A stretch of 63,737 nucleotides of DNA, filler included, from Sphacelaria rigidula (Eukaryota): the NCBI GenBank assembly GCA_964200075.2. It is 10 parts of 10 records of this genome, joined end to end, with 100 filler letters (N's around TTAATTAATTAA, not from the genome) between each part and the next. Parts side by side here need not be neighbours in the genome. Positions count along the whole stretch, not along the records: positions 38,306 to 44,588 come from CAXNAA020021024.1; 9 more parts are not named here. The stretch is one strand, 5' to 3'. The position numbers were made by a program, and so were the translations under genes. Under the pieces are notes generated by a model. That model did not search any database, was not told the DNA's origin, and was given only the letters and a program-made list of their open reading frames with translations. Of this stretch, positions 1 to 63,737 are shown piece after piece (the stretch's first letter is position 1; each line of letters begins with the position of its first letter).

Positions 1-219
1 ATCCACGATTTCTTCAGCCCGACTGCCCAAAAGGGAGAAAAAAGTCGACCACTGGTCCAAAGGGTATCCACGCAACTTTTGCGCCATTCCACGTGCCTGG
101 GCTGCGTGTACCTGGGTTGCAACGCTGAATACAAAGCCTAGGGATTGATTCGTACGATTCGAATCAGTTATACTAAAACCAAGTAGTTTCCACACGAATC
201 ATTACTTGTCCGACCCCTG
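1..219. mobile_element. hAT-like MITE family A, copy truncated at window start
   Basis: Close match to 12013-12267, 22637-22881 and 50788-50971; right end ...TTGTCCGACCCCTG. Confidence 0.75.
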
Positions 220-491
220 AAAACTTCACGCCGCTTCAAGGTGTTAGACCCTGAAATTTTGCACAGGTGTTCTCACCACGGGTCACTACGCAACTTTCCA
301 AGATCGAAGTTTTTCTACTCTTTGACTTTTTTCACCGTTTTTCCGGGGTCCCAGTTTTTTCGGGGCGACTTCGATCCAGTCGGACCCCCGTAAAAGAAAA
401 AACTCGTCCATTCGAAGTAGTTGCGTAATGATCCAGAGCACACTTGTGCAAAAATTCAGTGTATTAACTCCTTGAAACGGCGTGAAGTTTT
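220..491. repeat. Foldback (long imperfect inverted repeat) element
   Basis: AAAACTTCACGCCG...TTAGACCCTGAAATTTTGCACAGG pairs with CTTGTGCAAAAATTCAG...CGGCGTGAAGTTTT; the same arm motif occurs at 23521-23780. Confidence 0.6.
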
Positions 492-929
492 TCGCGTTTG
501 TGCGATGAACCTTGCCGTGCCGCGGTGAAACGGCAAACTACTAGATTTTATAAAATAAATGGCGTTTCGGGGTCTTCTTTGATGTGACCATGAAAATTCA
601 AGCACCAGTTAATCGAGTTTGGCCACGAAATTTTTGGGGTTCTTCCTTGGGTTTTGCGGCGACAGAGCGTTCGCGAAAAAAAACAAAAAAACGTAGCACC
701 GGTTTTCCGAGGTTCCAGACTGGACAACTTCGAAAAGAAGATTTGGATCCCGTCGGACCCCCCAAATGCGGTAAAACAAAACAAGAATTGAAAAAAACTC
801 GTCGATCGAAACTTGCGTAATGATTCATGGCACATTTGTACAAAGTTTTAGGATCTAAATCCTAATAAATGCGTGAAGATTTGCGCATTTGTGCGACGAT
901 GTGAGCCTGAAACATGCAAACTCCTAACT

Positions 930-1520
930 ACTTGGTTTGAGTATCAAAACATCTTTTAGGGTGAATTTCACGTGGAGTCAGGCAAAATTGTATGAGATTT
1001 TCGAGTTTCTCCACCAAACTTCGTACATGTGCTCCTTGGACCATCCTGGGACGCATCATTTTATCGTTTTTCTTTTGAATCATTATTTTCCGTCTTCCGG
1101 CGTCTTCCGGGAGTCTTTGTACTTCGACCCCCGGAAGCCGGTAGAAAACGGAGAAACGTTGAACCCTTGCCAAGAACACAATTTTTGCATTTGGAGCATC
1201 AATACCTACGGAACTACCAAGTTCGAGGATGATATGAGCTTTTCTACAACAGATATATAAGGGAAATCGTCGCGAGGCTCCCGAGTCTTTCCTCTGTATC
1301 ATGAGTGGAAATTAGACGACGCCAAACTCCACATCACCGAAACATTTCGGTTTCGGGTATCATTCGACCCCGTTGAAACCGTTTTCAAAATCGTTTCTCC
1401 CATTAGATTCTTGAGGTAATGACGGTCACTACGATTCGAAGCATGTGGAGATTCGGTGCAAGTAGGGCTTGGAATTCGTATTTTCAATTTCGGAACAGTT
1501 TGAAAGGCGATGATTGGTCG
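930..1520 (+). repeat. Dispersed repeat, homologous to about 23900-24420
   Basis: Shared blocks such as GACCCCCGGAAGCCGGTAGA..CGGA..AACGTTGAA and TTTTCAATTTC(G/A)GAACAGTTTG. Confidence 0.6.
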
Positions 1521-3420
1521 AGACACATTTCTGTCCATAGCGCCACCGCTGTAGGCTCAAACAAAAATTCGGCTATGTCACCCTCTTAGTCTGTTCATTG
1601 CGGTCAGTATGATACCATGAATGCGACTATTGGGTGCGTATTGCAGAAGGCATTTGCTGATGACACTTTTTTTTTCCCGTGAACCTGCCTGCAGGCGAAA
1701 AACATTGCCCAGCGGACTGGGGGTCCGAAAAGTCAATCCACGGGAGTGAATCGGATTCAAACGAGCTGGAATCCTCATATTTTTATAAATACGGATTGGT
1801 TTCCATACAAAGTAGTGGTCTTATACTTGTAGTTATCGGTAGTTGGAGCAACGGAAATGTCCGTCTTTATTTGGCTGGCCAAGCTTGGAGTAATCGGCGA
1901 CACGCGTGCACTAACGACTTGCTGTAAGGAGTTCCTGTACTGATTGCTACATGCTTTACACCCCACACTATACTCACCTTGACGTCAAGTCATGACAGCG
2001 TTGGGGGGTGAAAGAGGACACGGCAGCGCTCCTGGATATCAGCAACGGAGCAACGTCGTTTGTGGCTCTACAGTACAGTCACAACAACAGTCTCAGGGCG
2101 CCTCCGTTCTATCCCATATCACACATCTGTACGTACAGATGGTGATACGTGACACTTTCTTCCAGAACGCCAACGTACCACAACGCCCTACATACACTGC
2201 GTCGCGCCGTCAAAATGCTCAGAGTATCTTACAGGTACAGTGCATATAGTACAGCACGGCATAGGGTAATCTAAAACATGTCTGCAGCTGCAAGTACGCG
2301 AGCACTGCTATAACACATGCTGCTGCACATTCAGTCCTCTCTATATCCCATGTGTGCTATTTTTGAGCGGTGATGTAGCTCAACCGAGAACCTCACCACA
2401 TCGTTCACTGAGTGCAGACTGTACAGACCAGCTCTCGCCCCGAATTTGCAATCCACTGCGAACCACAGCTGCTGCAGTAAATCCTCTCCTCCTTTGCTAT
2501 CGGGTGATGTAGTGTGACTAGTCCCTCGAGCTGTCTTCAACCCTCGCTTCGCTGCAAACGACCACCGCTAGCAGCTTTGTTCGCCCCCGTTGGATTCACG
2601 GCACAATGATGATGACTGTTTTCACCAGATGTATACGTACCCCTCCCTACCTACCTGCTACTTCGCAACTATCTCCTCACTCTACCTGGGAATTGAATAC
2701 GTGGAGTTTCTGGTACTTGTGCGCGTTGTATATAAGGATGCAAAGATGGCTGCTGGCCGTCGGTACTTGGTGGTGATCGATAACAGAGTCTGAGATGAGG
2801 GTTGAGCCGTGACAGTTTGGTTTTCTGCTAACTGACGAAACGCTGCCTGCGCTGCTTCACGATGTTGTTGCTAAATAACGCTGTACTGTCTTTAGTACCA
2901 ACTGTCGTTCTTTCTCTCTGCATCATTGTGCAGCAGACTCCCTCTCTCCGGTTCCTATATTAGCCATTTCTATCTGACCATTCTGAATCCGATTGATGCT
3001 GCGCTGTAATCCGACCGCTGGATCAGTTGCATCATGCAATAATTCGTCTCGATACACCAACCTCAGATTCCGCAAGGCTCCGATCCGTCACTTTTGCTCC
3101 GAATGACTGCAATCTCATCAACCTCTGGCTGGGGTGGAGTCAAGAAAATTTACGATAAAAAACTTCGCGGGGGTTGCGTGAGGATCTGAGAATAGCCGTC
3201 GAGATTTCCAACGAAGTGATGGTAGGTGACGAGTTGAAGTTGTTCTGATGGGTACCACTTCGTACTTTGAAGATCTTTCTCGGAAATTCGTAATATTGAA
3301 ACGTACTGATCTCCGGATATGTGGCCTCTCCGCCCTCGAATGTTTGTGGTGATTGATCGTTTTGCACACAGGTTTCAAAGGTTTAGTGGTGAATCGGCAT
3401 CATTTTCAGTCACACTAAAA

Positions 3421-4287
3421 GGCCGGATGTTATGGCAACAGATCTTTGGCCCACAGAATTTGGAATCCTGGTGAAACAAATCTGCGGCAAATTTGGTTTC
3501 GGGAACGATATTACACAAATTTTCATACCATACTATTCTGATCAGTATACCTCCATGATTATGGCAGCACACAGATTTTCATACCATACTATCCTGATTA
3601 GTATACCTCCACCAGGGTTTCGAGTTTTATGTTTAGAGCGTTTCAACAGCTCACAGTCCCGTAGATGTTTCGTGTGCTGTGGCGTGCTGTAGTAATGTAG
3701 CGTCACTGCAGCAGAGAGGTCATCACCACCCCACTAACACCAGTGCCGGTTCTTTCGAGGACATAAGTAAGTGAACATGCCCCCCTCCTTCTTGCTAAAG
3801 TTAAATCCTTCATCGAAGGATCGTAGAACTACCCGCCAGACAGCGACAGTGCGCATCACATGTCTACTCTCTCAATGTCTGCAATGCTTTTGCCAGGAGA
3901 CCGACGAGCAAGGCGTGTAGTTTTTTGTCTCGTACGCGCGAAGCGGGCTTCATAGCGTGTCGGCTGTGCGGTGTGTGGTTTACTTCGTGTGTTGTTGGTT
4001 GCTATCGACAGGATCATTCACAAAGGCGCAGCCAGCACGCCGGCACATCCAAGAAAAACGCGGCGTGACCCCATTATGACGGTCTGCCGGCCAAGACGCA
4101 AAAATCCGTGTGCAAAAATCTGTGCTTGCCGACCCCCCGCCAGTTTACCCAAAATTCTGTGGGACTCGGGCCCCGAATCTTGGCCACGGATTTTTTCATC
4201 GTAAATTTCGATAAACCCATAACATGGGTGGTGACACACGAATTTTGAAGATCCGGGGCCGAAGGTCTGTTGCCACAACATCCGGCC
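3421..4287. mobile_element. PIF/Harbinger-like non-autonomous element, family B
   Basis: TIRs GGCCGGATGTTATGGCAACAGA / TCTGTTGCCACAACATCCGGCC; same TIR and an internal block (CGTGTGC.AAAATC.GTGCTTGCCGACC) as 43846-44328; TSD not conserved here. Confidence 0.65.
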
Positions 4288-4305
4288 TCACATCATCAAG
4301 CCAGA

Positions 4306-4373
4306 ATGATGCCGATTCACAAAAACAAGAATCATCAGTGGGTTTCTTGTTTTTGTGAATCGGCGGCATCATT
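4306..4373. repeat. Hairpin / short palindromic element
   Basis: AATGATGCCGATTCACAAAAACAAGAA pairs with TTCTTGTTTTTGTGAATCGGC(GGC)ATCATT. Confidence 0.65.
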
Positions 4374-5673
4374 TTGACTCAACTCAAAATGATGCAGCGA
4401 ATTACAAAAACAGAAATCGGCAATGGGCTCCAAAGGGTCTACCCTCTTCTGACCGCGAGGGTAGGCACCGAGTTCATAGGTACGGGTCGCTGTGAAATAA
4501 TTAAACTGAAATCATCGATTTTTTCGTCGTTTTCCATGATTCCTGTCGGGACTTTCGCCGGATACGTGCGTTACTCATACCCTATCTGCCACAGAGAGGT
4601 CAACAAGATTGCATTGTTCGGTTATTTGTTGTCCGGGCCTTTTCTGGACTTCAATTCCCCCCGCTGGCTTGCTACAGCCAAGGGAACCAGAAGGAGGAGA
4701 GCTGGAACAAAAAAAAGTGCGGTCAGCATCGATAATATTTTGATACACACCAAGATGGCACTAAGTCAAAGCAAGGAGAGCGTACACCTTCGAAAGGAAG
4801 CGGCATTCTCGCACACGGAATCGTGTACACAAGAGAGATACATTGGTGCGTTGGCTGTCTGATGCCCTCTGTGTAGAGTGGTTTGTTGTCTCCAGCGTTG
4901 TACCGCAACAACTTTCTGTCGCGGTATCATACTGACTATCTGTATCGCAAGAAGATCCGCAAGCGCTGGCCGCGGCCAGTTGGCACCGATCAACACGAGT
5001 CATTTGGAACAACAGCACGACAGCCTAAAAAAAGGAGCCAGCAGCATTGATGCGTGTGGAGTCTTTTTCTCGGTTTATGTTCCGTCCGAGCAACATGAAA
5101 CATCACACAGCGACGACGATGGCGCCATCTTGAATAGTGCGCCGTATCCAAGGCCGTGTAGCTGCAGCAGCAACCTACGCGCAAATAAATGGAGACTGCA
5201 ACACCAACCCGGGCCACCGCAACCATACCGCGGGCATGGCGACACTCATAGCGAACGTTGAGTACACTACCCAGTAAACCAATAGATAGAGCACCGCTTT
5301 TGAGACTGCAATCGTCTTGGATATCATCCTGCCTCCGCGCGGTGCTGCACTGCGGCTGCGGGCATCAGAAGACCGGCAAAACCATGTGTGACGGAACCTA
5401 TACTAAAATCAAGTTTGTACTATGAAATAAATGTACTATGAAACGTAAAGCGACAGGACAAATATTGAAATAAAATATTTTGAAATTAGTGTTCGTACTA
5501 TGAAATTAAACCCGTACCTATGAACCCGCCGCCGGCTGTAGGTCACCTGCTGAATCGATGTTAATTTTCACTTGAAAAAATTTGCATCATCATCCAGATG
5601 GACTACCCTGACCGCGGTCGAAGGGTCAACAGTATTTGTACCTCCAGTTGCGAGGTTAGTTTACTACTGCACC

Positions 5674-5768
5674 CTACGAAACGGATTCAAGCTCGTACGA
5701 GCTGGGCCAGCCTAGAAACGGATTCAAGCTCGTACGAGCTGGGTCAGCCTACAAACGGATTCAAGCTC
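5674..5768. repeat. 37-bp tandem repeat, about 2.5 copies, with internal palindrome AGCTCGTACGAGCT
   Basis: AAACGGATTCAAGCTCGTACGAGCTGGG(C/T)CAGCCTA repeated head to tail. Confidence 0.8.
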
Positions 5769-6285
5769 TCAAAGCAATATCTCAACGACACAGACGCGTT
5801 GGGCCGTGATCCACACATCGTATTGATCGTCCAATCAAGGGGAAGGTGCCCCATCTGCTAAAAAGTCTGGGCCACAACGCATTCAGCAGATGATGACTAT
5901 TTTGGTGTGAACCCTCCCTGGAGCACGGGGAGACGATAGATGCCCCCACCATCACCTAATTCTTGATGTATCTCGAGATATGGCGCACATAAGGTTCGAT
6001 ACTGAAATCAATATATTACGAGCAGAGGCTCTAGATGCCCCAAATCTGGATATATATCGCGTCTCAGGGTTTGAGAGTTGTCGTGCTTTGAAATTTTGTA
6101 TGAACCGCTAGTGCATAATGAAATAAAAAACAGCGTTTTCTTTTGGCTCAAGAATTGTGGATTATTTGGGATGTAGAAAAGACGTGAAACTAACACGAAC
6201 AAAACTGCGAGACAAAAAAAAAGCACGGTCTCGCAGTTGGGAAACTATCGGGCTAACCCGAGACTACCGCCGTTTCTATTTCCCC

Positions 6286-6385
6286 NNNNNNNNNNNNNNN
6301 NNNNNNNNNNNNNNNNNNNNNNNNNNNNNTTAATTAATTAANNNNNNNNNNNNNNNNNNNNNNNNNNNNNNNNNNNNNNNNNNNN
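6286..6385. other. Artificial contig linker
   Basis: 44 N + TTAATTAATTAA + 44 N. Confidence 0.98.
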
Positions 6386-6878
6386 TACTGATTATCTCGC
6401 ATTGGATGACAGCCTACAATGAGTTGCTTTATTTTTTGGTATCGCCACTTCCCGAGACAGCCACAGCTTATACACTGCCTCATGGGTGTCTCACCATTGG
6501 GGGCGGACTAGGGGGGGGCGGGGGGGGGAGGAAGGTCGGTACCGTAGATCATCGCGGCGCATGGCGTACTTTGTCGCGGCATCTGTGTTACGTGCAGCGT
6601 AGATCAGTTGGTATTTGAGCTAGATTTCACGACAGTTTTTCCTCGACGGCGTTTTTGCTCTACTATATATGATCAACCAGTGAAGAGCACTAGTGTCATC
6701 TGCCCAACCCCCATCCAGTTTTACTCCGCTCGTGGTACGGAAAGTAGCTCCACCTCAAGCGCGCACCCGCTTGCCGCCCTTGACCTCCTGTACCGGTAAC
6801 TATCTCGTTTTTGAAGCCTCAGTGTGCTCACCTACCCTCTTGTCTCATTGGTTATGAAATTTCCACTTTTTGTCACAG

Positions 6879-8188
6879 ACTTTACGATCTGTGGAGACGG
6901 TGAGAAACGACGTGTCTGCGCTGAGAAACGACGTGTCTACGTTGAGCGAGGTGATGGAGGCCACCCAAGATGAAAACAAAGCTTTTTTGGAACGCTTCAC
7001 TGCCATGGTCGAGGAAGCGATACGAGGGCAACAGGTGCAGTGAAAATGCAAGAGCCGCGAGATTTGGCCTTGATTTTCGCGAGAACATGCGCGACACCGC
7101 ACGTTGAGTTGCACGGATTCGTACCAGCGGTGAAGAAAAGTCGGTAAAAGTTACAAAAGCGATGCTCCGCTTCATGAGCCGTGCTTGATGGTTGATTAGT
7201 ATCGTGTTGGCATATTCGGGTGTATGTCATGAACATCTTCCCGCAGTACTCTCTTCGGGATGATTTGAAGCCATGCTGGTATCCTCGGCTCCGCGTGGCG
7301 TGCAGCAAAATGTACCGCTTCCTTGTCTGATCGGATTTCCATGATATGGATATTGAAAACGCCTTACTTACGTGACCCCCTCTCCTGCTGGCCACACCTT
7401 CGGTCACCCAGGAGTCATCTCTGAAGCAGGCGAAATTTAATCTCAATAGCTTCTACGGGAGTGACGGCGACATAAGCTTCCTACGGAAAGCGCATAAGCA
7501 CGCCGAGGCGGCTTTGGCTCAGGAATCTCTGGACATGAAACTCTCGGCCGGGCTGATCGCTGTTTCTACGGGCTATGTGGTGTGGGCCAAGGTAGGTGAA
7601 GAGCGTTGAGTTTGTTAAACATGGCGGAGATGTGTTCGAAGACAGCGTTCGTTAATGTACTCGGCCAACGGTAGTGAGTGGGTAAAGACCTTACTTTTTC
7701 CCCATCACATTTTGCAGTATTTTTTTATTCCTACGATGCTTCTTTACATTTATCTTGCTACAACTCCGAACCCACAGGGGGAACACTGCAGCCCATAGGT
7801 AGAGAATTGTTGAAAACGAGCACTAAACTTCATCTTGCGAGGGTGAAGATCATGGCGAATCAACCCGGGAAAATGCACTAAATAAACGCTAGTAGGTGTT
7901 GTAGGAAAAATTCCCGTTTGACACGATGTTCGCGTTGGGTCCTGTGATTTTTTATACCACCACCATGTACCTCTCGCGTCGGGGCTAGTTTTACAATCGG
8001 AACTTCCGCTTTGTTTTCCCGCGCGTGCGTGGCGCCTGTCGTACCTTGCTCTTTCGTTCGGACAAAGGAAAAGTCGCCTGAGAGAGGTAAGAAGCTTGTA
8101 GTGGAAGGTACTCTCAAGAACATCGCGACCGAGCTGATGAAGTATTGGAAGGATCCAGCACAGGCCGACGAGCATGAGGGCCGAAAGG
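6879..8188 (+). pseudogene. Decayed multi-exon coding relic of unknown function (coiled-coil exon; possibly TE-derived)
   Basis: Acceptor TTTTGTCACAG then TLRSVETVRNDVSALRNDVSTLSEVMEAT...; segment ending YVVWAK|GTAGGT near 7591; exon ...KNIATELMKYWKD...EGRK|GTGAGT ending 8188; in-frame TGA stops. Confidence 0.35.
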
Positions 8189-9235
8189 TGAGTTGTTTTC
8201 AACTCCGGAGTCAATTATTTTCTCTTTTGCTGGTTGTTAGCATGTGCTCAGTATTCTCGTTCAGATCCCGGCGGTCGATTTTATCGGATGTATATATATA
8301 TATATATATACATGTTTATTTTTTTCCTGCCTGCGACCGGTCTCCCCTGCGGTAGCCACCAGCTAGTAGCATCGATCTCATACAGAAAACGGCTCTTAGC
8401 TCAGCTGCTACAAGGCATCAAATAAGCTGAAATGTATTCGTGCCTTGTGTCTGTGGTCATTTTCGGGCATCGCTGTTCGCATGGGCTCAATTTAAGCTCG
8501 AAATGCTCAATATTCAATATGGGCTAAATATGCTTCATATTCAATATTGGGCGAGAAAACGGCGGGTTTTTGTATACAGGATGACGATCAGTTACAAGAG
8601 TAATGAAAGTAGAAGCAGAAGCAGTGTCATTATCCAAACCACAGTCTTGTGATGGAGGGCTTGGTGAAGTTATCCTCCAGTACTGTATGTGCGGGAAAAC
8701 GACCTATGAGTAGAAATGGCACTGCCTTGTGCATTGAAAGTTTTCATGAATTGGTGGATTGTGTAATTTTTTCGGTGGAAGATTAGATTCTATCATGAAA
8801 ACTTCGATTACTGTTATCATTCTCACATCGACTATTTGTTGACCCTGCTTGTCCGTGCAGTTATTTGCCGCTACGTGCTCCTCGGGCCTCACTGGGGAGT
8901 GTTGCCGTTACCGATACAAGTTTGGCTCTTGAGACAATGGCACATGATTACGTGGTCATAATGTTTTTGAATTATTATTTTTCTTCGGTTGATGCCGATT
9001 TCAGTCAGTTTGCATCTACATGAGTTTGTTGAATATTGCAATGTTGACCCTATGCGACTGTGGTCTCTTCACAACCATAAAGCCCGTTCGACGGTGATCA
9101 CTAGCTGCTGTACAGCCACGTGGTGATTAATTACCAGGAAGCAACATCACTATCTTCGACCTGACGCCCAGGGTGTGAGATGTGCGGACTCACAAAACAG
9201 TTGAATCCCGTACGGTATTTCCACAGAGCAGTGCG

Positions 9236-9310
<75 letters not shown>

Positions 9311-9369
9311 TAGTAGGAGTAGGAGTAGGAGTAGGAGTGAAACAAAACAAAACAAAATAAAATAAAATA
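9236..9369. repeat. Compound microsatellite (GTA)25-(TAGGAG)n-(AAAAC/AAAAT)n
   Basis: Directly visible. Confidence 0.95.
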
Positions 9370-10755
9370 GACAATTCGCCCAGCACCTGATACAGCTACA
9401 TTTGACCACCACACGATACCTATGCGGGAAAGGCAACGTCTGTGGAGGTTACGTTGTTCACGGCAAGTGCAGTGTCTGTGAACACGTATGCTCGCCGTGG
9501 GCTCTGTCGCTTGCTCGGCTTCTTTGCGGACGCAGAATATGAACAGAGAGTAGAAATGAATTCTCGCGTGCGCCCAGGGCAGTACTGGCAACCGTTACAG
9601 AAGAACAATACATGGATGGCCGTCACGCCACCTACTGAATGTGCTTCCAACACAGGTTACTCGAAATGGTGTGTGACTAGACCAAGTCATTGCCATGTCG
9701 GCCCGTCATCGCGTGATTTTTCAGCCCTCGTTCCTCGTTGGTATTCATGTTGATTCCTGTGTGCGGTATGCGTTCGTGTGTGGGTTGACTGGCCATCCGG
9801 GGGCGGGGGTGGCAGTTGTGGCAAGTGATGAGCCGTACTTGCCCCGTACTAGATTGAATAAACGTACTGTGCAAGATGCATCAGGTGCTCTTGACCGTGA
9901 GCCGAGTCCGGGGATCCAACGGTTGCACCCGCTGGGCGGCATGCTGTTTCCTTGCTTTGTTGTTCATCCCGTGGTTTGCTCAAATGTCATAATAGGTTGG
10001 TCGGTGAGCTAGTGCCGATGTGATCGGTACAGTCTTCACCAAATCATGATGAAACATTTTATATTTGCCCTTTGATTACCAAAGGATTCAACGAAACATA
10101 TGCGAGCTGGACCAGCAGTGAAAAAAATCCCGCACTCAGGCTGATGTGGAATCCACATGATCTCTTGATGGAATGACTTTCACGAAGAACGCCTTCACCG
10201 ACACCCGACCTCCTCCTGCGACAACTTCCTTCCACGACGTAGGTTCTGGCATATATGCTGGACATGGTATCGTGCATCGCCGTTTTCCCCCCTTCAAGCT
10301 CGGATGTCGTGACCATGCTGCTCGGTATGCAGCCCGACCGACACCGAGAGCTGGCCGAAGCTTTGGGCCTCTTCTGTGCCAAGAATTCACACGAGGCAAG
10401 TGCCAGTGCATTTCCCACTGCCCAGGGGGGGGGGGCGTACTCATTTGTTGCTTGCCTTAGTCGTGTGAGCATTGACCACGCATCCCTTTCGAGACGGAGC
10501 GAAAATTTTAGCGAAAATTTCCCACTGCCCAGGGAAGAACATATGGTGTGTGGTCTCTATATGAGCGGGGGGAGGGCTTGCTTAGTCGTATCTCTCGCTG
10601 TTGGTGTGTAAGAACTAGGTACACTGTGTGAACGTACGGCAATGTAGGTGCCTTATAATTGTTGTGGTGTTCCGTTGCCCGCCCTTGTACGCGGAACTGC
10701 AACCGGTGCTGGCACAAGCTCGTTTGTGATCTACAATTGAGGTGTGCTTAATTCC

Positions 10756-11135
10756 GCCGCGCCCCAGTGGTGTGATGGTCTGACTGTCGCCATTAGGATG
10801 GAGAGAACGAGGGTTCGATTCCCGGCTTGTTTTCTTCTTTTCTTCGTAGTATGTGATCTCCACCGTGGAAAGCGTGCGAACGCGAGTAAACGAGGTAGTC
10901 GACTGAGATCGTTCGACGTGAGTTGACGCGGTGCGGGGCTGCTGATCAAATTAATGAGACCAAAATGCAAGGCGTGTGCCGGGGAGAGATGGGTTGATCC
11001 CTCGAGACCACGGACTCGTCCCGAGGAAGGGCAGGGGTTTAAAGTGCGACAAACAACTAGAACAAAATGCGAATCAACAGGTTTCGACGTCGCTTTCAAT
11101 CTAAAATGCGAACTTTTAACTTGTACTGTACTGTA
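10756..11135 (+). mobile_element. tRNA-derived SINE family 2
   Basis: GCCGCGCCCC start, A-box TGGTGTGATGG, B-box GGTTCGATTCC; body blocks GACG.GAGT.GACGCGGTG and TCGTCCCGAGGAAGGG shared with the minus-strand copy at 58760-59110; (TGTAC)n tail. Confidence 0.6.
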
Positions 11136-12012
11136 TTCTGATGTGACTTTCTTGTGGCTGAGCTTGTTAACCAGTTTCTACAGTCGTCGTATGTAGTACA
11201 TCACGGCAGGCGGTACTCTGTCTTGGCCTCAATGATCTCAAAAAGTGCAGCAGCCGCCCCACGGCAAGCTGTATCGGGGGAAACTCCTGTTGCGATCTTC
11301 ACATGAACCGAGATCCCTCGGGGGCAAAGGATCTCGCCTCGCGTGAAAAGTTGAGCTAGAACACCATTCGAATGGCAGCGTCGTAGTCCCTCAAAGATGA
11401 CACAACTATGTGTAGGAACTGGCCATGCCCACATCCTCTTACATGTAGCGCCAAGTGCTGTTTTGAACAGAACCTCTCTAGCTTAGCTTTGTCATGTCGA
11501 ACACGGCGTTGATGCATGCGCGCGCATGAGCGCGTGCGGGACTCTCTGATGCGTCCACTCTTGATATGGCTACGACTGCGCCAATATACAGTAATTTCAT
11601 CGTATCACGTGTTATACCTTATGGTGCTTACTGATGCTGGTCCAAAAGAATGATTGCTTCGTAATAATTTTTCAGTTGCACCGAGCAGGTATTACGTCAT
11701 TCCACAATCATGACATGAAAATGATGGAAGAGCAGCACACCGTGCCAGGAAAGGTGATGGCAGATTGCAGGACTGACAAGTGAATCACGCACACAGTACA
11801 CGCGTTTGTTTACCGCCCCGACGAAGCTATATATAGCCATTTCATAGCCCAACCCAGTTCAGGGTGCAACCCACCCCGCCTTCGTTTTTGGGGCAACGAG
11901 ATCAACGGCTACTTCTTGCTCCGAACATCTTTGCACGTATTGTGTTGACGAGTTGACGAGGCGTATCATGTCGTGCTCCGACGTGCTCGCATGAAAACGC
12001 ACTGAAAAAAAC

Positions 12013-12267
12013 CACCGTTAGGACGAATCATGACTACGAATCACCAAATCCACGATTCCTTCGGCCTGACTGCTCAAGAGGGAGAAAGAAGTTGATCGCT
12101 GGTCCAAGGGGTATCCACGCAACTTTTGCGCCATTCCACATGTCTAGGCTGCGTGTACCTGGGTTGCAACGCTGAAAATAAAGCCTGGGGATTGATTCGT
12201 ACGATTCGAATCAGTAATACTAAACCCAAGTAATTTACGGACGAATCATTATTTGTCCGACCCTTTG
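12013..12267. mobile_element. hAT-like MITE family A, full copy
   Basis: Degenerate TIRs CACCGTTAGGACGAAT / ATTTGTCCGACCCTTTG; flanks AAAAAAAC / AAAAAAC resemble an 8-bp TSD. Confidence 0.75.
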
Positions 12268-12669
12268 AAAAAACAGACTGCGCAATATCCGGACACTGCA
12301 CCGGCCTTGATCAAGCACGTTCTCCGAACGAGGTCCTTGGGAGACTTAGTCCGCATGGCCAGCGCTGCTTGCCTTGATACTTCTGCCTGCCACGCTAGAG
12401 AGGATATTCAAGAAGCTCTGGGAACCTGCGGAAAGGCATTACGCATGGAAGCACCGACATCCCGGGATGTCGGGGTGCAGACTGGAGAGTCAGACGCTGA
12501 TGTTGCTCTTGTTGCTGTTGATGAAGGGGGTTCGGGATCACCACCGTGCGGTCCAGGTGGGATGATCAGTAAGGGAACGACACGGAAGGGGACAGAGGGT
12601 ATCATCCTCGGGGGGGGGGGGGGGGGGGGGGGGGGTGTTTTTTTCTTTGGCTGCGTTGTCCTCTCCTCG

Positions 12670-12769
12670 NNNNNNNNNNNNNNNNNNNNNNNNNNNNNNN
12701 NNNNNNNNNNNNNTTAATTAATTAANNNNNNNNNNNNNNNNNNNNNNNNNNNNNNNNNNNNNNNNNNNN
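12670..12769. other. Artificial contig linker
   Basis: 44 N + TTAATTAATTAA + 44 N. Confidence 0.98.
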
Positions 12770-12843
12770 AGACTACTGGTCAGTCAGCGCTGACTGGTCA
12801 GTAGTCTAGTTGGTAGTCTCTTAAACCGTCACAGGCTTTACGA

Positions 12844-13053
12844 CAGATTCCTCGAGGAACTAAAATCCGTAAACGGTTTGTAGACAACTAAGGTGACCAG
12901 CAGAAGTTCGACGGGGAGGTGTTCGATTTCCGTCAGCCGTATTACCGTATCAAGTATGAGGATGGAGATTGGGAAGAGATGACGCCGTTGGAGGTGCGAA
13001 AATATACGGTGAATGGGCAGGATACCGGAACAGTTTCAGGGTCTAACTGGTGA
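12844..13053 (+). pseudogene. Tudor-like domain fragment with one internal stop, probably the C-terminus of an LTR retrotransposon polyprotein
   Basis: QIPRGTKIRKRFVDN*GDQQKFDGEVFDFRQPYYRIKYEDGDWEEMTPLEVRKY matches the G..V.K.F...F.G.V...Y.I.YEDGD.EE Tudor pattern; downstream purine tract GAGGAGGGG followed by TGTTAC at 13328. Confidence 0.55.
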
Positions 13054-16000
13054 AGAGAAGAGACCGTTTCTGCACAGTGTTTGAATTCCCTACGTGCTCT
13101 AACCCGGCAGAGCGGTCAACAAGACAGCGGACCCCCCCCGGGCGGGATAGAATCGTTCCTGCGCGGTGTTGAAGTGCCCTACGCGGTCTAACCAGCAGAA
13201 CGGTTATCAAGATCGATGGCTACACCAAGACGCCGAGTACTCGGGAAGAGGGACATGGTATCGCGGCGATCCATCGTGTAAACCACGCTCAGTCCCAGGG
13301 TTTTTCAATCCTAGGACTGAGGAGGGGTGTTACGGATCGCGTCGTGGCGTGGTGGGTGGAGATAGTACGATGATGGGCCGTCGGTTTCAAAACGACATTA
13401 AGCCCGGAGGGCTGATTGCGGGAACTGGCTAGTGCCGCAATCAGGGGTGAAGGAGGCAATCCGGCAAGGGACGGAGTGCATAAACATGCCTCTTTACATC
13501 TGGTTGGATCCGGTTCTTTACAAGGATCGACTCGACCAGCACCCTGAGGTTCACTTCTTGGAAGTGCCAAGTTATACCTCACCAAGTGGAAAAAGAAAAA
13601 TCGAATCAGCCTGAAGCTGTGAACGAGATATCCTGACACTCGTCGTGTATCGTTCTGGATTGGGCTTTCCCACGTGCTGTGAGCTTACGCTTGTTTCAAA
13701 GATAACGGTGAGGCTGTAACGAGGTTGATTAGACAACGAGCAGATGTATGAAGGTCGACATGATAGTAAAAATGAATCAGTGCACACTCAGAATGGTTAA
13801 ATATGGAATTATATTGTAAGGTTAAGACGTATTTGCATGAGTGGATGAAACATCGTAACTTGCATGACTGAAATTCTGTTGTTGCTTCGCTCTAGTACTC
13901 GGCTTACTCAATAGAGGCACGCACTACGACAACACAACTGACCAACACTATTATGTTTGTATCATGGCGCTTCTGCAACCGGTATTCGATTTTCTTTATA
14001 TACTTTGAAGTATTGAACAAGAATACATGGTGCAACCTCGTCTGCATCACCATGCTAGATTGGTGATAGCAAGAACATAACTTGACAGAAAAGTAACCAA
14101 CTATCATGATGTTCGCTGGGAGGGACACCCTCTCGTTTGGCACCAGTACAGAGGTAATCAAAATGCGGAAACGCATGTGGTCAGGATGAGGACAATCAAC
14201 CCACTCCGGACAACGGACTGCTTGTGGGGAGAAACAGATAGATGTTGATCAACAACGCACATTTTACAAAAAAATGTATGAACACGTCTGAATCGGGTGA
14301 TCCCCATCTGTACTCATTTGCAAAAATTATGTTTCTATTGCGGAACGCGTACGAAACTAAAAAAAAACGGAGCGAACGTCAATCAAACAGAGCTATCATT
14401 ACCCGATCATGCGTAGAGATGCGCTCAATGGAGCAAAAATGAGGTAGTCTGGACAAATGCTACAAGGTACAATTTTGGAAAGAGCTTCAAGATGAGTCAG
14501 CTGCCCAGGCGGGAGGTTGAATTCTGAGTGCGTACATGTAAAATAACTGGAGAACATAAAGCACCGCCACATACGTGAGTAAAAGGGCTCATACCCATAC
14601 AGCTAACAGCATAATGGCGGGCCCTTTGATTTAAAATCCAGACCCGTCCGAAAAACTACGTTCTGTTTTTCTCTTCGAGGTCGTAGACCAAAAGTAAACT
14701 GAAGCTTTACCTGGGGATGTAAAAGTAATCAACTGGTCAGCAGGCGATCGCGTATGCACTTTAAGTCGGTGCCTACTGGGTATATCCGGCGCCACTGAAG
14801 ATGTGTGTCTATAGCGTTAAAATGGCGATTATTGTTTACCACTGGGCTTTATGTGTCTATATATGTTACAGTAAAACGGCATGTGAAGGGCAATTTCTCG
14901 CGTGATTAGTCACCTGCGTAGGTGCATAAAATTAGGTCAGGCACACGATACTGCTACATGACGACATCGTCTCCACATCACGCTATGAAACGGCTGTAGG
15001 CTTGCTGCGCACAACGCACGGGTGTGGTAGTACACCGTCCGTTTGCAGCGAGGTAAAGCACCTGAAGGCTAGCTTGTATACCGCTCAGCGGATATTGGAT
15101 GTGCGCATCCCTTCTGTACAAGACAGCCGGTCAAGTTGATTTGCACCTCACAAACACAGATGAAAGATTTTCAGGCTCGCATGAACCATATCTTTAGGTG
15201 CACGAGTTCCTTTAACGGCATAGAATGATGTTTCCATGCGAATGCAAGACACCCGCTCTGCCTACAATGCTACAGCTATGAATAGTAGCTATCGCTGTGA
15301 TGCGAGTTAGCTCATGCATGTCTGCAAGCACGGGAAACCCCACAAAGGCAGTCGTGCCGAGAGCATGTTGTACGATGTACAAAGAACTATCCGTATACAT
15401 TTTTTTTAGTATAATTGCGGATGGTTTGACCATTGGATTGACCGCCAGCCCTCGAGTTCATGGATTGAAGAACTTGGCGACGTCATTAGTCAACTTTGTG
15501 CTGCCATGACAGTTGTAACCCATGGAGGGAAAGATCGTGATGATTGAGGCTCATGGCATTCGTGCTACCCGCTTGCATTCATTTCACGGTTTACCGGATA
15601 CTGTGAGATGGCACTTGGCGCATGCTACCTGGGGGTTAAATTCAAATTTATGAGCCGTCACTAATGTGAAACGTCAGACTGATTACGATGCCTGACGCAG
15701 CGTGCCGGTGCTATCTCAGGCGTTGTCAATTCTCAGACGGCGATAGAGTGGGAAACCCGGAGCATCGATGGGTGTATTCACTACTCAAGCGGCTTTTGAT
15801 GTGGGCTATGGATGTAGCATGTAATGAACCCGAAGTGTGTGCATTACGCATCAGGCTACAGCTGCGGCTACACCTTTTCGTTCGAGACTCGTACCTCTCT
15901 CTCTCGCTCTGAGTAATCCAGATTGACACTTTTTCTAGAAAGAGCCGGATCTATTAACGATGGTTGATTCGACAGGATCAAGGAAAGATTTTCAGAATCT

Positions 16001-18176
16001 TCATTCTGCTATACCGGTTGTTGGATTATCCACGCAACAGCTGCGGTGCGCCCGGTTATTGCCGAGTGATGCAGTTGCAAGGGGCAATGTTATGTTGTCT
16101 TCAGCCATCGTGTTACCGTTACGATAGTCTACCGGTGAAACAGGGAACCTTGGGATTGTTGAAAGCGGAGTATCCCGACATATGGATGGTCAATTATTCC
16201 AAAATTGGGTCGTGATGTTAAATTAAACCCTCTACAAACGACCGTTTGATTGAGTTGGGACTGCTCTTACAAGAAGGGCGGTACGTGAAGACTGTATTGT
16301 CTGTTCACAACCCAGTACGAGTATATCGCTGAACTCCCTGACTTCCTATTCAACCTAGTAATGCACATTTAGTATGAGTTTCAAAGAAGAACAAAAGGGT
16401 CCTTCTAGATCTTAACGGTACTTGGTGGTACTGTATTATTGATCGATTTGCACACACGATGTGGGGCAATTAACAGTGTTAAGAGAAACTGATCATGTGC
16501 GTACACCACACCAAGTAGACCCACGATGATTGAGTGATCGAGCGGTATTGAACTGCACGGTGGTTTGTTATCACTGCATTCGATTAGTTTCGCGACACAA
16601 GCACTGTATCAAGGCCGGTAGCCAGGTCGTGATGTTCCGATTCGTTCACTGAAGCCAGCTACGCTTAGAATGTGCTGTTATTTCTAATCATTACATGCAG
16701 TCACAACGCCGCCGCGTGTCGTTATCTGTCATGAATCTGCAGTTTTATTATGCTGCCCAGTGTTGAGTATGACGTTAAGAAGGATTGCGGTTAACCTTTA
16801 GACAACGAGAGTAGGTCATCTGTTGAATGGGCATCAATTTCAAGCAGTGGTGTGGAATGTCTGCGTCTATGCCGAAAACGCATTATGACCTGTCTACAGT
16901 GAATCTCCAATGAATCACTTATTACGCATGTTACCATACATGAGGCATTCACCCTACCCCCTGGTCAGGGGGGGCAGGCATTGATAGTCGGAATGTTTAT
17001 TGTCATGGAAATGGAAGTAATCTCAACGTGGCTCTCACTGCCAGGATAGCTCAAGGCTGTGGGGTGTATTTTTCTGATGTTGAATAGACCAGACCGAACG
17101 GTGTATTGTAGTTAGTTTACGAGTTATAATACAGTAAAGGATCGTATCCAAGTGTACTCCAGCACTCACCATAAGATTGTTTTCTCTTCCGCAACATTAA
17201 TTCAACGATACCCGGGGCGGCGGACTATCAACCATCAGTCATGGATAACTTAAGTTTAGCACCCATGGCTGCGATGATCACCTCAACACTGCCGCGATTG
17301 GGCAACTATTGAGAGTGTTGCAAGCCAAGAGATCTGCACAGGGCTACCCGACGGACATTAACCCCCGACTCCCGTTGTCTGTCTACTCTGCACACGCCGA
17401 CAACCAACAACATGAGTTGGTTGTCTATCCGGGCATGTTTTAACCACCATCGGGTTCTTCTGGACAGGGCTTCTGGTCTTGAGGGTCTGCGGGCTCCACG
17501 CATTCTTTTGCCGAAATATATATCGAGAAGAAACCGACAGGGCAGTTGACTGGTACTGAACAACGAAAGTAATAATTGTGTACATTATTCATTATGCTAG
17601 CATGCAGGCCAAACAACGTGTGAATGAATTGGGGAATTCGCGTGAGTTCGGGGTATGCGTGCACTATATAATAGGCACACAAGCAGGCAGGAAATAATGA
17701 CATACAGGAAAACCAAGGATGACGAAGACCCAAGACAGCAAGACCGTGCTCGTTCAAATAGGTTTATGGGAGCCATATTTCCCTCGCGTGCCCTTACAGG
17801 TTGACAGGAGGCTAAGGCCTACAGAAATACCCTTCATCATTCCTCATAAAGGAAACCCTGGGCCAAAAGGCTCACATGAACATGTCATTGCTCGATCAAA
17901 TTCCTGTTCTTCCCCTTTTTCCCTTCCTTTTCTGTTGTCCACTTGCGTATCATGATGGAAAAGTGATGCTGTTCGTTATATCCAATCGCGCCCCCTCACT
18001 ATTGATGAGTTGATAATGTTTCAACTCCATTCCTCTCAATGCGCCCGCGATGGAGGTGAGGTACTGTGTTGATATTATGAAGTACGTTTGACTGGTGTTA
18101 TGATACCCATGTGGCATATGTGTACAGGTTGTCCTTCCAAGTACCGCATAGCCAACTCGAATATTCGGCGAAAAGG

Positions 18177-19007
18177 ATGAGCGGAAACCCCTTGAACCCG
18201 CAAGCCCAACCCTTCTACCCATCTGGGTCGAGTCAACGGCCTCCAGTGCAAGCCCCCCAACAGCAGCAACCTTTCGTCCCTGTTCAGCAACAACAGGCTG
18301 TCGCACACCCTCAGCAACAGTTTGTTGGACCTGTTCAGCAACAGCAGGCTGTCGCACCCCCTCAGCAACAGTTTTTTGGACCTGTTCAGCAACAGCAGGC
18401 TGTCGCACCTCCTCAGCAACAGTTTTTTGGACCTGTTCAGCAACAGCAGGCTGCCGTACCCCCTCAGCAGCAGGCTGTTGGACCGCTTCCGCAGCAACAG
18501 GTGGCCGCACATCCTCATCAGCAGGTTCTGCAACAGCAACAGCAAGAGTGCTTTGGCCCGATGCCTCAGCATGTCCCGTCGTCTATTCCTCCGCCTCTTC
18601 AGCCGGCAATGCCAGTCTCTGTGCCTCAGGGGGGCTCATCAAGCCCCGGCCGCTGGAAATTTCACTCATTCCCAGCTGCTACCTCCGCCACCGTTGCTCC
18701 CGCAGCGCCGCTTGAGATTTACGGTCGCGCCAGACCCGGTTAGTCTCTACTGCAGTCCGTTCTACGGATCTCTCAACCCCTCTGGTGTAACCCCGGCAGC
18801 CCAATCCAGGCTGGATGGGCTGACTTCGTATGGGGCCACGTACCCTCGTGTTCCCGCGCCATACCCGTCTAATCACAACTGGTCGGCTGTACTGAAACAA
18901 CAACAAGCGATGTCCCGTCAAGCAAACACTTTGGCCACGCTTCTCGGTTCCAAGGACACCGATACCATCGTTTACAAGGGACGAGCTGTAGATCACAATA
19001 CAGCACT
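18177..19007 (+). pseudogene. PAM2-motif, Gln/Pro-repeat ORF (frame change near 18720; ends in a repeat at the contig edge)
   Basis: MSGNPLNPQAQPFYP matches PAM2 LNxxAxxFxP; about five 51-bp units encoding PVQQQQAVAPPQQQFFG; a second frame continues ...NHNWSAVLKQQQAMSRQANTLATLLG. Confidence 0.5.
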
Positions 19008-19053
19008 GAACAACAAATTGTGCGAATTGAGGTTTAACTCCGAGATGAGGTTC

Positions 19054-19153
19054 NNNNNNNNNNNNNNNNNNNNNNNNNNNNNNNNNNNNNNNNNNNNTTA
19101 ATTAATTAANNNNNNNNNNNNNNNNNNNNNNNNNNNNNNNNNNNNNNNNNNNN
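19054..19153. other. Artificial contig linker
   Basis: 44 N + TTAATTAATTAA + 44 N. Confidence 0.98.
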
Positions 19154-19932
19154 TCATTCCCCCCCCCCCCCCCCCCGAGCCCTGGAAACTCCCGGATGTC
19201 TCGGAACTGTCAGCCTGTACAACTATTTCGAGGCGACGCTCGTCGTCTAAGGGTTAAACAAGTGACGAGCCCGAAATACATCCTCTTTTTTTTGTAGCGG
19301 TATCTGGTTTCCGTCGCTTTTTGTCAACTTTTACACACAGCATTTTTGTCTCAGTCGAAAACGCTCACTGCGGCACTTGAGCAGTGTTTTTTTCAGCGAA
19401 AGAGGTGAAAGTAATTTCGTGAAAGTGATAGTGCAATCACAGTGCATATCTTCATTTTCACGAGAAATCACGCGCCGTTCCAATCCAGGGGGTCAACAAG
19501 TGATTGCTACTGAAAACGCAGTGACAGCAACAGTACGCGAACAGGACAGCGATTTTAAGAAGGGCGGCATTCAGACGCCAGTTGTACAGTATGGGCATTG
19601 TCGCAGGTCGAAATGCGGACTGCCTCCCGCACAAGAAGGAGGAGCAGTAGCAGATATGTACGATTGAGGGTGGGGTTGAATCAAGCGCTGCTGCTGCTGC
19701 TGCTGCTGCTCTTTCTCGCCCGAGAGATTATTCGCATTTCGACCGTTCGAAAACTTCCACGTACCTTGCGCGTGATTGCCGCCATGCTGGGAATCGCTGG
19801 CTGGTCCGTACTACCCACCAATGGGTCCATGCTTGCTCACTCGGCGAGTGGCGGGAGATATTGCTGGACGCATCTCTCTGTGTGAGCTGAGCACGTCGAG
19901 TGTGTCTCTCACGTGTGGCTACTGCTGGTGAT

Positions 19933-20514
19933 TAGGCTTTTGCCTTTTATGCGCGCATATCATTTCGCATAAAACGGGGCTTCGCGCACAAGCATATGCG
20001 TTTTTTACAAAACATAAGTTTTGGGGGATTTCAGCATAACAAAGGCATAAAAGCTAAGTTTCACGCATAACTTAGCGCATGTAGTACTCCAACAGGATTA
20101 TGCACCCCATGTCCAGCAGCTAGTAGCTGCCCACCGGTGGACCATGTGGCGTGGCTCGACGAGTCGTGGCGTTTGTGTTCGTAATTTCTTTTTTCGAACT
20201 TTGTTGCGGGTCTGATATCGGTTATGGCGCTGTATGTGAGCTACTTTATGTTTTTGTGAAACGGGAAAAAAACAAAATGAAATCTCGAAATGTTCAACGT
20301 GCCGTCTTGTTTCCTTGCTGGAAGGTACGTTCCATGGGCGGCGGTGCCGCCAGGAACCCGCCAGGAACTGCCTCAAGACGCGAAAACGTCGCATAAGTCG
20401 CGCATATGTAACCGCAATACGCATAAATCGGCGCATAATGTTCACTTTCAAACATGAAATAAAATGGAAAAACGCGCATTAAAAAAAAAAATGAGCATGA
20501 AAAGCAAAAACCTA
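19933..20514. mobile_element. MITE with subterminal GCATAA motifs
   Basis: TIRs TAGGCTTTTGCCTTTT / AAAAGCAAAAACCTA; flanks GCTGGTGAT / CCTGGTCAT (7/9 match, TSD-like). Confidence 0.6.
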
Positions 20515-20679
20515 CCTGGTCATGGATAAGCCAGCTGTGCGAGGCTGTGCGCCCCACCAAAAGCCGAACAGCCCATGCCTTGCGACCGCGTGACGTTTCT
20601 CTTCGCATTCTCACGCAAGTGTTCATCCGCTCCCGAATGATCGTTGATTATTTTTTCGTGTGATTTCGGGGGAGATGAG

Positions 20680-20900
20680 AACCTAACGCTAACCCTAACC
20701 CTAACCCCAACCCAAGGCATACCGACAATCCTCGGATGAGGGGGGTACGAAGTGTGTCCCCTAGGCAAAGTATGGCGTTGGTAGACCTGAAATCGGCGCC
20801 GCCGATTTTGACGAAAACGCGCTCTGCGCACGCCAGGAGCACTTGGGGCTGTCAGCCCCACTGAAGATCCGAATATCGGTGCTCACACTCAAATCAAGTA
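20680..20900 (+). repeat. Dispersed repeat starting with degenerate (CCCTAA)n; second copy at 23200-23433
   Basis: CTAACCCTAACCCTAACCCCAACCCAAGGCATACCGA...GTCAGCCCCACT.AAGATCCGA...CACACTCAAATCAAGT in both copies. Confidence 0.75.
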
Positions 20901-21967
20901 GTAGAACTCCGGAAAAGTTCTCACCGACCAAGTGGTAACCACTACTGCTTTCGCACGATGTTTGCCTCTAAAAAGCGCGGAACCGGTCTTTCTCGTCTTA
21001 GTGTAGCGTGCGTTGAGCTTTTCTCCAAGGCCTATCCAAAGCCCCCCTCCGGTTCCCGGGAGGCCCAGTGCAAAAATTGAGCTGCTGCTTGTGCTTCCTC
21101 TCGAGATTCAAAGGTTTAGGACATTTTGTTGTCGGTCATGTTTTCGGGGCGGGCGAACTGTATTTTTGTGGTCGCTGTGCCTGTGCTCGTTGTATGTGAC
21201 ACCAGACTCGGAAGTCCTCTCCCATGACGGAGCTGCTGGCGAGCTTGATGCCATCTTGCAGCATTACCAGTGCGCTCTTGAGACACTTTCTACGATACCC
21301 CCCTCCCCCTTCCCCCCCCCCCCCCCCCCGAAAAAAAAAGTGCAGGGTTTGGGGAGGCAAAATCTTCACATGAATCGAAATGAAAAAAGCCGAGCACAAC
21401 GAGCAGCTGGGAATTCCCATGCTTGAGTTCGTTCTTGTCAATGTCGCCCATATGAGGCGCTTCATGCAGCCTGAACCTGAACATCAGGCGCTCTATGATC
21501 TTTTTTTTCGTGACACTTTTGGGTTGTTTTTTGGGGGGGGGGAGCTATCGCAGTAAGTGTGTTGACTGTGCGTGTCAGACTTATCACAAGCCGCCTGTCC
21601 CGTGTTGTGGGTTCTTCGGTAGGGGATCTGAAAGTCGTCTTCGATTGATTAGTTCAGGTACTCGCAGCTCGTGACCTGTCCGGCGGGTGAAAGGTAGCAA
21701 AACACTGTCACGTATGTCTGTGCGGTTCTGAACATGGGCTGCGTACTGTAACAAAGCTGAGTCAAGTACGCTTTGACGTCCCGGTAATTTGTAAGGTTGA
21801 CCGACTCCTTCCGCCTCGTTCACATCGCGGCATCAATGAAATTCCGCCAAACCTTCTGCTGTTGATTCGCCATGATCCGCACATCGTGTGCGTGTGTTGC
21901 CATCCCGTCTATTCTGAACGTCGATCAACACCTTTCGGTATATGTGAATGTATTATCTCGGGAGCCG

Positions 21968-22338
21968 GTCGCCCCGGTGGCTCGGTTGGTAACCTCGAAA
22001 CCTCCCGACGGGTGGGTCGTGGGTTCGAATCTCGGTGCAGCCACATGATCTAGGATTTTATTTCACACAACGTCCAACAGTGGAGAGCGACTATGTTGTG
22101 GGTACACAAAATTCGAGTTAACGGTTGACGAGGGAGAGGGACTGCTGAACCTCTCTCGCGATGAAAATAAAGTCAAGCACCTCAGAAGGAAGGTGGTGAG
22201 CAAAAACGAATAAAAAAGAAGAAACTCCTGTGTTGGCCTTCCTCCTGTGTGACCCCGGCTGGTGCGCCCACACATACCGGGAGGTGTGGACCGACGTCCG
22301 GAATAATGGTGAGGACAACACATACAACACAACACACA
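21968..22338 (+). mobile_element. tRNA-derived SINE family 1, uninterrupted copy
   Basis: A-box TGGCTCGGTTGG, B-box GGTTCGAATC, unique body, (ACACA)n tail; other copies at 22348-22905, 59606-61704 and tail fragments near 21885 and 57685. Confidence 0.75.
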
Positions 22339-22347
22339 AATTATTAC

Positions 22348-22905
22348 AGCCGGGGTCACACAAGAGGAAGACCAACGCGGGAATTTCAATTATATTTTGT
22401 TTGAGGTGTCCACCTTCCTTCTGTGGTGCTTCCGTTTGTTGCTCTTTATCGCGATGAGAGTTCGGCAGTCCCTTTTCCCTCGTCGCCCGTGACGTCGAAC
22501 TTTAAACTTGTACTTGGTATACCCACGACATAGTCGCTCTCTACTGTTGGGCATGATGCGAGGGGAAAATCCCAGATCGTGTGACTTCACCGAGATTCAA
22601 ACCCACGTCCCAACCGTCAGAAGGCTTCGAGGTTACCACGGCTCGGACGAATCATCGCCGGATCGAATCACCAAATCCACGATTTTTCAGGCCCGATTGC
22701 TCCAAAGAGAGAAAAAAAGTCGACTGATAGTCAAAAATGTTATCACGCAACTTTGGCGCCATTCCGCGTGCCTGGGTTGCAACGCTGAAAACAACGCCCA
22801 AGGATTGATTCGTACGGTACGAATCAATCACACTAAAATCAAGTAATTTCCACACGAATAATCTTATTCGTCCGATCCGTGGAGGTTACCAACTGAGGTA
22901 CCGGG
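22348..22905 (-). mobile_element. SINE family 1, inverted copy interrupted by MITE A
   Basis: Reverse complement of the 21968 copy; the tRNA head is split at GAGGTTAC. Confidence 0.7.
22637..22881. mobile_element. hAT-like MITE family A (245 bp) with perfect 8-bp TSD
   Basis: TIRs CACGGCTCGGACGAAT / ATTCGTCCGATCCGTG; TSD GAGGTTAC at 22629-22636 and 22882-22889; the SINE copy near 61679 has the single-copy empty site. Confidence 0.9.
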
Positions 22906-23199
22906 ATTACTTACCAGTGTCCACATCCTTCCACCCCCCTCAATGGTCTTATGGCATGCATGATCATGAGTACACCCCCCCGATACACTCGAGTGGTGCA
23001 AAAAGGTCTGTGCAGTTGATGTCGGCACGGTGGTATCCAGAGCGTAGCTGGGTAGGCACAACAGTGCGTGTTCAAGCAAAGTGAAGGGGGAGTTTGAGCC
23101 AATCGATCGGATATGTTACAGGCTGGTTTAGGGTGAACGGAGGTGGGTTAGTCAGCGTTGGGCTACGATATGTTCATGGTTGATGCATTTTACAACTAT

Positions 23200-23433
23200 C
23201 GCTACCCCTAACCCTAACCCAAACCCAAACCCCATCTCCAACCCAAGGCATACCGAGAACCGCCGGCCAAGGGATGTATATAGCGTGCTCTAGGCAGAGA
23301 GCGGCCTTGATAGACCCAAAATCGGCGCCTGTGGCGCCGATTTGAACAAAAACGCGTTTGGCGCACGCGAGGAGCACACGGGACTGTCAGCCCCACTAAA
23401 GATCCGATTTCGTTGTTCACACTCAAATCAAGT
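23200..23433 (+). repeat. Second copy of the (CCCTAA)n-headed dispersed repeat
   Basis: Matches 20680-20900. Confidence 0.75.
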
Positions 23434-23520
23434 CAAATCAACCATGAACATCTTTTAACCCAACCCCGGTTACGAGTAACTCTACCGGGTGGACGACTGG
23501 AATTTATCCCCGAGCGATTG

Positions 23521-24666
23521 TTCACGCCATTTTTTCGAGTTAGACCCTGGAATTGTGCACACGGGTGCTCTGAGATATTTAGAAAGGCTGTACAAATGGG
23601 ATCTTCCCAATTTTTTTCACCAGGTATCCGGGATCCTAGGAGGCGGTGTCTGACACACCTCCCGTGACCCCGGATATGTGGCGATTTTTTTTCTTAGAGA
23701 CCCCGTTCCAACAGTCTTTGTAAATATCTCGGAACGCCCGTGTGCGAAGTCTCAGGGTCCAACTCGAAGAAACGGCTGGGACAATCGCCCGTATGTGCGT
23801 TGAAGTATATAATTGTGCGCGGAATTCCCCTAATTACTCGATTATAGTATGCTACCGACGTTCTCGTTGTGCGCTTGAGCATAAATCGACCGCTTAGGAT
23901 CAGCTTTCCGAGTTACGCGAATATGGTTTGTACGAACGTTCCTTGGATCCCCTCGGGACGAGTCAAATTTCAATTTTATTTTTGAAGTAATCTGTACCGG
24001 CTTCTGTGGGTCTTCAAGCTGGGACCCCCGGAAGCCGGTAGAGAGCGGATGAACGTTGAAATTATTCTTCAACGTTTTTTTTGTTCACTCTTAGCACCTA
24101 TATCTACCAAACTACCGAGTTTGAAGACGATCGAAGCTTTTCCACGGAAGTTACGAGGGAAAACGCCAAGAGGCATTCTGGGTCTTCGATGTATGTTATC
24201 AGTGGAAATCTGACGACCTCAAAACCGTACATTACGGAAGTACCATGTTTTGGTGTATAAAAGCTGATCCCATACAAATCGTTTTCAAATTTGTTTTTGG
24301 CGTTAGATTTCCCAGCTGATGGCAGTTACCAGGGTTCGATTGATGATGAGATTGGGTACAAATTGAGTCGTGCACGCCTATTTTAATTTCAGAACAGTTT
24401 GGAGGTTCAACGGTTAAAAAATCTGGCCATGTTACACTTTTCGCTTGCTCGTTGGGGTCACCATAATATCATTTTTTTCTTCTATTGGGCTAGTATTGCG
24501 TTCTGTATCGCCAGATATCCGGGATCCTAGGAGGCGGTGTCTGACGCACCTCCCGGGACCCCGGATATGTGGCGATTTTTTTTCTCAAGACCCCATTCCT
24601 ACAGTTTGTATGAATATCTCAGAACACTCGTGTGCGAAGTCTCAGGGTTCAACTCGAAAAAACGGC
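23521..24666. repeat. Complex repeat: hairpin 23521-23780 plus a ~157-bp direct repeat (23619-23776 / 24511-24666)
   Basis: TATCCGGGATCCTAGGAGGCGGTGTCTGAC...CGTGTGCGAAGTCTCAGGGT.CAACTCGAA occurs twice; the interior is homologous to 930-1520. Confidence 0.7.
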
Positions 24667-25437
24667 GGTAGTGGGGACTCAAATTTGGGGCATTTACCCT
24701 GAAACACAGCCTGTATCAGACTTCGACCAAGGTGTTCAGGTGACGGGGCTCGTCTAAACTCGCCAAACCCCTTGCAGTTGAAGGACGTTGACCGCAGAAC
24801 ATTGTTTATGTCATCGTGGGGATGTGGAAAGCAACGTGTCGCGAGAGCAGTATTCGTCGTAACACCGTGGGTCCACGCGGTGGGGGTGGTGAACACCCGA
24901 GCAGGGGCAACCTCCGCCTTCCCGCGTCCCACACCACCTCATTTTGAGTCGAAGCGTCGGAATTTTTTTTCTCCCTTTCGTCTGTAATATAGAGTGATCA
25001 TTCTGACAACCGACGATACTCGCCGCTTGCCGTAGCAAACCCTGACGAAACGAGGATCATGTGTGCAGCGCAGAGCCCAATATCCCGTGGTTTTGGTTAT
25101 CAGCTCTCTACCAAAATACGGAGGCGTTTCTATCGGTCTACAAACAATACGACCTGTGCCTACCCAGCTTACACCGTATGCTACGGCATAATGTTCTAAC
25201 GTTCGACCATTGATGCACACGTTTGCACAGCGCCGTTCATGAATGCTTTCTTAAGTCGTGGATAGTGATGTACGAGTTAACCCATTGGCCTCCAGCATCG
25301 TTTCAAAACATTTTTTTTCTTTCACTGGCTGACAGACAGTCCAGGGGTTTCAGTATTTCTTAGGGGGGGATGAGGGGGGGGGTACTCATGATCATGCATG
25401 CCATAGTCATCAGACCATTGACCTCGTATCCCTACAA

Positions 25438-25537
25438 NNNNNNNNNNNNNNNNNNNNNNNNNNNNNNNNNNNNNNNNNNNNTTAATTAATTAANNNNNNN
25501 NNNNNNNNNNNNNNNNNNNNNNNNNNNNNNNNNNNNN
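25438..25537. other. Artificial contig linker
   Basis: 44 N + TTAATTAATTAA + 44 N. Confidence 0.98.
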
Positions 25538-28500
25538 ATACAGCAAATAGAGACGTTGCTGAGAGTCAAGGCCCGACGTACCCCTACCCCCTGCCGTGCA
25601 GCCATAGCATACACAGTTTGTACACAAGCCTGGCACAAGCCGGGAAAAGCCGTTCACGCACGTCCTGCACAGTACAGTACCTAGTATCGTCATTATCTAT
25701 CTGATCAGGAGGATACCTACCCATCCAAAACGAGGTACCCCCCCCCCCAGCCGTCGCCCAGAATGAGGTTTTCGGGAATTTGGGGCGGTGAATAACGTAT
25801 TCCACCCTGTAAGGCCCCTTGATATATTTCATAATATCAAGTAATTTTTGGATGATGAGATACAGGGAGCTCGTACACAGCTACTCAAACCTGATAAATG
25901 TTTCGTGCACCCCTACCGTGGCATGACTCGAACGCGGGAAAAAGTACCCGTGTCTTTGATGGGTAAATAGCGGAAAATACAACGAACGAACGGTCCACAA
26001 TCGATCACGGCCACTGAAGAACGTTTGGGTTGACTTTATTTGTGGGCCCTCCTACATCACGTCCCTCCACAAGCGAGTACTCTCTGCTGTGAGATGGTGA
26101 TTACAGTACACCTATATAATGATGTAGGAAGATCTGAACGCAGTTACTTACTACGCTGGCTGTCTGCCCACATCCATTACTCTCACCACGATTTTTTCAT
26201 GACGCCCAACGTAGGAAGCGGGGCTGGTTCAGCGAAAATACTCGAGAGTAAAAAGGGTGTGTTGTATGTATATCAATAATGGACATGCATCGAACAAAAT
26301 ACGTACGTACTTGTTGATCTCGTGATGATGCACAAAAACGCGTAGCATGCGACATGCATGATGACGAAAAGTTCGTTCTTGTTGACGAAAACGAACAGTG
26401 ACGGTTGGTGACATGCAGTGAGAGAGGGCTGGTGTGGTGATATGTTCGTGACACCCGTCGCAGGCACGTAATTTCGGTATATCATTCATCTCTCTCCTGC
26501 AAGACTTGAATGCCACACATACACAAGTGTCGAGCACATCATAGCCTGTCGTATTTAGATATGCTCTACACATATACATGATCATTGTAGCTGTTGTTGT
26601 AGAAATTACTTCTGTAGTTACTTCGAGGCATCCTGCTTCTTCTACAGTCTGCATAGTCTGCAGCATGGCGTGGTATTCAGACGCTTCATCCATAAGCAAC
26701 AAGCTGGTTTAGTACCAAGTAGGAGGCGTCTCAGTGCCGTAGCCTCTTTCGAATAACGTGACCGCAGAAGGATCCAACTTATCGGCGAGAGGATTTGGGG
26801 GGCGTGGGAATTTGGGCGTGCGACAGGAAGATCGGGATGGCAAATGACAAAAGCCGTCGAACGATCGGAGATGCACAATGTCACTGGCAGAATTTCCAGG
26901 AAAAGTCTACATGGATCATTTTGATTTCAAATGTTCAAACCATGACCATGGTATGTTTTGCAACAGGTAGATACAGCAGGACAAGCCGCTCCGGTCCTTC
27001 CACAACCGCCCGACCAAGATCAAGTGAAGCCCAACACATCAGTCGGGGAATCCAACCGCACCCTTCCCGCCCCACCATTACAGTCAGCATCGAAGCATAC
27101 CACCCACATCTTCCTCCGTAAACACCTCTTCCCTACTTCGCTGCGGTTATCTCGCTGGCCCCATCTACCGAACGCACGGTGAGAATGAAACGGATGATAC
27201 ACTGTCTGTTGTGCACACCATAATACCGTAGTGCAATGCACTTGAGCGTGTGGTGGGCCCAGGATATACTGCAGGTCGGTCACTATCGTGCATCGCTACG
27301 ATGATCAGGTTGGGTACGGATGCAATGAAGGGATTTATTTCATGAAATATGTGCGTGTTGGAGCGTGTTCGTGTGCTGTAGCCCTCATTTAACCAAGGAG
27401 TCACATAGATATATCCACGTTCATGAGCGTACAGCACAACCAGGACTGCACAGAGTACAGTACAGTTTAACCCCGTTTGCACGCATGTAATAGATATGGG
27501 TCACACATGCGGCATGTACGACCTGCTGTTGATGTATGTCAGGCTTGAAGCGCTGATACATTGTTGCGTTCAAGGCAGCGGCATTCTGCATTTTCCATCA
27601 GACGAATATACTCGAGAGTTGAACTGCCTCGACCACCAGTGACTTGTGTGCGTCATTGTGCACTAGCCTACCCTCCTACCCACCCGCCCGCCACTCCCAC
27701 AATGCAAGAAGTGCACCGTGCCCGGCGATTTCTACCTAATCGCCGATCACGATTTAGCTAAACATGAAGCCTTATAGGTCTGCTACACTATCGCGCACAT
27801 TGCAGTTATTATACGCTGGTGGCTAAAAACGTTGCTGCGCTATGTGAGTGCGTGTGTTATGTCGATCGGAAGACCATTCGAATTCACTTTGGGGATTGCA
27901 GCGACCACTCGCAAGCGATTTCTTCGTGCAAGAAGGTGGCTCGACCCTAGCCGACCCCCTTCCCCTACCTCGCAATCGTAGGATCACTCGCGATGGAAGC
28001 GCGACTTGGCATTACTGAAGTTGTCCGATTACTATGACAGTTGGCTGGCAGCTGATCATCGCTTTCTTGCTGAGATTGCCATCCGTCGGAGTTAGTGTCT
28101 GCTCGTTATGTATGAAAACCGCAGGCATTTGAGGGGATTTCGAGCGTTGTACGCATCCGCCAAACACACCTTTAAACCTCATGATAACAGTACAGTTGAA
28201 TTTCACCATCCTCGCTATGCGTGTATAAGTTGGGTTTGGGCTATCTGTCGTATAGCTGTGCATCCATCTATACTATGTTGTTGGGACTGTACGCTTCAGG
28301 CCCCCGAGATGAGGAGGGCGGAATGCCGAGCAAAGACATTACTCGGAACGTCCACACATACAAAGTCAGCTTCTCCGCTGGGAATGTATTACATCGTACC
28401 CCTGGTACCCCTGGAGGCGAGAGTCTCGCGTTCCAACCGTTCGACGAGAACTGCCCGCAAAAATACGTCCTGTATCTCACCCCTTGCACCTTGAGCAACA

Positions 28501-29999
28501 CGAGTGGCCGCTGACTTATGTTATCCAGGTTTATTTCGTGATATTTCCACGTCAAGGCGAGTTGAGCACCGTTTGTCTAGCGTGAATCGGGTTTCAAAAT
28601 GAACGTCCCAAGATATGGGCGGGCCTATCATGGTTACACGACATAGAGTCAGTCTAACGGCGCGTGCGTTTATTTCAAGAAGACTCGCGCTGCACTCACG
28701 CTGTTCAACTTGCCTTTAACATGAAGACGTGGTGAAATACACATAAACAACCGTGCACGGATGATGTGTGCTTGCGGCAATCGCACCCATGAAAAGATAG
28801 AGATAACTCAGCTCAAATGTCTACGACGTCTCGCAATACTTGGTACCTGTCCCGTTTTTGTGCAGACGACTGACGCATGTGATTACGCTGTTGCTTATCT
28901 GCGGGTTCGGTCACACCCACCCAACCTTGCACAAAACTGTGCGAAGCCACTCCATTCCTTCACAAGTACGTGAGTGCTTGAATCTTAAATGTACGTACGC
29001 CTTCCCGCCGCTGTCGCCCGCACGCGTGCCATCCTTTCTACAAAATATGAGCAGGAACGAACAAGAAGAAGAAATCTGTGGGGTACACTGCGGACGGCAC
29101 TCGTCATCAATCAGTCACGAACTTTCAAGAACTACCTCTGCTCCACCATCCTCGATCACCGTTGAGCCCAAAATCGCGATTCTCGCGATTCTTCACGTAA
29201 TTTTACACAACCAGGAACTTTGGAGACTACGGTACTGCCGATAGTACAGCAACCCACCGGAGCACAACAGAACACCAGCAGCAGTTACAACAATGGCAGA
29301 AGTTTGGTTCGTGGTGATGCTCATGCTTGCTGCAGCGGCTCTGCTGTGTTCCTTCACCGTATTCTGCAACACCTCGGAGACGAGGGACACCATCACAACC
29401 ATCGCATCTATGCGTCCTGGTGCAACTCGGACATCAGGAGACGCTGAAGCAGGAGCAGCAGCAGCCTAGGAATGGCTGTGCAGTATGTTGTCGCGGGCGT
29501 GTTTTCGTCATCGTATGTATTCGCTTGTGGCGTGTGGGGGTGCTAGTTGGTCTCACACTCTATCGTATGCGATAGTCCTGAAACACAAGCGTATCGTACG
29601 TATTTTCGTCAATAATACCGGCTCTCCTTGTGTGTGCAACGGCTCAAATTTTATTATGTTGCCGTAGTGCAGGTAGGATGGAGAATCCGGTTACTGTAGA
29701 GCATATCTTTTTAGGGTGGACTACCGATCGGCGTAAGACGTTCGATAGGGTACATCATTTTATTGCTATGTACATGCAGCAGGAGGCACAGTGCGTACGT
29801 TCCCGTTCCGTCACTGCGTTACCTTCATGCACCGAGGATAAATGAGAGGTCATGCGTTCCGTGTCTATTCCATAGCAGCGGTAGAGTAGTGGTGGTGTGG
29901 TAATCATAACTTCAATATTCCTCCTTTCCTCTGTGTAGGATTGCCCTCCCCCGATTCCCCCCTTCCCTCCTTTTCTCTTGAGGTGGCGCAGCGGGTTCT

Positions 30000-30765
30000 C
30001 AGAACGAACATTTTAGAGTTTCTGTGGCGGTTCCAATTATGAGCTACGCGTGCTTACCCACGTGTGATGACGTGGCGCTTGTCTCCTTATTACACGGTCG
30101 CGGACAGGTGGAAATCCCTGGTTATCGTAAGATGATCACCTTTTTGAAAAAGGTCGAGCTCTTTTCTTAATCCAATCGGCTGTTGTTTGTTATTCTCATC
30201 ACTCTTGTGCCAGACTCGAGTGGTGGGTGGGTGGGTGCCTTTGCGTGTCCGGGTGTGTGCAGAACACACATGAACAGATGGTTGGGCTATCAATGTAGCA
30301 TGAATGCCTGTTTCTCTCTGTTTCACGCGCGAGCAAATCGGGCGGTTCCACCGTAACAAAACCTTCGTTCATTCAGAGATTCAGTAAAAAAGATGGCGAA
30401 GACGCAGTACCTCCGACCGTCTTGCGCGTTCACGGGGCATCATCTGGGTAGAACGGTCACGAAATGAAATTTGTCAGTGGAGTGCCTGCCTCATTTGCCA
30501 AAGCGTCGCTGGTAGTCGTCGTCAGGGTCGGAATGGATGCACATGTGATGGTGCTGGGACTCTCCGTGTACCCGTGATGCTTCCATCTTATGGTGCGTAC
30601 AAGCTTACAGCTGCCATATTTCAGTTTTGTTGGACGAGATTTGACGAGGTTACTGCCTTTTGGATCAGGGGCGGGCGTCGTCCCCTCTGTGTTGTGGCTG
30701 CAGATGAAGTTATCCCATATTCGTGTGGGTTGTTTATGCACATGCGAGGATGAGAACGTATTCAA
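30000..30765 (-). pseudogene. Degenerate hAT-type transposase relic (BED finger plus start of the catalytic domain)
   Basis: RIWDNF...KYGSCKL...HGYTES then, frameshifted, HHMCIH (BED-like); ...NEGFVTVEPP; LRKELDLFQKGDHLTITRDFH resembles the hAT 'SLTxDxW' first Asp. Confidence 0.45.
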
Positions 30766-30789
30766 GTCGGAGTGTGCTTGCGTATGGGG

Positions 30790-30811
30790 GTGTGGGTGTG
30801 CGTGTGTGTGC

Positions 30812-30853
<42 letters not shown>
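30790..30853. repeat. (GT)n-(GC)n-(GT)n microsatellite
   Basis: Directly visible. Confidence 0.9.
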
Positions 30854-30856
<3 letters not shown>

Positions 30857-31821
30857 GATTATATGTTGTTGGTGTGTTTGACGCGGAGTGTGAATGAACA
30901 GTATACTCTATCAGCTGAAATTTTACCTTGTATAGAGTAGCATACCACATGCAATGATCGGCGAGGGTACGTAATAATGGTCATAGCTAGTAGGGCATCA
31001 TCGTGGGCGCCGCTATGGTGTATGTGCGTGATGCTGCTCCTCCTATCGTAGAAAAAAACGCTGATGATGTAACATACACGCCAGACTGGCGTGTACTCGC
31101 AATCAACGATGGTTAATATTTGCTAGGTTGATTGTATTGTGATAGGTGTTGGTATAGTAATCAGCATGATGTCGTAATAGCACTGAGGTGTATGCGCATG
31201 CTGCTGCTGCTGTTTGATGTGGGTGTGTGACTGAAAATATGCCTTCCTTGGTTGGGGCGGGGCCAGCTTGACATGAGTGTACAGGTTCGGGTTCTTTTGA
31301 CGGGCGCGTGTGCTCCCTTCGTTGGCGTACAATGGCTCGCTGGTTTTTAGGTCGTCCAGGCCCTGGGTCGGGGATTGGGGGGCGATGGTGCGATCTTTCT
31401 CATGATCAACAATAATGATGACGAAAACAAGTGAAGACGGGTCGAAGAACTATAATAACAGAAGAACATTTATTTAATTCCTTTCTTCTGATTGCTTGCG
31501 GATCGTGCGAAGATACTGCATGCATGTACTGTACCGAGTGATTCAGGTGTCAGCAAAATGAAAGCCCCACCGTCGCGGGGACCCATGGTGGATGGATTTT
31601 GTCGTGGTCACCCACCATACAACCGATCGATGATATTTACTCGCTTTTTACTTGGACTCACTTGTATCGTGGACTCAAATGTCGCAAGTCGTGACGTATG
31701 CAAGCCTTCTATAGTTAAGTGTGGCAACACAACATGGGCGAAATCGACCCAGTAACAACAAATTGTGCGAATTGAGGTTTAACTTTGAGATGAGGTTCAA
31801 GCCTAAAACAGTGCTTTCCCC

Positions 31822-31921
31822 NNNNNNNNNNNNNNNNNNNNNNNNNNNNNNNNNNNNNNNNNNNNTTAATTAATTAANNNNNNNNNNNNNNNNNNNNNNN
31901 NNNNNNNNNNNNNNNNNNNNN
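31822..31921. other. Artificial contig linker
   Basis: 44 N + TTAATTAATTAA + 44 N. Confidence 0.98.
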
Positions 31922-34534
31922 TTGGGCTCTGTGGAGGACGGTGTTGGGGCAGCCCCCCCCCCCCCCCCCCGCGAGGCTATCGTAGGGAGTGTCGAGGTGT
32001 TTAATGCATATTTTGCTGTATGCGTCGAGAGATCTCGTCACGGGCGAACTACAAAAGTATCTCTGGTAGGTTCACAGGTCTTTGCAGAAAGCTACCTGAC
32101 GATCGGTGACGTGATCCTTTGTGCGTCCAAGCATCAAGTCTGATGAGCGCCCGTTGATGGGGGCATTCTCCAACTCGTTCAGAAAGATCGTGGTGAACGT
32201 GAACGCGTCGAACGTCAAACCGGTGAACTAGCAAAACACTTTGAAAGCTTTGAGTGGTGCTGCTCGTGCACGTTCAGGTTCGTCACGGGACAATTGCCGA
32301 CAACTACTGAGCCCGGCGTACTTCTTGCGGAATTCCTCGTTGTGATTTCCCTCGTGAGGTCTATCGGGTTCGAGAAACATCCCGCTATTCGAACTGACTG
32401 GAGTATGGATGGGGTACGTCAACCCTCGACTCTCGCCAGAGGTTGAGTGAGATTCCATACCCGGGCATCACGCCGTCATCGCTCGTCCCATCTTCCCCTG
32501 GATCCGCGGACAAGGCGATTCACAGGGCCTTCATATAATGTTCGGCCACCCCACACGCTACTTCAGCTCGGATGAAGCGTTATACAAAGACCACACACAT
32601 GACAGAGAGGCGGGAGTAGCGATCAGAAAACGCAGCATAACACGTGATCATAGCATCGGTCAAACGCAACATAACCCGGAGCCCGATCCCGCCCCGATTA
32701 CGGCGATCAACATCGACAAACCCGCGGGAACATGAAGCGCGAAAAGAATATCGCAAAAGGAACAAGTTTGGAAGGCAAGAGGGTCGAGGAGCGAGGTATA
32801 ACGAGGATGTACAAAACGCGTCGAAATTACCGCCGGGTCTGCGGAAGGCCGAAGCGCTTGATTACTGACCGCGAGAGTACACACAAGATGAGTGCTGTTC
32901 CCGAAGAAATAAGGGCGTTGTTGTCCCACCTAACAGGAACAGCGCTCGCCAATACGCCCACCTTCAGCCTGGATACCATCCGCGATAAACTCAACTCTCA
33001 ACTGGCGATTTCAGTACGAACATCGCGCCCGGGGGAGGGGGAGGAGGGACGGTGGGTGGTAGATAGGTTCAGGTAAATAGCTTCAGAATTTTAAAAAGAA
33101 GCTGCGTACGTATGAAAACACGACTGGCAGTAAAACGTTATCTACATAGGGCAAACTACATCCTGTACACCAATATCAAAGACTCCAGCCGACCCTCTAC
33201 AGTACCGAAAAAAGGATAGCCAAAGTAGCGAGAATAGTACCGGTTATTGCAACTCCAATACGACATGGCCCAACCCCTATCGAAACGTATGTAAGTAAAT
33301 GACGAGCCTAAGCAATAGAACGTATAGCGAGTAGTGAAAGCATATCATTAACCCTTTTTCAATAACCAACTTCCGTTATTCAAACAGCGCGACAACACAT
33401 GCCGAACAATCGTAGAGAGGTACTTGAAACGCGTCAGCTTTTCACCGGAAGACTAAATATTCCAAGGATCAGTCCTGTAGCGTATACCCGATATCCTAAA
33501 TACTCATTCTTCGAGCGAGTCATTGCGATCGTATTTCACCACCACCACCTAGGCATGTTTACCGCATGATAGTTGCCGAGTCTTCTCCCAGCACGGGGCT
33601 GCTGCTGTTGTGGTCTCGGAATAGCGCTTGGAATAGCACCTGTGCCCTCCAGGGTAGAGCAGTTTACGTGGGTCCACTCTCCAACTGCCGGCCGACAAAG
33701 ACTTGTGGAATGTCCCACCGAACACCAGCTAGTATGTTCGATGCGCCGCAACCCTGAGACGCACGCTGCTTCCGCCTCTTTAATGTATCAGTATATATCA
33801 CTGTGATTATATTGACCGCAGGACTCCATTTTATTAATTGAGTGTATTGTTGATTACTACTGCAAAGATTATTATAGTTGTTGTCCGTTTGTGGCTGATG
33901 TGTTGGATCTTGTTTCGTTTTTTATTTCATTACATGTTCATTGAATCGTGGTGCGCGTAAACTAAACCCTAACCTTCATAAGTTCTACGAAAAATATGTT
34001 AAAGTAAATATGAAACTCAGTTGTAGATTAAAAATCAAAGTATAACTTGGTGCTCGCGATTGATGTTACGTATGAGTGTATTTGTTATTATTATTTGTCG
34101 ATCACTGTTTTGTTTTCGCTGAGTAGAACGCTATATACTGTCGTAGAGATTCTGTAGCACAATAATCACAAAACCCACCGTTTGTTGCTCGGGCACGGTG
34201 GCGTCCTCTCCTCCTCGTGTCCGTGGCAAGCCCAAGCCTGCGGATCTTGGTTGGCCTCTGAATACACCTTCATGCAACAGAAGCACAACCACTGCAGGGA
34301 CTCGTCTTTTTCCTTCGCCTATCCAAAAGACTTGATGTAAGACACGGGAGCGAACTCTACATCGTCGCATTGTACGAAGACTGTGGCAACAGCAATGGGC
34401 GGCCACAGTCTCTCTCTCGTCGTCCGTCGCCGTCCCCACACTACGTCATCGCCACTCCGCACGCCCCTCGCGCCCGTTATTCCTGCACGATCCCAGATCG
34501 GATGCCGTCAGCGAACCAGCTATTCGTGGAGAGG

Positions 34535-34747
34535 CTGTATTACGTGAGAGGACCGCGTGCTTAGAGGACCGCATCGGAATTCGAACATTCCTATGGTTGG
34601 GGTTAGGGTTAAGGTTAGTGTTGGGGTTATGGTCAGGGGCGTGGTACCTCCAAGGACTGGCCCGATTGGTTTCTTAAAAAGTCGCTCCTGAGGTGTTTAG
34701 AACTACAGCGTGGTCCTCTAAGCACGCGGTCTTCTCACGCATTACAG
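34535..34747. mobile_element. MITE (213 bp) with 3-bp TSD and internal degenerate TTAGGG tract
   Basis: TIRs CTGTATTACGTGAGAGGACCGCGTGCTTAGAGGACC / GGTCCTCTAAGCACGCGGTCTTCTCACGCATTACAG; AGG on both flanks. Confidence 0.8.
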
Positions 34748-35024
34748 AGGCGACCTCAGGTGCTGACGACCTCGTCTGCAACCTATTCTCCCCCGCCGTG
34801 GATCATGCTGCAAACCGGTCCACCCCCGAGAGATATCATGGAAACACGATACTTGGAGACGGTAGATGATTTCCGTCCCCCGGTATGGGTTCTTGCGCCG
34901 AGAAATCTTCGTGGCTCTGTTCCAGAGATCATCATGATCCCGACCCATTTATCCTCCACGTTTTCAGATTGGTTGCAGTCGGCGGGGCGGACATTGGCTG
35001 CGAGCCGAAATCACCTGCTTCTGC

Positions 35025-35630
35025 TGTTGGAACTCTACGCAGCCTGTACCCCAGCTGCTTGTTCTAGCTATGAGTTCAAACTCTGAAGCAAATAGCGGCG
35101 TAATTGGTTACGGTTTACCTCGCTCACGCCAAACGGCGTATTTGCAGTTTCTCGCCGTTACAGTAGATAGTATCTTGTTGCCACGTGAGGCTTTAAGAAT
35201 GACAGTGTGCTGCCAGGGATTGTTATACAGTAGTATGCTGTAGAAGTAGGTGGGTAGCACAGCTTGCAGTATATCCTGTTGTGTGTGAGCTGGCGCTACG
35301 CCACGCAATTGACATGGAAGCCTTTTTTGCTACGTGTAGCGATTTATTTTTGTTCCAGGAATTGAGGAGCTTGGACTTGGTCACCTCGATCGCCCATGCT
35401 CTCACTCTCCTCCATCGCCTCCAGTTCCTGCTTTCTGAAGGAACTGTGCATTCTGTTTTGTCTTGGCCGGATGAAGAGCCCAACAACCATCTCTTTCAAC
35501 TGATTTTTCTTTGCTGCAGAAGCAAATGATCTGACGATCACTGGTGCATCCTCTGCATAGACCACTATTCGCTGAATACGTGGTTGGCCTGTCATGACGA
35601 CAGTGCCTCTCAACACGAGCTATTCCAACA
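35025..35630 (+). repeat. Putative 5' LTR (about 606 bp)
   Basis: 8-bp inverted termini TGTTGGAA...TTCCAACA, directly followed by the PBS; the left end is inferred because no second LTR is present. Confidence 0.65.
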
Positions 35631-35641
35631 GGTTATGAGCC
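35631..35641 (+). promoter_or_regulatory. Primer-binding site GGTTATGAGCC (half-tRNAiMet type)
   Basis: Abuts the LTR end CAACA; resembles the Drosophila copia PBS GGTTATGGGCC; complementary to the Met anticodon arm. Confidence 0.75.
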
Positions 35642-35784
35642 TCGATTCGCGACTACACCAGTCGGCACCAGCGAGGGGACTTCACATTAAGGTCGTCACC
35701 GCGGCACAAGTGAGCAGAGTGCAGTCTTCAGGGGTTTTCCTCGCACAGTTTATGTTGTGATCAACTGTCACACGTTGCAAGAAG

Positions 35785-37070
35785 ATGAATAATCAAGGCG
35801 AGTTATCGATCATCCAGCTGATCAAAAGCATCAGCAAATTCGACGGAAATAACTTTCTACAATGGAAGCGCAGTACACGCGCCCTGATCTCCCTTACGCA
35901 TCCAGGAATTTCAGATATTTTGAACGGGGGAAAACGCCCCGTGGAAATTTCTGATGACGTGGATCAAGTTCAACATGTTCAATCAACTACAATTTCACGA
36001 CACACGTGAAGATCAAGTCGACCTCGCACCCGCTCCCAAGGACCTCCACTACGTTCATCTAAAGGGGAAGCGGGAACAAATGTTCAAGTTCAGGATCCTG
36101 CTGTTGGAGTGGTGGATCCTGTCGGTGGTGAAGCGGATCCTACCGGTGGTGAGGAGGATCCTGCTGATGTCGAAGAGGATGCCTCCCGTCACCTTACTCA
36201 TGTAAGAAATGTGGTAAATGTTGAAGAGATTGAAAACTGGGACCGCTGTAACGAACAGTTGTTCAATATTTTATATTTGACAACTACAGGCCCAGCTAGT
36301 AGTTACCTCCTCCGGTACGAGCCGAAGGGTCTGAAAAAACCTAACGTCAAAATCGCATGGGAAGCTCTGGTCGCAAAGTACGAAAATTCTTCAAAGCAGA
36401 GGCGGCGCATTCTGATCCGACAGCTAGATAACACCAAAATGTCTCCTGGGCAAGAACCAGGCGAGTTTTCGACCAAGATTTTTTAACTTCGCGATCAGCT
36501 TGTCTACATGTGTGAACCTATCTCCGATGAAAGACTAACGGACATTGTGGTTGAGGGTCTGACTGATGACTACGACCGCGTCAAATATGATGCTGAGCGT
36601 GACCCCGACCTCAGCATCTCTGATATTGAAGTCACGCTGCGGAACATGTATGCAAATCGACTTGCACGCGGAATTTTGGGAAACAAGGGGTTACGTGGTC
36701 GTGAATCAGCCATGGTCGCGGCCTTGCCCCCTGACTCATCATTGACATCATCAAAGTTCAAGGGAAAATGTCACCCGTGTGAAACATTAGGTCACCATAT
36801 CAGAGGCTGCCGATCCAGAATATAGTCAAACAGCAGGAACAGATCGGTCAAGTGGTGTAGCCTTCATCGTGCCGATAAACACGACAACTCAGAGTGCAAG
36901 AACCAAATGAACAATGGAAATACGGCCAGGAGTCACAGCCATCATGGTAGAAACAACGATCGTCGTCGACAAAACACCCGCCACAACAACAGCCGCAGCA
37001 ACAGCAACAACTACAACTCTGGCTCCAATGCGACCAACATCCCAATCAACAGAACCAGGCAAATACTGTC
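35785..37070 (+). pseudogene. gag: Copia gag, interrupted by stops
   Basis: KFDGNNFLQWK; LFNILYLTTTGPA...AWEALVAKY (UBN2-like); zinc knuckle CHPCETLGHHIRGC; stops at 36007, 36484 and 36823. Confidence 0.85.
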
Positions 37071-37073
37071 ATC

Positions 37074-38175
37074 GTGAACCCTACAACCGACTCGTCGACT
37101 ACTGTACCCTACAATCATCAGGCTCAAGAAATCAGCGGCATATCAGCTTCGACGGTGACTGACGCGTGCCCGTCACCAGGTGGTTTGGGTTTTTCGCTTT
37201 GTGCTGGTCCTGATCGCAAGGATAATATTAGGAAGCCTGTGTCTATATCATTTAAGATGTCGTGTGATTCAGGAGCAACATTTCACTACCTGGACAACGA
37301 GCTCCTACCAGAACTCGAACACGATATGATTAGCTACGTTAAGCTGGATCGCCCAATGCGGATCCTAACTGCAGGAGGTCATCTAATTTGCGGAACAGGG
37401 GAAGGAGTGCTCCTGTCCATCGTGAAAGATCAGCAGGGAAATGAGCATTCCATCCGGCTCCCAGCCATCATCGTTCCGGGGTTGGGAAAGCATCTCTTTT
37501 CTCCTATTTATGCATTACGAACAAAGGGGGTCGGAACAACTTTTGGTGTCAATTCTTATGTTGATCTTGGACAATTGAGAGTACCACTTCGCTCTGAGGA
37601 CAACAGCTTGTCCCATTACATTGACATGAAGATCATTCGGGGTTACAAACCCGTCGACTCAAGAACCGGGTCAGCACTAGCGGCTGAGGTGGTGTCAGGA
37701 GAACATATGGGCATGGGGACAGCTTTAACTTATATGACGATTGCGGGAGACGCTTCAGCTCTTTCTACTACTGTGACTGCAGGAGTTTGGCATCGGAGAC
37801 TGGGTCATCCCGCGGATCCAGCGATGCGTCGGGTTATGAATATTCCCGAAATAGGTGTGAAATTTACGGGGTCACTTTCCTTTTGTGACACTTGCATGAT
37901 AAATAAAAGCACCCAAACAAATCATCCCAAAACCTCCGACTCTACGTCAGTGACAGAACGTCTGCAACTAGTAACTACTGACCTCTCGGGTCCCATCTTA
38001 CCAACTGCATTAGGTGGTTACAAGTACATGGCGAAATTTGCCGACCAATACAGTCGACTAAAAGTTGTATGCTTCATCAAGGCAAAAAGTGAGGCGCTCT
38101 CAACACTCATCAAGTACATCCAAGACGTGGCGATTCCCTTAGGACGTAGGGTACACCGCCTACGGTCAGATCGTG
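37074..38175 (+). pseudogene. pol: Copia pol: aspartic protease, GAG-pre-integrase and integrase N-terminal part
   Basis: CDSGATFH protease; WHRRLGHP...CDTC HHCC; LVTTDLSGP...GGYKY...DQYSR...RLRSDRGG (first two integrase Asp). Confidence 0.92.
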
Positions 38176-38205
38176 GGGGGGGGGGGGGGGAATCGATTGT
38201 TGGTT

Positions 38206-38305
38206 NNNNNNNNNNNNNNNNNNNNNNNNNNNNNNNNNNNNNNNNNNNNTTAATTAATTAANNNNNNNNNNNNNNNNNNNNNNNNNNNNNNNNNNNNNNN
38301 NNNNN
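38206..38305. other. Artificial contig linker
   Basis: 44 N + TTAATTAATTAA + 44 N. Confidence 0.98.
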
Positions 38306-38307
38306 AT

Positions 38308-38400
38308 CCCTTCGACACGTGTGCCTGGACTAGGTGTACCAGGTGCAAGTGGGTGGGGCACATCGTAAGAAACTGCGTCAGAATGCCGATTCCGGAGTAA
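38308..38400 (+). CDS. gag: C-terminal end of gag with CCHC zinc knuckle (partial)
   Basis: PFDTCAWTRCTRCKWVGHIVRNCVRMPIPE*: exact C-x2-C-x4-H-x4-C at 38335-38376; the preceding (H)PFDTC suggests a second knuckle. Confidence 0.75.
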   Translation, partial: PFDTCAWTRCTRCKWVGHIVRNCVRMPIPE

Positions 38401-39319
38401 GAGGGCAAGGCGGAGCGGAAATGCAGATAAAGGCGGTCAAGAGCGGAGAGGGACGGGGCAGATCGCGTTCCTGGAGATTGCGGGGCGCGGCGACTGGGCA
38501 ACGGAGCGGGAGCGGAGGGGGCGGTCATCGCGCATTTGTAAATGAGTTGTGGTAGGCGGTTCGATTGGATATTCAAGCGGAGATGAGGCGAGTAGGGATG
38601 CACAAATATAAGCGCGTTGCGGGTAATGGAGGAAAGAAGCGAATGCAAAGTACAGATGCTTGGGGGGGCGGGGCGAAACTGGAGAGCAACGGTAGAAGGT
38701 GGGAGAGCGGGCGGCGTTCTTGTAGCTGGTGCGGTGATACGTTTGTGGGCGTGAACGATGGGAATGATTGGGCATAGTCGACGTCCATTGGTTGGGGGTA
38801 AAGGGTGGCGGGAGTGATAATGATAGCGTTCATGAATAAATAAATGAATTAAAAAAAAAATGACAGCTGTGATCATTCTGCTTCGCGAGAGCGGGCGGAA
38901 GAAAATTTCCCCGCACGGCCATTCGGGCGGACCAGCCTATCACTTGTGGCAGCTGAACGATGGCAGCCATCACCCCAACGACGTGCGCATATGTCTGGAC
39001 AGCTTACGACGATACTAGATAGCTTCTGAATTGCAACAGCGGCCCCGGTCGCACTGCGGATCTGGGTGAAATCCTGCCAGATTTGTAGCAGTATACTAGT
39101 ACATCTTGGTAGGACGCCTGGAGACGCGTTGAGGCTGGAGATTGCTGAACTCATCCGCGATATACTGGGATGGGACTTTCGCCGACGGCAGCATCGTTTG
39201 ACTGTTTGCGTGAGGCATTTGTATAAACATTCACAGTCAGGAAAAAAAAAAAAACGGGGCAAGTATTTTAATTTCATGCATGCTTGCACGCGTCATACCT
39301 TGCCTCACGTACATCATAG

Positions 39320-41623
39320 GTGGATGCAGAGGCCTGGTTGAAAGGTTTACGTATCAGAAGACGTGCAGTGGGGCCTATCAGCGCCCCAGCCCCAACGCTC
39401 ACAAAGCAAGAACAACAATGGGCACCAGCAGCGGGTTGGCACCAGAGCAGCGCAAGCACGACGCCCACGCCAGACGATGTTTTACGCACGCAGTTTGTAT
39501 CGGCGACAACAGTACCGTGGGCTATAGCCTTTCGTGATGACAAACATTTCGTGTCGGGGATGCTCGAACAACATGTTGACTTTTGGGACAAAAAATTGTT
39601 AGCAGGACACCCGGACCGTGGCGAAATTTTACCATGGACTGTACACGGGGTAAGCGTATTCGATTTCTTGCACGATCGAGCAAAAGGGAAAACAGTATAC
39701 CAGCCGTTCGCACCAGACGCTTTCCCAGGACGTGTTTTTAACAATCGGATCCCGCGAGAACATGCCGCTTTCGTAGAGGACGAGGTAAACGCTTTGGTAG
39801 GCAGGGGATGCCTAGTACCTTGGGCAACAGTTAAGGGCCCAGGAGGAAAACAAAGACCTAGACTTATACAAGCTTTGAGCGTCGAGCCCACAAAGCCGCG
39901 GCTAGTATACGATGCAAGGCCACTTAACGAGCACTGTAAGCACGTATCTTTCTCTATGGACACGGTGGGTGCGATTACGGGCATGGCATGGCAAGGATGC
40001 TCTCAGGGTTCTGTAGATGACAAAAGCGGGTTTCATCACATCATGCTGCATCCAGACTCGTGTCCGTTGTTTGGTGTCGAATTCCAGGGAGTGGACTACG
40101 TATGGGCGGTAATTCCATTTGGTTGGAATGAGAGCACGTACGTCTACCACAAAGTTTCGGGAGTCAGATCGTATTTCTTGAGGGCGCGTGGCATACCCGC
40201 AACTACATACATTGACGACGCGTGGTTGACAGGCCCGTTGAACACAAAAGGGCAGGTAGAGCAGTTGCAGTGGAGAGCAGCGGCAGCAGTGATAGCTCTG
40301 GCGGTGTCTGTTTCCTTCTTGGCAGGGTTTTACTTGAGCATCAAAAAGTGCGATCTTGTCTCGCGGAGAGTGCAGCGATACTCAAGTATTTTATGTGACA
40401 GTGAACGAGCGGCGTACCGTGTTCCGCAGGACAAGCTGGACAAACTTGGCACCTTGATTAGGAGGGTGATGGAGCATAGGCCAGTCGGTGCGACTACGCT
40501 GCAAAAGATCGCGGGAAAGTGCATGAGTATGAAGGTAGCGGTGCGGCCGGCGTCCCTGTGGACGCACTTTATTTTCAAGGGTGTACAAGCGCTCGAAAAA
40601 AAAGTTAAAGGGAAATGGTTGACGGAGATCCCAGTGCAGAAAGGTAGCGGCCTCTGGGATGAGTTAGAGCTATGGTTAGGCGTTACGCAGCATTCGCAGC
40701 AGGGTCCGTAGTATTCCTCCAAGCACTATGCCCTGGCCGTCACGAGAGGCGCAACAGATGCTTCGTCAGCAGCATGGTGGGGTGTGATGCGGGTGGACGG
40801 TCAGCTTTTCCAAGCCGGTGCAGAATTTTCCTCAGTATGGATACAGCAGCACATCAACGCCAAGGAGGCACTCGCACTAAATAAGGTCTTGCGGGAATTT
40901 TGCAGGGGAGCGCCGGGGCGACTTAGAGGAGCGCAGGTTTTCGTGGATGTTGACAATACGTCAGTGGTGGATGCGTTTGCACGAGGCAGATCGAGAAACC
41001 CCAATACACATGCACTGTTGCTTGATCTATATAACCTGCAGAGGAGAGAGGGTTTTTGATTAAGGTTGCAATGGGTACCATCCGCGCAAAACAGCGAAGC
41101 AGATGCTATTACCAGACCAGGTAGGGTGGAGTTTGTGAGGTTGCGCCATGAGATTTTCGCGGGTTTGTGGATGTTCTTCGGGGCATTTGACGCAGACCTC
41201 ATGGCGACAAACGTCTCAGTGCAACGGGTGCCACGAGGGCAACCAAGAGAGGGCAGTGGATTGCCGTTTTGCGCGCGATACGCATGTCCGGGAACGGCGG
41301 CAATAGATGTGCTGGTGCAAGATGTTGCATTAATTCCGGGCTTGAGCGAGAAGGGTTTTAATTTCTGTTTCCCGCTCGTGTGTACGGTGGGGGTGGTGTT
41401 GCAACGAATGGAGGAATGCAGGGCAAAAGCAGTGGTCGTGGTACCAGCGACAAAAGGGGCTTGGTATCCTAGGTTAAGGAGTGCGCGTGTCAAGGAGAAC
41501 TTGATAGCAAAGGAAGGAGAGCGGCATGCTTTCTTCTCGGAGCACCATGCAAAGGGTGTAAGGCCGTTTGTATTTGAGAAATGGGACATGGTAGCGGTGG
41601 AGCTTAATTTTGGACTGGCATAG
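39320..41623 (+). pseudogene. pol: DIRS-type pol: reverse transcriptase, RNase H and N6-adenine methyltransferase-like domain; one frame with two premature stops (40709, 41057)
   Basis: RT: PRLVYDARPLN, DDKSGFHHI, IPFGWNES, YIDD. RNase H: TDASSAAWWG, HINAKEALA, DVDNT, NSEADAITR. MT-like: FDADLMAT, FCARY, AIDVL, NFCFPL, AVVVVP...WYPRL. Confidence 0.93.
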
Positions 41624-41674
41624 TCAGCCCGTTATGCCTTTGTCACTTCATGGTCCTCCGTGCTGCTGTGCTAG

Positions 41675-43154
41675 GTGATGGAGGGCACAGATACCTGGGT
41701 GGCGACATTTACGCCGATAGGAGAGAGCGGAGGAGGAATAACGGCAGGAACAGCCTCGCTAAGGGTGCCCCAAGGCGCTACCAGAATTGCAAATCGGGTG
41801 CCTAGAGTGCTGTGCGGAGCATGCCTAGGGCATAATGATGGAAATTACAGGTTTTGTCAGAGCTGTTGTGTGCCCGCCAAATTAACGCGGCCGGCACCGC
41901 GACCGCAAGGGGAGGCCCAATTGCATATCAACGACAGTTTGCTTAATGACAGGCCGGCGGTGTTTGCCGCAGCAAGAGCGGCTAAAGTGGGGCATAGGCG
42001 TAAGAGTGTCGTAGCAGATGATGTCGACCGTTTCATACGACAGCGTTCGGGCGGCGCCGTAGGATGGGAAAATGCCACGCCAGAGCAAGTCGTAGATTAT
42101 CTGGCATACAAGGACTCGCAGGGCACGGGTACAAAGGTAGTGCACGTTCTGCATTGCCCACAGATAGGCACAGACAGCTTGGTACAATGCAAAGAGCTAG
42201 GTCTCGGGTGCGCGCAGCGGTATGCACATACTTCGCTAAATAAGCAGTACATATCGAAACTGCGCTGTGCGTATACGGAGATCCTCGCTAACAGCGACGA
42301 CTGGTCCGTCACAGAACACAGAGGTAATCCGGTCAAGAGTGTGCCAGTGACGAAATACTTAGCATTCTCGGCCGCAGAGCAGCAGAAGGCGGGTGTGGCG
42401 ACAAAGCAAGCCAGGCCGCTGCTGCGGCCGGACCTAGCCGCGATTGTCGCAGCTATCAGAATACAGTTAGCAGGAACTGAAAACCCCGCGGAGTCCATTG
42501 CTTTAGTTAGGGATATAACATGGCGTTGTTCACGGTGGCTTTACGTACGGCGGGTAGAGGAGGAGATTTGACGCATATGATGGCAGGAAGTGTTTTACGG
42601 CTGCCCGAGGATCAGGGTATCGTCTTGAACTTTCGTTTCACCAAAACGCTGAGGGAGGGTTCGCGGCATGTATGCCACGTAGCCCCAGACAGGGATATGC
42701 CTGACACGTGTGCAGTAGCGGCGCTACAAGTATAATATGCGCAGGCCATGAAATCATGCGGCTGGCAGGGAAGCCAAGGTTTCCTTTTCCCCGAGATACG
42801 GAGGACAGGTGATATTAAGTTGGCAAAGTGTGATACCACGATGACCCCGCGGGCGACGGCGCGACTGCAGAAGCATGCCCAGCGAGCAGGTTTGGGGGAT
42901 AAAAACATTCGATGCATTCATTCCGGGTGGGGGCGGCGGTAGCGCGCACCATTGCGGGCCAGGATGTGGCGACAGTTATGGCGCAGATTGGATGGAAGTC
43001 GAGCCGGGTTGCGAGTCGGTATATTGGGCAAACAACGCGACCGGAGCGACACGGGGGTATGGCGCAGGAGGTCGCCGAAGCGGATTACGCGGATACCAAT
43101 ACTTTTGTAGCAAGCCTCGACCCGGCGGAATTCGGTTCCTTTAACGTACCATGA
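41675..43154 (+). pseudogene. Tyrosine recombinase with N-terminal zinc ribbon and ALOG-type domain; frameshifts near 42519 and 42905, stop at 42733
   Basis: CGAC...FCQSC; VVDYLAYKDSQGTGTKVVH...C...C...CAQRYAHTSL...ISKLRCAY...GNPVKS.PVTKYL...EQQKAG; catalytic TAGRGGDL, HSFRVGAA, IGWKS...RY. Confidence 0.9.
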
Positions 43155-43389
43155 GGAGGCTGAGGGAGGGTCCACTGACAAGGGACCCGCAAGGATGCAT
43201 AGAGCAGTTTGCAATGTGGGGATGCGGGATACAGCTGGCTAAATTAAGGTCGGTTGCACTTGCAAAAAAATAAAAAATAAAAAATAAAAAATAAAGAAAG
43301 AGAAGGAGCACAGACAAGAAGACGTACAAGCCAAGAAGTGTGGGTGAGCCGCCGGGCGCCGGTAAAGAAGTCTGGGTGAGGTCGCCGGC

Positions 43390-43842
43390 GGGGCTGGAGA
43401 CCTCATTCCATCCCAATACTAACAGGACGAAGAGTGCAAGAGAGAATATACTGCAGTATTTTCACATTCCATTATGTATGGCCGGATTTTGGGGTTTCGA
43501 CACAAAAAGGCGGGGTTAAGGGAAGGGGAAGAATACAAAGAACGTCCCGAGAACAACAGGCACAACCCCGTATCAAGCGCATATAATCAGTCTGAAATAA
43601 GTAGCAAGAAAAATACAGCCCTAAAAGGGTGCAAGAAAGGATAGGATTTTGGCCATCCCGCCCACCCAGCAGACAGCGGAGCAGAGAGCGAGGGTTGAGC
43701 CTTGTCTCGCCAGGGAGCTTGGCGCTCCCTCGCGAGCGCAAGGGGTCCTCTCAACCTGGTGAGGGCACCAGCCTGGGGCTGGAGACCTCATTCCATCCCA
43801 ATACTAACAGGACGAAGAGTGCAAGAGAGAATATACTGCAGT
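43390..43842 (+). repeat. Split direct repeats: perfect 68-bp repeat at 43390-43457 and 43775-43842 flanking 317 bp
   Basis: GGGGCTGGAGACCTCATTCCATCCCAATACTAACAGGACGAAGAGTGCAAGAGAGAATATACTGCAGT occurs twice. Confidence 0.9.
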
Positions 43843-43845
43843 TTA

Positions 43846-44328
43846 GGCCGGATGTTATGGCGAACAGATTTTTGGCCCACGGGTTGTTCACCTAAGGGAC
43901 ATTTGACGCCCTTTGTGATCCCCAGACAGGGAAAATCGCCAACACACGTCTTGGACACTTTTCATCACCCCACAGAGAGGAGCCCAGCCCATTTTTCAGA
44001 TTCGCTTGGCTCCGAGGTTTCAAGATTGGCCGCTGAACAAACATTCGTGTGCGAAAATCCGTGCTTGCCGACCTCCGCCAGTTCGCCTAATATTCTGTGG
44101 AGATCGCCGTAGATTTTGTTGCTCACGGATTTTTGTTCAGCGGCCGCTCTCGAAATCCTGGAGCCAAGCGAATCCAAACAGTGGGCTAGGCTTCTCTCTG
44201 CAGGGTGATGCAAAGTGTCCAAGACGTGTGTTGGCGATGTTCCCTGTTTGGGGGTAAAAAAAGTGGCTCAAACGCCATAAAAGTGAACAATCCGTTGGCC
44301 GAAAGTCTGAGTGCGATAACATCCGGCC
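43846..44328. mobile_element. PIF/Harbinger (Tourist-like) foldback MITE, family B, 483 bp
   Basis: TIRs GGCCGGATGTTAT / ATAACATCCGGCC; TTA on both flanks (43843-43845, 44329-44331); halves are self-complementary over most of their length. Confidence 0.88.
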
Positions 44329-44588
44329 TTATGGACGACTTTCGCAGGACGGGATAGTCTGACATGTTGAATCCGTGGTCGTCGTTTACCGTGTTTTGGG
44401 GGATATCGGTCGCTACTGTTGGTCGATTGTTGTCTTACTTCTTCCGTTTCTCTTATATATCCATTACATTGCGGATATTGCTGCTTCGTTGTTGCCCACG
44501 AAGGAGGGGGAATGAATAGTTTATGCCTTTTCAGTTGCTGTTTCTGGAGAGTCATCCTAAGATAGGGGGGGGGGGGTATTCGGTTGCA

Positions 44589-44688
44589 NNNNNNNNNNNN
44601 NNNNNNNNNNNNNNNNNNNNNNNNNNNNNNNNTTAATTAATTAANNNNNNNNNNNNNNNNNNNNNNNNNNNNNNNNNNNNNNNNNNNN
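44589..44688. other. Artificial contig linker
   Basis: 44 N + TTAATTAATTAA + 44 N. Confidence 0.98.
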
Positions 44689-45576
44689 CTGGTCTCGAAA
44701 GGGATGCGTGGTCAATTGTCAAACGACTAAGGCACGCAACAAATGAGGACGCCCCTCCCCCCCCCCCCCTTTTACGACTGTGGATGTAATCGCGGGCAGG
44801 AGTCCAGCTCTGAGTACTCGCAGTCGGGGTATCACGCTGCCTCCCTCTTGTGAGGCTCTTTTTACGTTTGTTGACGAGGGGAAACTTTAGTAGACCTGAA
44901 CTTTTGCGCTGGCTGGCGATGAGAGTATGTATACGTTGCACCGTTTTTTCACTTGTCTCTCGCGTGTGTTGGGGCATCGATCAACCCGACATTATGCGCA
45001 GACGACTCGTGTGTGACTTCGCGAAAGTCCGCTTTACGACGCTCCCACCAGCTTGAGAGTTCACGGGATCCTTGACACACTGTCGCGGGGATTTTTCCGT
45101 TTCATGTGGTGATATCCCTGCACTGTGTGGATGTGTGATTTATCATAGTCTCCCTTTGTATAATAACGCGAAATTACATCTATACGAGTCCCTCTTTGAG
45201 GGATATGCGTGCGTCTCGCCCTTCTCGGTCAGTCCATGTGTAATTCTACCTCCTTCACTTTCTGTTTGGGCGGGGTTACTTTTTTCGGCACTTCTTCAAC
45301 AAGTCGTCCGCGTCCCTTCGTCGTGCGTATCTTTTCCCGTTGATGTATTCTCCCGATGTTCTCGTCATGATCTGCGCGTGGTTTTCGGATCTTCTGGCCC
45401 TGACCTTTGGAAGTCCGTAACGCCTATCCGCACGAAAACGTGGAATCCGGATATCAGCTTGGTTCGAGGGAAAATGATCTTGGGGCCCGACGTGACTCAG
45501 GGTAGGCCCGAAGCGATTTTCGAAGGTAAGCGCTTTTCTACTGTGAGTTTGCTTTTTTTTTTGTAAATGGCGAAGC

Positions 45577-45787
45577 AGAGGTATCTCAAACTCGGCTCCC
45601 GGTATCCTGGTTTGTTTTGTTGTATTTTTTCAAGTGAAAGCGATGCCGATTCATCAGATGATGAGACCGTTTGACTGCCAGGTCAGGTCCTCTCATGAAT
45701 CGCGATCACTTTCACTTGAAAAAACAGTACACAACTCAGAGCCAGCGAATAAACCAGGATAGCGGGAGCCGAGTTTGAGATACCTCT
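45577..45787. mobile_element. Hairpin MITE (about 210 bp)
   Basis: Perfect 24-bp TIR AGAGGTATCTCAAACTCGGCTCCC / GGGAGCCGAGTTTGAGATACCTCT plus inner inverted blocks. Confidence 0.8.
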
Positions 45788-46693
45788 AGCAAGAACAAAT
45801 GGTGTGAATCTTGTCCCCGCATCAAGTGTGGGTTTCGTTTTTTTTTATTACCTGGAAAATATATCCGGGTGTCCTGGTACAATATTTTTTTCGTGTTCTT
45901 GCCACGCGTGCTTCCTGAGAGGTGGGAGTATGTCAAAAACCGTGGTTAATCCTGTGTACCACTTGCAGATTGTAGCACACCCTACGAGCTGGGCCAGCTT
46001 GAATGCGGCTAAAAGTTGCTCACACCACAGCTTCCCCAGTTTCCCGAATGAACCCTATGTTAGCATATCACTGTGAACTGCAGACCCACGTGATGACAAA
46101 GGACTGCGTCGCTGTTCGATTGGCGTCGTGTCGCCAATGACATTATTGTACAGCATAGAGTACGGGGTGCGCCTCATATCGCTGGGCGATAGCGTGTCGG
46201 GGTGCTTTTTTTTGTTTTTCGTGCGGTGGGTTCACGTCAGCAATCACCCCGCACTGGGTATATGTGGGGTGCAGCAGCATCACACAAAACGTTGCACGCA
46301 CGGCCCAATTCGATGGCTCTTGGGATGAAATTCCACGAACATCTTGTGCACCCAAGTGAATGATACGTCCCGTGAGCAGCTGGAGGTTCTCATTTTTTCC
46401 CTGTACTTGTGACATGATCTTGTTCTTGCTGAAGTTTTCAAACCCCCATATATATATACATTTTTCTTTTTCTTTTGCTAGTCACGTGATACTCTGCATG
46501 TCGATCATAACAAGCTGCTGTCAAAATTTCAGCGTCCAACTCCTATTATCGCGCTGTGCGTCGCCTGAGCGAGAAAACCACCTATTGTTGGCTGGCCCAG
46601 TCGTACTCATGATCTAAATATGTTCATCGTTATACTCCATGTCTCTCCTCGCCGCCATCCCACTCCGGAAAAAACAGGCCTATTTTTCCACAG

Positions 46694-47972
46694 ATACGGC
46701 CGACTTTCCGCGGTAGCGGGCCTCGTTTCGAACGAAGAGGTCAAAGTCATATGGGATCCTCCCACCCCCAAATCAACCACAGCCACGAACGCTGATCCCA
46801 CCGAGGCCGAGAGCAACAGCGACGGCAGACATGCAAACCAAGCCGCCGCAGCAAACGCAGCCGCGGACGTTGGGGGGTCAGCAGCAGCGGCAGCAACCCC
46901 AGAAGGCACTGCTACCTGGGCAAAAACCCCGCCACCCGATGCCGCTACCATAGCCGGTTCTGTCGGCGACAACGAATCTTCTGATGAAAAGCCGGGGGCT
47001 GATGATGCTGGGCGACGGCGGCGAGCACTGCAAGCTAATTCAGGGGCGGGGATTGCGCAAACGAATGCTGTTGATGGTGGTGGCGGTGGTGGCTCGTGGG
47101 GGTGGGGAGAGCGGGAAGAGGGCCGGCCGCCGGTGGTGTCGGAGGAAGGTGATGCGGCGGCGAGCACGGGGATGGGGGGAAAGGGTGCGAATGCGGATGC
47201 CCGGACGGCTGCGATTATGATGTCTAGCTCGGCGGTCAGGGATCTAGTGGAGGGAAGCATGGCGGGGTCTTCGGGGGTGTGGTGGGACTTTGAGGGCAGC
47301 GGGGAGGATGAGGAGGCGGAGGAGGAGGAAACTGGCGTGGAAGGTGGGGAAGCGAGGATGGTGTGGCTGACGGACGATTACGTGGAGGACGCCTATGGTG
47401 ACCTTGAGGGTGGTCGCGGCTTGATTTCCCGGAGCGTTGAGGATATGTTTTTTGGTGGACTGTCGTTGCGAGGTAGTGGCGGTGATGGCGGTGTGTCGGG
47501 TTCGTGGGATGAGGAAGGTTTAGCGAGCGAGCGTTCGGTTGCTGCCGAGGAAGAAGGCACCGGTGATTCTGCTCCTGCTTTCGATGGTATGGATGTTACT
47601 TCTTTAGCCGAAGCGCTGTCGTCTTGGGGTGGGGGCGGGGAAGGAGGCGGGGAGGGGAGGGTTTTAAAACCCGAGGACCTGATGAGCGAAGGAAAGGTCG
47701 CACCCAACAGTGATTCCGGCGGCAGCGGCGACGAAGCACTTGCGGGTCAAAACGAGGTTGCTTCTGTTGCCTCCGCCTCGGAGGTCGGGGGGGGCGGGCG
47801 CGAGGACGGGGGTTCTGTTCTCGACGAGTTCCCCGCTATGGTGGTGCCCGCTGCCGCCGTGAAAAAACCGGATCAGGAGCTGGGGTACATGGAGTGGGAT
47901 CGGGCGCAAATTCATACATCCGCCGGAGCAAATCGTTACAAAGCCGGCTGCATGTTCTTGCTTAACCTTCAG
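46694..47972 (+). CDS. Large internal exon of a probable host gene; acidic Gly/Ala-rich disordered region with a conserved-looking end
   Basis: Open for 1.28 kb, GC-rich; acceptor TTTTTCCACAG and donor CAG|GTGTGT (phase 0); ends LGYMEWDRAQIHTSAGANRYKAGCMFLLNLQ. Confidence 0.75.
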
Positions 47973-48279
47973 GTGTGTGCGTACGTGCGCGTGTGTGTTT
48001 GTGTATTTCTTTAGGGGGTAAAAATGTGCAAGGATAGGTCGGGTGGGGTATGTACTTTTGAATAATCGGGTAAAATACCCGGGTATTTACTCTCACCCAA
48101 GGTTTGGGTAGATTGGTTACGACCTCAAATACTCGACCAACATTTTGTATAGATTACGTATGATCTCAATAGTCAACCCAAATATTGAGTAAGGACACTC
48201 GGCAATACTTCACTATAGAGTATTACCTGGGTATGACATGAATACTCTACCCAAAGTTGGGTAATTTGCACAGGCACCG

Positions 48280-49010
48280 TAGGCAAGGTAGGTACCCGGT
48301 ACCGGTATTTGGTACATCTTATACCCTACCGTACAGGTCCAATCGGGTATTTTCAAATGTCATACCTACGATACCCACGATACCACGGTATTTCGATATG
48401 TCGATACCTACCGTACTCGCCCGATCAGGTATATTCAAATGTCATGCCTACGATACCCACGATACCACGGTATTTCGAGATTTCGATACCTACCCTACCC
48501 GCCCAATCGGGTATTTTCAAATGTCGTACCTACGACACCACGGTATTTCGAGACTTCAATACCCACCGTCCGTACCCGCTCAATCAGGTATTTTCGAATG
48601 TCGTACCTACGATACCTACGATACCACGGTATCTCGAGACTTCAACACCTACCGTACCCGCCCAATCGGGTATTTTCAAATGTCGTTCCTACGATAAAAT
48701 ATATCACGGTACTTCGAGACTTCAACACCTACTGTACCCGCTTAATCAGGTATTTTCAATGTCATACCTACGATACCTACGATACCTACGATTCCACGGT
48801 ATCTCGAGATTTCAACACCTACCGTACCCGCTCAATCAGGTATATTCAAATATCGTACCTTCGATACCTACGAAACCTACGATACCACAGTAGTTCGAGA
48901 TTTCAATGCCTACCGTGCCCACTCAATCGGCTATTTTCAAAACTCATACCCACGATACCCACGCATACCACGATCTGGGATACCCTGGTAAATACCGAGG
49001 ATATATTCGG
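48280..49010 (+). repeat. Element made of ~70-90 bp tandem units (intronic); second array at 49947-50250
   Basis: Unit CTACGATACCACGGTATTTCGAGA(C/T)TTCAACACCTACCGTACCCGCTCAATC(A/G)GGTATTTTCAAATGTC repeated about 8 times; both arrays share start and end motifs. Confidence 0.85.
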
Positions 49011-49045
49011 TGAATACCGGACGCGATGCACTCCCCACGGTGCAG

Positions 49046-49089
49046 CGGCTGGTCCCAACTTACGCAACGGCCACAAATTGTTGGAGCAG
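49046..49089 (+). CDS. Probable next small exon of the same gene (RLVPTYATATNCWS)
   Basis: Acceptor CTCCCCACGGTGCAG, donor AG|GTATGT, phase compatible with the exon ending at 47972. Confidence 0.55.
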
Positions 49090-49312
49090 GTATGTATTGT
49101 TTTCACAAGTAATACAGTATATACCCAGATTTCCTCTTTTTTCGTGTTTGGATCAATTCGAATGAACTTCTTATTATGTAGTGTGGAGTGCGGTCGATGT
49201 TTTTCTTCGAACTGAGAGGTCCACCGTATTTCTGTTCTTACAATGCTTGAACTCGAATTTATAATTAGTAATTATTGGCTCGCGGAGAAAAACTACAAAA
49301 CAGTAAAGCCAA

Positions 49313-50780
49313 GCTTTTTCGATCGAAATATGCGGTCGAAAGGCACGAAGCGGCACCTGACTCCCATCTTACAGACCACCACGTCAAATAATACCCGTTC
49401 ACAGAACCATGCTAACTTCATCCAACTCATTCTCAGCTACCACCGTAACCCTGCAGTATCGAGTACGAATTGAGCACAGAGATGGATACACTGCAGTAGT
49501 TGGGTATACTTTGTTTTTGACTAGCGAAAACTTGCGCATGTCCTTTCATGGTGGGGATCAGCGACGGAACTGCGTAGTATGGGGGGCAACCGAGTTGTGT
49601 GCACGCTCATGGACAGTGCAGGCAATACAAAGCTGCATGTTGTTGAAGTCCTTTTCACGTCGCAATATAAGCAGAAAGAACTGATAGTCCTGGGCTGTCT
49701 GCACGGCACGTTGCCCGCTTCTCTTTAATATCCTGCTGTACGAAACACGCGCGCGCGCCTTCAAGACACTGCTTGCAAGCAGTGCAGACAGTACAGACTG
49801 TACTGTACACGAGTGAGCATGTACCGTTTCAGGAATTTCACTGTCATTTTTCGATCGAAAGCTTGAAAATTCGCTTGGACCAAACTTGACAAAAATGAGG
49901 GTGTTCGCTCTAATCAATTCCACCGCCCCATTTTTTCGATTAGAGGGTAAGGCAGGTACCCGGTACCGGTATTTGGGACATCTCATACTCCACCGATACT
50001 GGTCCGCTCGGTTATTTTCAAAACCCATACCTACGATACCCACGATACCACGGTATTTCGAGATACCAGTACCTACCGTACCCGCTCAATCAGGTATTTT
50101 CAAAACTTATACCTACGATATCTACTCGTACGATACCACGGTATTTCGAGATTTCAACACCTACCGTACCCGCTCAATCGGGTATTTTCAAAACACATAC
50201 CTTCGATACCCACGCATACCACGGCATAGGATATCCCTGTAAATACCGGGGGAACGGTCGGCACGGTGCCTTACCTATGGTCCCTGTGATAATTTGGGTA
50301 TGACTGTTATAGTCTACCCATACTTTGGGTAGATTGGGCACCACCTGAAATACTTCACGTACCCATATTTCGGCAGGCATTCTCAGCAAGACCTGGGTAT
50401 TTTACCGGAGTATTCAAAAGTACATACCCTACCTGGCCTGCTCTTGACTTTTTTTTATCGAGAACATGCGGAGGAAAGGTACGAAGGGGCGCTCGGCTCA
50501 TTATCTTGCAGACCACCACGCCAGATAACACCCGTTCACAAAACCTTTGCAAACCCCACACAACTCATTCTCAGCTACAGCCGCAACCCGGCAGCATAGA
50601 GCACGAGTTGGGCACACAGGGATAGATACACTGCAGTAGCTGGGTATGATGTGTTTGTTCTTCGTTGGTGAAAACTCGAGCATCTTCTTTCATGGTGGGG
50701 ATCGGCGACGGAACTGCGTGGTAGGGTGGATGACCGACTTGCGTACACTCATGGACAGTGCAGGCGGTATAAAGCTGCAA
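49313..50780 (+). repeat. Pair of ~330-bp diverged direct repeats (49313-49640 and 50449-50780)
   Basis: Shared CAGACCACCACG.CA.ATAA.ACCCGTTCACA, CAACTCATTCTCAGCTAC, GATACACTGCAGTAG and CTCATGGACAGTGCAGGC. Confidence 0.75.
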
Positions 50781-50787
50781 AAGTTTT

Positions 50788-50971
50788 CACGGTGAGGACA
50801 AATCATCACGACTAAAAATCACCAAATTCACGATTTCTTCGGCCTAATTGCCAAAAAGAGAGAAAAACGTTCATCGCTGGTCTAGGGGGTATCCAGGCAA
50901 CTTTTGCGCCATTCCACGTGTCTGTGCTGCGTGTACCTGGATTGCAACGCTGAAATAAAGCCTAGGGATTG
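50788..50971. mobile_element. hAT-like MITE family A, cut by the contig end
   Basis: Left end CACGGTGAGGACAAATCAT and body match 22637-22881. Confidence 0.75.
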
Positions 50972-51071
50972 NNNNNNNNNNNNNNNNNNNNNNNNNNNNN
51001 NNNNNNNNNNNNNNNTTAATTAATTAANNNNNNNNNNNNNNNNNNNNNNNNNNNNNNNNNNNNNNNNNNNN
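50972..51071. other. Artificial contig linker
   Basis: 44 N + TTAATTAATTAA + 44 N. Confidence 0.98.
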
Positions 51072-52537
51072 GGAGAAAGTACTGTTTTGGGCTCGAACCT
51101 CATTTCATTGATGAACCTCATTTTATAGAATCCTCTGTTTCGTGATGTCACCGGAAAACGAGGATACGCAATATGTGAGATTACGCCACGAATAGCATCC
51201 AAAGCAGCCGCAGGAGTATCGAATCAGTCAAGGAGAGGATATTTCCCGACCACTATATTTCCTCAGCTCGTATCTGCAGCGACCCGTCGATATCAAATGT
51301 TTCGGCGCGAGTACGCATCGAAATTCTGTCGAGTAAACCTCCATCTCCCTATGCGACCTCGGCTCATTGCGTCACGGTATCGCAAGTCGCGAATGCCCCT
51401 CCATTCAAGTTTCCCAGGTTCATGCGGTCGAGTAGCGTTTCCCAGTTACACGTTGTCTTGGCGGAAACTCTCTCCGCCCGAGCCGCGTATCAACAGCCGA
51501 CCGTTTTTCTTATCATTTACCTAGCTTATTTTTAGTTCGTTATCTCGGATTGGTCTCGTTTATTGTGTGTATGTTGATCTGAATTTATGAGCCATGTTTG
51601 TGTTTTTAATATCTGTGGTTACTTCACGCCTCCTGAGCGGGTGTTTCTGTGCTTCCTTCAATCCCGAGTTCGTTTTTCATGAGACCACGGCTTGAGGCAC
51701 GTGGTTTGTCCCAATGGTAGATACAACGCTCGAGATATTCCTCATCAATCTTACGATGCGGACCTCCCCTCTACCGTTACAGTTGGTAATTCTAGACCGA
51801 CAGCGCCTGGCTTTCATCAGTCAGGCTGCCATTCGAGCGAAGGCCAATCAGGAGCCGTTGAAGTTCGTGTCTCTACAAGCCGATGCAGCAGTTCAAACGG
51901 TGTTCGCTCTACCTATGTGCTCTCCAGTGACGCACGGCACAGACAAGTGAGTACGAACGACAAATGACCGTGCATTCGACGGTGTCCCCCTCCGGTTAGC
52001 GCCTCCAACACTCGCGTACACCCACGGTCATGGCGCTGGTGGATACTCGCTCGCGCGTGCGTCGACGTCGATGTAGACTGTATCGTGTCTGATACGACTC
52101 CACGGTTATGCACGATGCGCGATGTGGCGACTGACAGGGGATATGCCGAACGCCAAAACATCATGGCAGTTCTCGTGGAGGAACAGTTTGTGGAGTTCTT
52201 CCTGGCACCTCAGACCGTCGGAGGCGGTGAGTTCGAGTACGGTGCTCGTGTTATGCAGTCGCCAAATTATACCGTGAGGCAATCGTCGGCATGATTCGTT
52301 CGCATCTCGATTTTCTTATAGCGTAGCATCGCTGCCCACCCAAATCGAAGTAAGTAACTGTTCGTCTGCCGTAGTCTATTCGTTCCATACTTCTACCGCC
52401 GAAGCGCGTGGTTCGGTACAGCACACGGCCCCACAGTCCACCACAACATTTTTTCCACAAACCTAACGAACATCGCACATTGTCCGTCCCGCCATCCCGC
52501 CATCCCGCCATCACCTTGCCGTGTACTTGTTTCGCAG

Positions 52538-55500
52538 GCAGCAATCTGATATGTACCTCCATTCACCGGGCACTGACGCGATTGTTCGACACGCACTACA
52601 GCGCCGGCACCCCAGCGTACATCGACGAACTATACGCCCAATTCGACAGCTGCGTGGGCGAGAATACGAACCACATCGTCTTAACGTACCTGGGTTCTCT
52701 GGTTGCTTGAAGCATAATCGGACGGGTTGAGGTCAATTTAATTATGGTTGGACATACCCACAACATGATCGGCCAGGTCTTCTCGAAATTGAAGATCGGT
52801 ATCGAATTGAAGAAGATATATATATATATATATATATCATGGTCAGAACAGTCGATCATGCGTACGGACGTGGAAGACCAAGAAGCCGACATTGGTCAAT
52901 TCGAATCAAAATCTAGAATAGATAATCCATTGTTTACACTCCCCGGCCTGCTCGTGGCGGGGCTATTTTCTTTTCATTTTCAGCTGTCTTGGAGTGCCCT
53001 CCTACGGTTTTGTTTGGGTTCTTATTTATTTTTTGTGTGTTTGTTTCTCGAGAGGCTCAAAAGAAGCAATAAGATCCCTTTTGCAACGAACAGCAGGGAT
53101 GGTATTGGAAAGACGAGCCCACGTCTGTGACCACGAGAGGTCGGGCTAGTGTGCGGAAATAATAATAGTGACGATAATAATGATAGTAATAATTTACATA
53201 TTTCGCGTAATTTATGAACAAAAGGTATGGAATGGTGATGCCAGCTACCTAAAATCCCCGTACTTTCTACGGCTGCACTCTTTTATCACTACTTCTAATC
53301 CCACAACCGGGGAGCAACACCGCACAACCGCACACCACACACAACACAACACCTCGCGGCGGACCAGTCTGTGCCTGGACACAAAGTAAAGGTTTACAAG
53401 ACTTCTGTGCCTGGGGAGGTCTTACGGAGTTGCCAATTGGACGACAGACCCAAAACCCCGCGATGTGTTTGGCACCAACGCAGACAGTACGCGCGTATGG
53501 CACACGTAGGGATGAGTTCTTGCGACAAAGCACCGAGAACGCGTGCAACCCATATCGTGAATGTTTTTCACCGCATAAACTGCAGCTAGACTGTGTTATT
53601 GGGGGTGAACGTGGGGGACCTCCGACAGCAATGCATATTTTCGAAATAAAAAATGCGACTGGATCATCCGGCTGTGATGTATGGCCTCGCTCATCCCAGG
53701 GTTAGGCCCCGACCCTAACCGTAACCCTAACCCCAATGAGACGGAGGGCTCCTACAAATTCAACCCTAACGTGGGATCACTCAGTAAACCTTTGGAATTT
53801 ACCGCGGTAATTGACCTTGGTAAGTGGGCTGTGAATCGGCTGTAACTCCCAACCTAGGTAGAAATTTTCAGGACCGAGACCGTGTTTAGGTTCGTATTCG
53901 CAAAACCTCACTCTTCCTTTTTTGAACGAAGTCTAAGTCATCAAATAAGAGAATATATGGACGAAATTCCAACCAATGAAAAAACTCGAAATAAAATCCC
54001 GGAGCACGTCCTGCAAATAATGCCGGTACGCGGGTGGTCTTTTCCGATGTCAAATTATGTACGGTATCAGTACGACTCTCGCAGGGGTAAGAAGATATGG
54101 TTGCACAGTACATGAGCGTCCACATATATCTCGATGTTACGAGTTACTTTGGACATCGAAGGGTCAGTGTGTAGGTGGAAGTATGTCATTGATGACCACT
54201 TTTGGTACTTTATTACGATTGTTTAACAGGATCGACGTACACTGCAAGGGCTCTCGCTTGTTCACGAGACAACAGCAGGCAAAGGCCTTCAGTGCTGCGT
54301 ACACGAGCCTGCCCATCTACACCACCACTCTCCGCTCCTTGGGCAACTTCAAAGGGGCCCTGACAGACGGCGGTCGCGTGTTTCCCATCGTTAGCATAAC
54401 GTCGCCGCGATCGTTCGAGATCCGGCCTGCGGGGCCAGCCCAGGTCAGCGTTGGTATGAAGCAGTACATGCATAAGCCTGACTTCACCGGGATGACGGCT
54501 CCCGGTGTCTTCGAAGGCCCCCCACACTTACTTTTCCGAGCGGGTGTCCCAGATATGGAGTTAGCGCCTCCCTTCAAGCTGGAGGTCGTCGATGCAGTCG
54601 CGCGGGCATACGTTCTGGCTCGCTACAATGCCGTGCACTGTTGCCTGGCGTCCCTCTACCCCCTAGGTGCGCGTACACCGGAGGTTCCCCGTCTTTACAC
54701 TGTGCCTCACAAACTATCCTCGTGTGGTCGCGCGTGCACGGTTTTTGCAATCGCTTCCCACCTTGTTGTTATAATTATTCCGCTTGACGCATCCCCGACT
54801 TTAGCAACCGGTGTTGATTTAGTCCTTGGTCGGTGGTCTCACGATGTGCTCGGACCCTAACTCTGTACCCGCTGTACGGCAGTATGTCAAAAGGGTGTAA
54901 TCTTTTATAGGCTCGTTATTCTCTGTCGTCTCAGCACATGTTATTTGTTTTTGTAAAAACAAAATGGCGCTTAGAGATGGAGCACACCCCTAACGCAAGG
55001 TAGACAGCGAGGCCTCGGGCAACCAAAGTACCTAAGAGTACAATACGGGGATAGGGAAAGTGGGCGCTGTTTTGACTCAAAATGTCGTCTCTGCGTTACC
55101 CCGGGGTGCCCAAGTTGCCGTTGAGTGCCTATTTGCGGAGGGTTCAGTACTGACAGTTTCATTTGCAGATAGGGCGGTCAGGGTAGACCTGCCGTCCTCT
55201 GTTCACACAACTTTGTTTTGTTTTTGTCGACTACGTACGAGTGTGTACTTCTGCGCGCATCGTGTGACGGAAGAGGCAGGCCGCAAAGGCCGACAACCTC
55301 TATTCCAGTTTGGGCATTTATATTCTTTCCTGCTTTATGTAGTTCTGAGTTTGTTACCAACCCTTTTTTTAACGGTTTGTATATGATTGTCCTTCACTTT
55401 CATCCAACGAGTGTTCCCGTTCCGGTTGTCGATAATGTTACCACGGCTCGACTGCTGGGGGATCATTTGCTGCGCGGTGATCAATTAATCAATCATCTTG

Positions 55501-56275
55501 CCGAATCTAAACCACGAGGAGGTTGCACACGGGTCGCCCCTGATCCCATCAGACCGGACGCGTGCTCGTAGATTTGGAGAGGCAGGAGACAATCAAAAAC
55601 GAAATGGCTACCTCCCACAGACTACTCGGCGCAAAGGGCTCCGTGCCTTGGAATCTTCCTTGCCACTGGCTGCGGCGCAACGACGTGCAGGCACCCCAAG
55701 GGGCGGCGAAAGAGGACACGGGGACAGATGACTAAAGTCTCGGCGATGGGTAGGATAGGGAGCTGGACACTTCTGTTCATGACACGTCGGGGGGTGTCGT
55801 TCAGCACTCCGGGGTGTGTGGGCAGGGTGGGGCGGACACCAGCGGTGGCGCCGTCCCTGGTGAGCAACCCGACATTCCCTCATTCGTTAAGGGAGACTTC
55901 GTTTTCTTCCTCGCCGACGAAGCCCCGTTTTTGGGCAAGGTGATCGACGTACGGGAGACTGTCGGCAGTGAGGCCGACGTTCAGGTGCGCTGGTGGTCAC
56001 CGGCGACCTCCAAAGCTCGCAGCGGCGCGGCTGATTGCAACATCAGAGAATACGGAAAGGGTAAGCTCACCGAAGACTACAGAACCACGGAAAGTTGTGA
56101 CGGGGCTGGGGTCGACATCTCCACCAGGAAGCGCAAGTTAGCCCCGGACGTGAAGTGGATGGCATCAGATTTGGTCACGGCTTCATGTCGAAGACTCAAT
56201 TCCGGGGCCAAGATTCCAAAGGGGGCATTGGATGAAATCATTGTCGCAAAGTTACAACAAGAGAAGAGTGAATAA
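52538..56275 (+). pseudogene. Intron-containing DDE transposase relic, Sola/DUF7869-like (exons about 52538-52790, 54230-54645, 55864-56275)
   Basis: GSNLICT...ELYAQFDSCVGENTNHIVLTYLGSLVA*SIIGRVEVNLIMVGHTHNMIGQVFS matches the LYxQxDNCxxENKN...VGHTHxxIDQxFS pattern; continues after TTTAACAG with RIDVHCK...NFKGAL; C-terminal KGDFVFF...PFLGKV...VQVRWW barrel domain. Confidence 0.7.
53591..53744. mobile_element. Small MITE with internal CCCTAA tract
   Basis: Imperfect TIR CTGTGTTATTGGGG / CCCCAATGAGACGG; GACCCTAACCGTAACCCTAACCCC inside. Confidence 0.5.
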
Positions 56276-57354
56276 TTGTAAAGGACAGCGTTCTGGACGT
56301 CCGGTTTTGGTCAATGAAGCAGGGCAAGAGGTTCAGACGCCGCGCATAGTGGCTTCTGTGGACAGTAAGACCGTACCTTTGATCAACCGCAATGCAGCGC
56401 CGAGAGGGTTGATCGTGGCGTGCGTCGCGCGCCCGTGACCGATACAGATGGAGACGAGATTTCCGTCGGCTTGTAGATTTGAACTCTTGTAAAATTTCAC
56501 ACCACCCCTTGCTCGACCGTCCAAATGGGGACGAGTGAGCGTATGTAGGTTTGGGCAGAGTTGTGTGCAGCGCCATGGGAGAAGAGGGGAATCTTGGTGA
56601 CGGGTGCCGGGTAAGACGGTTGTGATAGTAATCATCCTCTCATGACCTGCCGACAGGAATCATGTCTTACAATCGACTGGGGAACACCGAAAAGATGTCA
56701 CACCTGCGGATACGAGATTCCTGGGGTTGGGTTGGGGTAGGGAGTTTGAGGGGGGGGGGGGGGGGTTCATCGTCCTGTCGCGTTGCGCGTGGTTTCGTTC
56801 CGGGGGTACCCGATGATGAGAAAAGACGGCGTCAACGCTTGTCGTTCGCAACCGATGGTAGCACCGTGCGTGGAACACCTGCTCGCATTCTCGAATTCGA
56901 TGGAAGACAATGCACCGTTCTTTTCGCCAGAGGGAAGGGTTCAAGGGGGAGTATCCTAGTCGTTTCCGTGCCGGAATCTTGTGGGCAATGGGCTATCCAT
57001 GTTGCGTTGAAACCGACTTTTTGATTGAGGGGGGAAACACAAACCCGCAGCTGACCGATACCAAGACACGAACGGTGCCCGTCTTAGTCGTGCCTGACGA
57101 ACACCCCCCCCCCCTCCACCCTGTCGGGCATGATCGAGGTGTTGTTCCTCGCGCTGGCGCAGCCCGAGGGGGGGGTTAGCGCAGGACATGGGATCCGTGC
57201 GCTGCCACTTTTTTCCCTGTGGTGTAGAGTAACAAGAGTGCTCACCCGACTTACTTCTCTCGATTCTTCGACGTACTGAATATGACGCGTTACGGGTTCA
57301 CCTCCACAGGTTACTTCTTCCGAATAAGAGCTTGTCCTCGCTACTTCTACTACA

Positions 57355-57454
57355 NNNNNNNNNNNNNNNNNNNNNNNNNNNNNNNNNNNNNNNNNNNNTT
57401 AATTAATTAANNNNNNNNNNNNNNNNNNNNNNNNNNNNNNNNNNNNNNNNNNNN
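57355..57454. other. Artificial contig linker
   Basis: 44 N + TTAATTAATTAA + 44 N. Confidence 0.98.
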
Positions 57455-58344
57455 TCAATGGTCTTATGACTTTGGCATGCATGATCATGAGTACACCCCC
57501 CTCCCCCTCCCACCCCTGCCCCCAACCCGCACGCGGCTGTTTTCGGCTGTTGCTCCTCGGTAACCCAGATACGAGCCCGCTCCAATATTTTCAGCATATT
57601 GAAGTATGCCCACCATGTAAGCGGTCTGTCGGATATTTAGTGGTATATTGTATTTCATGGATATGGCGGAATACGCTGTCACCGTGTGTGTTGCTGTGGT
57701 GCCATCCTATTTATTCTGGACGTCAGCCTACACCTTTCGGTATATGTGCGCGCACCACACTTGACTACTCGAATACAGTGTTAGAACCTCGCACCGAACA
57801 GGGCGCTGTGTCCGGTGAGGAGGAAAGGTCGTGCTAGTTGTGTGCCATAAAAGGATCCTTCCTTCTGTTCTGCCGTACCGTACGGGAGTCAATGTCGTGG
57901 CGACGGATTACAGTACTTGACTTATTTGACGTGGAACCGCACAACTTGGAGGCCTTAGGCGCGCTGTACGCTATGTGCTCACTTCCTCCTTTTTACACGA
58001 GAACTCATCAACTGTAGGAGCATTTTGAAGCATCTCCGATCGGTCTTGCTTCCTAAATCTTGAAGTCATATATATATGTATATATTGTGTGTTGAGAATC
58101 CTACCGAGGGGGGGGGGGGGGGGATATACATATATTCTTCGCCGAGATAAGGGAAGTGAGAAAGACGACAGCTGGGCGAGAAACGTACCCATCTTCACGA
58201 CTGTTTCGGGCCTCTCTTCCCTTATTTCTGCTCTCCTCGCGTTCACTTGATGGTGTTTGTTCTCTCCTTTATTTTCCGTCTTTCCCGTTTCTCGGGGTTT
58301 CCTCGGGAAGTTTTTCTGTTTGTTTACTTTGGGGAAGCCTATTT

Positions 58345-58665
58345 TGTGGATAATGACCTCGGCTGGATTCGTCGTGGAATACCTACGGTGATGCGCGACA
58401 GCCAATCGAATCAAATCAATTATCGAGATACACAGCGACCTACGACAAGCGGTACACCCCTGTACAATTGAACACGCCGAGCCACGCCTGCACTACCTCG
58501 GCACATGCTGAAGTCGGCAAGCATGGCCTTCTCCTCGACAAGGTTGACCAGGATATTCTCCGGCTTGACATTGGCATGCACGAATCCGTGGAAGTGGACG
58601 AAGCGCAGTGCGCTCACCACCTGTCGGAGATACCTGCTGAAGAATTCGATGCGATTTGAGGAAGC
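58345..58665 (-). pseudogene. Ser/Thr protein kinase fragment (subdomains VIa-VII, perhaps VIII), degenerate
   Basis: FFSRYLRQVVSALRFVHFHGFVHANVKPENILVNLVEEKAMLADFSMC; catalytic Asp replaced by Asn and DFG by DFS; stop follows. Confidence 0.8.
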
Positions 58666-58759
58666 GCATGACGGAGGACCGTATAGCTTGAGGGGGTGTT
58701 ACATTGCACTGTTTACACGAACGCATGCACACACGCTTCTTCAGGCTTAGGTCGTCTCC

Positions 58760-59110
58760 ACTTCGCTTTCTCGTGTCACATCCAACCCCTCCCCTTCCCT
58801 TCCTCGGGACGACTCAGCGGCTCGAACCATCTCCCCCCGTACACAGGTACATAACCTACATTTTAGTATCGTGGGTTGGAACAGCATTCCCACACCGCGT
58901 CGACTCTCGTCTAACAAAGTCGACCAAACAGACTCCTTACTGTTTCTACTCACGTCGTGACGTTTTCAAACACGAAAATCAGAGAGATGTTGTGCACCTG
59001 AGGGAAAAGGTCAAACCAGACGCATCTATTTGATGGGAATCGAACCCGCTTCTTATCCGACCTGCAGCACAGTAGTGGTGTCCGTTTATATACCGTCGGG
59101 GCGCGGCGAC
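58760..59110 (-). mobile_element. tRNA-derived SINE family 2, second copy
   Basis: Reverse complement starts GTCGCCGCGCCCC, B-box GGGTTCGATTCCC; body shared with 10756-11135. Confidence 0.6.
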
Positions 59111-59605
59111 TATGCGGACATGACATACTTCCTCTGTCTCATAAGTTAGGGTGCCTATGGGCAATACGCTGTCTGGGTACAGCCGTGTTAGGAGTGAGGA
59201 TAGTATAGTCGGGTTCGTTAGAAAGATGAAACGAAGACGAAGCTAGAGAAAAAAACGGGGTTCTATTGTTTTACCTAAAATGGGTTAAAATATGCCCTAT
59301 TTTGGCCTATTTTGAAACTGTTTTTCGAGAACGTTTTTTTATGATGTTTTTGAGAATTCTCCAAAAGTTTTGAAAAGCGTCCAAATGTAGTACCCTACCC
59401 ACATGCCCACTACACCATTCTAGCGATGAAATCGCCCCCCAGAACACCCCCACCTCGCAAACGGGGCGCCGAGATATCGGTTGGTGGCCGCTACGCAATA
59501 GCGACAATGGTTCTCGATACTTGTTTTCCCTTGGGAAAGCCGTGAAATGCGCCCGTTTGGGAGCCGATTCTATTTTTCGGCCGTTCGGCTGCATGGTTCA
59601 AGCAC

Positions 59606-61704
59606 TGCGTTGTCGTCCCATCTGTTTTGGACGCCGGTCTACACCTTCCGGTATATGTGGGCGCATCAGCCGGGGTCACACAGGAGGAAGGTCAACACAG
59701 GAGCTTATTTATTTATTTTTAGGACCCCACCTTCCTTCTGCGGAGCTTGCATGTATTTTTTATCGCGAGAAGGGTTCAGCAGTCCCTTTCCATCGTCGAC
59801 CGTTCAGTCGAATTTTGCAAGGTTGTGTTCTGTAGGGTACGGTTTTCTGTATACCCGGGGTATTTTGCCGGGTATTTACCGTACCCGACAGTTCTGTGAC
59901 TTCTGTAACACTTTCATACCGGTACCCGACAGTTGTGTACACTCTGTAAGACTTTCATACCTTTACCCGATAGTTCGGTAATCTCTGTAAGACTCCCGAA
60001 CCGTTACCGGGGGGCACGGGTACGCTCTTGATAAGATACCCGATTGCGGGTACGTTTTTCTGTGCAACCTCCGTACCCTACCCGACAGTTTCTGTGAGTT
60101 CTGTGAGCCTTCCATACCCTTACCCAACACGTCTGTGAGTTCTGTACAAGATATTTACCCGTACCCGCAGTGCGGGTATGCTCTTGATGGATACCCGATT
60201 GCCGGTACCGGTTTTCTGTAAGCCTCCCATACCGTACCCGATAAGTTATGTGATTTCTGTAAGACTTTCATCCAGTAGCGGTATCCGACAGTTCTGTGAG
60301 CTCTGTAAGCCTTCCCTTCCTCTACCCAGGGTTAGGGTATACCGTTATAGATATACCCAATTGCAGGTATGAGCACAGATATATACCTTAGGGAGACACG
60401 GATATAGGTTCGATCCAAGCACAACTTCATGACCTGGCCATGTACCTCCCATCGATCAACCCACCCAACTCCTTCATTCAAAACTGCACACCAACAATAA
60501 TTCAATGTTGAAAAGTTCTGTAGTGTGGGATCTGGCGGGATACGAGGTACCGCTGAGTGGAAACACCAAACATGAGCAGCACTGCAGGCCGTCAGAATGG
60601 ATCACCCCCAGACTCGAGTGGTGACTCGAGCGGGAACGGTTCATCTGCGCCACCAGGGGATCAAGTAGCAAGACGCCCGTCATCGACGTTGATGGTGGTT
60701 GTGTCGTGGTCATCAAACTCCAGGCCGTTATTAACATGTACAGCACAGAGTATGAGCTACCACCAAAACTCGTCAAGGCCGTCGTCGATTTTGTCGCATG
60801 TCGAAGGGCTTTCAGAGAACGGGCAGCCGTGAATGGTCCTTCATGTACTCTCTGGGAGTGTACGTGAAGCTGATAGATGTTGACGATCCCATGCATATGT
60901 ACTACTACGATTGTTCGTGTGGTCTTTCTCTATCGACCCCGTGAAGCCGTTCAGAGTTTTGGTGGACTGTCATCTTCTGTATTTCGCCACTGTTGTAGTG
61001 AGGTAGGTCCCACCACTAGGGTGATGATAATACCAAGGTCGTGGTTTGTAGGGTACGGTTTTCTATATACCCGGGGTACTTTGCCGGGTATCTACCGTAC
61101 CCGACAGTTTTGTAAACTCTGCAAGATTTCCATACCGGTACCCGAGAGTTCTGTAATCTCTGTAAGACCTCCATACCCATACTCGATAGTTCTGTGAGTT
61201 CTGTAAGCCTCCCGTACCATTGCCGGGGGGCACGGCTATGCTCTTGATAAGACACCCGGTTGCGGGTACATTTTTCTGTGCAACCTCCATACCCTACCCG
61301 GCAGTTTCTGTGAGTTCTGTAAGCCTCCCATACCCTTACCCAACAGTTCTGTGAGTTCTGTACGAAACCTTCACCCTAACCCGAGGGGCTGATATGCCCT
61401 AAAAGAGTTACCCGATTGCCGGTACCGGTTTTCTGTAAGCCTCCCATACCGTACCCGACAGTTCGGTAAACTTTGTAAGACTTTCATACCGGTAACGATG
61501 GTTTTGTACGTTCTGTAAGGAATCTCGTATCCTGCAGAACGTACCCGTACCTTACAGAACACAACCTTGCAATTTTGTGTACCCACGACATAGGCGCTCT
61601 CCACTGTTGGACATGGTGTGAGAAAAAATCCCAGATCGATCCGAGAATTGAACCCACGACCCAACCGTCAGAAGGTTCGAGGTTACCAACTGAGCCACCG
61701 GGGC
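59606..61704 (-). mobile_element. SINE family 1 copy split by a 1.75-kb insertion
   Basis: 3' part at 59606-59817 and tRNA head at 61570-61704 rejoin as GAATTTTGTGTACCCAC, matching the intact copy at 21968. Confidence 0.8.
59818..61569. mobile_element. hAT-like non-autonomous composite element with duplicated left arm
   Basis: TIRs CAAGGTTGTGTTCTGTAGGGTACGG / CCGTACCTTACAGAACACAACCTTG; TSD GAATTTTG / CAATTTTG (7/8); many TACCCG and TTCTGT subterminal motifs; second left end at 61034. Confidence 0.85.
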
Positions 61705-62209
61705 GAGGCGACCGGTAAGCACTGGCTGAAAAAGACGCAACATGTTTTTTACTCGAAAAACACCGAAGATTTCAACGAAAAAATCGAAAAACAGATCGGA
61801 CACGGTTGAGGGCCCGTACAAATTGAGATACCCTAACTTATGAGAGAGAGGACGTATATTGTTTGTACCGCATGGACAACCTGGAGTGCGCCACACGCTC
61901 GAATCACACTTTCACTACTCCACTCTAATCCGGGACACCATCTACGGCCCGGTGGTGGTACCCATCGGGAGTTGGGTACAAAAATCAGGATATACGATTT
62001 GTTGCCCTCTTGCGCCGAAAGTTGGGGAACGTGTACCTGACATCGAGGCGACAGCAACGATGCTGTTTTTGGGTCCCATCTGGTCGCCGTTCGTCGCCGT
62101 TCGGAAGTTACGGCCAAAACACATATTGAGGAAAGTATCTACAAGTGTTTATATAGGATTTCCACGCGCTATGGAACCTAGATATCCTCGATTACGAGGT
62201 TTGGGCGTT

Positions 62210-62424
62210 GGGACCCGAAATTTGGAGAAGAGGGGCGCATCGACCATTCGAAGGCCATGCCTGATGGCGTTTTCAGTCCTCATCTCTATTTTCGGGAATA
62301 AAGGCGAATACCGAGTCCGGGAATTCCCTTCAATGGACCTAATTTACAAATGAAAAAACGAAACTACCGCTAGTCATGGCCTTCGAATGGTCGATGCGCT
62401 CCTTGTTCTAACGTTTCAGGTCCT
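62210..62424. mobile_element. Hairpin MITE-like element
   Basis: GCGCATCGACCATTCGAAGGCCATG pairs exactly with CATGGCCTTCGAATGGTCGATGCGC. Confidence 0.7.
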
Positions 62425-63737
62425 GGCTCTCAAACCTCGGGTGAACAACCGCTAGCGTCTCCTTGAGGTCTAGTGGTAGAACCGGACTGTATTAACCCCC
62501 TCGTGCGTATTCTCTGCTCTACCTTCAAGCCTATTGCTGAATGGCGTGTTGTGTTCCAGCGCCTTCGTCTGTGATATTTGTATGCAGCCCCATGGATACA
62601 CGTGCCGCTGTACAGATGCAGTCTCCTTATATTCACATGTGTGTGTTACGTGATATCCACATCGTGACGCCCACAACGCAGGCAACACGACATCCACACA
62701 GTACAACAACACGGCAGGCATGAACTACAACGCTGGTAACCCTGACCACACCTCACAGCATAGAAAAAGCCACCACGCCAACAACACGACTATGATCATG
62801 CAGAAGGTGGAGGCACAACTGGAGTGAGATTGATGACATGATTGGCCCGAAAGCAATGCTGTTCGGAAGAAGTGACGAAATGACCTTGTCATGCGGCACG
62901 AGTCGGGCTGCGTCGCGCGCTTCCCCCGCGGTTTTTTCGCATGCTACATGCAATTGAATGATGCAGAGACATGGCGCGAGCGATGCGTATATTGGTGAAA
63001 ACAAAAGAGTGCCAACAGACGTGTATGGCACGCGGACTATCCCACAGAAACAAGCGATGATGCTGTCTATCAAAATTGCAAGATAGTTAGTTTCGATTAT
63101 GCAGACGTAGATATGGTAGCACCGTACTACCGGGTATATCTGTTCACAGTTCTGTCCAAGGACTGTATGCGTATGCACCGCGATGCGTATCACGTGGATA
63201 GATGTGGCGTGGTGAGCACCCGTGCCGCTAATGACCGCGTGCCTCATCAGATGGTCCTCGGGAGTGGGTAAATTGCTTATCCATCGATGAGAAGGTACGG
63301 CTGTGGGTTTAACTACCGGACAACCGACAGCCGTTTGCGGCGGACTTTGAACCGATAGTCATTACGCGGAAAATGATTTCCCTGCCGCAAAAGAGGAGAT
63401 TACTCGCCCACTAACATGAAAATATGTCATTAATGTAACGCACACCACCGGCAGTTCCAATGCTGGCGATGAGTGAGTGGGGAGTGCCGCTCCCATCGCG
63501 TTTGAGATAACGCAACTCACGCACTAAGGCCTTATTGCTGCTATCGTGAATATTCTTGTTCTTGTCCATGTTACCGCTGGTACTATTAGTATTGGTGTGC
63601 TTGTATTATTGTTTTTGGTGCTGTTATTGTTATGTAGCTACTTACTCCTGTTGTTATCATCACGATGTTTATTTTTTACATTGTTACCATCGTCGGTGTT
63701 ATCGCTGCCTCTGTCATTGTTACAGCTATTTTCGCTA

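Follow-up and report, generated by a model that had tools for sequence, protein, structure and literature searches.

How a retrotransposon makes its reverse transcriptase when the coding region for that enzyme opens with no start codon is the question raised by a locus in the genome of Sphacelaria rigidula (assembly GCA_964200075.2). The stretch of DNA analysed here (the window; 63,737 nucleotides including filler) consists of ten pieces, each about 6.28 kb long, with N44-TTAATTAATTAA-N44 spacers between them, and only 38306-44588 is contiguous with the element. Positions 38306-43842 are occupied by a decayed copy of a DIRS/PAT-like tyrosine-recombinase retrotransposon, represented by its 3' five-sixths. 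From 5' to 3' on the + strand, it is composed of the end of gag, a 919-nt spacer, pol, a tyrosine recombinase (YR) gene and a terminus of apparent split repeats. No second copy of the element was found within the window. The answer we prefer, with somewhat more confidence than doubt and on sequence grounds, is that pol and probably YR would be made from spliced RNA joined at conserved acceptors, and that unspliced RNA would be both the gag mRNA and the template.

The element resembles the DIRS-order and PAT-like elements in several features. Its pol, with reverse transcriptase and RNase H, precedes a tyrosine recombinase whose N-terminal domain is ALOG-like and which takes the place of a DDE integrase. 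Its gag has CCHC knuckles, and direct repeats that may be of the split type lie at the 3' side. The Pfam reverse transcriptase domain RVT_1 was detected in this broken copy at E=8.9e-6 (26 bits, under the cutoff of 29.6) and scored above the cutoff in relatives (38.8 bits in P0003 and 36.1 bits in P0010), and Pfam gave no rve or protease match in the element. The 3' terminal region (43375-43842) contains two 85-nt direct repeats, at 43375-43457 and 43758-43842, with 68 nt identical and about 300 nt between the copies. They fit the B1-A2-B2 part of split direct repeats (A1...B1-A2-B2), the 5' end with A1 being outside the piece. The 3' end of the element appears to be at about 43842; contig depth rose about 1000-fold at 43843-43845, with many loose ends. 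Among 401 genomes of the order to which genome G001 belongs (one of them unscored), G001 alone gave a match, a protein atlas search returned RT-family clusters only, and no relative of the element was found in the viral contigs scanned.

The pol ORF (39320-41623, 768 codons) is supported by the RVT_1 match and by alignment to relatives. A conserved N-terminal region comes first, then the reverse transcriptase and an RNase H-like part, and last a C-terminal domain of about 190 amino acids. This last domain is conserved in relatives and has no Pfam match at E<=1; it may be the domain called MT-like, a DAM-like methyltransferase which follows RNase H in DIRS/PAT-like as opposed to Ngaro elements. 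A protein search identified 42 pol relatives, the best of them 45-51% identical. As the original prediction had it, with every quoted coordinate and letter correct, the frame opens without ATG at 39320, and codon 1 is GTG directly after CATCATAG. The earliest in-frame ATG is codon 81 (39560). Since relatives conserve residues 1-80 as coding sequence, M81 was rejected as the start of pol. Eleven of the 42 relatives were aligned at this place, and their called ORFs start at the exact junction column in five, further in in another five and 16 residues upstream in one.

Decay offers one account of the missing ATG. An ancestor with ATG-initiated or overlapping ORFs might have lost its start codon and had its frames closed by mutation, and the copy is dead: pol carries two in-frame stops (TAG at 40709-40711 and TGA at 41057-41059), at both of which relatives have W, and YR carries two frameshifts and one stop. 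Position 41059 is G in all other contigs, including the copies in run X1. The same start architecture, however, is found in L004, L007, L008 and L010, whose pol ORFs are intact (744-772 codons), and it is suggested also by database pol ORFs of 740-780 aa, which begin at or past the junction. By these comparisons a decay artefact appears largely refuted, and we regard it as very improbable.

The start of pol was compared in 11 loci representing 9 distinct elements, with pol identity down to about 30%. The window, L014 and L016 are of one type; L001, L002, L004/L010, L007/L009, L008 and L012 form a metagenome clade about 30% identical. At the homologous place in all 11 loci, the pol coding region begins directly after a pyrimidine-rich YAG (TAG in 8, CAG in 3), and no locus has an ATG there. 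The first codons are GTG, GAT, GAC, GAA or ACT, and the first in-frame ATG is situated 13-157 codons downstream at non-homologous places. The pyrimidine fraction of the 20 nt before the AG ranges from 0.55 to 0.90. In nine loci, four YAG sites at most, the junction included, are as pyrimidine-rich, out of 58-145 AG sites within 1 kb; the junctions of L014 (14 of 92; tract 0.55) and L001 (12 of 102) are weaker. In the window, the tract ending in TAG (39293-39319) has a pyrimidine fraction of 0.70 over 20 nt compared with 0.45 in the coding part; of the 145 AG sites up to 1 kb away on either side, it ranks second. When the 203 YAG sites on the + strand of 38336-43850 are ordered by pyrimidine content, 39320 and 41675, at the start of YR, are both in the top five. 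A pyrimidine tract and YAG at a conserved position, preceded by unconserved sequence, is the anatomy of a 3' splice site, and the exon beginning at 39320 would be in phase 0. In the 300 nt upstream of the junction the pol frame has 2-9 stops over the loci (7 in the window), which excludes readthrough or frameshifting from gag on unspliced RNA.

The same junction can be read without any splicing, pol being translated, from full-length RNA or from RNA initiated internally, through non-AUG (GUG) initiation, reinitiation or an IRES, and the tract with its TAG being translational in role or a coincidental stop. The GTG of the window and L014 is a near-cognate start, P0011 has V at the junction where five of the eleven called ORFs begin, and TATAAA is found 70-145 nt upstream of the junction in the window, L014 and L016. 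With GTG as codon 1 and TATAAA upstream, internal transcription with non-AUG initiation is a possibility for the window subgroup. The spliced form was also seen nowhere in limited contig data and protein searches. Yet codon 1 is GAT, GAC, GAA or ACT in 7 of the 9 distinct elements, none of them near-cognate, and the three loci with CAG, which is not a stop, have kept the tract and its position. All eight junction stops are TAG, never TAA or TGA; both the window and L014 have T at position -3 before GTG, which is a poor context for initiation; and the same elements have a canonical GT-AG intron in gag. We consider it unlikely that pol is expressed without splicing.

This intron is situated in a part of gag absent from the window, and was seen in L009, L004, L003 and C315 of G001. 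The relatives carry gag with CCHC knuckles 5' of pol. In L009, CTGGAG/GTAGCT opens a phase-0 intron of 229 nt which ends in ...ctttttcag/GAT, and the donors of L004 (GAG/GTATGT) and L003 (GAG/GTATTT) are also in phase 0. L007, which is near-identical to L009, differs from it by a 2-nt indel inside the intron. The intron of G001:C315 is 112 nt long, from TACGAG/GTAAGAG to ...ttcacgaacag/G. Consensus ends, conserved position, variable length and sequence and tolerance of indels were thus all found in the gag of relatives, as expected of a GT...AG intron; that the gag-exon-1 ends are homologous between the two clades was judged solely by eye. From the conserved YAG junction, the gag intron of relatives and the acceptor-like starts of YR, we infer that 39319/39320 is probably a real 3' splice site and that 41674/41675 is possibly one.

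The YR gene (41675-43154) is broken and distributed over three frames. Its N-terminal zinc-ribbon and ALOG-like part is in frame 2, to about 42481, and the catalytic part continues in frame 1 (42523-42906, with a stop at 42733-42735) and then in frame 0 (42912-43154), where the H-x-x-R and R-Y motifs are found. Pfam detected ALOG_dom in the window YR at 26.8 bits against a cutoff of 26.6; Phage_integrase reached no better than E=0.048, in L004. TBLASTN with the YR of L004 and L008 matched the window in three frames (E=3e-38 and 2e-32), the R..D, H-S-F-R and R-Y motifs being visible. Copies in run X1 are free of the YR defects, and differ from the window by -5 nt near 42515, -3 nt at 42732 and +A after 42909. 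The YR frame had been described as sharing the frame of pol and opening after GTGCTAG, at 41675; this is so, but codon 2 is an ATG (41678-41680) that had been overlooked. The pyrimidine-rich tract ending in TAG one codon upstream of this ATG (41649-41674, pyrimidine fraction 0.70) is the candidate acceptor. L016 and L017 also have acceptor-like sites, 4 and 13 codons upstream of their YR ATG, and in the metagenome clade YR coding begins without ATG, in phase 0, after a polypyrimidine tract and AG (L006 at 2270, Y=0.92; L003 at 2218; L004 at 3363). Because the window YR has its own ATG it needs no fusion, which counts against splicing.

The two acceptor-like sites were beyond chance; the donors were not. 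The C-terminal end of gag (38308-38400, frame-1 translation) contains a CCHC zinc knuckle at 38335-38376 (C-x2-C-x4-H-x4-C; Pfam zf-CCHC E=0.026, below cutoff) and the stop TAA at 38398-38400, the remainder of gag being upstream and outside the piece. It is followed by the non-coding spacer of 919 nt (38401-39319), which has stops in all frames and is a probable intron or the 3' part of one. The spacer carries an AATAAA-rich tract with an A10 run (38834-38860), TATAAA (39222-39227) and an A14 run (39242-39255), and in run X1 contigs cover it to about the same depth as pol. BLASTN and TBLASTX showed no similarity between it and the spacer of L014, a 48%-identical relative. Motifs of the GTRAG type are few and unremarkable. 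A donor-like GTAAGA (38397-38402) overlaps the gag stop codon and is in phase 2 of the gag frame; GTAAGA occurs again at 38365, in phase 0 but inside the zinc knuckle. GT motifs are present 0-12 nt past the gag stop in five other distinct elements with a visible gag end, which is weak by chance. A gag-pol fusion through 38397 was rejected, as joining phase 2 to phase 0 gives a stop after 7 codons, and no slippery heptamer for a -1 frameshift was seen by eye in the hypothetical spliced overlap. TGACAG is present at 38861-38866 as reported, but the tract before it is not acceptor-like because it is A-rich (pyrimidine fraction 0.25).

The original prediction placed an intron of 110 nt at 39210-39319 (GTGAGG...CATCATAG), joining an exon at 39030-39209 to pol, with the same donor serving YR and a further phase-0 donor, ATG/GTAGCG at 41590/41591, giving a pol-YR fusion. 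The 3' end of this intron has held and its 5' end has not. The upstream frame (frame 0, ...RRRQHRLTVC) does end at a codon boundary before GTGAGG, the segment is A-rich with the A14 run, and the frame is kept upon its removal. GTGAGG matches GTRAG, L014 has GTGAGA 127 nt upstream of the junction in phase with an open frame, and the 112-nt intron of one relative makes short introns possible. Against this, neither in the window nor in L014 does the upstream exon contain an ATG, and it is not conserved, the regions upstream of the junction in the two being dissimilar by the BLASTN and TBLASTX comparison above, and by eye L016 has no GTRAG in the 200 nt before the junction. Among the donor candidates 39210 is the least likely. 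The donor at 41591 is inside the conserved pol C-terminus, as is 41558, which matches better: 10-22 conserved pol codons follow them, with M, A, E and F nearly invariant, and the Val codons which supply GT at both are not conserved, other relatives having R, I, T, S, P or L there. We judge this exact set of introns highly improbable. No candidate (38365, 38397, 39210 or the gag exon-1 donor of relatives) could be tied to the pol acceptor, and the true donor may be outside the 6.3-kb piece. Of the proposal that enzymes are made through splicing with unspliced RNA as template, what survives is that pol, perhaps also YR, would start at a 3' splice site; the specific donors do not.

Spliced forms were searched for in contigs and in proteins. 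The joints 39209/39320, 39209/41675 and 41590/41675 were not among the 15 joints listed, out of 79, for contigs of runs guessed to be RNA, in which depth at 38936-39565 was 0-4; none of the runs listed as containing the sequence is on record as RNA. Listed joints within YR (e.g. 42480>42619, with ends AA..GT) came from diverged copies and are not splice-like. Run X7, guessed to be RNA, had a depth of 3.1-3.8 in two bins over 39146-39565, and the listed joints include none of those proposed. Provided that X7 is RNA and that one contig bridges the segment, this would agree with the unspliced form. By these very limited means neither spliced RNA nor a processed copy was seen. No database protein longer than pol was found to join an upstream exon to it. 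When the pol N-terminus was compared with 190 proteins by BLASTP, an upstream extension among close relatives was found in P0011 only (16 aa). The extension of P0039 looks as if a pyrimidine tract had been translated, and its final Q may represent a CAG. Animal gene models in the same comparison also showed extensions upstream of the pol N-terminus. The search for longer proteins with gag exon 1 of L009 returned only P0191, which keeps the intron in frame.

In the preferred reading, splicing at conserved acceptors, full-length unspliced RNA would be the gag mRNA and the reverse-transcription template, and the enzymes would come from spliced RNAs in which an exon with an ATG, located upstream, is linked to the acceptor of pol and probably also to that of YR. 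For the donor used, we infer two models. It may be the phase-0 donor that closes gag exon 1 (GAG/GTA... in relatives), upstream of the piece, which would give GagN-Pol and GagN-YR fusions. Alternatively, the donor may be located at the stop codon of gag and would place pol beside gag. A more specific form of the first model is possible though rather doubtful: all the proteins would come from one pre-mRNA by alternative 3' splice-site choice, the single phase-0 donor of gag exon 1 being joined to gag exon 2, pol or YR, each of them in phase 0, throughout a widespread DIRS/PAT-like clade. If so, pol and YR would be fusions with the N-terminal Gag domain, splicing would replace ribosomal frameshifting, and delivery of the enzymes to the particle would be explained. 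The introns would survive retrotransposition because only the unspliced RNA is copied.

Retroviruses and some LTR retrotransposons make subgenomic spliced mRNAs, such as the env mRNA and the copia gag mRNA, with the Ogre intron as a further case, and their pol is normally produced from gag by frameshift or readthrough, not by splicing. The likeness is that unspliced RNA is genome and template and spliced RNA serves particular proteins; there too, introns persist because only unspliced RNA is copied. The difference is that pol, perhaps with YR, would here be the spliced product, in another element class with another integration enzyme. Subgenomic splicing is a known strategy of retroelements, and would probably take a new form here. 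Gammaretroviruses express pol by readthrough of a gag-stop-pol arrangement. With a donor at the gag stop codon, spacer removal would similarly put pol in frame behind the gag stop in L012, L002, L004 and L009; unlike in gammaretroviruses, a splice would be needed first, the window and L001 would be out of frame, and L009 would have two stops. Penelope-like elements keep spliceosomal introns, for which Craig et al. (2021) call them 'highly unusual among retroelements'. Most of those introns are found in the 5' UTR or pLTR, and an unusual mechanism of priming is given as the reason why they are retained; these elements also differ in having GIY-YIG endonucleases and no gag or YR.

The ORFs of DIRS-order elements are reported as separate or overlapping, with introns and splicing unmentioned (Piednoel 2011; Muszewska 2013), and the same holds for the passages searched in the Ectocarpus TE landscape of 2025 and in a 2026 preprint on DAM domains. 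In contrast to these published elements, pol here has no start codon of its own and opens at an acceptor-like site, and a GT-AG intron interrupts gag in relatives. The literature searched, which did not take in two Poulter/Goodwin papers likeliest to mention them, gave no account of introns in elements of the DIRS, Ngaro or PAT-like kinds. The expression of pol and recombinase in the DIRS order is poorly understood, and the papers searched give the ORF layout and no mechanism. If the acceptors feed pol, and perhaps YR, the ratio of Gag to enzyme would be set by splicing and not by recoding, and genomic RNA would have to be shielded from the spliceosome, as in retroviruses. Annotation pipelines which expect intron-free retrotransposon ORFs would then mis-model these elements.

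The element lies within the piece 38306-44588. The window is non-contiguous, being composed of ten pieces of ~6.28 kb with spacers of the form N44-TTAATTAATTAA-N44 (6286-6385, 12670-12769, and so on to 57355-57454), so adjacent pieces carry no genomic neighbourhood and the sequence 5' of 38306 is foreign to the element. The preceding piece contains a Ty1/copia-like ORF (36951-38205; GAG-pre-integrase domain, E=2e-7) unrelated to the DIRS-like element. A gag end with a CCHC knuckle was recognised by frame translation in frame 1 from the piece start, with its stop at 38398-38400. The pol gene, a reverse-transcriptase polyprotein, occupies 39320-41623 (Pfam RVT_1, E=8.9e-6). Database search gave 42 pol relatives, the best of which were ORFs of 740-780 aa with 45-51% identity, one of them from Laminaria digitata. 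The tyrosine recombinase gene (YR) opens at 41675 with a zinc-ribbon and ALOG-like N-terminal part (ALOG_dom, 26.8 bits; cutoff 26.6), and its catalytic part, in which the motifs R..D, H-S-F-R and R-Y can be recognised, follows in two further frames and ends at 43154. Two 85-nt direct repeats located ~300 nt apart 3' of YR (43375-43457 and 43758-43842) fit a B1-A2-B2 arrangement, as in split direct repeats. On the basis of its reverse-transcriptase pol, tyrosine recombinase, gag CCHC knuckle and split-repeat-type terminus, the element is a DIRS-order, probably PAT-like YR retrotransposon, visible from the gag end to the 3' terminus. No second copy was found within the 63.7-kb window.

An unrelated inverted-repeat element (43845-44329) begins at 43845, with arms at 43912-44057 and 44116-44261 (83% complementary) and outer arms at 43845-43923 and 44251-44329. 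Its contig depth in the sequencing run X1 is ~1000x that of the DIRS-like element, and it resembles a highly abundant MITE-like repeat adjoining the 3' end of the latter. Elsewhere in the window, telomere-like CCCTAA-type repeats were seen at 20682-20710 and 23195-23240, inside a pair of similar segments assigned to the direct-repeat families D12 and D20, and tandem or dispersed repeat arrays at 18201-18548, 48324-50206 and 59877-61494, whose units are 51 nt, about 82-90 nt and 41 nt long.

The window copy of the element is dead. Its pol contains two in-frame stops (TAG at 40709-40711 and TGA at 41057-41059), both at positions where relatives have tryptophan, and its YR carries two frameshifts and one stop. 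The family is multi-copy in X1. In other X1 contigs position 41059 is G, 5 nt near 42515 and 3 nt at 42732 are absent and an extra A follows 42909, and those copies are open at these positions.

The original prediction, in which introns were placed before pol and YR, was correct in every coordinate and rests on a real observation. It overlooked that pol has no ATG before codon 81. Conservation among relatives nevertheless covers residues 1-80 (W6, P25, L27, E31, W34, P66 and W67 in the alignment), so pol coding really starts at or upstream of 39320. The junction 39319|39320 was compared with relatives' DNA from metagenome contigs (L001-L013, about 30% identity) and from eukaryote-like contigs within a bacterial MAG, G001 (L014, 48%; L016, 36%; L017). 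The pol N-terminus was present in 11 loci, which count as 9 distinct elements since L007 is near-identical to L009, and L004 is close to L010. In all 11, YAG directly precedes the first conserved pol codon (GTG, GAT, GAC, GAA or ACT): TAG in 8 (window, L014, L016, L004, L007, L009, L008 and L012) and CAG in 3 (L010, L001 and L002), as in L007 (...tacattttgtatttgttttcctttttag|GAAAAT) and L004 (...ctcgttttttctcctgtgcatag|GACTCA). The 20 nt before this AG are 55-90% pyrimidine, against 45-58% across the sense strands of the 11 loci. In 9 of the 11, at most four YAG sites, the junction included, were equally pyrimidine-rich among the 58-145 AG sites within 1 kb; the junction ranked lower in L014 (14/92) and L001 (12/102).

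The pol frame holds 2-9 stops within 300 nt upstream of the junction, and the first in-frame ATG comes 13-157 codons after it, at positions unrelated between loci. Every stop at the junction is TAG (8/8), with no TAA or TGA. The loci with CAG lack this stop and their frame is open upstream, the pyrimidine tract being translated as junk; what is conserved is therefore the AG plus its tract rather than a stop codon. We read the pol junction as a 3' splice site, conserved and in phase 0. This excludes gag readthrough or frameshifting on unspliced RNA as well as a pol start at an ATG of its own.

For the subgroup of the window only, internal transcription with GUG initiation of pol is possible. 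GTG is the first pol codon in the window and L014, and the database protein P0011 has V there. Called ORFs start exactly at the junction in 5 of 11 aligned relatives (11 of the 42 matches), and the gene caller evidently converts alternative starts to M, since an initial M in the proteins P0004 and P0018 stands in place of the V of close relatives. A TATAAA motif, 70-145 nt ahead of the junction in the window (39222-39227), L014 (~786-791) and L016 (~541-546), would suit such transcription. However, position -3 is T in both the window and L014, and GUG initiation leaves the other seven elements unexplained. An AATAAA-rich tract was also seen 310-480 nt upstream of the junction (window 38834-38860, L014 ~520-541, L016 ~360-380); this tract and TATAAA could serve in polyadenylation and as an internal promoter, or could simply be AT-rich intron sequence.

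Contigs of X1 and of three runs guessed to be RNA were aligned, none of the runs being on record as RNA. None of the proposed splice joints was among the 15 of 79 joints listed for these runs, and no exon-pol fusion protein was found in protein databases; splicing is for these reasons something we infer. In the guessed-RNA runs, the interval 38936-39565 had a depth of 0-4, compared with 10-150 for the terminus together with the 3' half of YR. The depth of 10-150 over 42296-43765, against 0-6 over pol, could reflect 3'-coterminal subgenomic RNAs or cross-mapping of related repeats. One database protein, P0064 (277 aa), has a CCHC-knuckle gag part that continues in frame into pol near residue 73, with the pol N-terminus skipped; a deletion or the use of another acceptor could account for it.

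In the metagenome clade, conserved YR sequence starts upstream of the first ATG, right behind a polypyrimidine-AG in phase 0. Acceptor-like sites of this kind are present in L006 (tttttctttttccctttcatgtttcag|AAG, pyrimidine fraction 0.92), L003 (...ttttcttttcacag|AAG) and L004 (...gtgtgctttag|GCA), and L008 has a 2-nt deletion immediately behind its site. In the group of the window, an ATG is situated 40-46 codons before the YR zinc-ribbon motif, and the acceptor-like YAG precedes it by 1 codon in the window, 4 in L016 and 13 in L017 (ttctgtttatttgtcag|GCG). The predicted opening of YR at an acceptor-like AG agrees with its pyrimidine-rich tract, 39320 and 41675 being two of the five most pyrimidine-rich YAG sites in the window element (n=203), but the frame reads GTG ATG, and the overlooked ATG at 41678 is a possible start in its own right. 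The YR acceptor is plausible by its sequence but less secure than that of pol, and in the window a spliced RNA could allow YR to begin from its own ATG.

The proposal that splicing feeds the enzyme genes was right in kind, with probable acceptors conserved before pol and perhaps YR, and wrong in its particulars. The donor GTGAGG at 39210, which would define a 110-nt intron, is unlikely: the preceding frame lacks an ATG (none in the proposed exon 39030-39209, which was likewise overlooked), and the spacers of the window and L014 showed no similarity 5' of the junction in BLASTN or TBLASTX. The donor at 41591, proposed for a pol-YR fusion, is not supported, nor is the better-matching GGT|GTAAGG at 41558, as both are followed by 10-22 pol codons conserved in all relatives and the Val codons creating their GT are not conserved.

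Elements of the metagenome clade do carry introns: their gag is split. Exon 1 starts with ATG, spans 234-255 codons and ends at GAG|GTAGCT (L009), GAG|GTATGT (L004) or GAG|GTATTT (L003). After an AT-rich segment, exon 2, with two CCHC knuckles, opens behind ...ctttttcag|GAT or ...ccgtttgcag|GAT, with every boundary in phase 0. A 2-nt indel within the segment distinguishes L007 from L009; the segment is in frame by chance in L007 and in the 75-member protein cluster P0191. In G001, the contig C315 shows YR, ~350 nt, and a gag-exon-1-like ORF ending TACGAG|GTAAGAG, followed by a 112-nt segment ending ...ttctcttttcacgaacag|G. The exon-1 ends of the two clades were judged homologous by eye. The same ~350 nt separates YR from the gag start of the next unit in L004, L009 and C315, so these elements either are arranged head to tail or result from the assembly of circles. 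Eukaryotic DIRS-like genes occur on at least 4 contigs (L014-L023) of G001, most simply explained by host DNA contaminating the bin.

The phase-0 donor of gag exon 1 might also be joined to the pol and YR acceptors, and such fusions would be in frame because all three sites are phase 0; gag exon 1 of the window element falls outside the piece 38306-44588. Alternatively, the donor would be at the gag stop. A GT motif overlaps the stop or follows it by 0-12 nt in 6/6 distinct elements with a visible gag end: TGA|GTATTT (L012), TGA|GTGTGT (L002), TAG TCT|GTGTGC (L004), 12 nt past the stop (L009/L007), TAA TT|GTAATT (L001) and GA|GTAAGAGG overlapping TAA (window). With the spacer removed, pol would follow the gag stop in the same frame in 4 of the 6, L009 then with two stops, and would be out of frame in the window and L001. 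As a GT within 15 nt is likelier than not by chance, this motif serves only as a lead.

Introns or splicing in natural DIRS, Ngaro or PAT-like elements were not described in the literature searched, two Poulter/Goodwin papers being outside its scope. The terms 'intron' and 'splic' are absent from the text of Piednoel 2011, Muszewska 2013 does not mention introns or splicing, and the DIRS-1 NAR 2020 paper has only an engineered marker intron. Such introns are not described in Craig 2021 (Plant Cell), Hackl 2021, Krysinska 2026 or Gozashti 2025, nor in the passages searched of the 2026 DAM preprint and the Ectocarpus TE paper. The copy in the window is a decayed representative of a family whose pol, and perhaps YR, would start at conserved splice acceptors.
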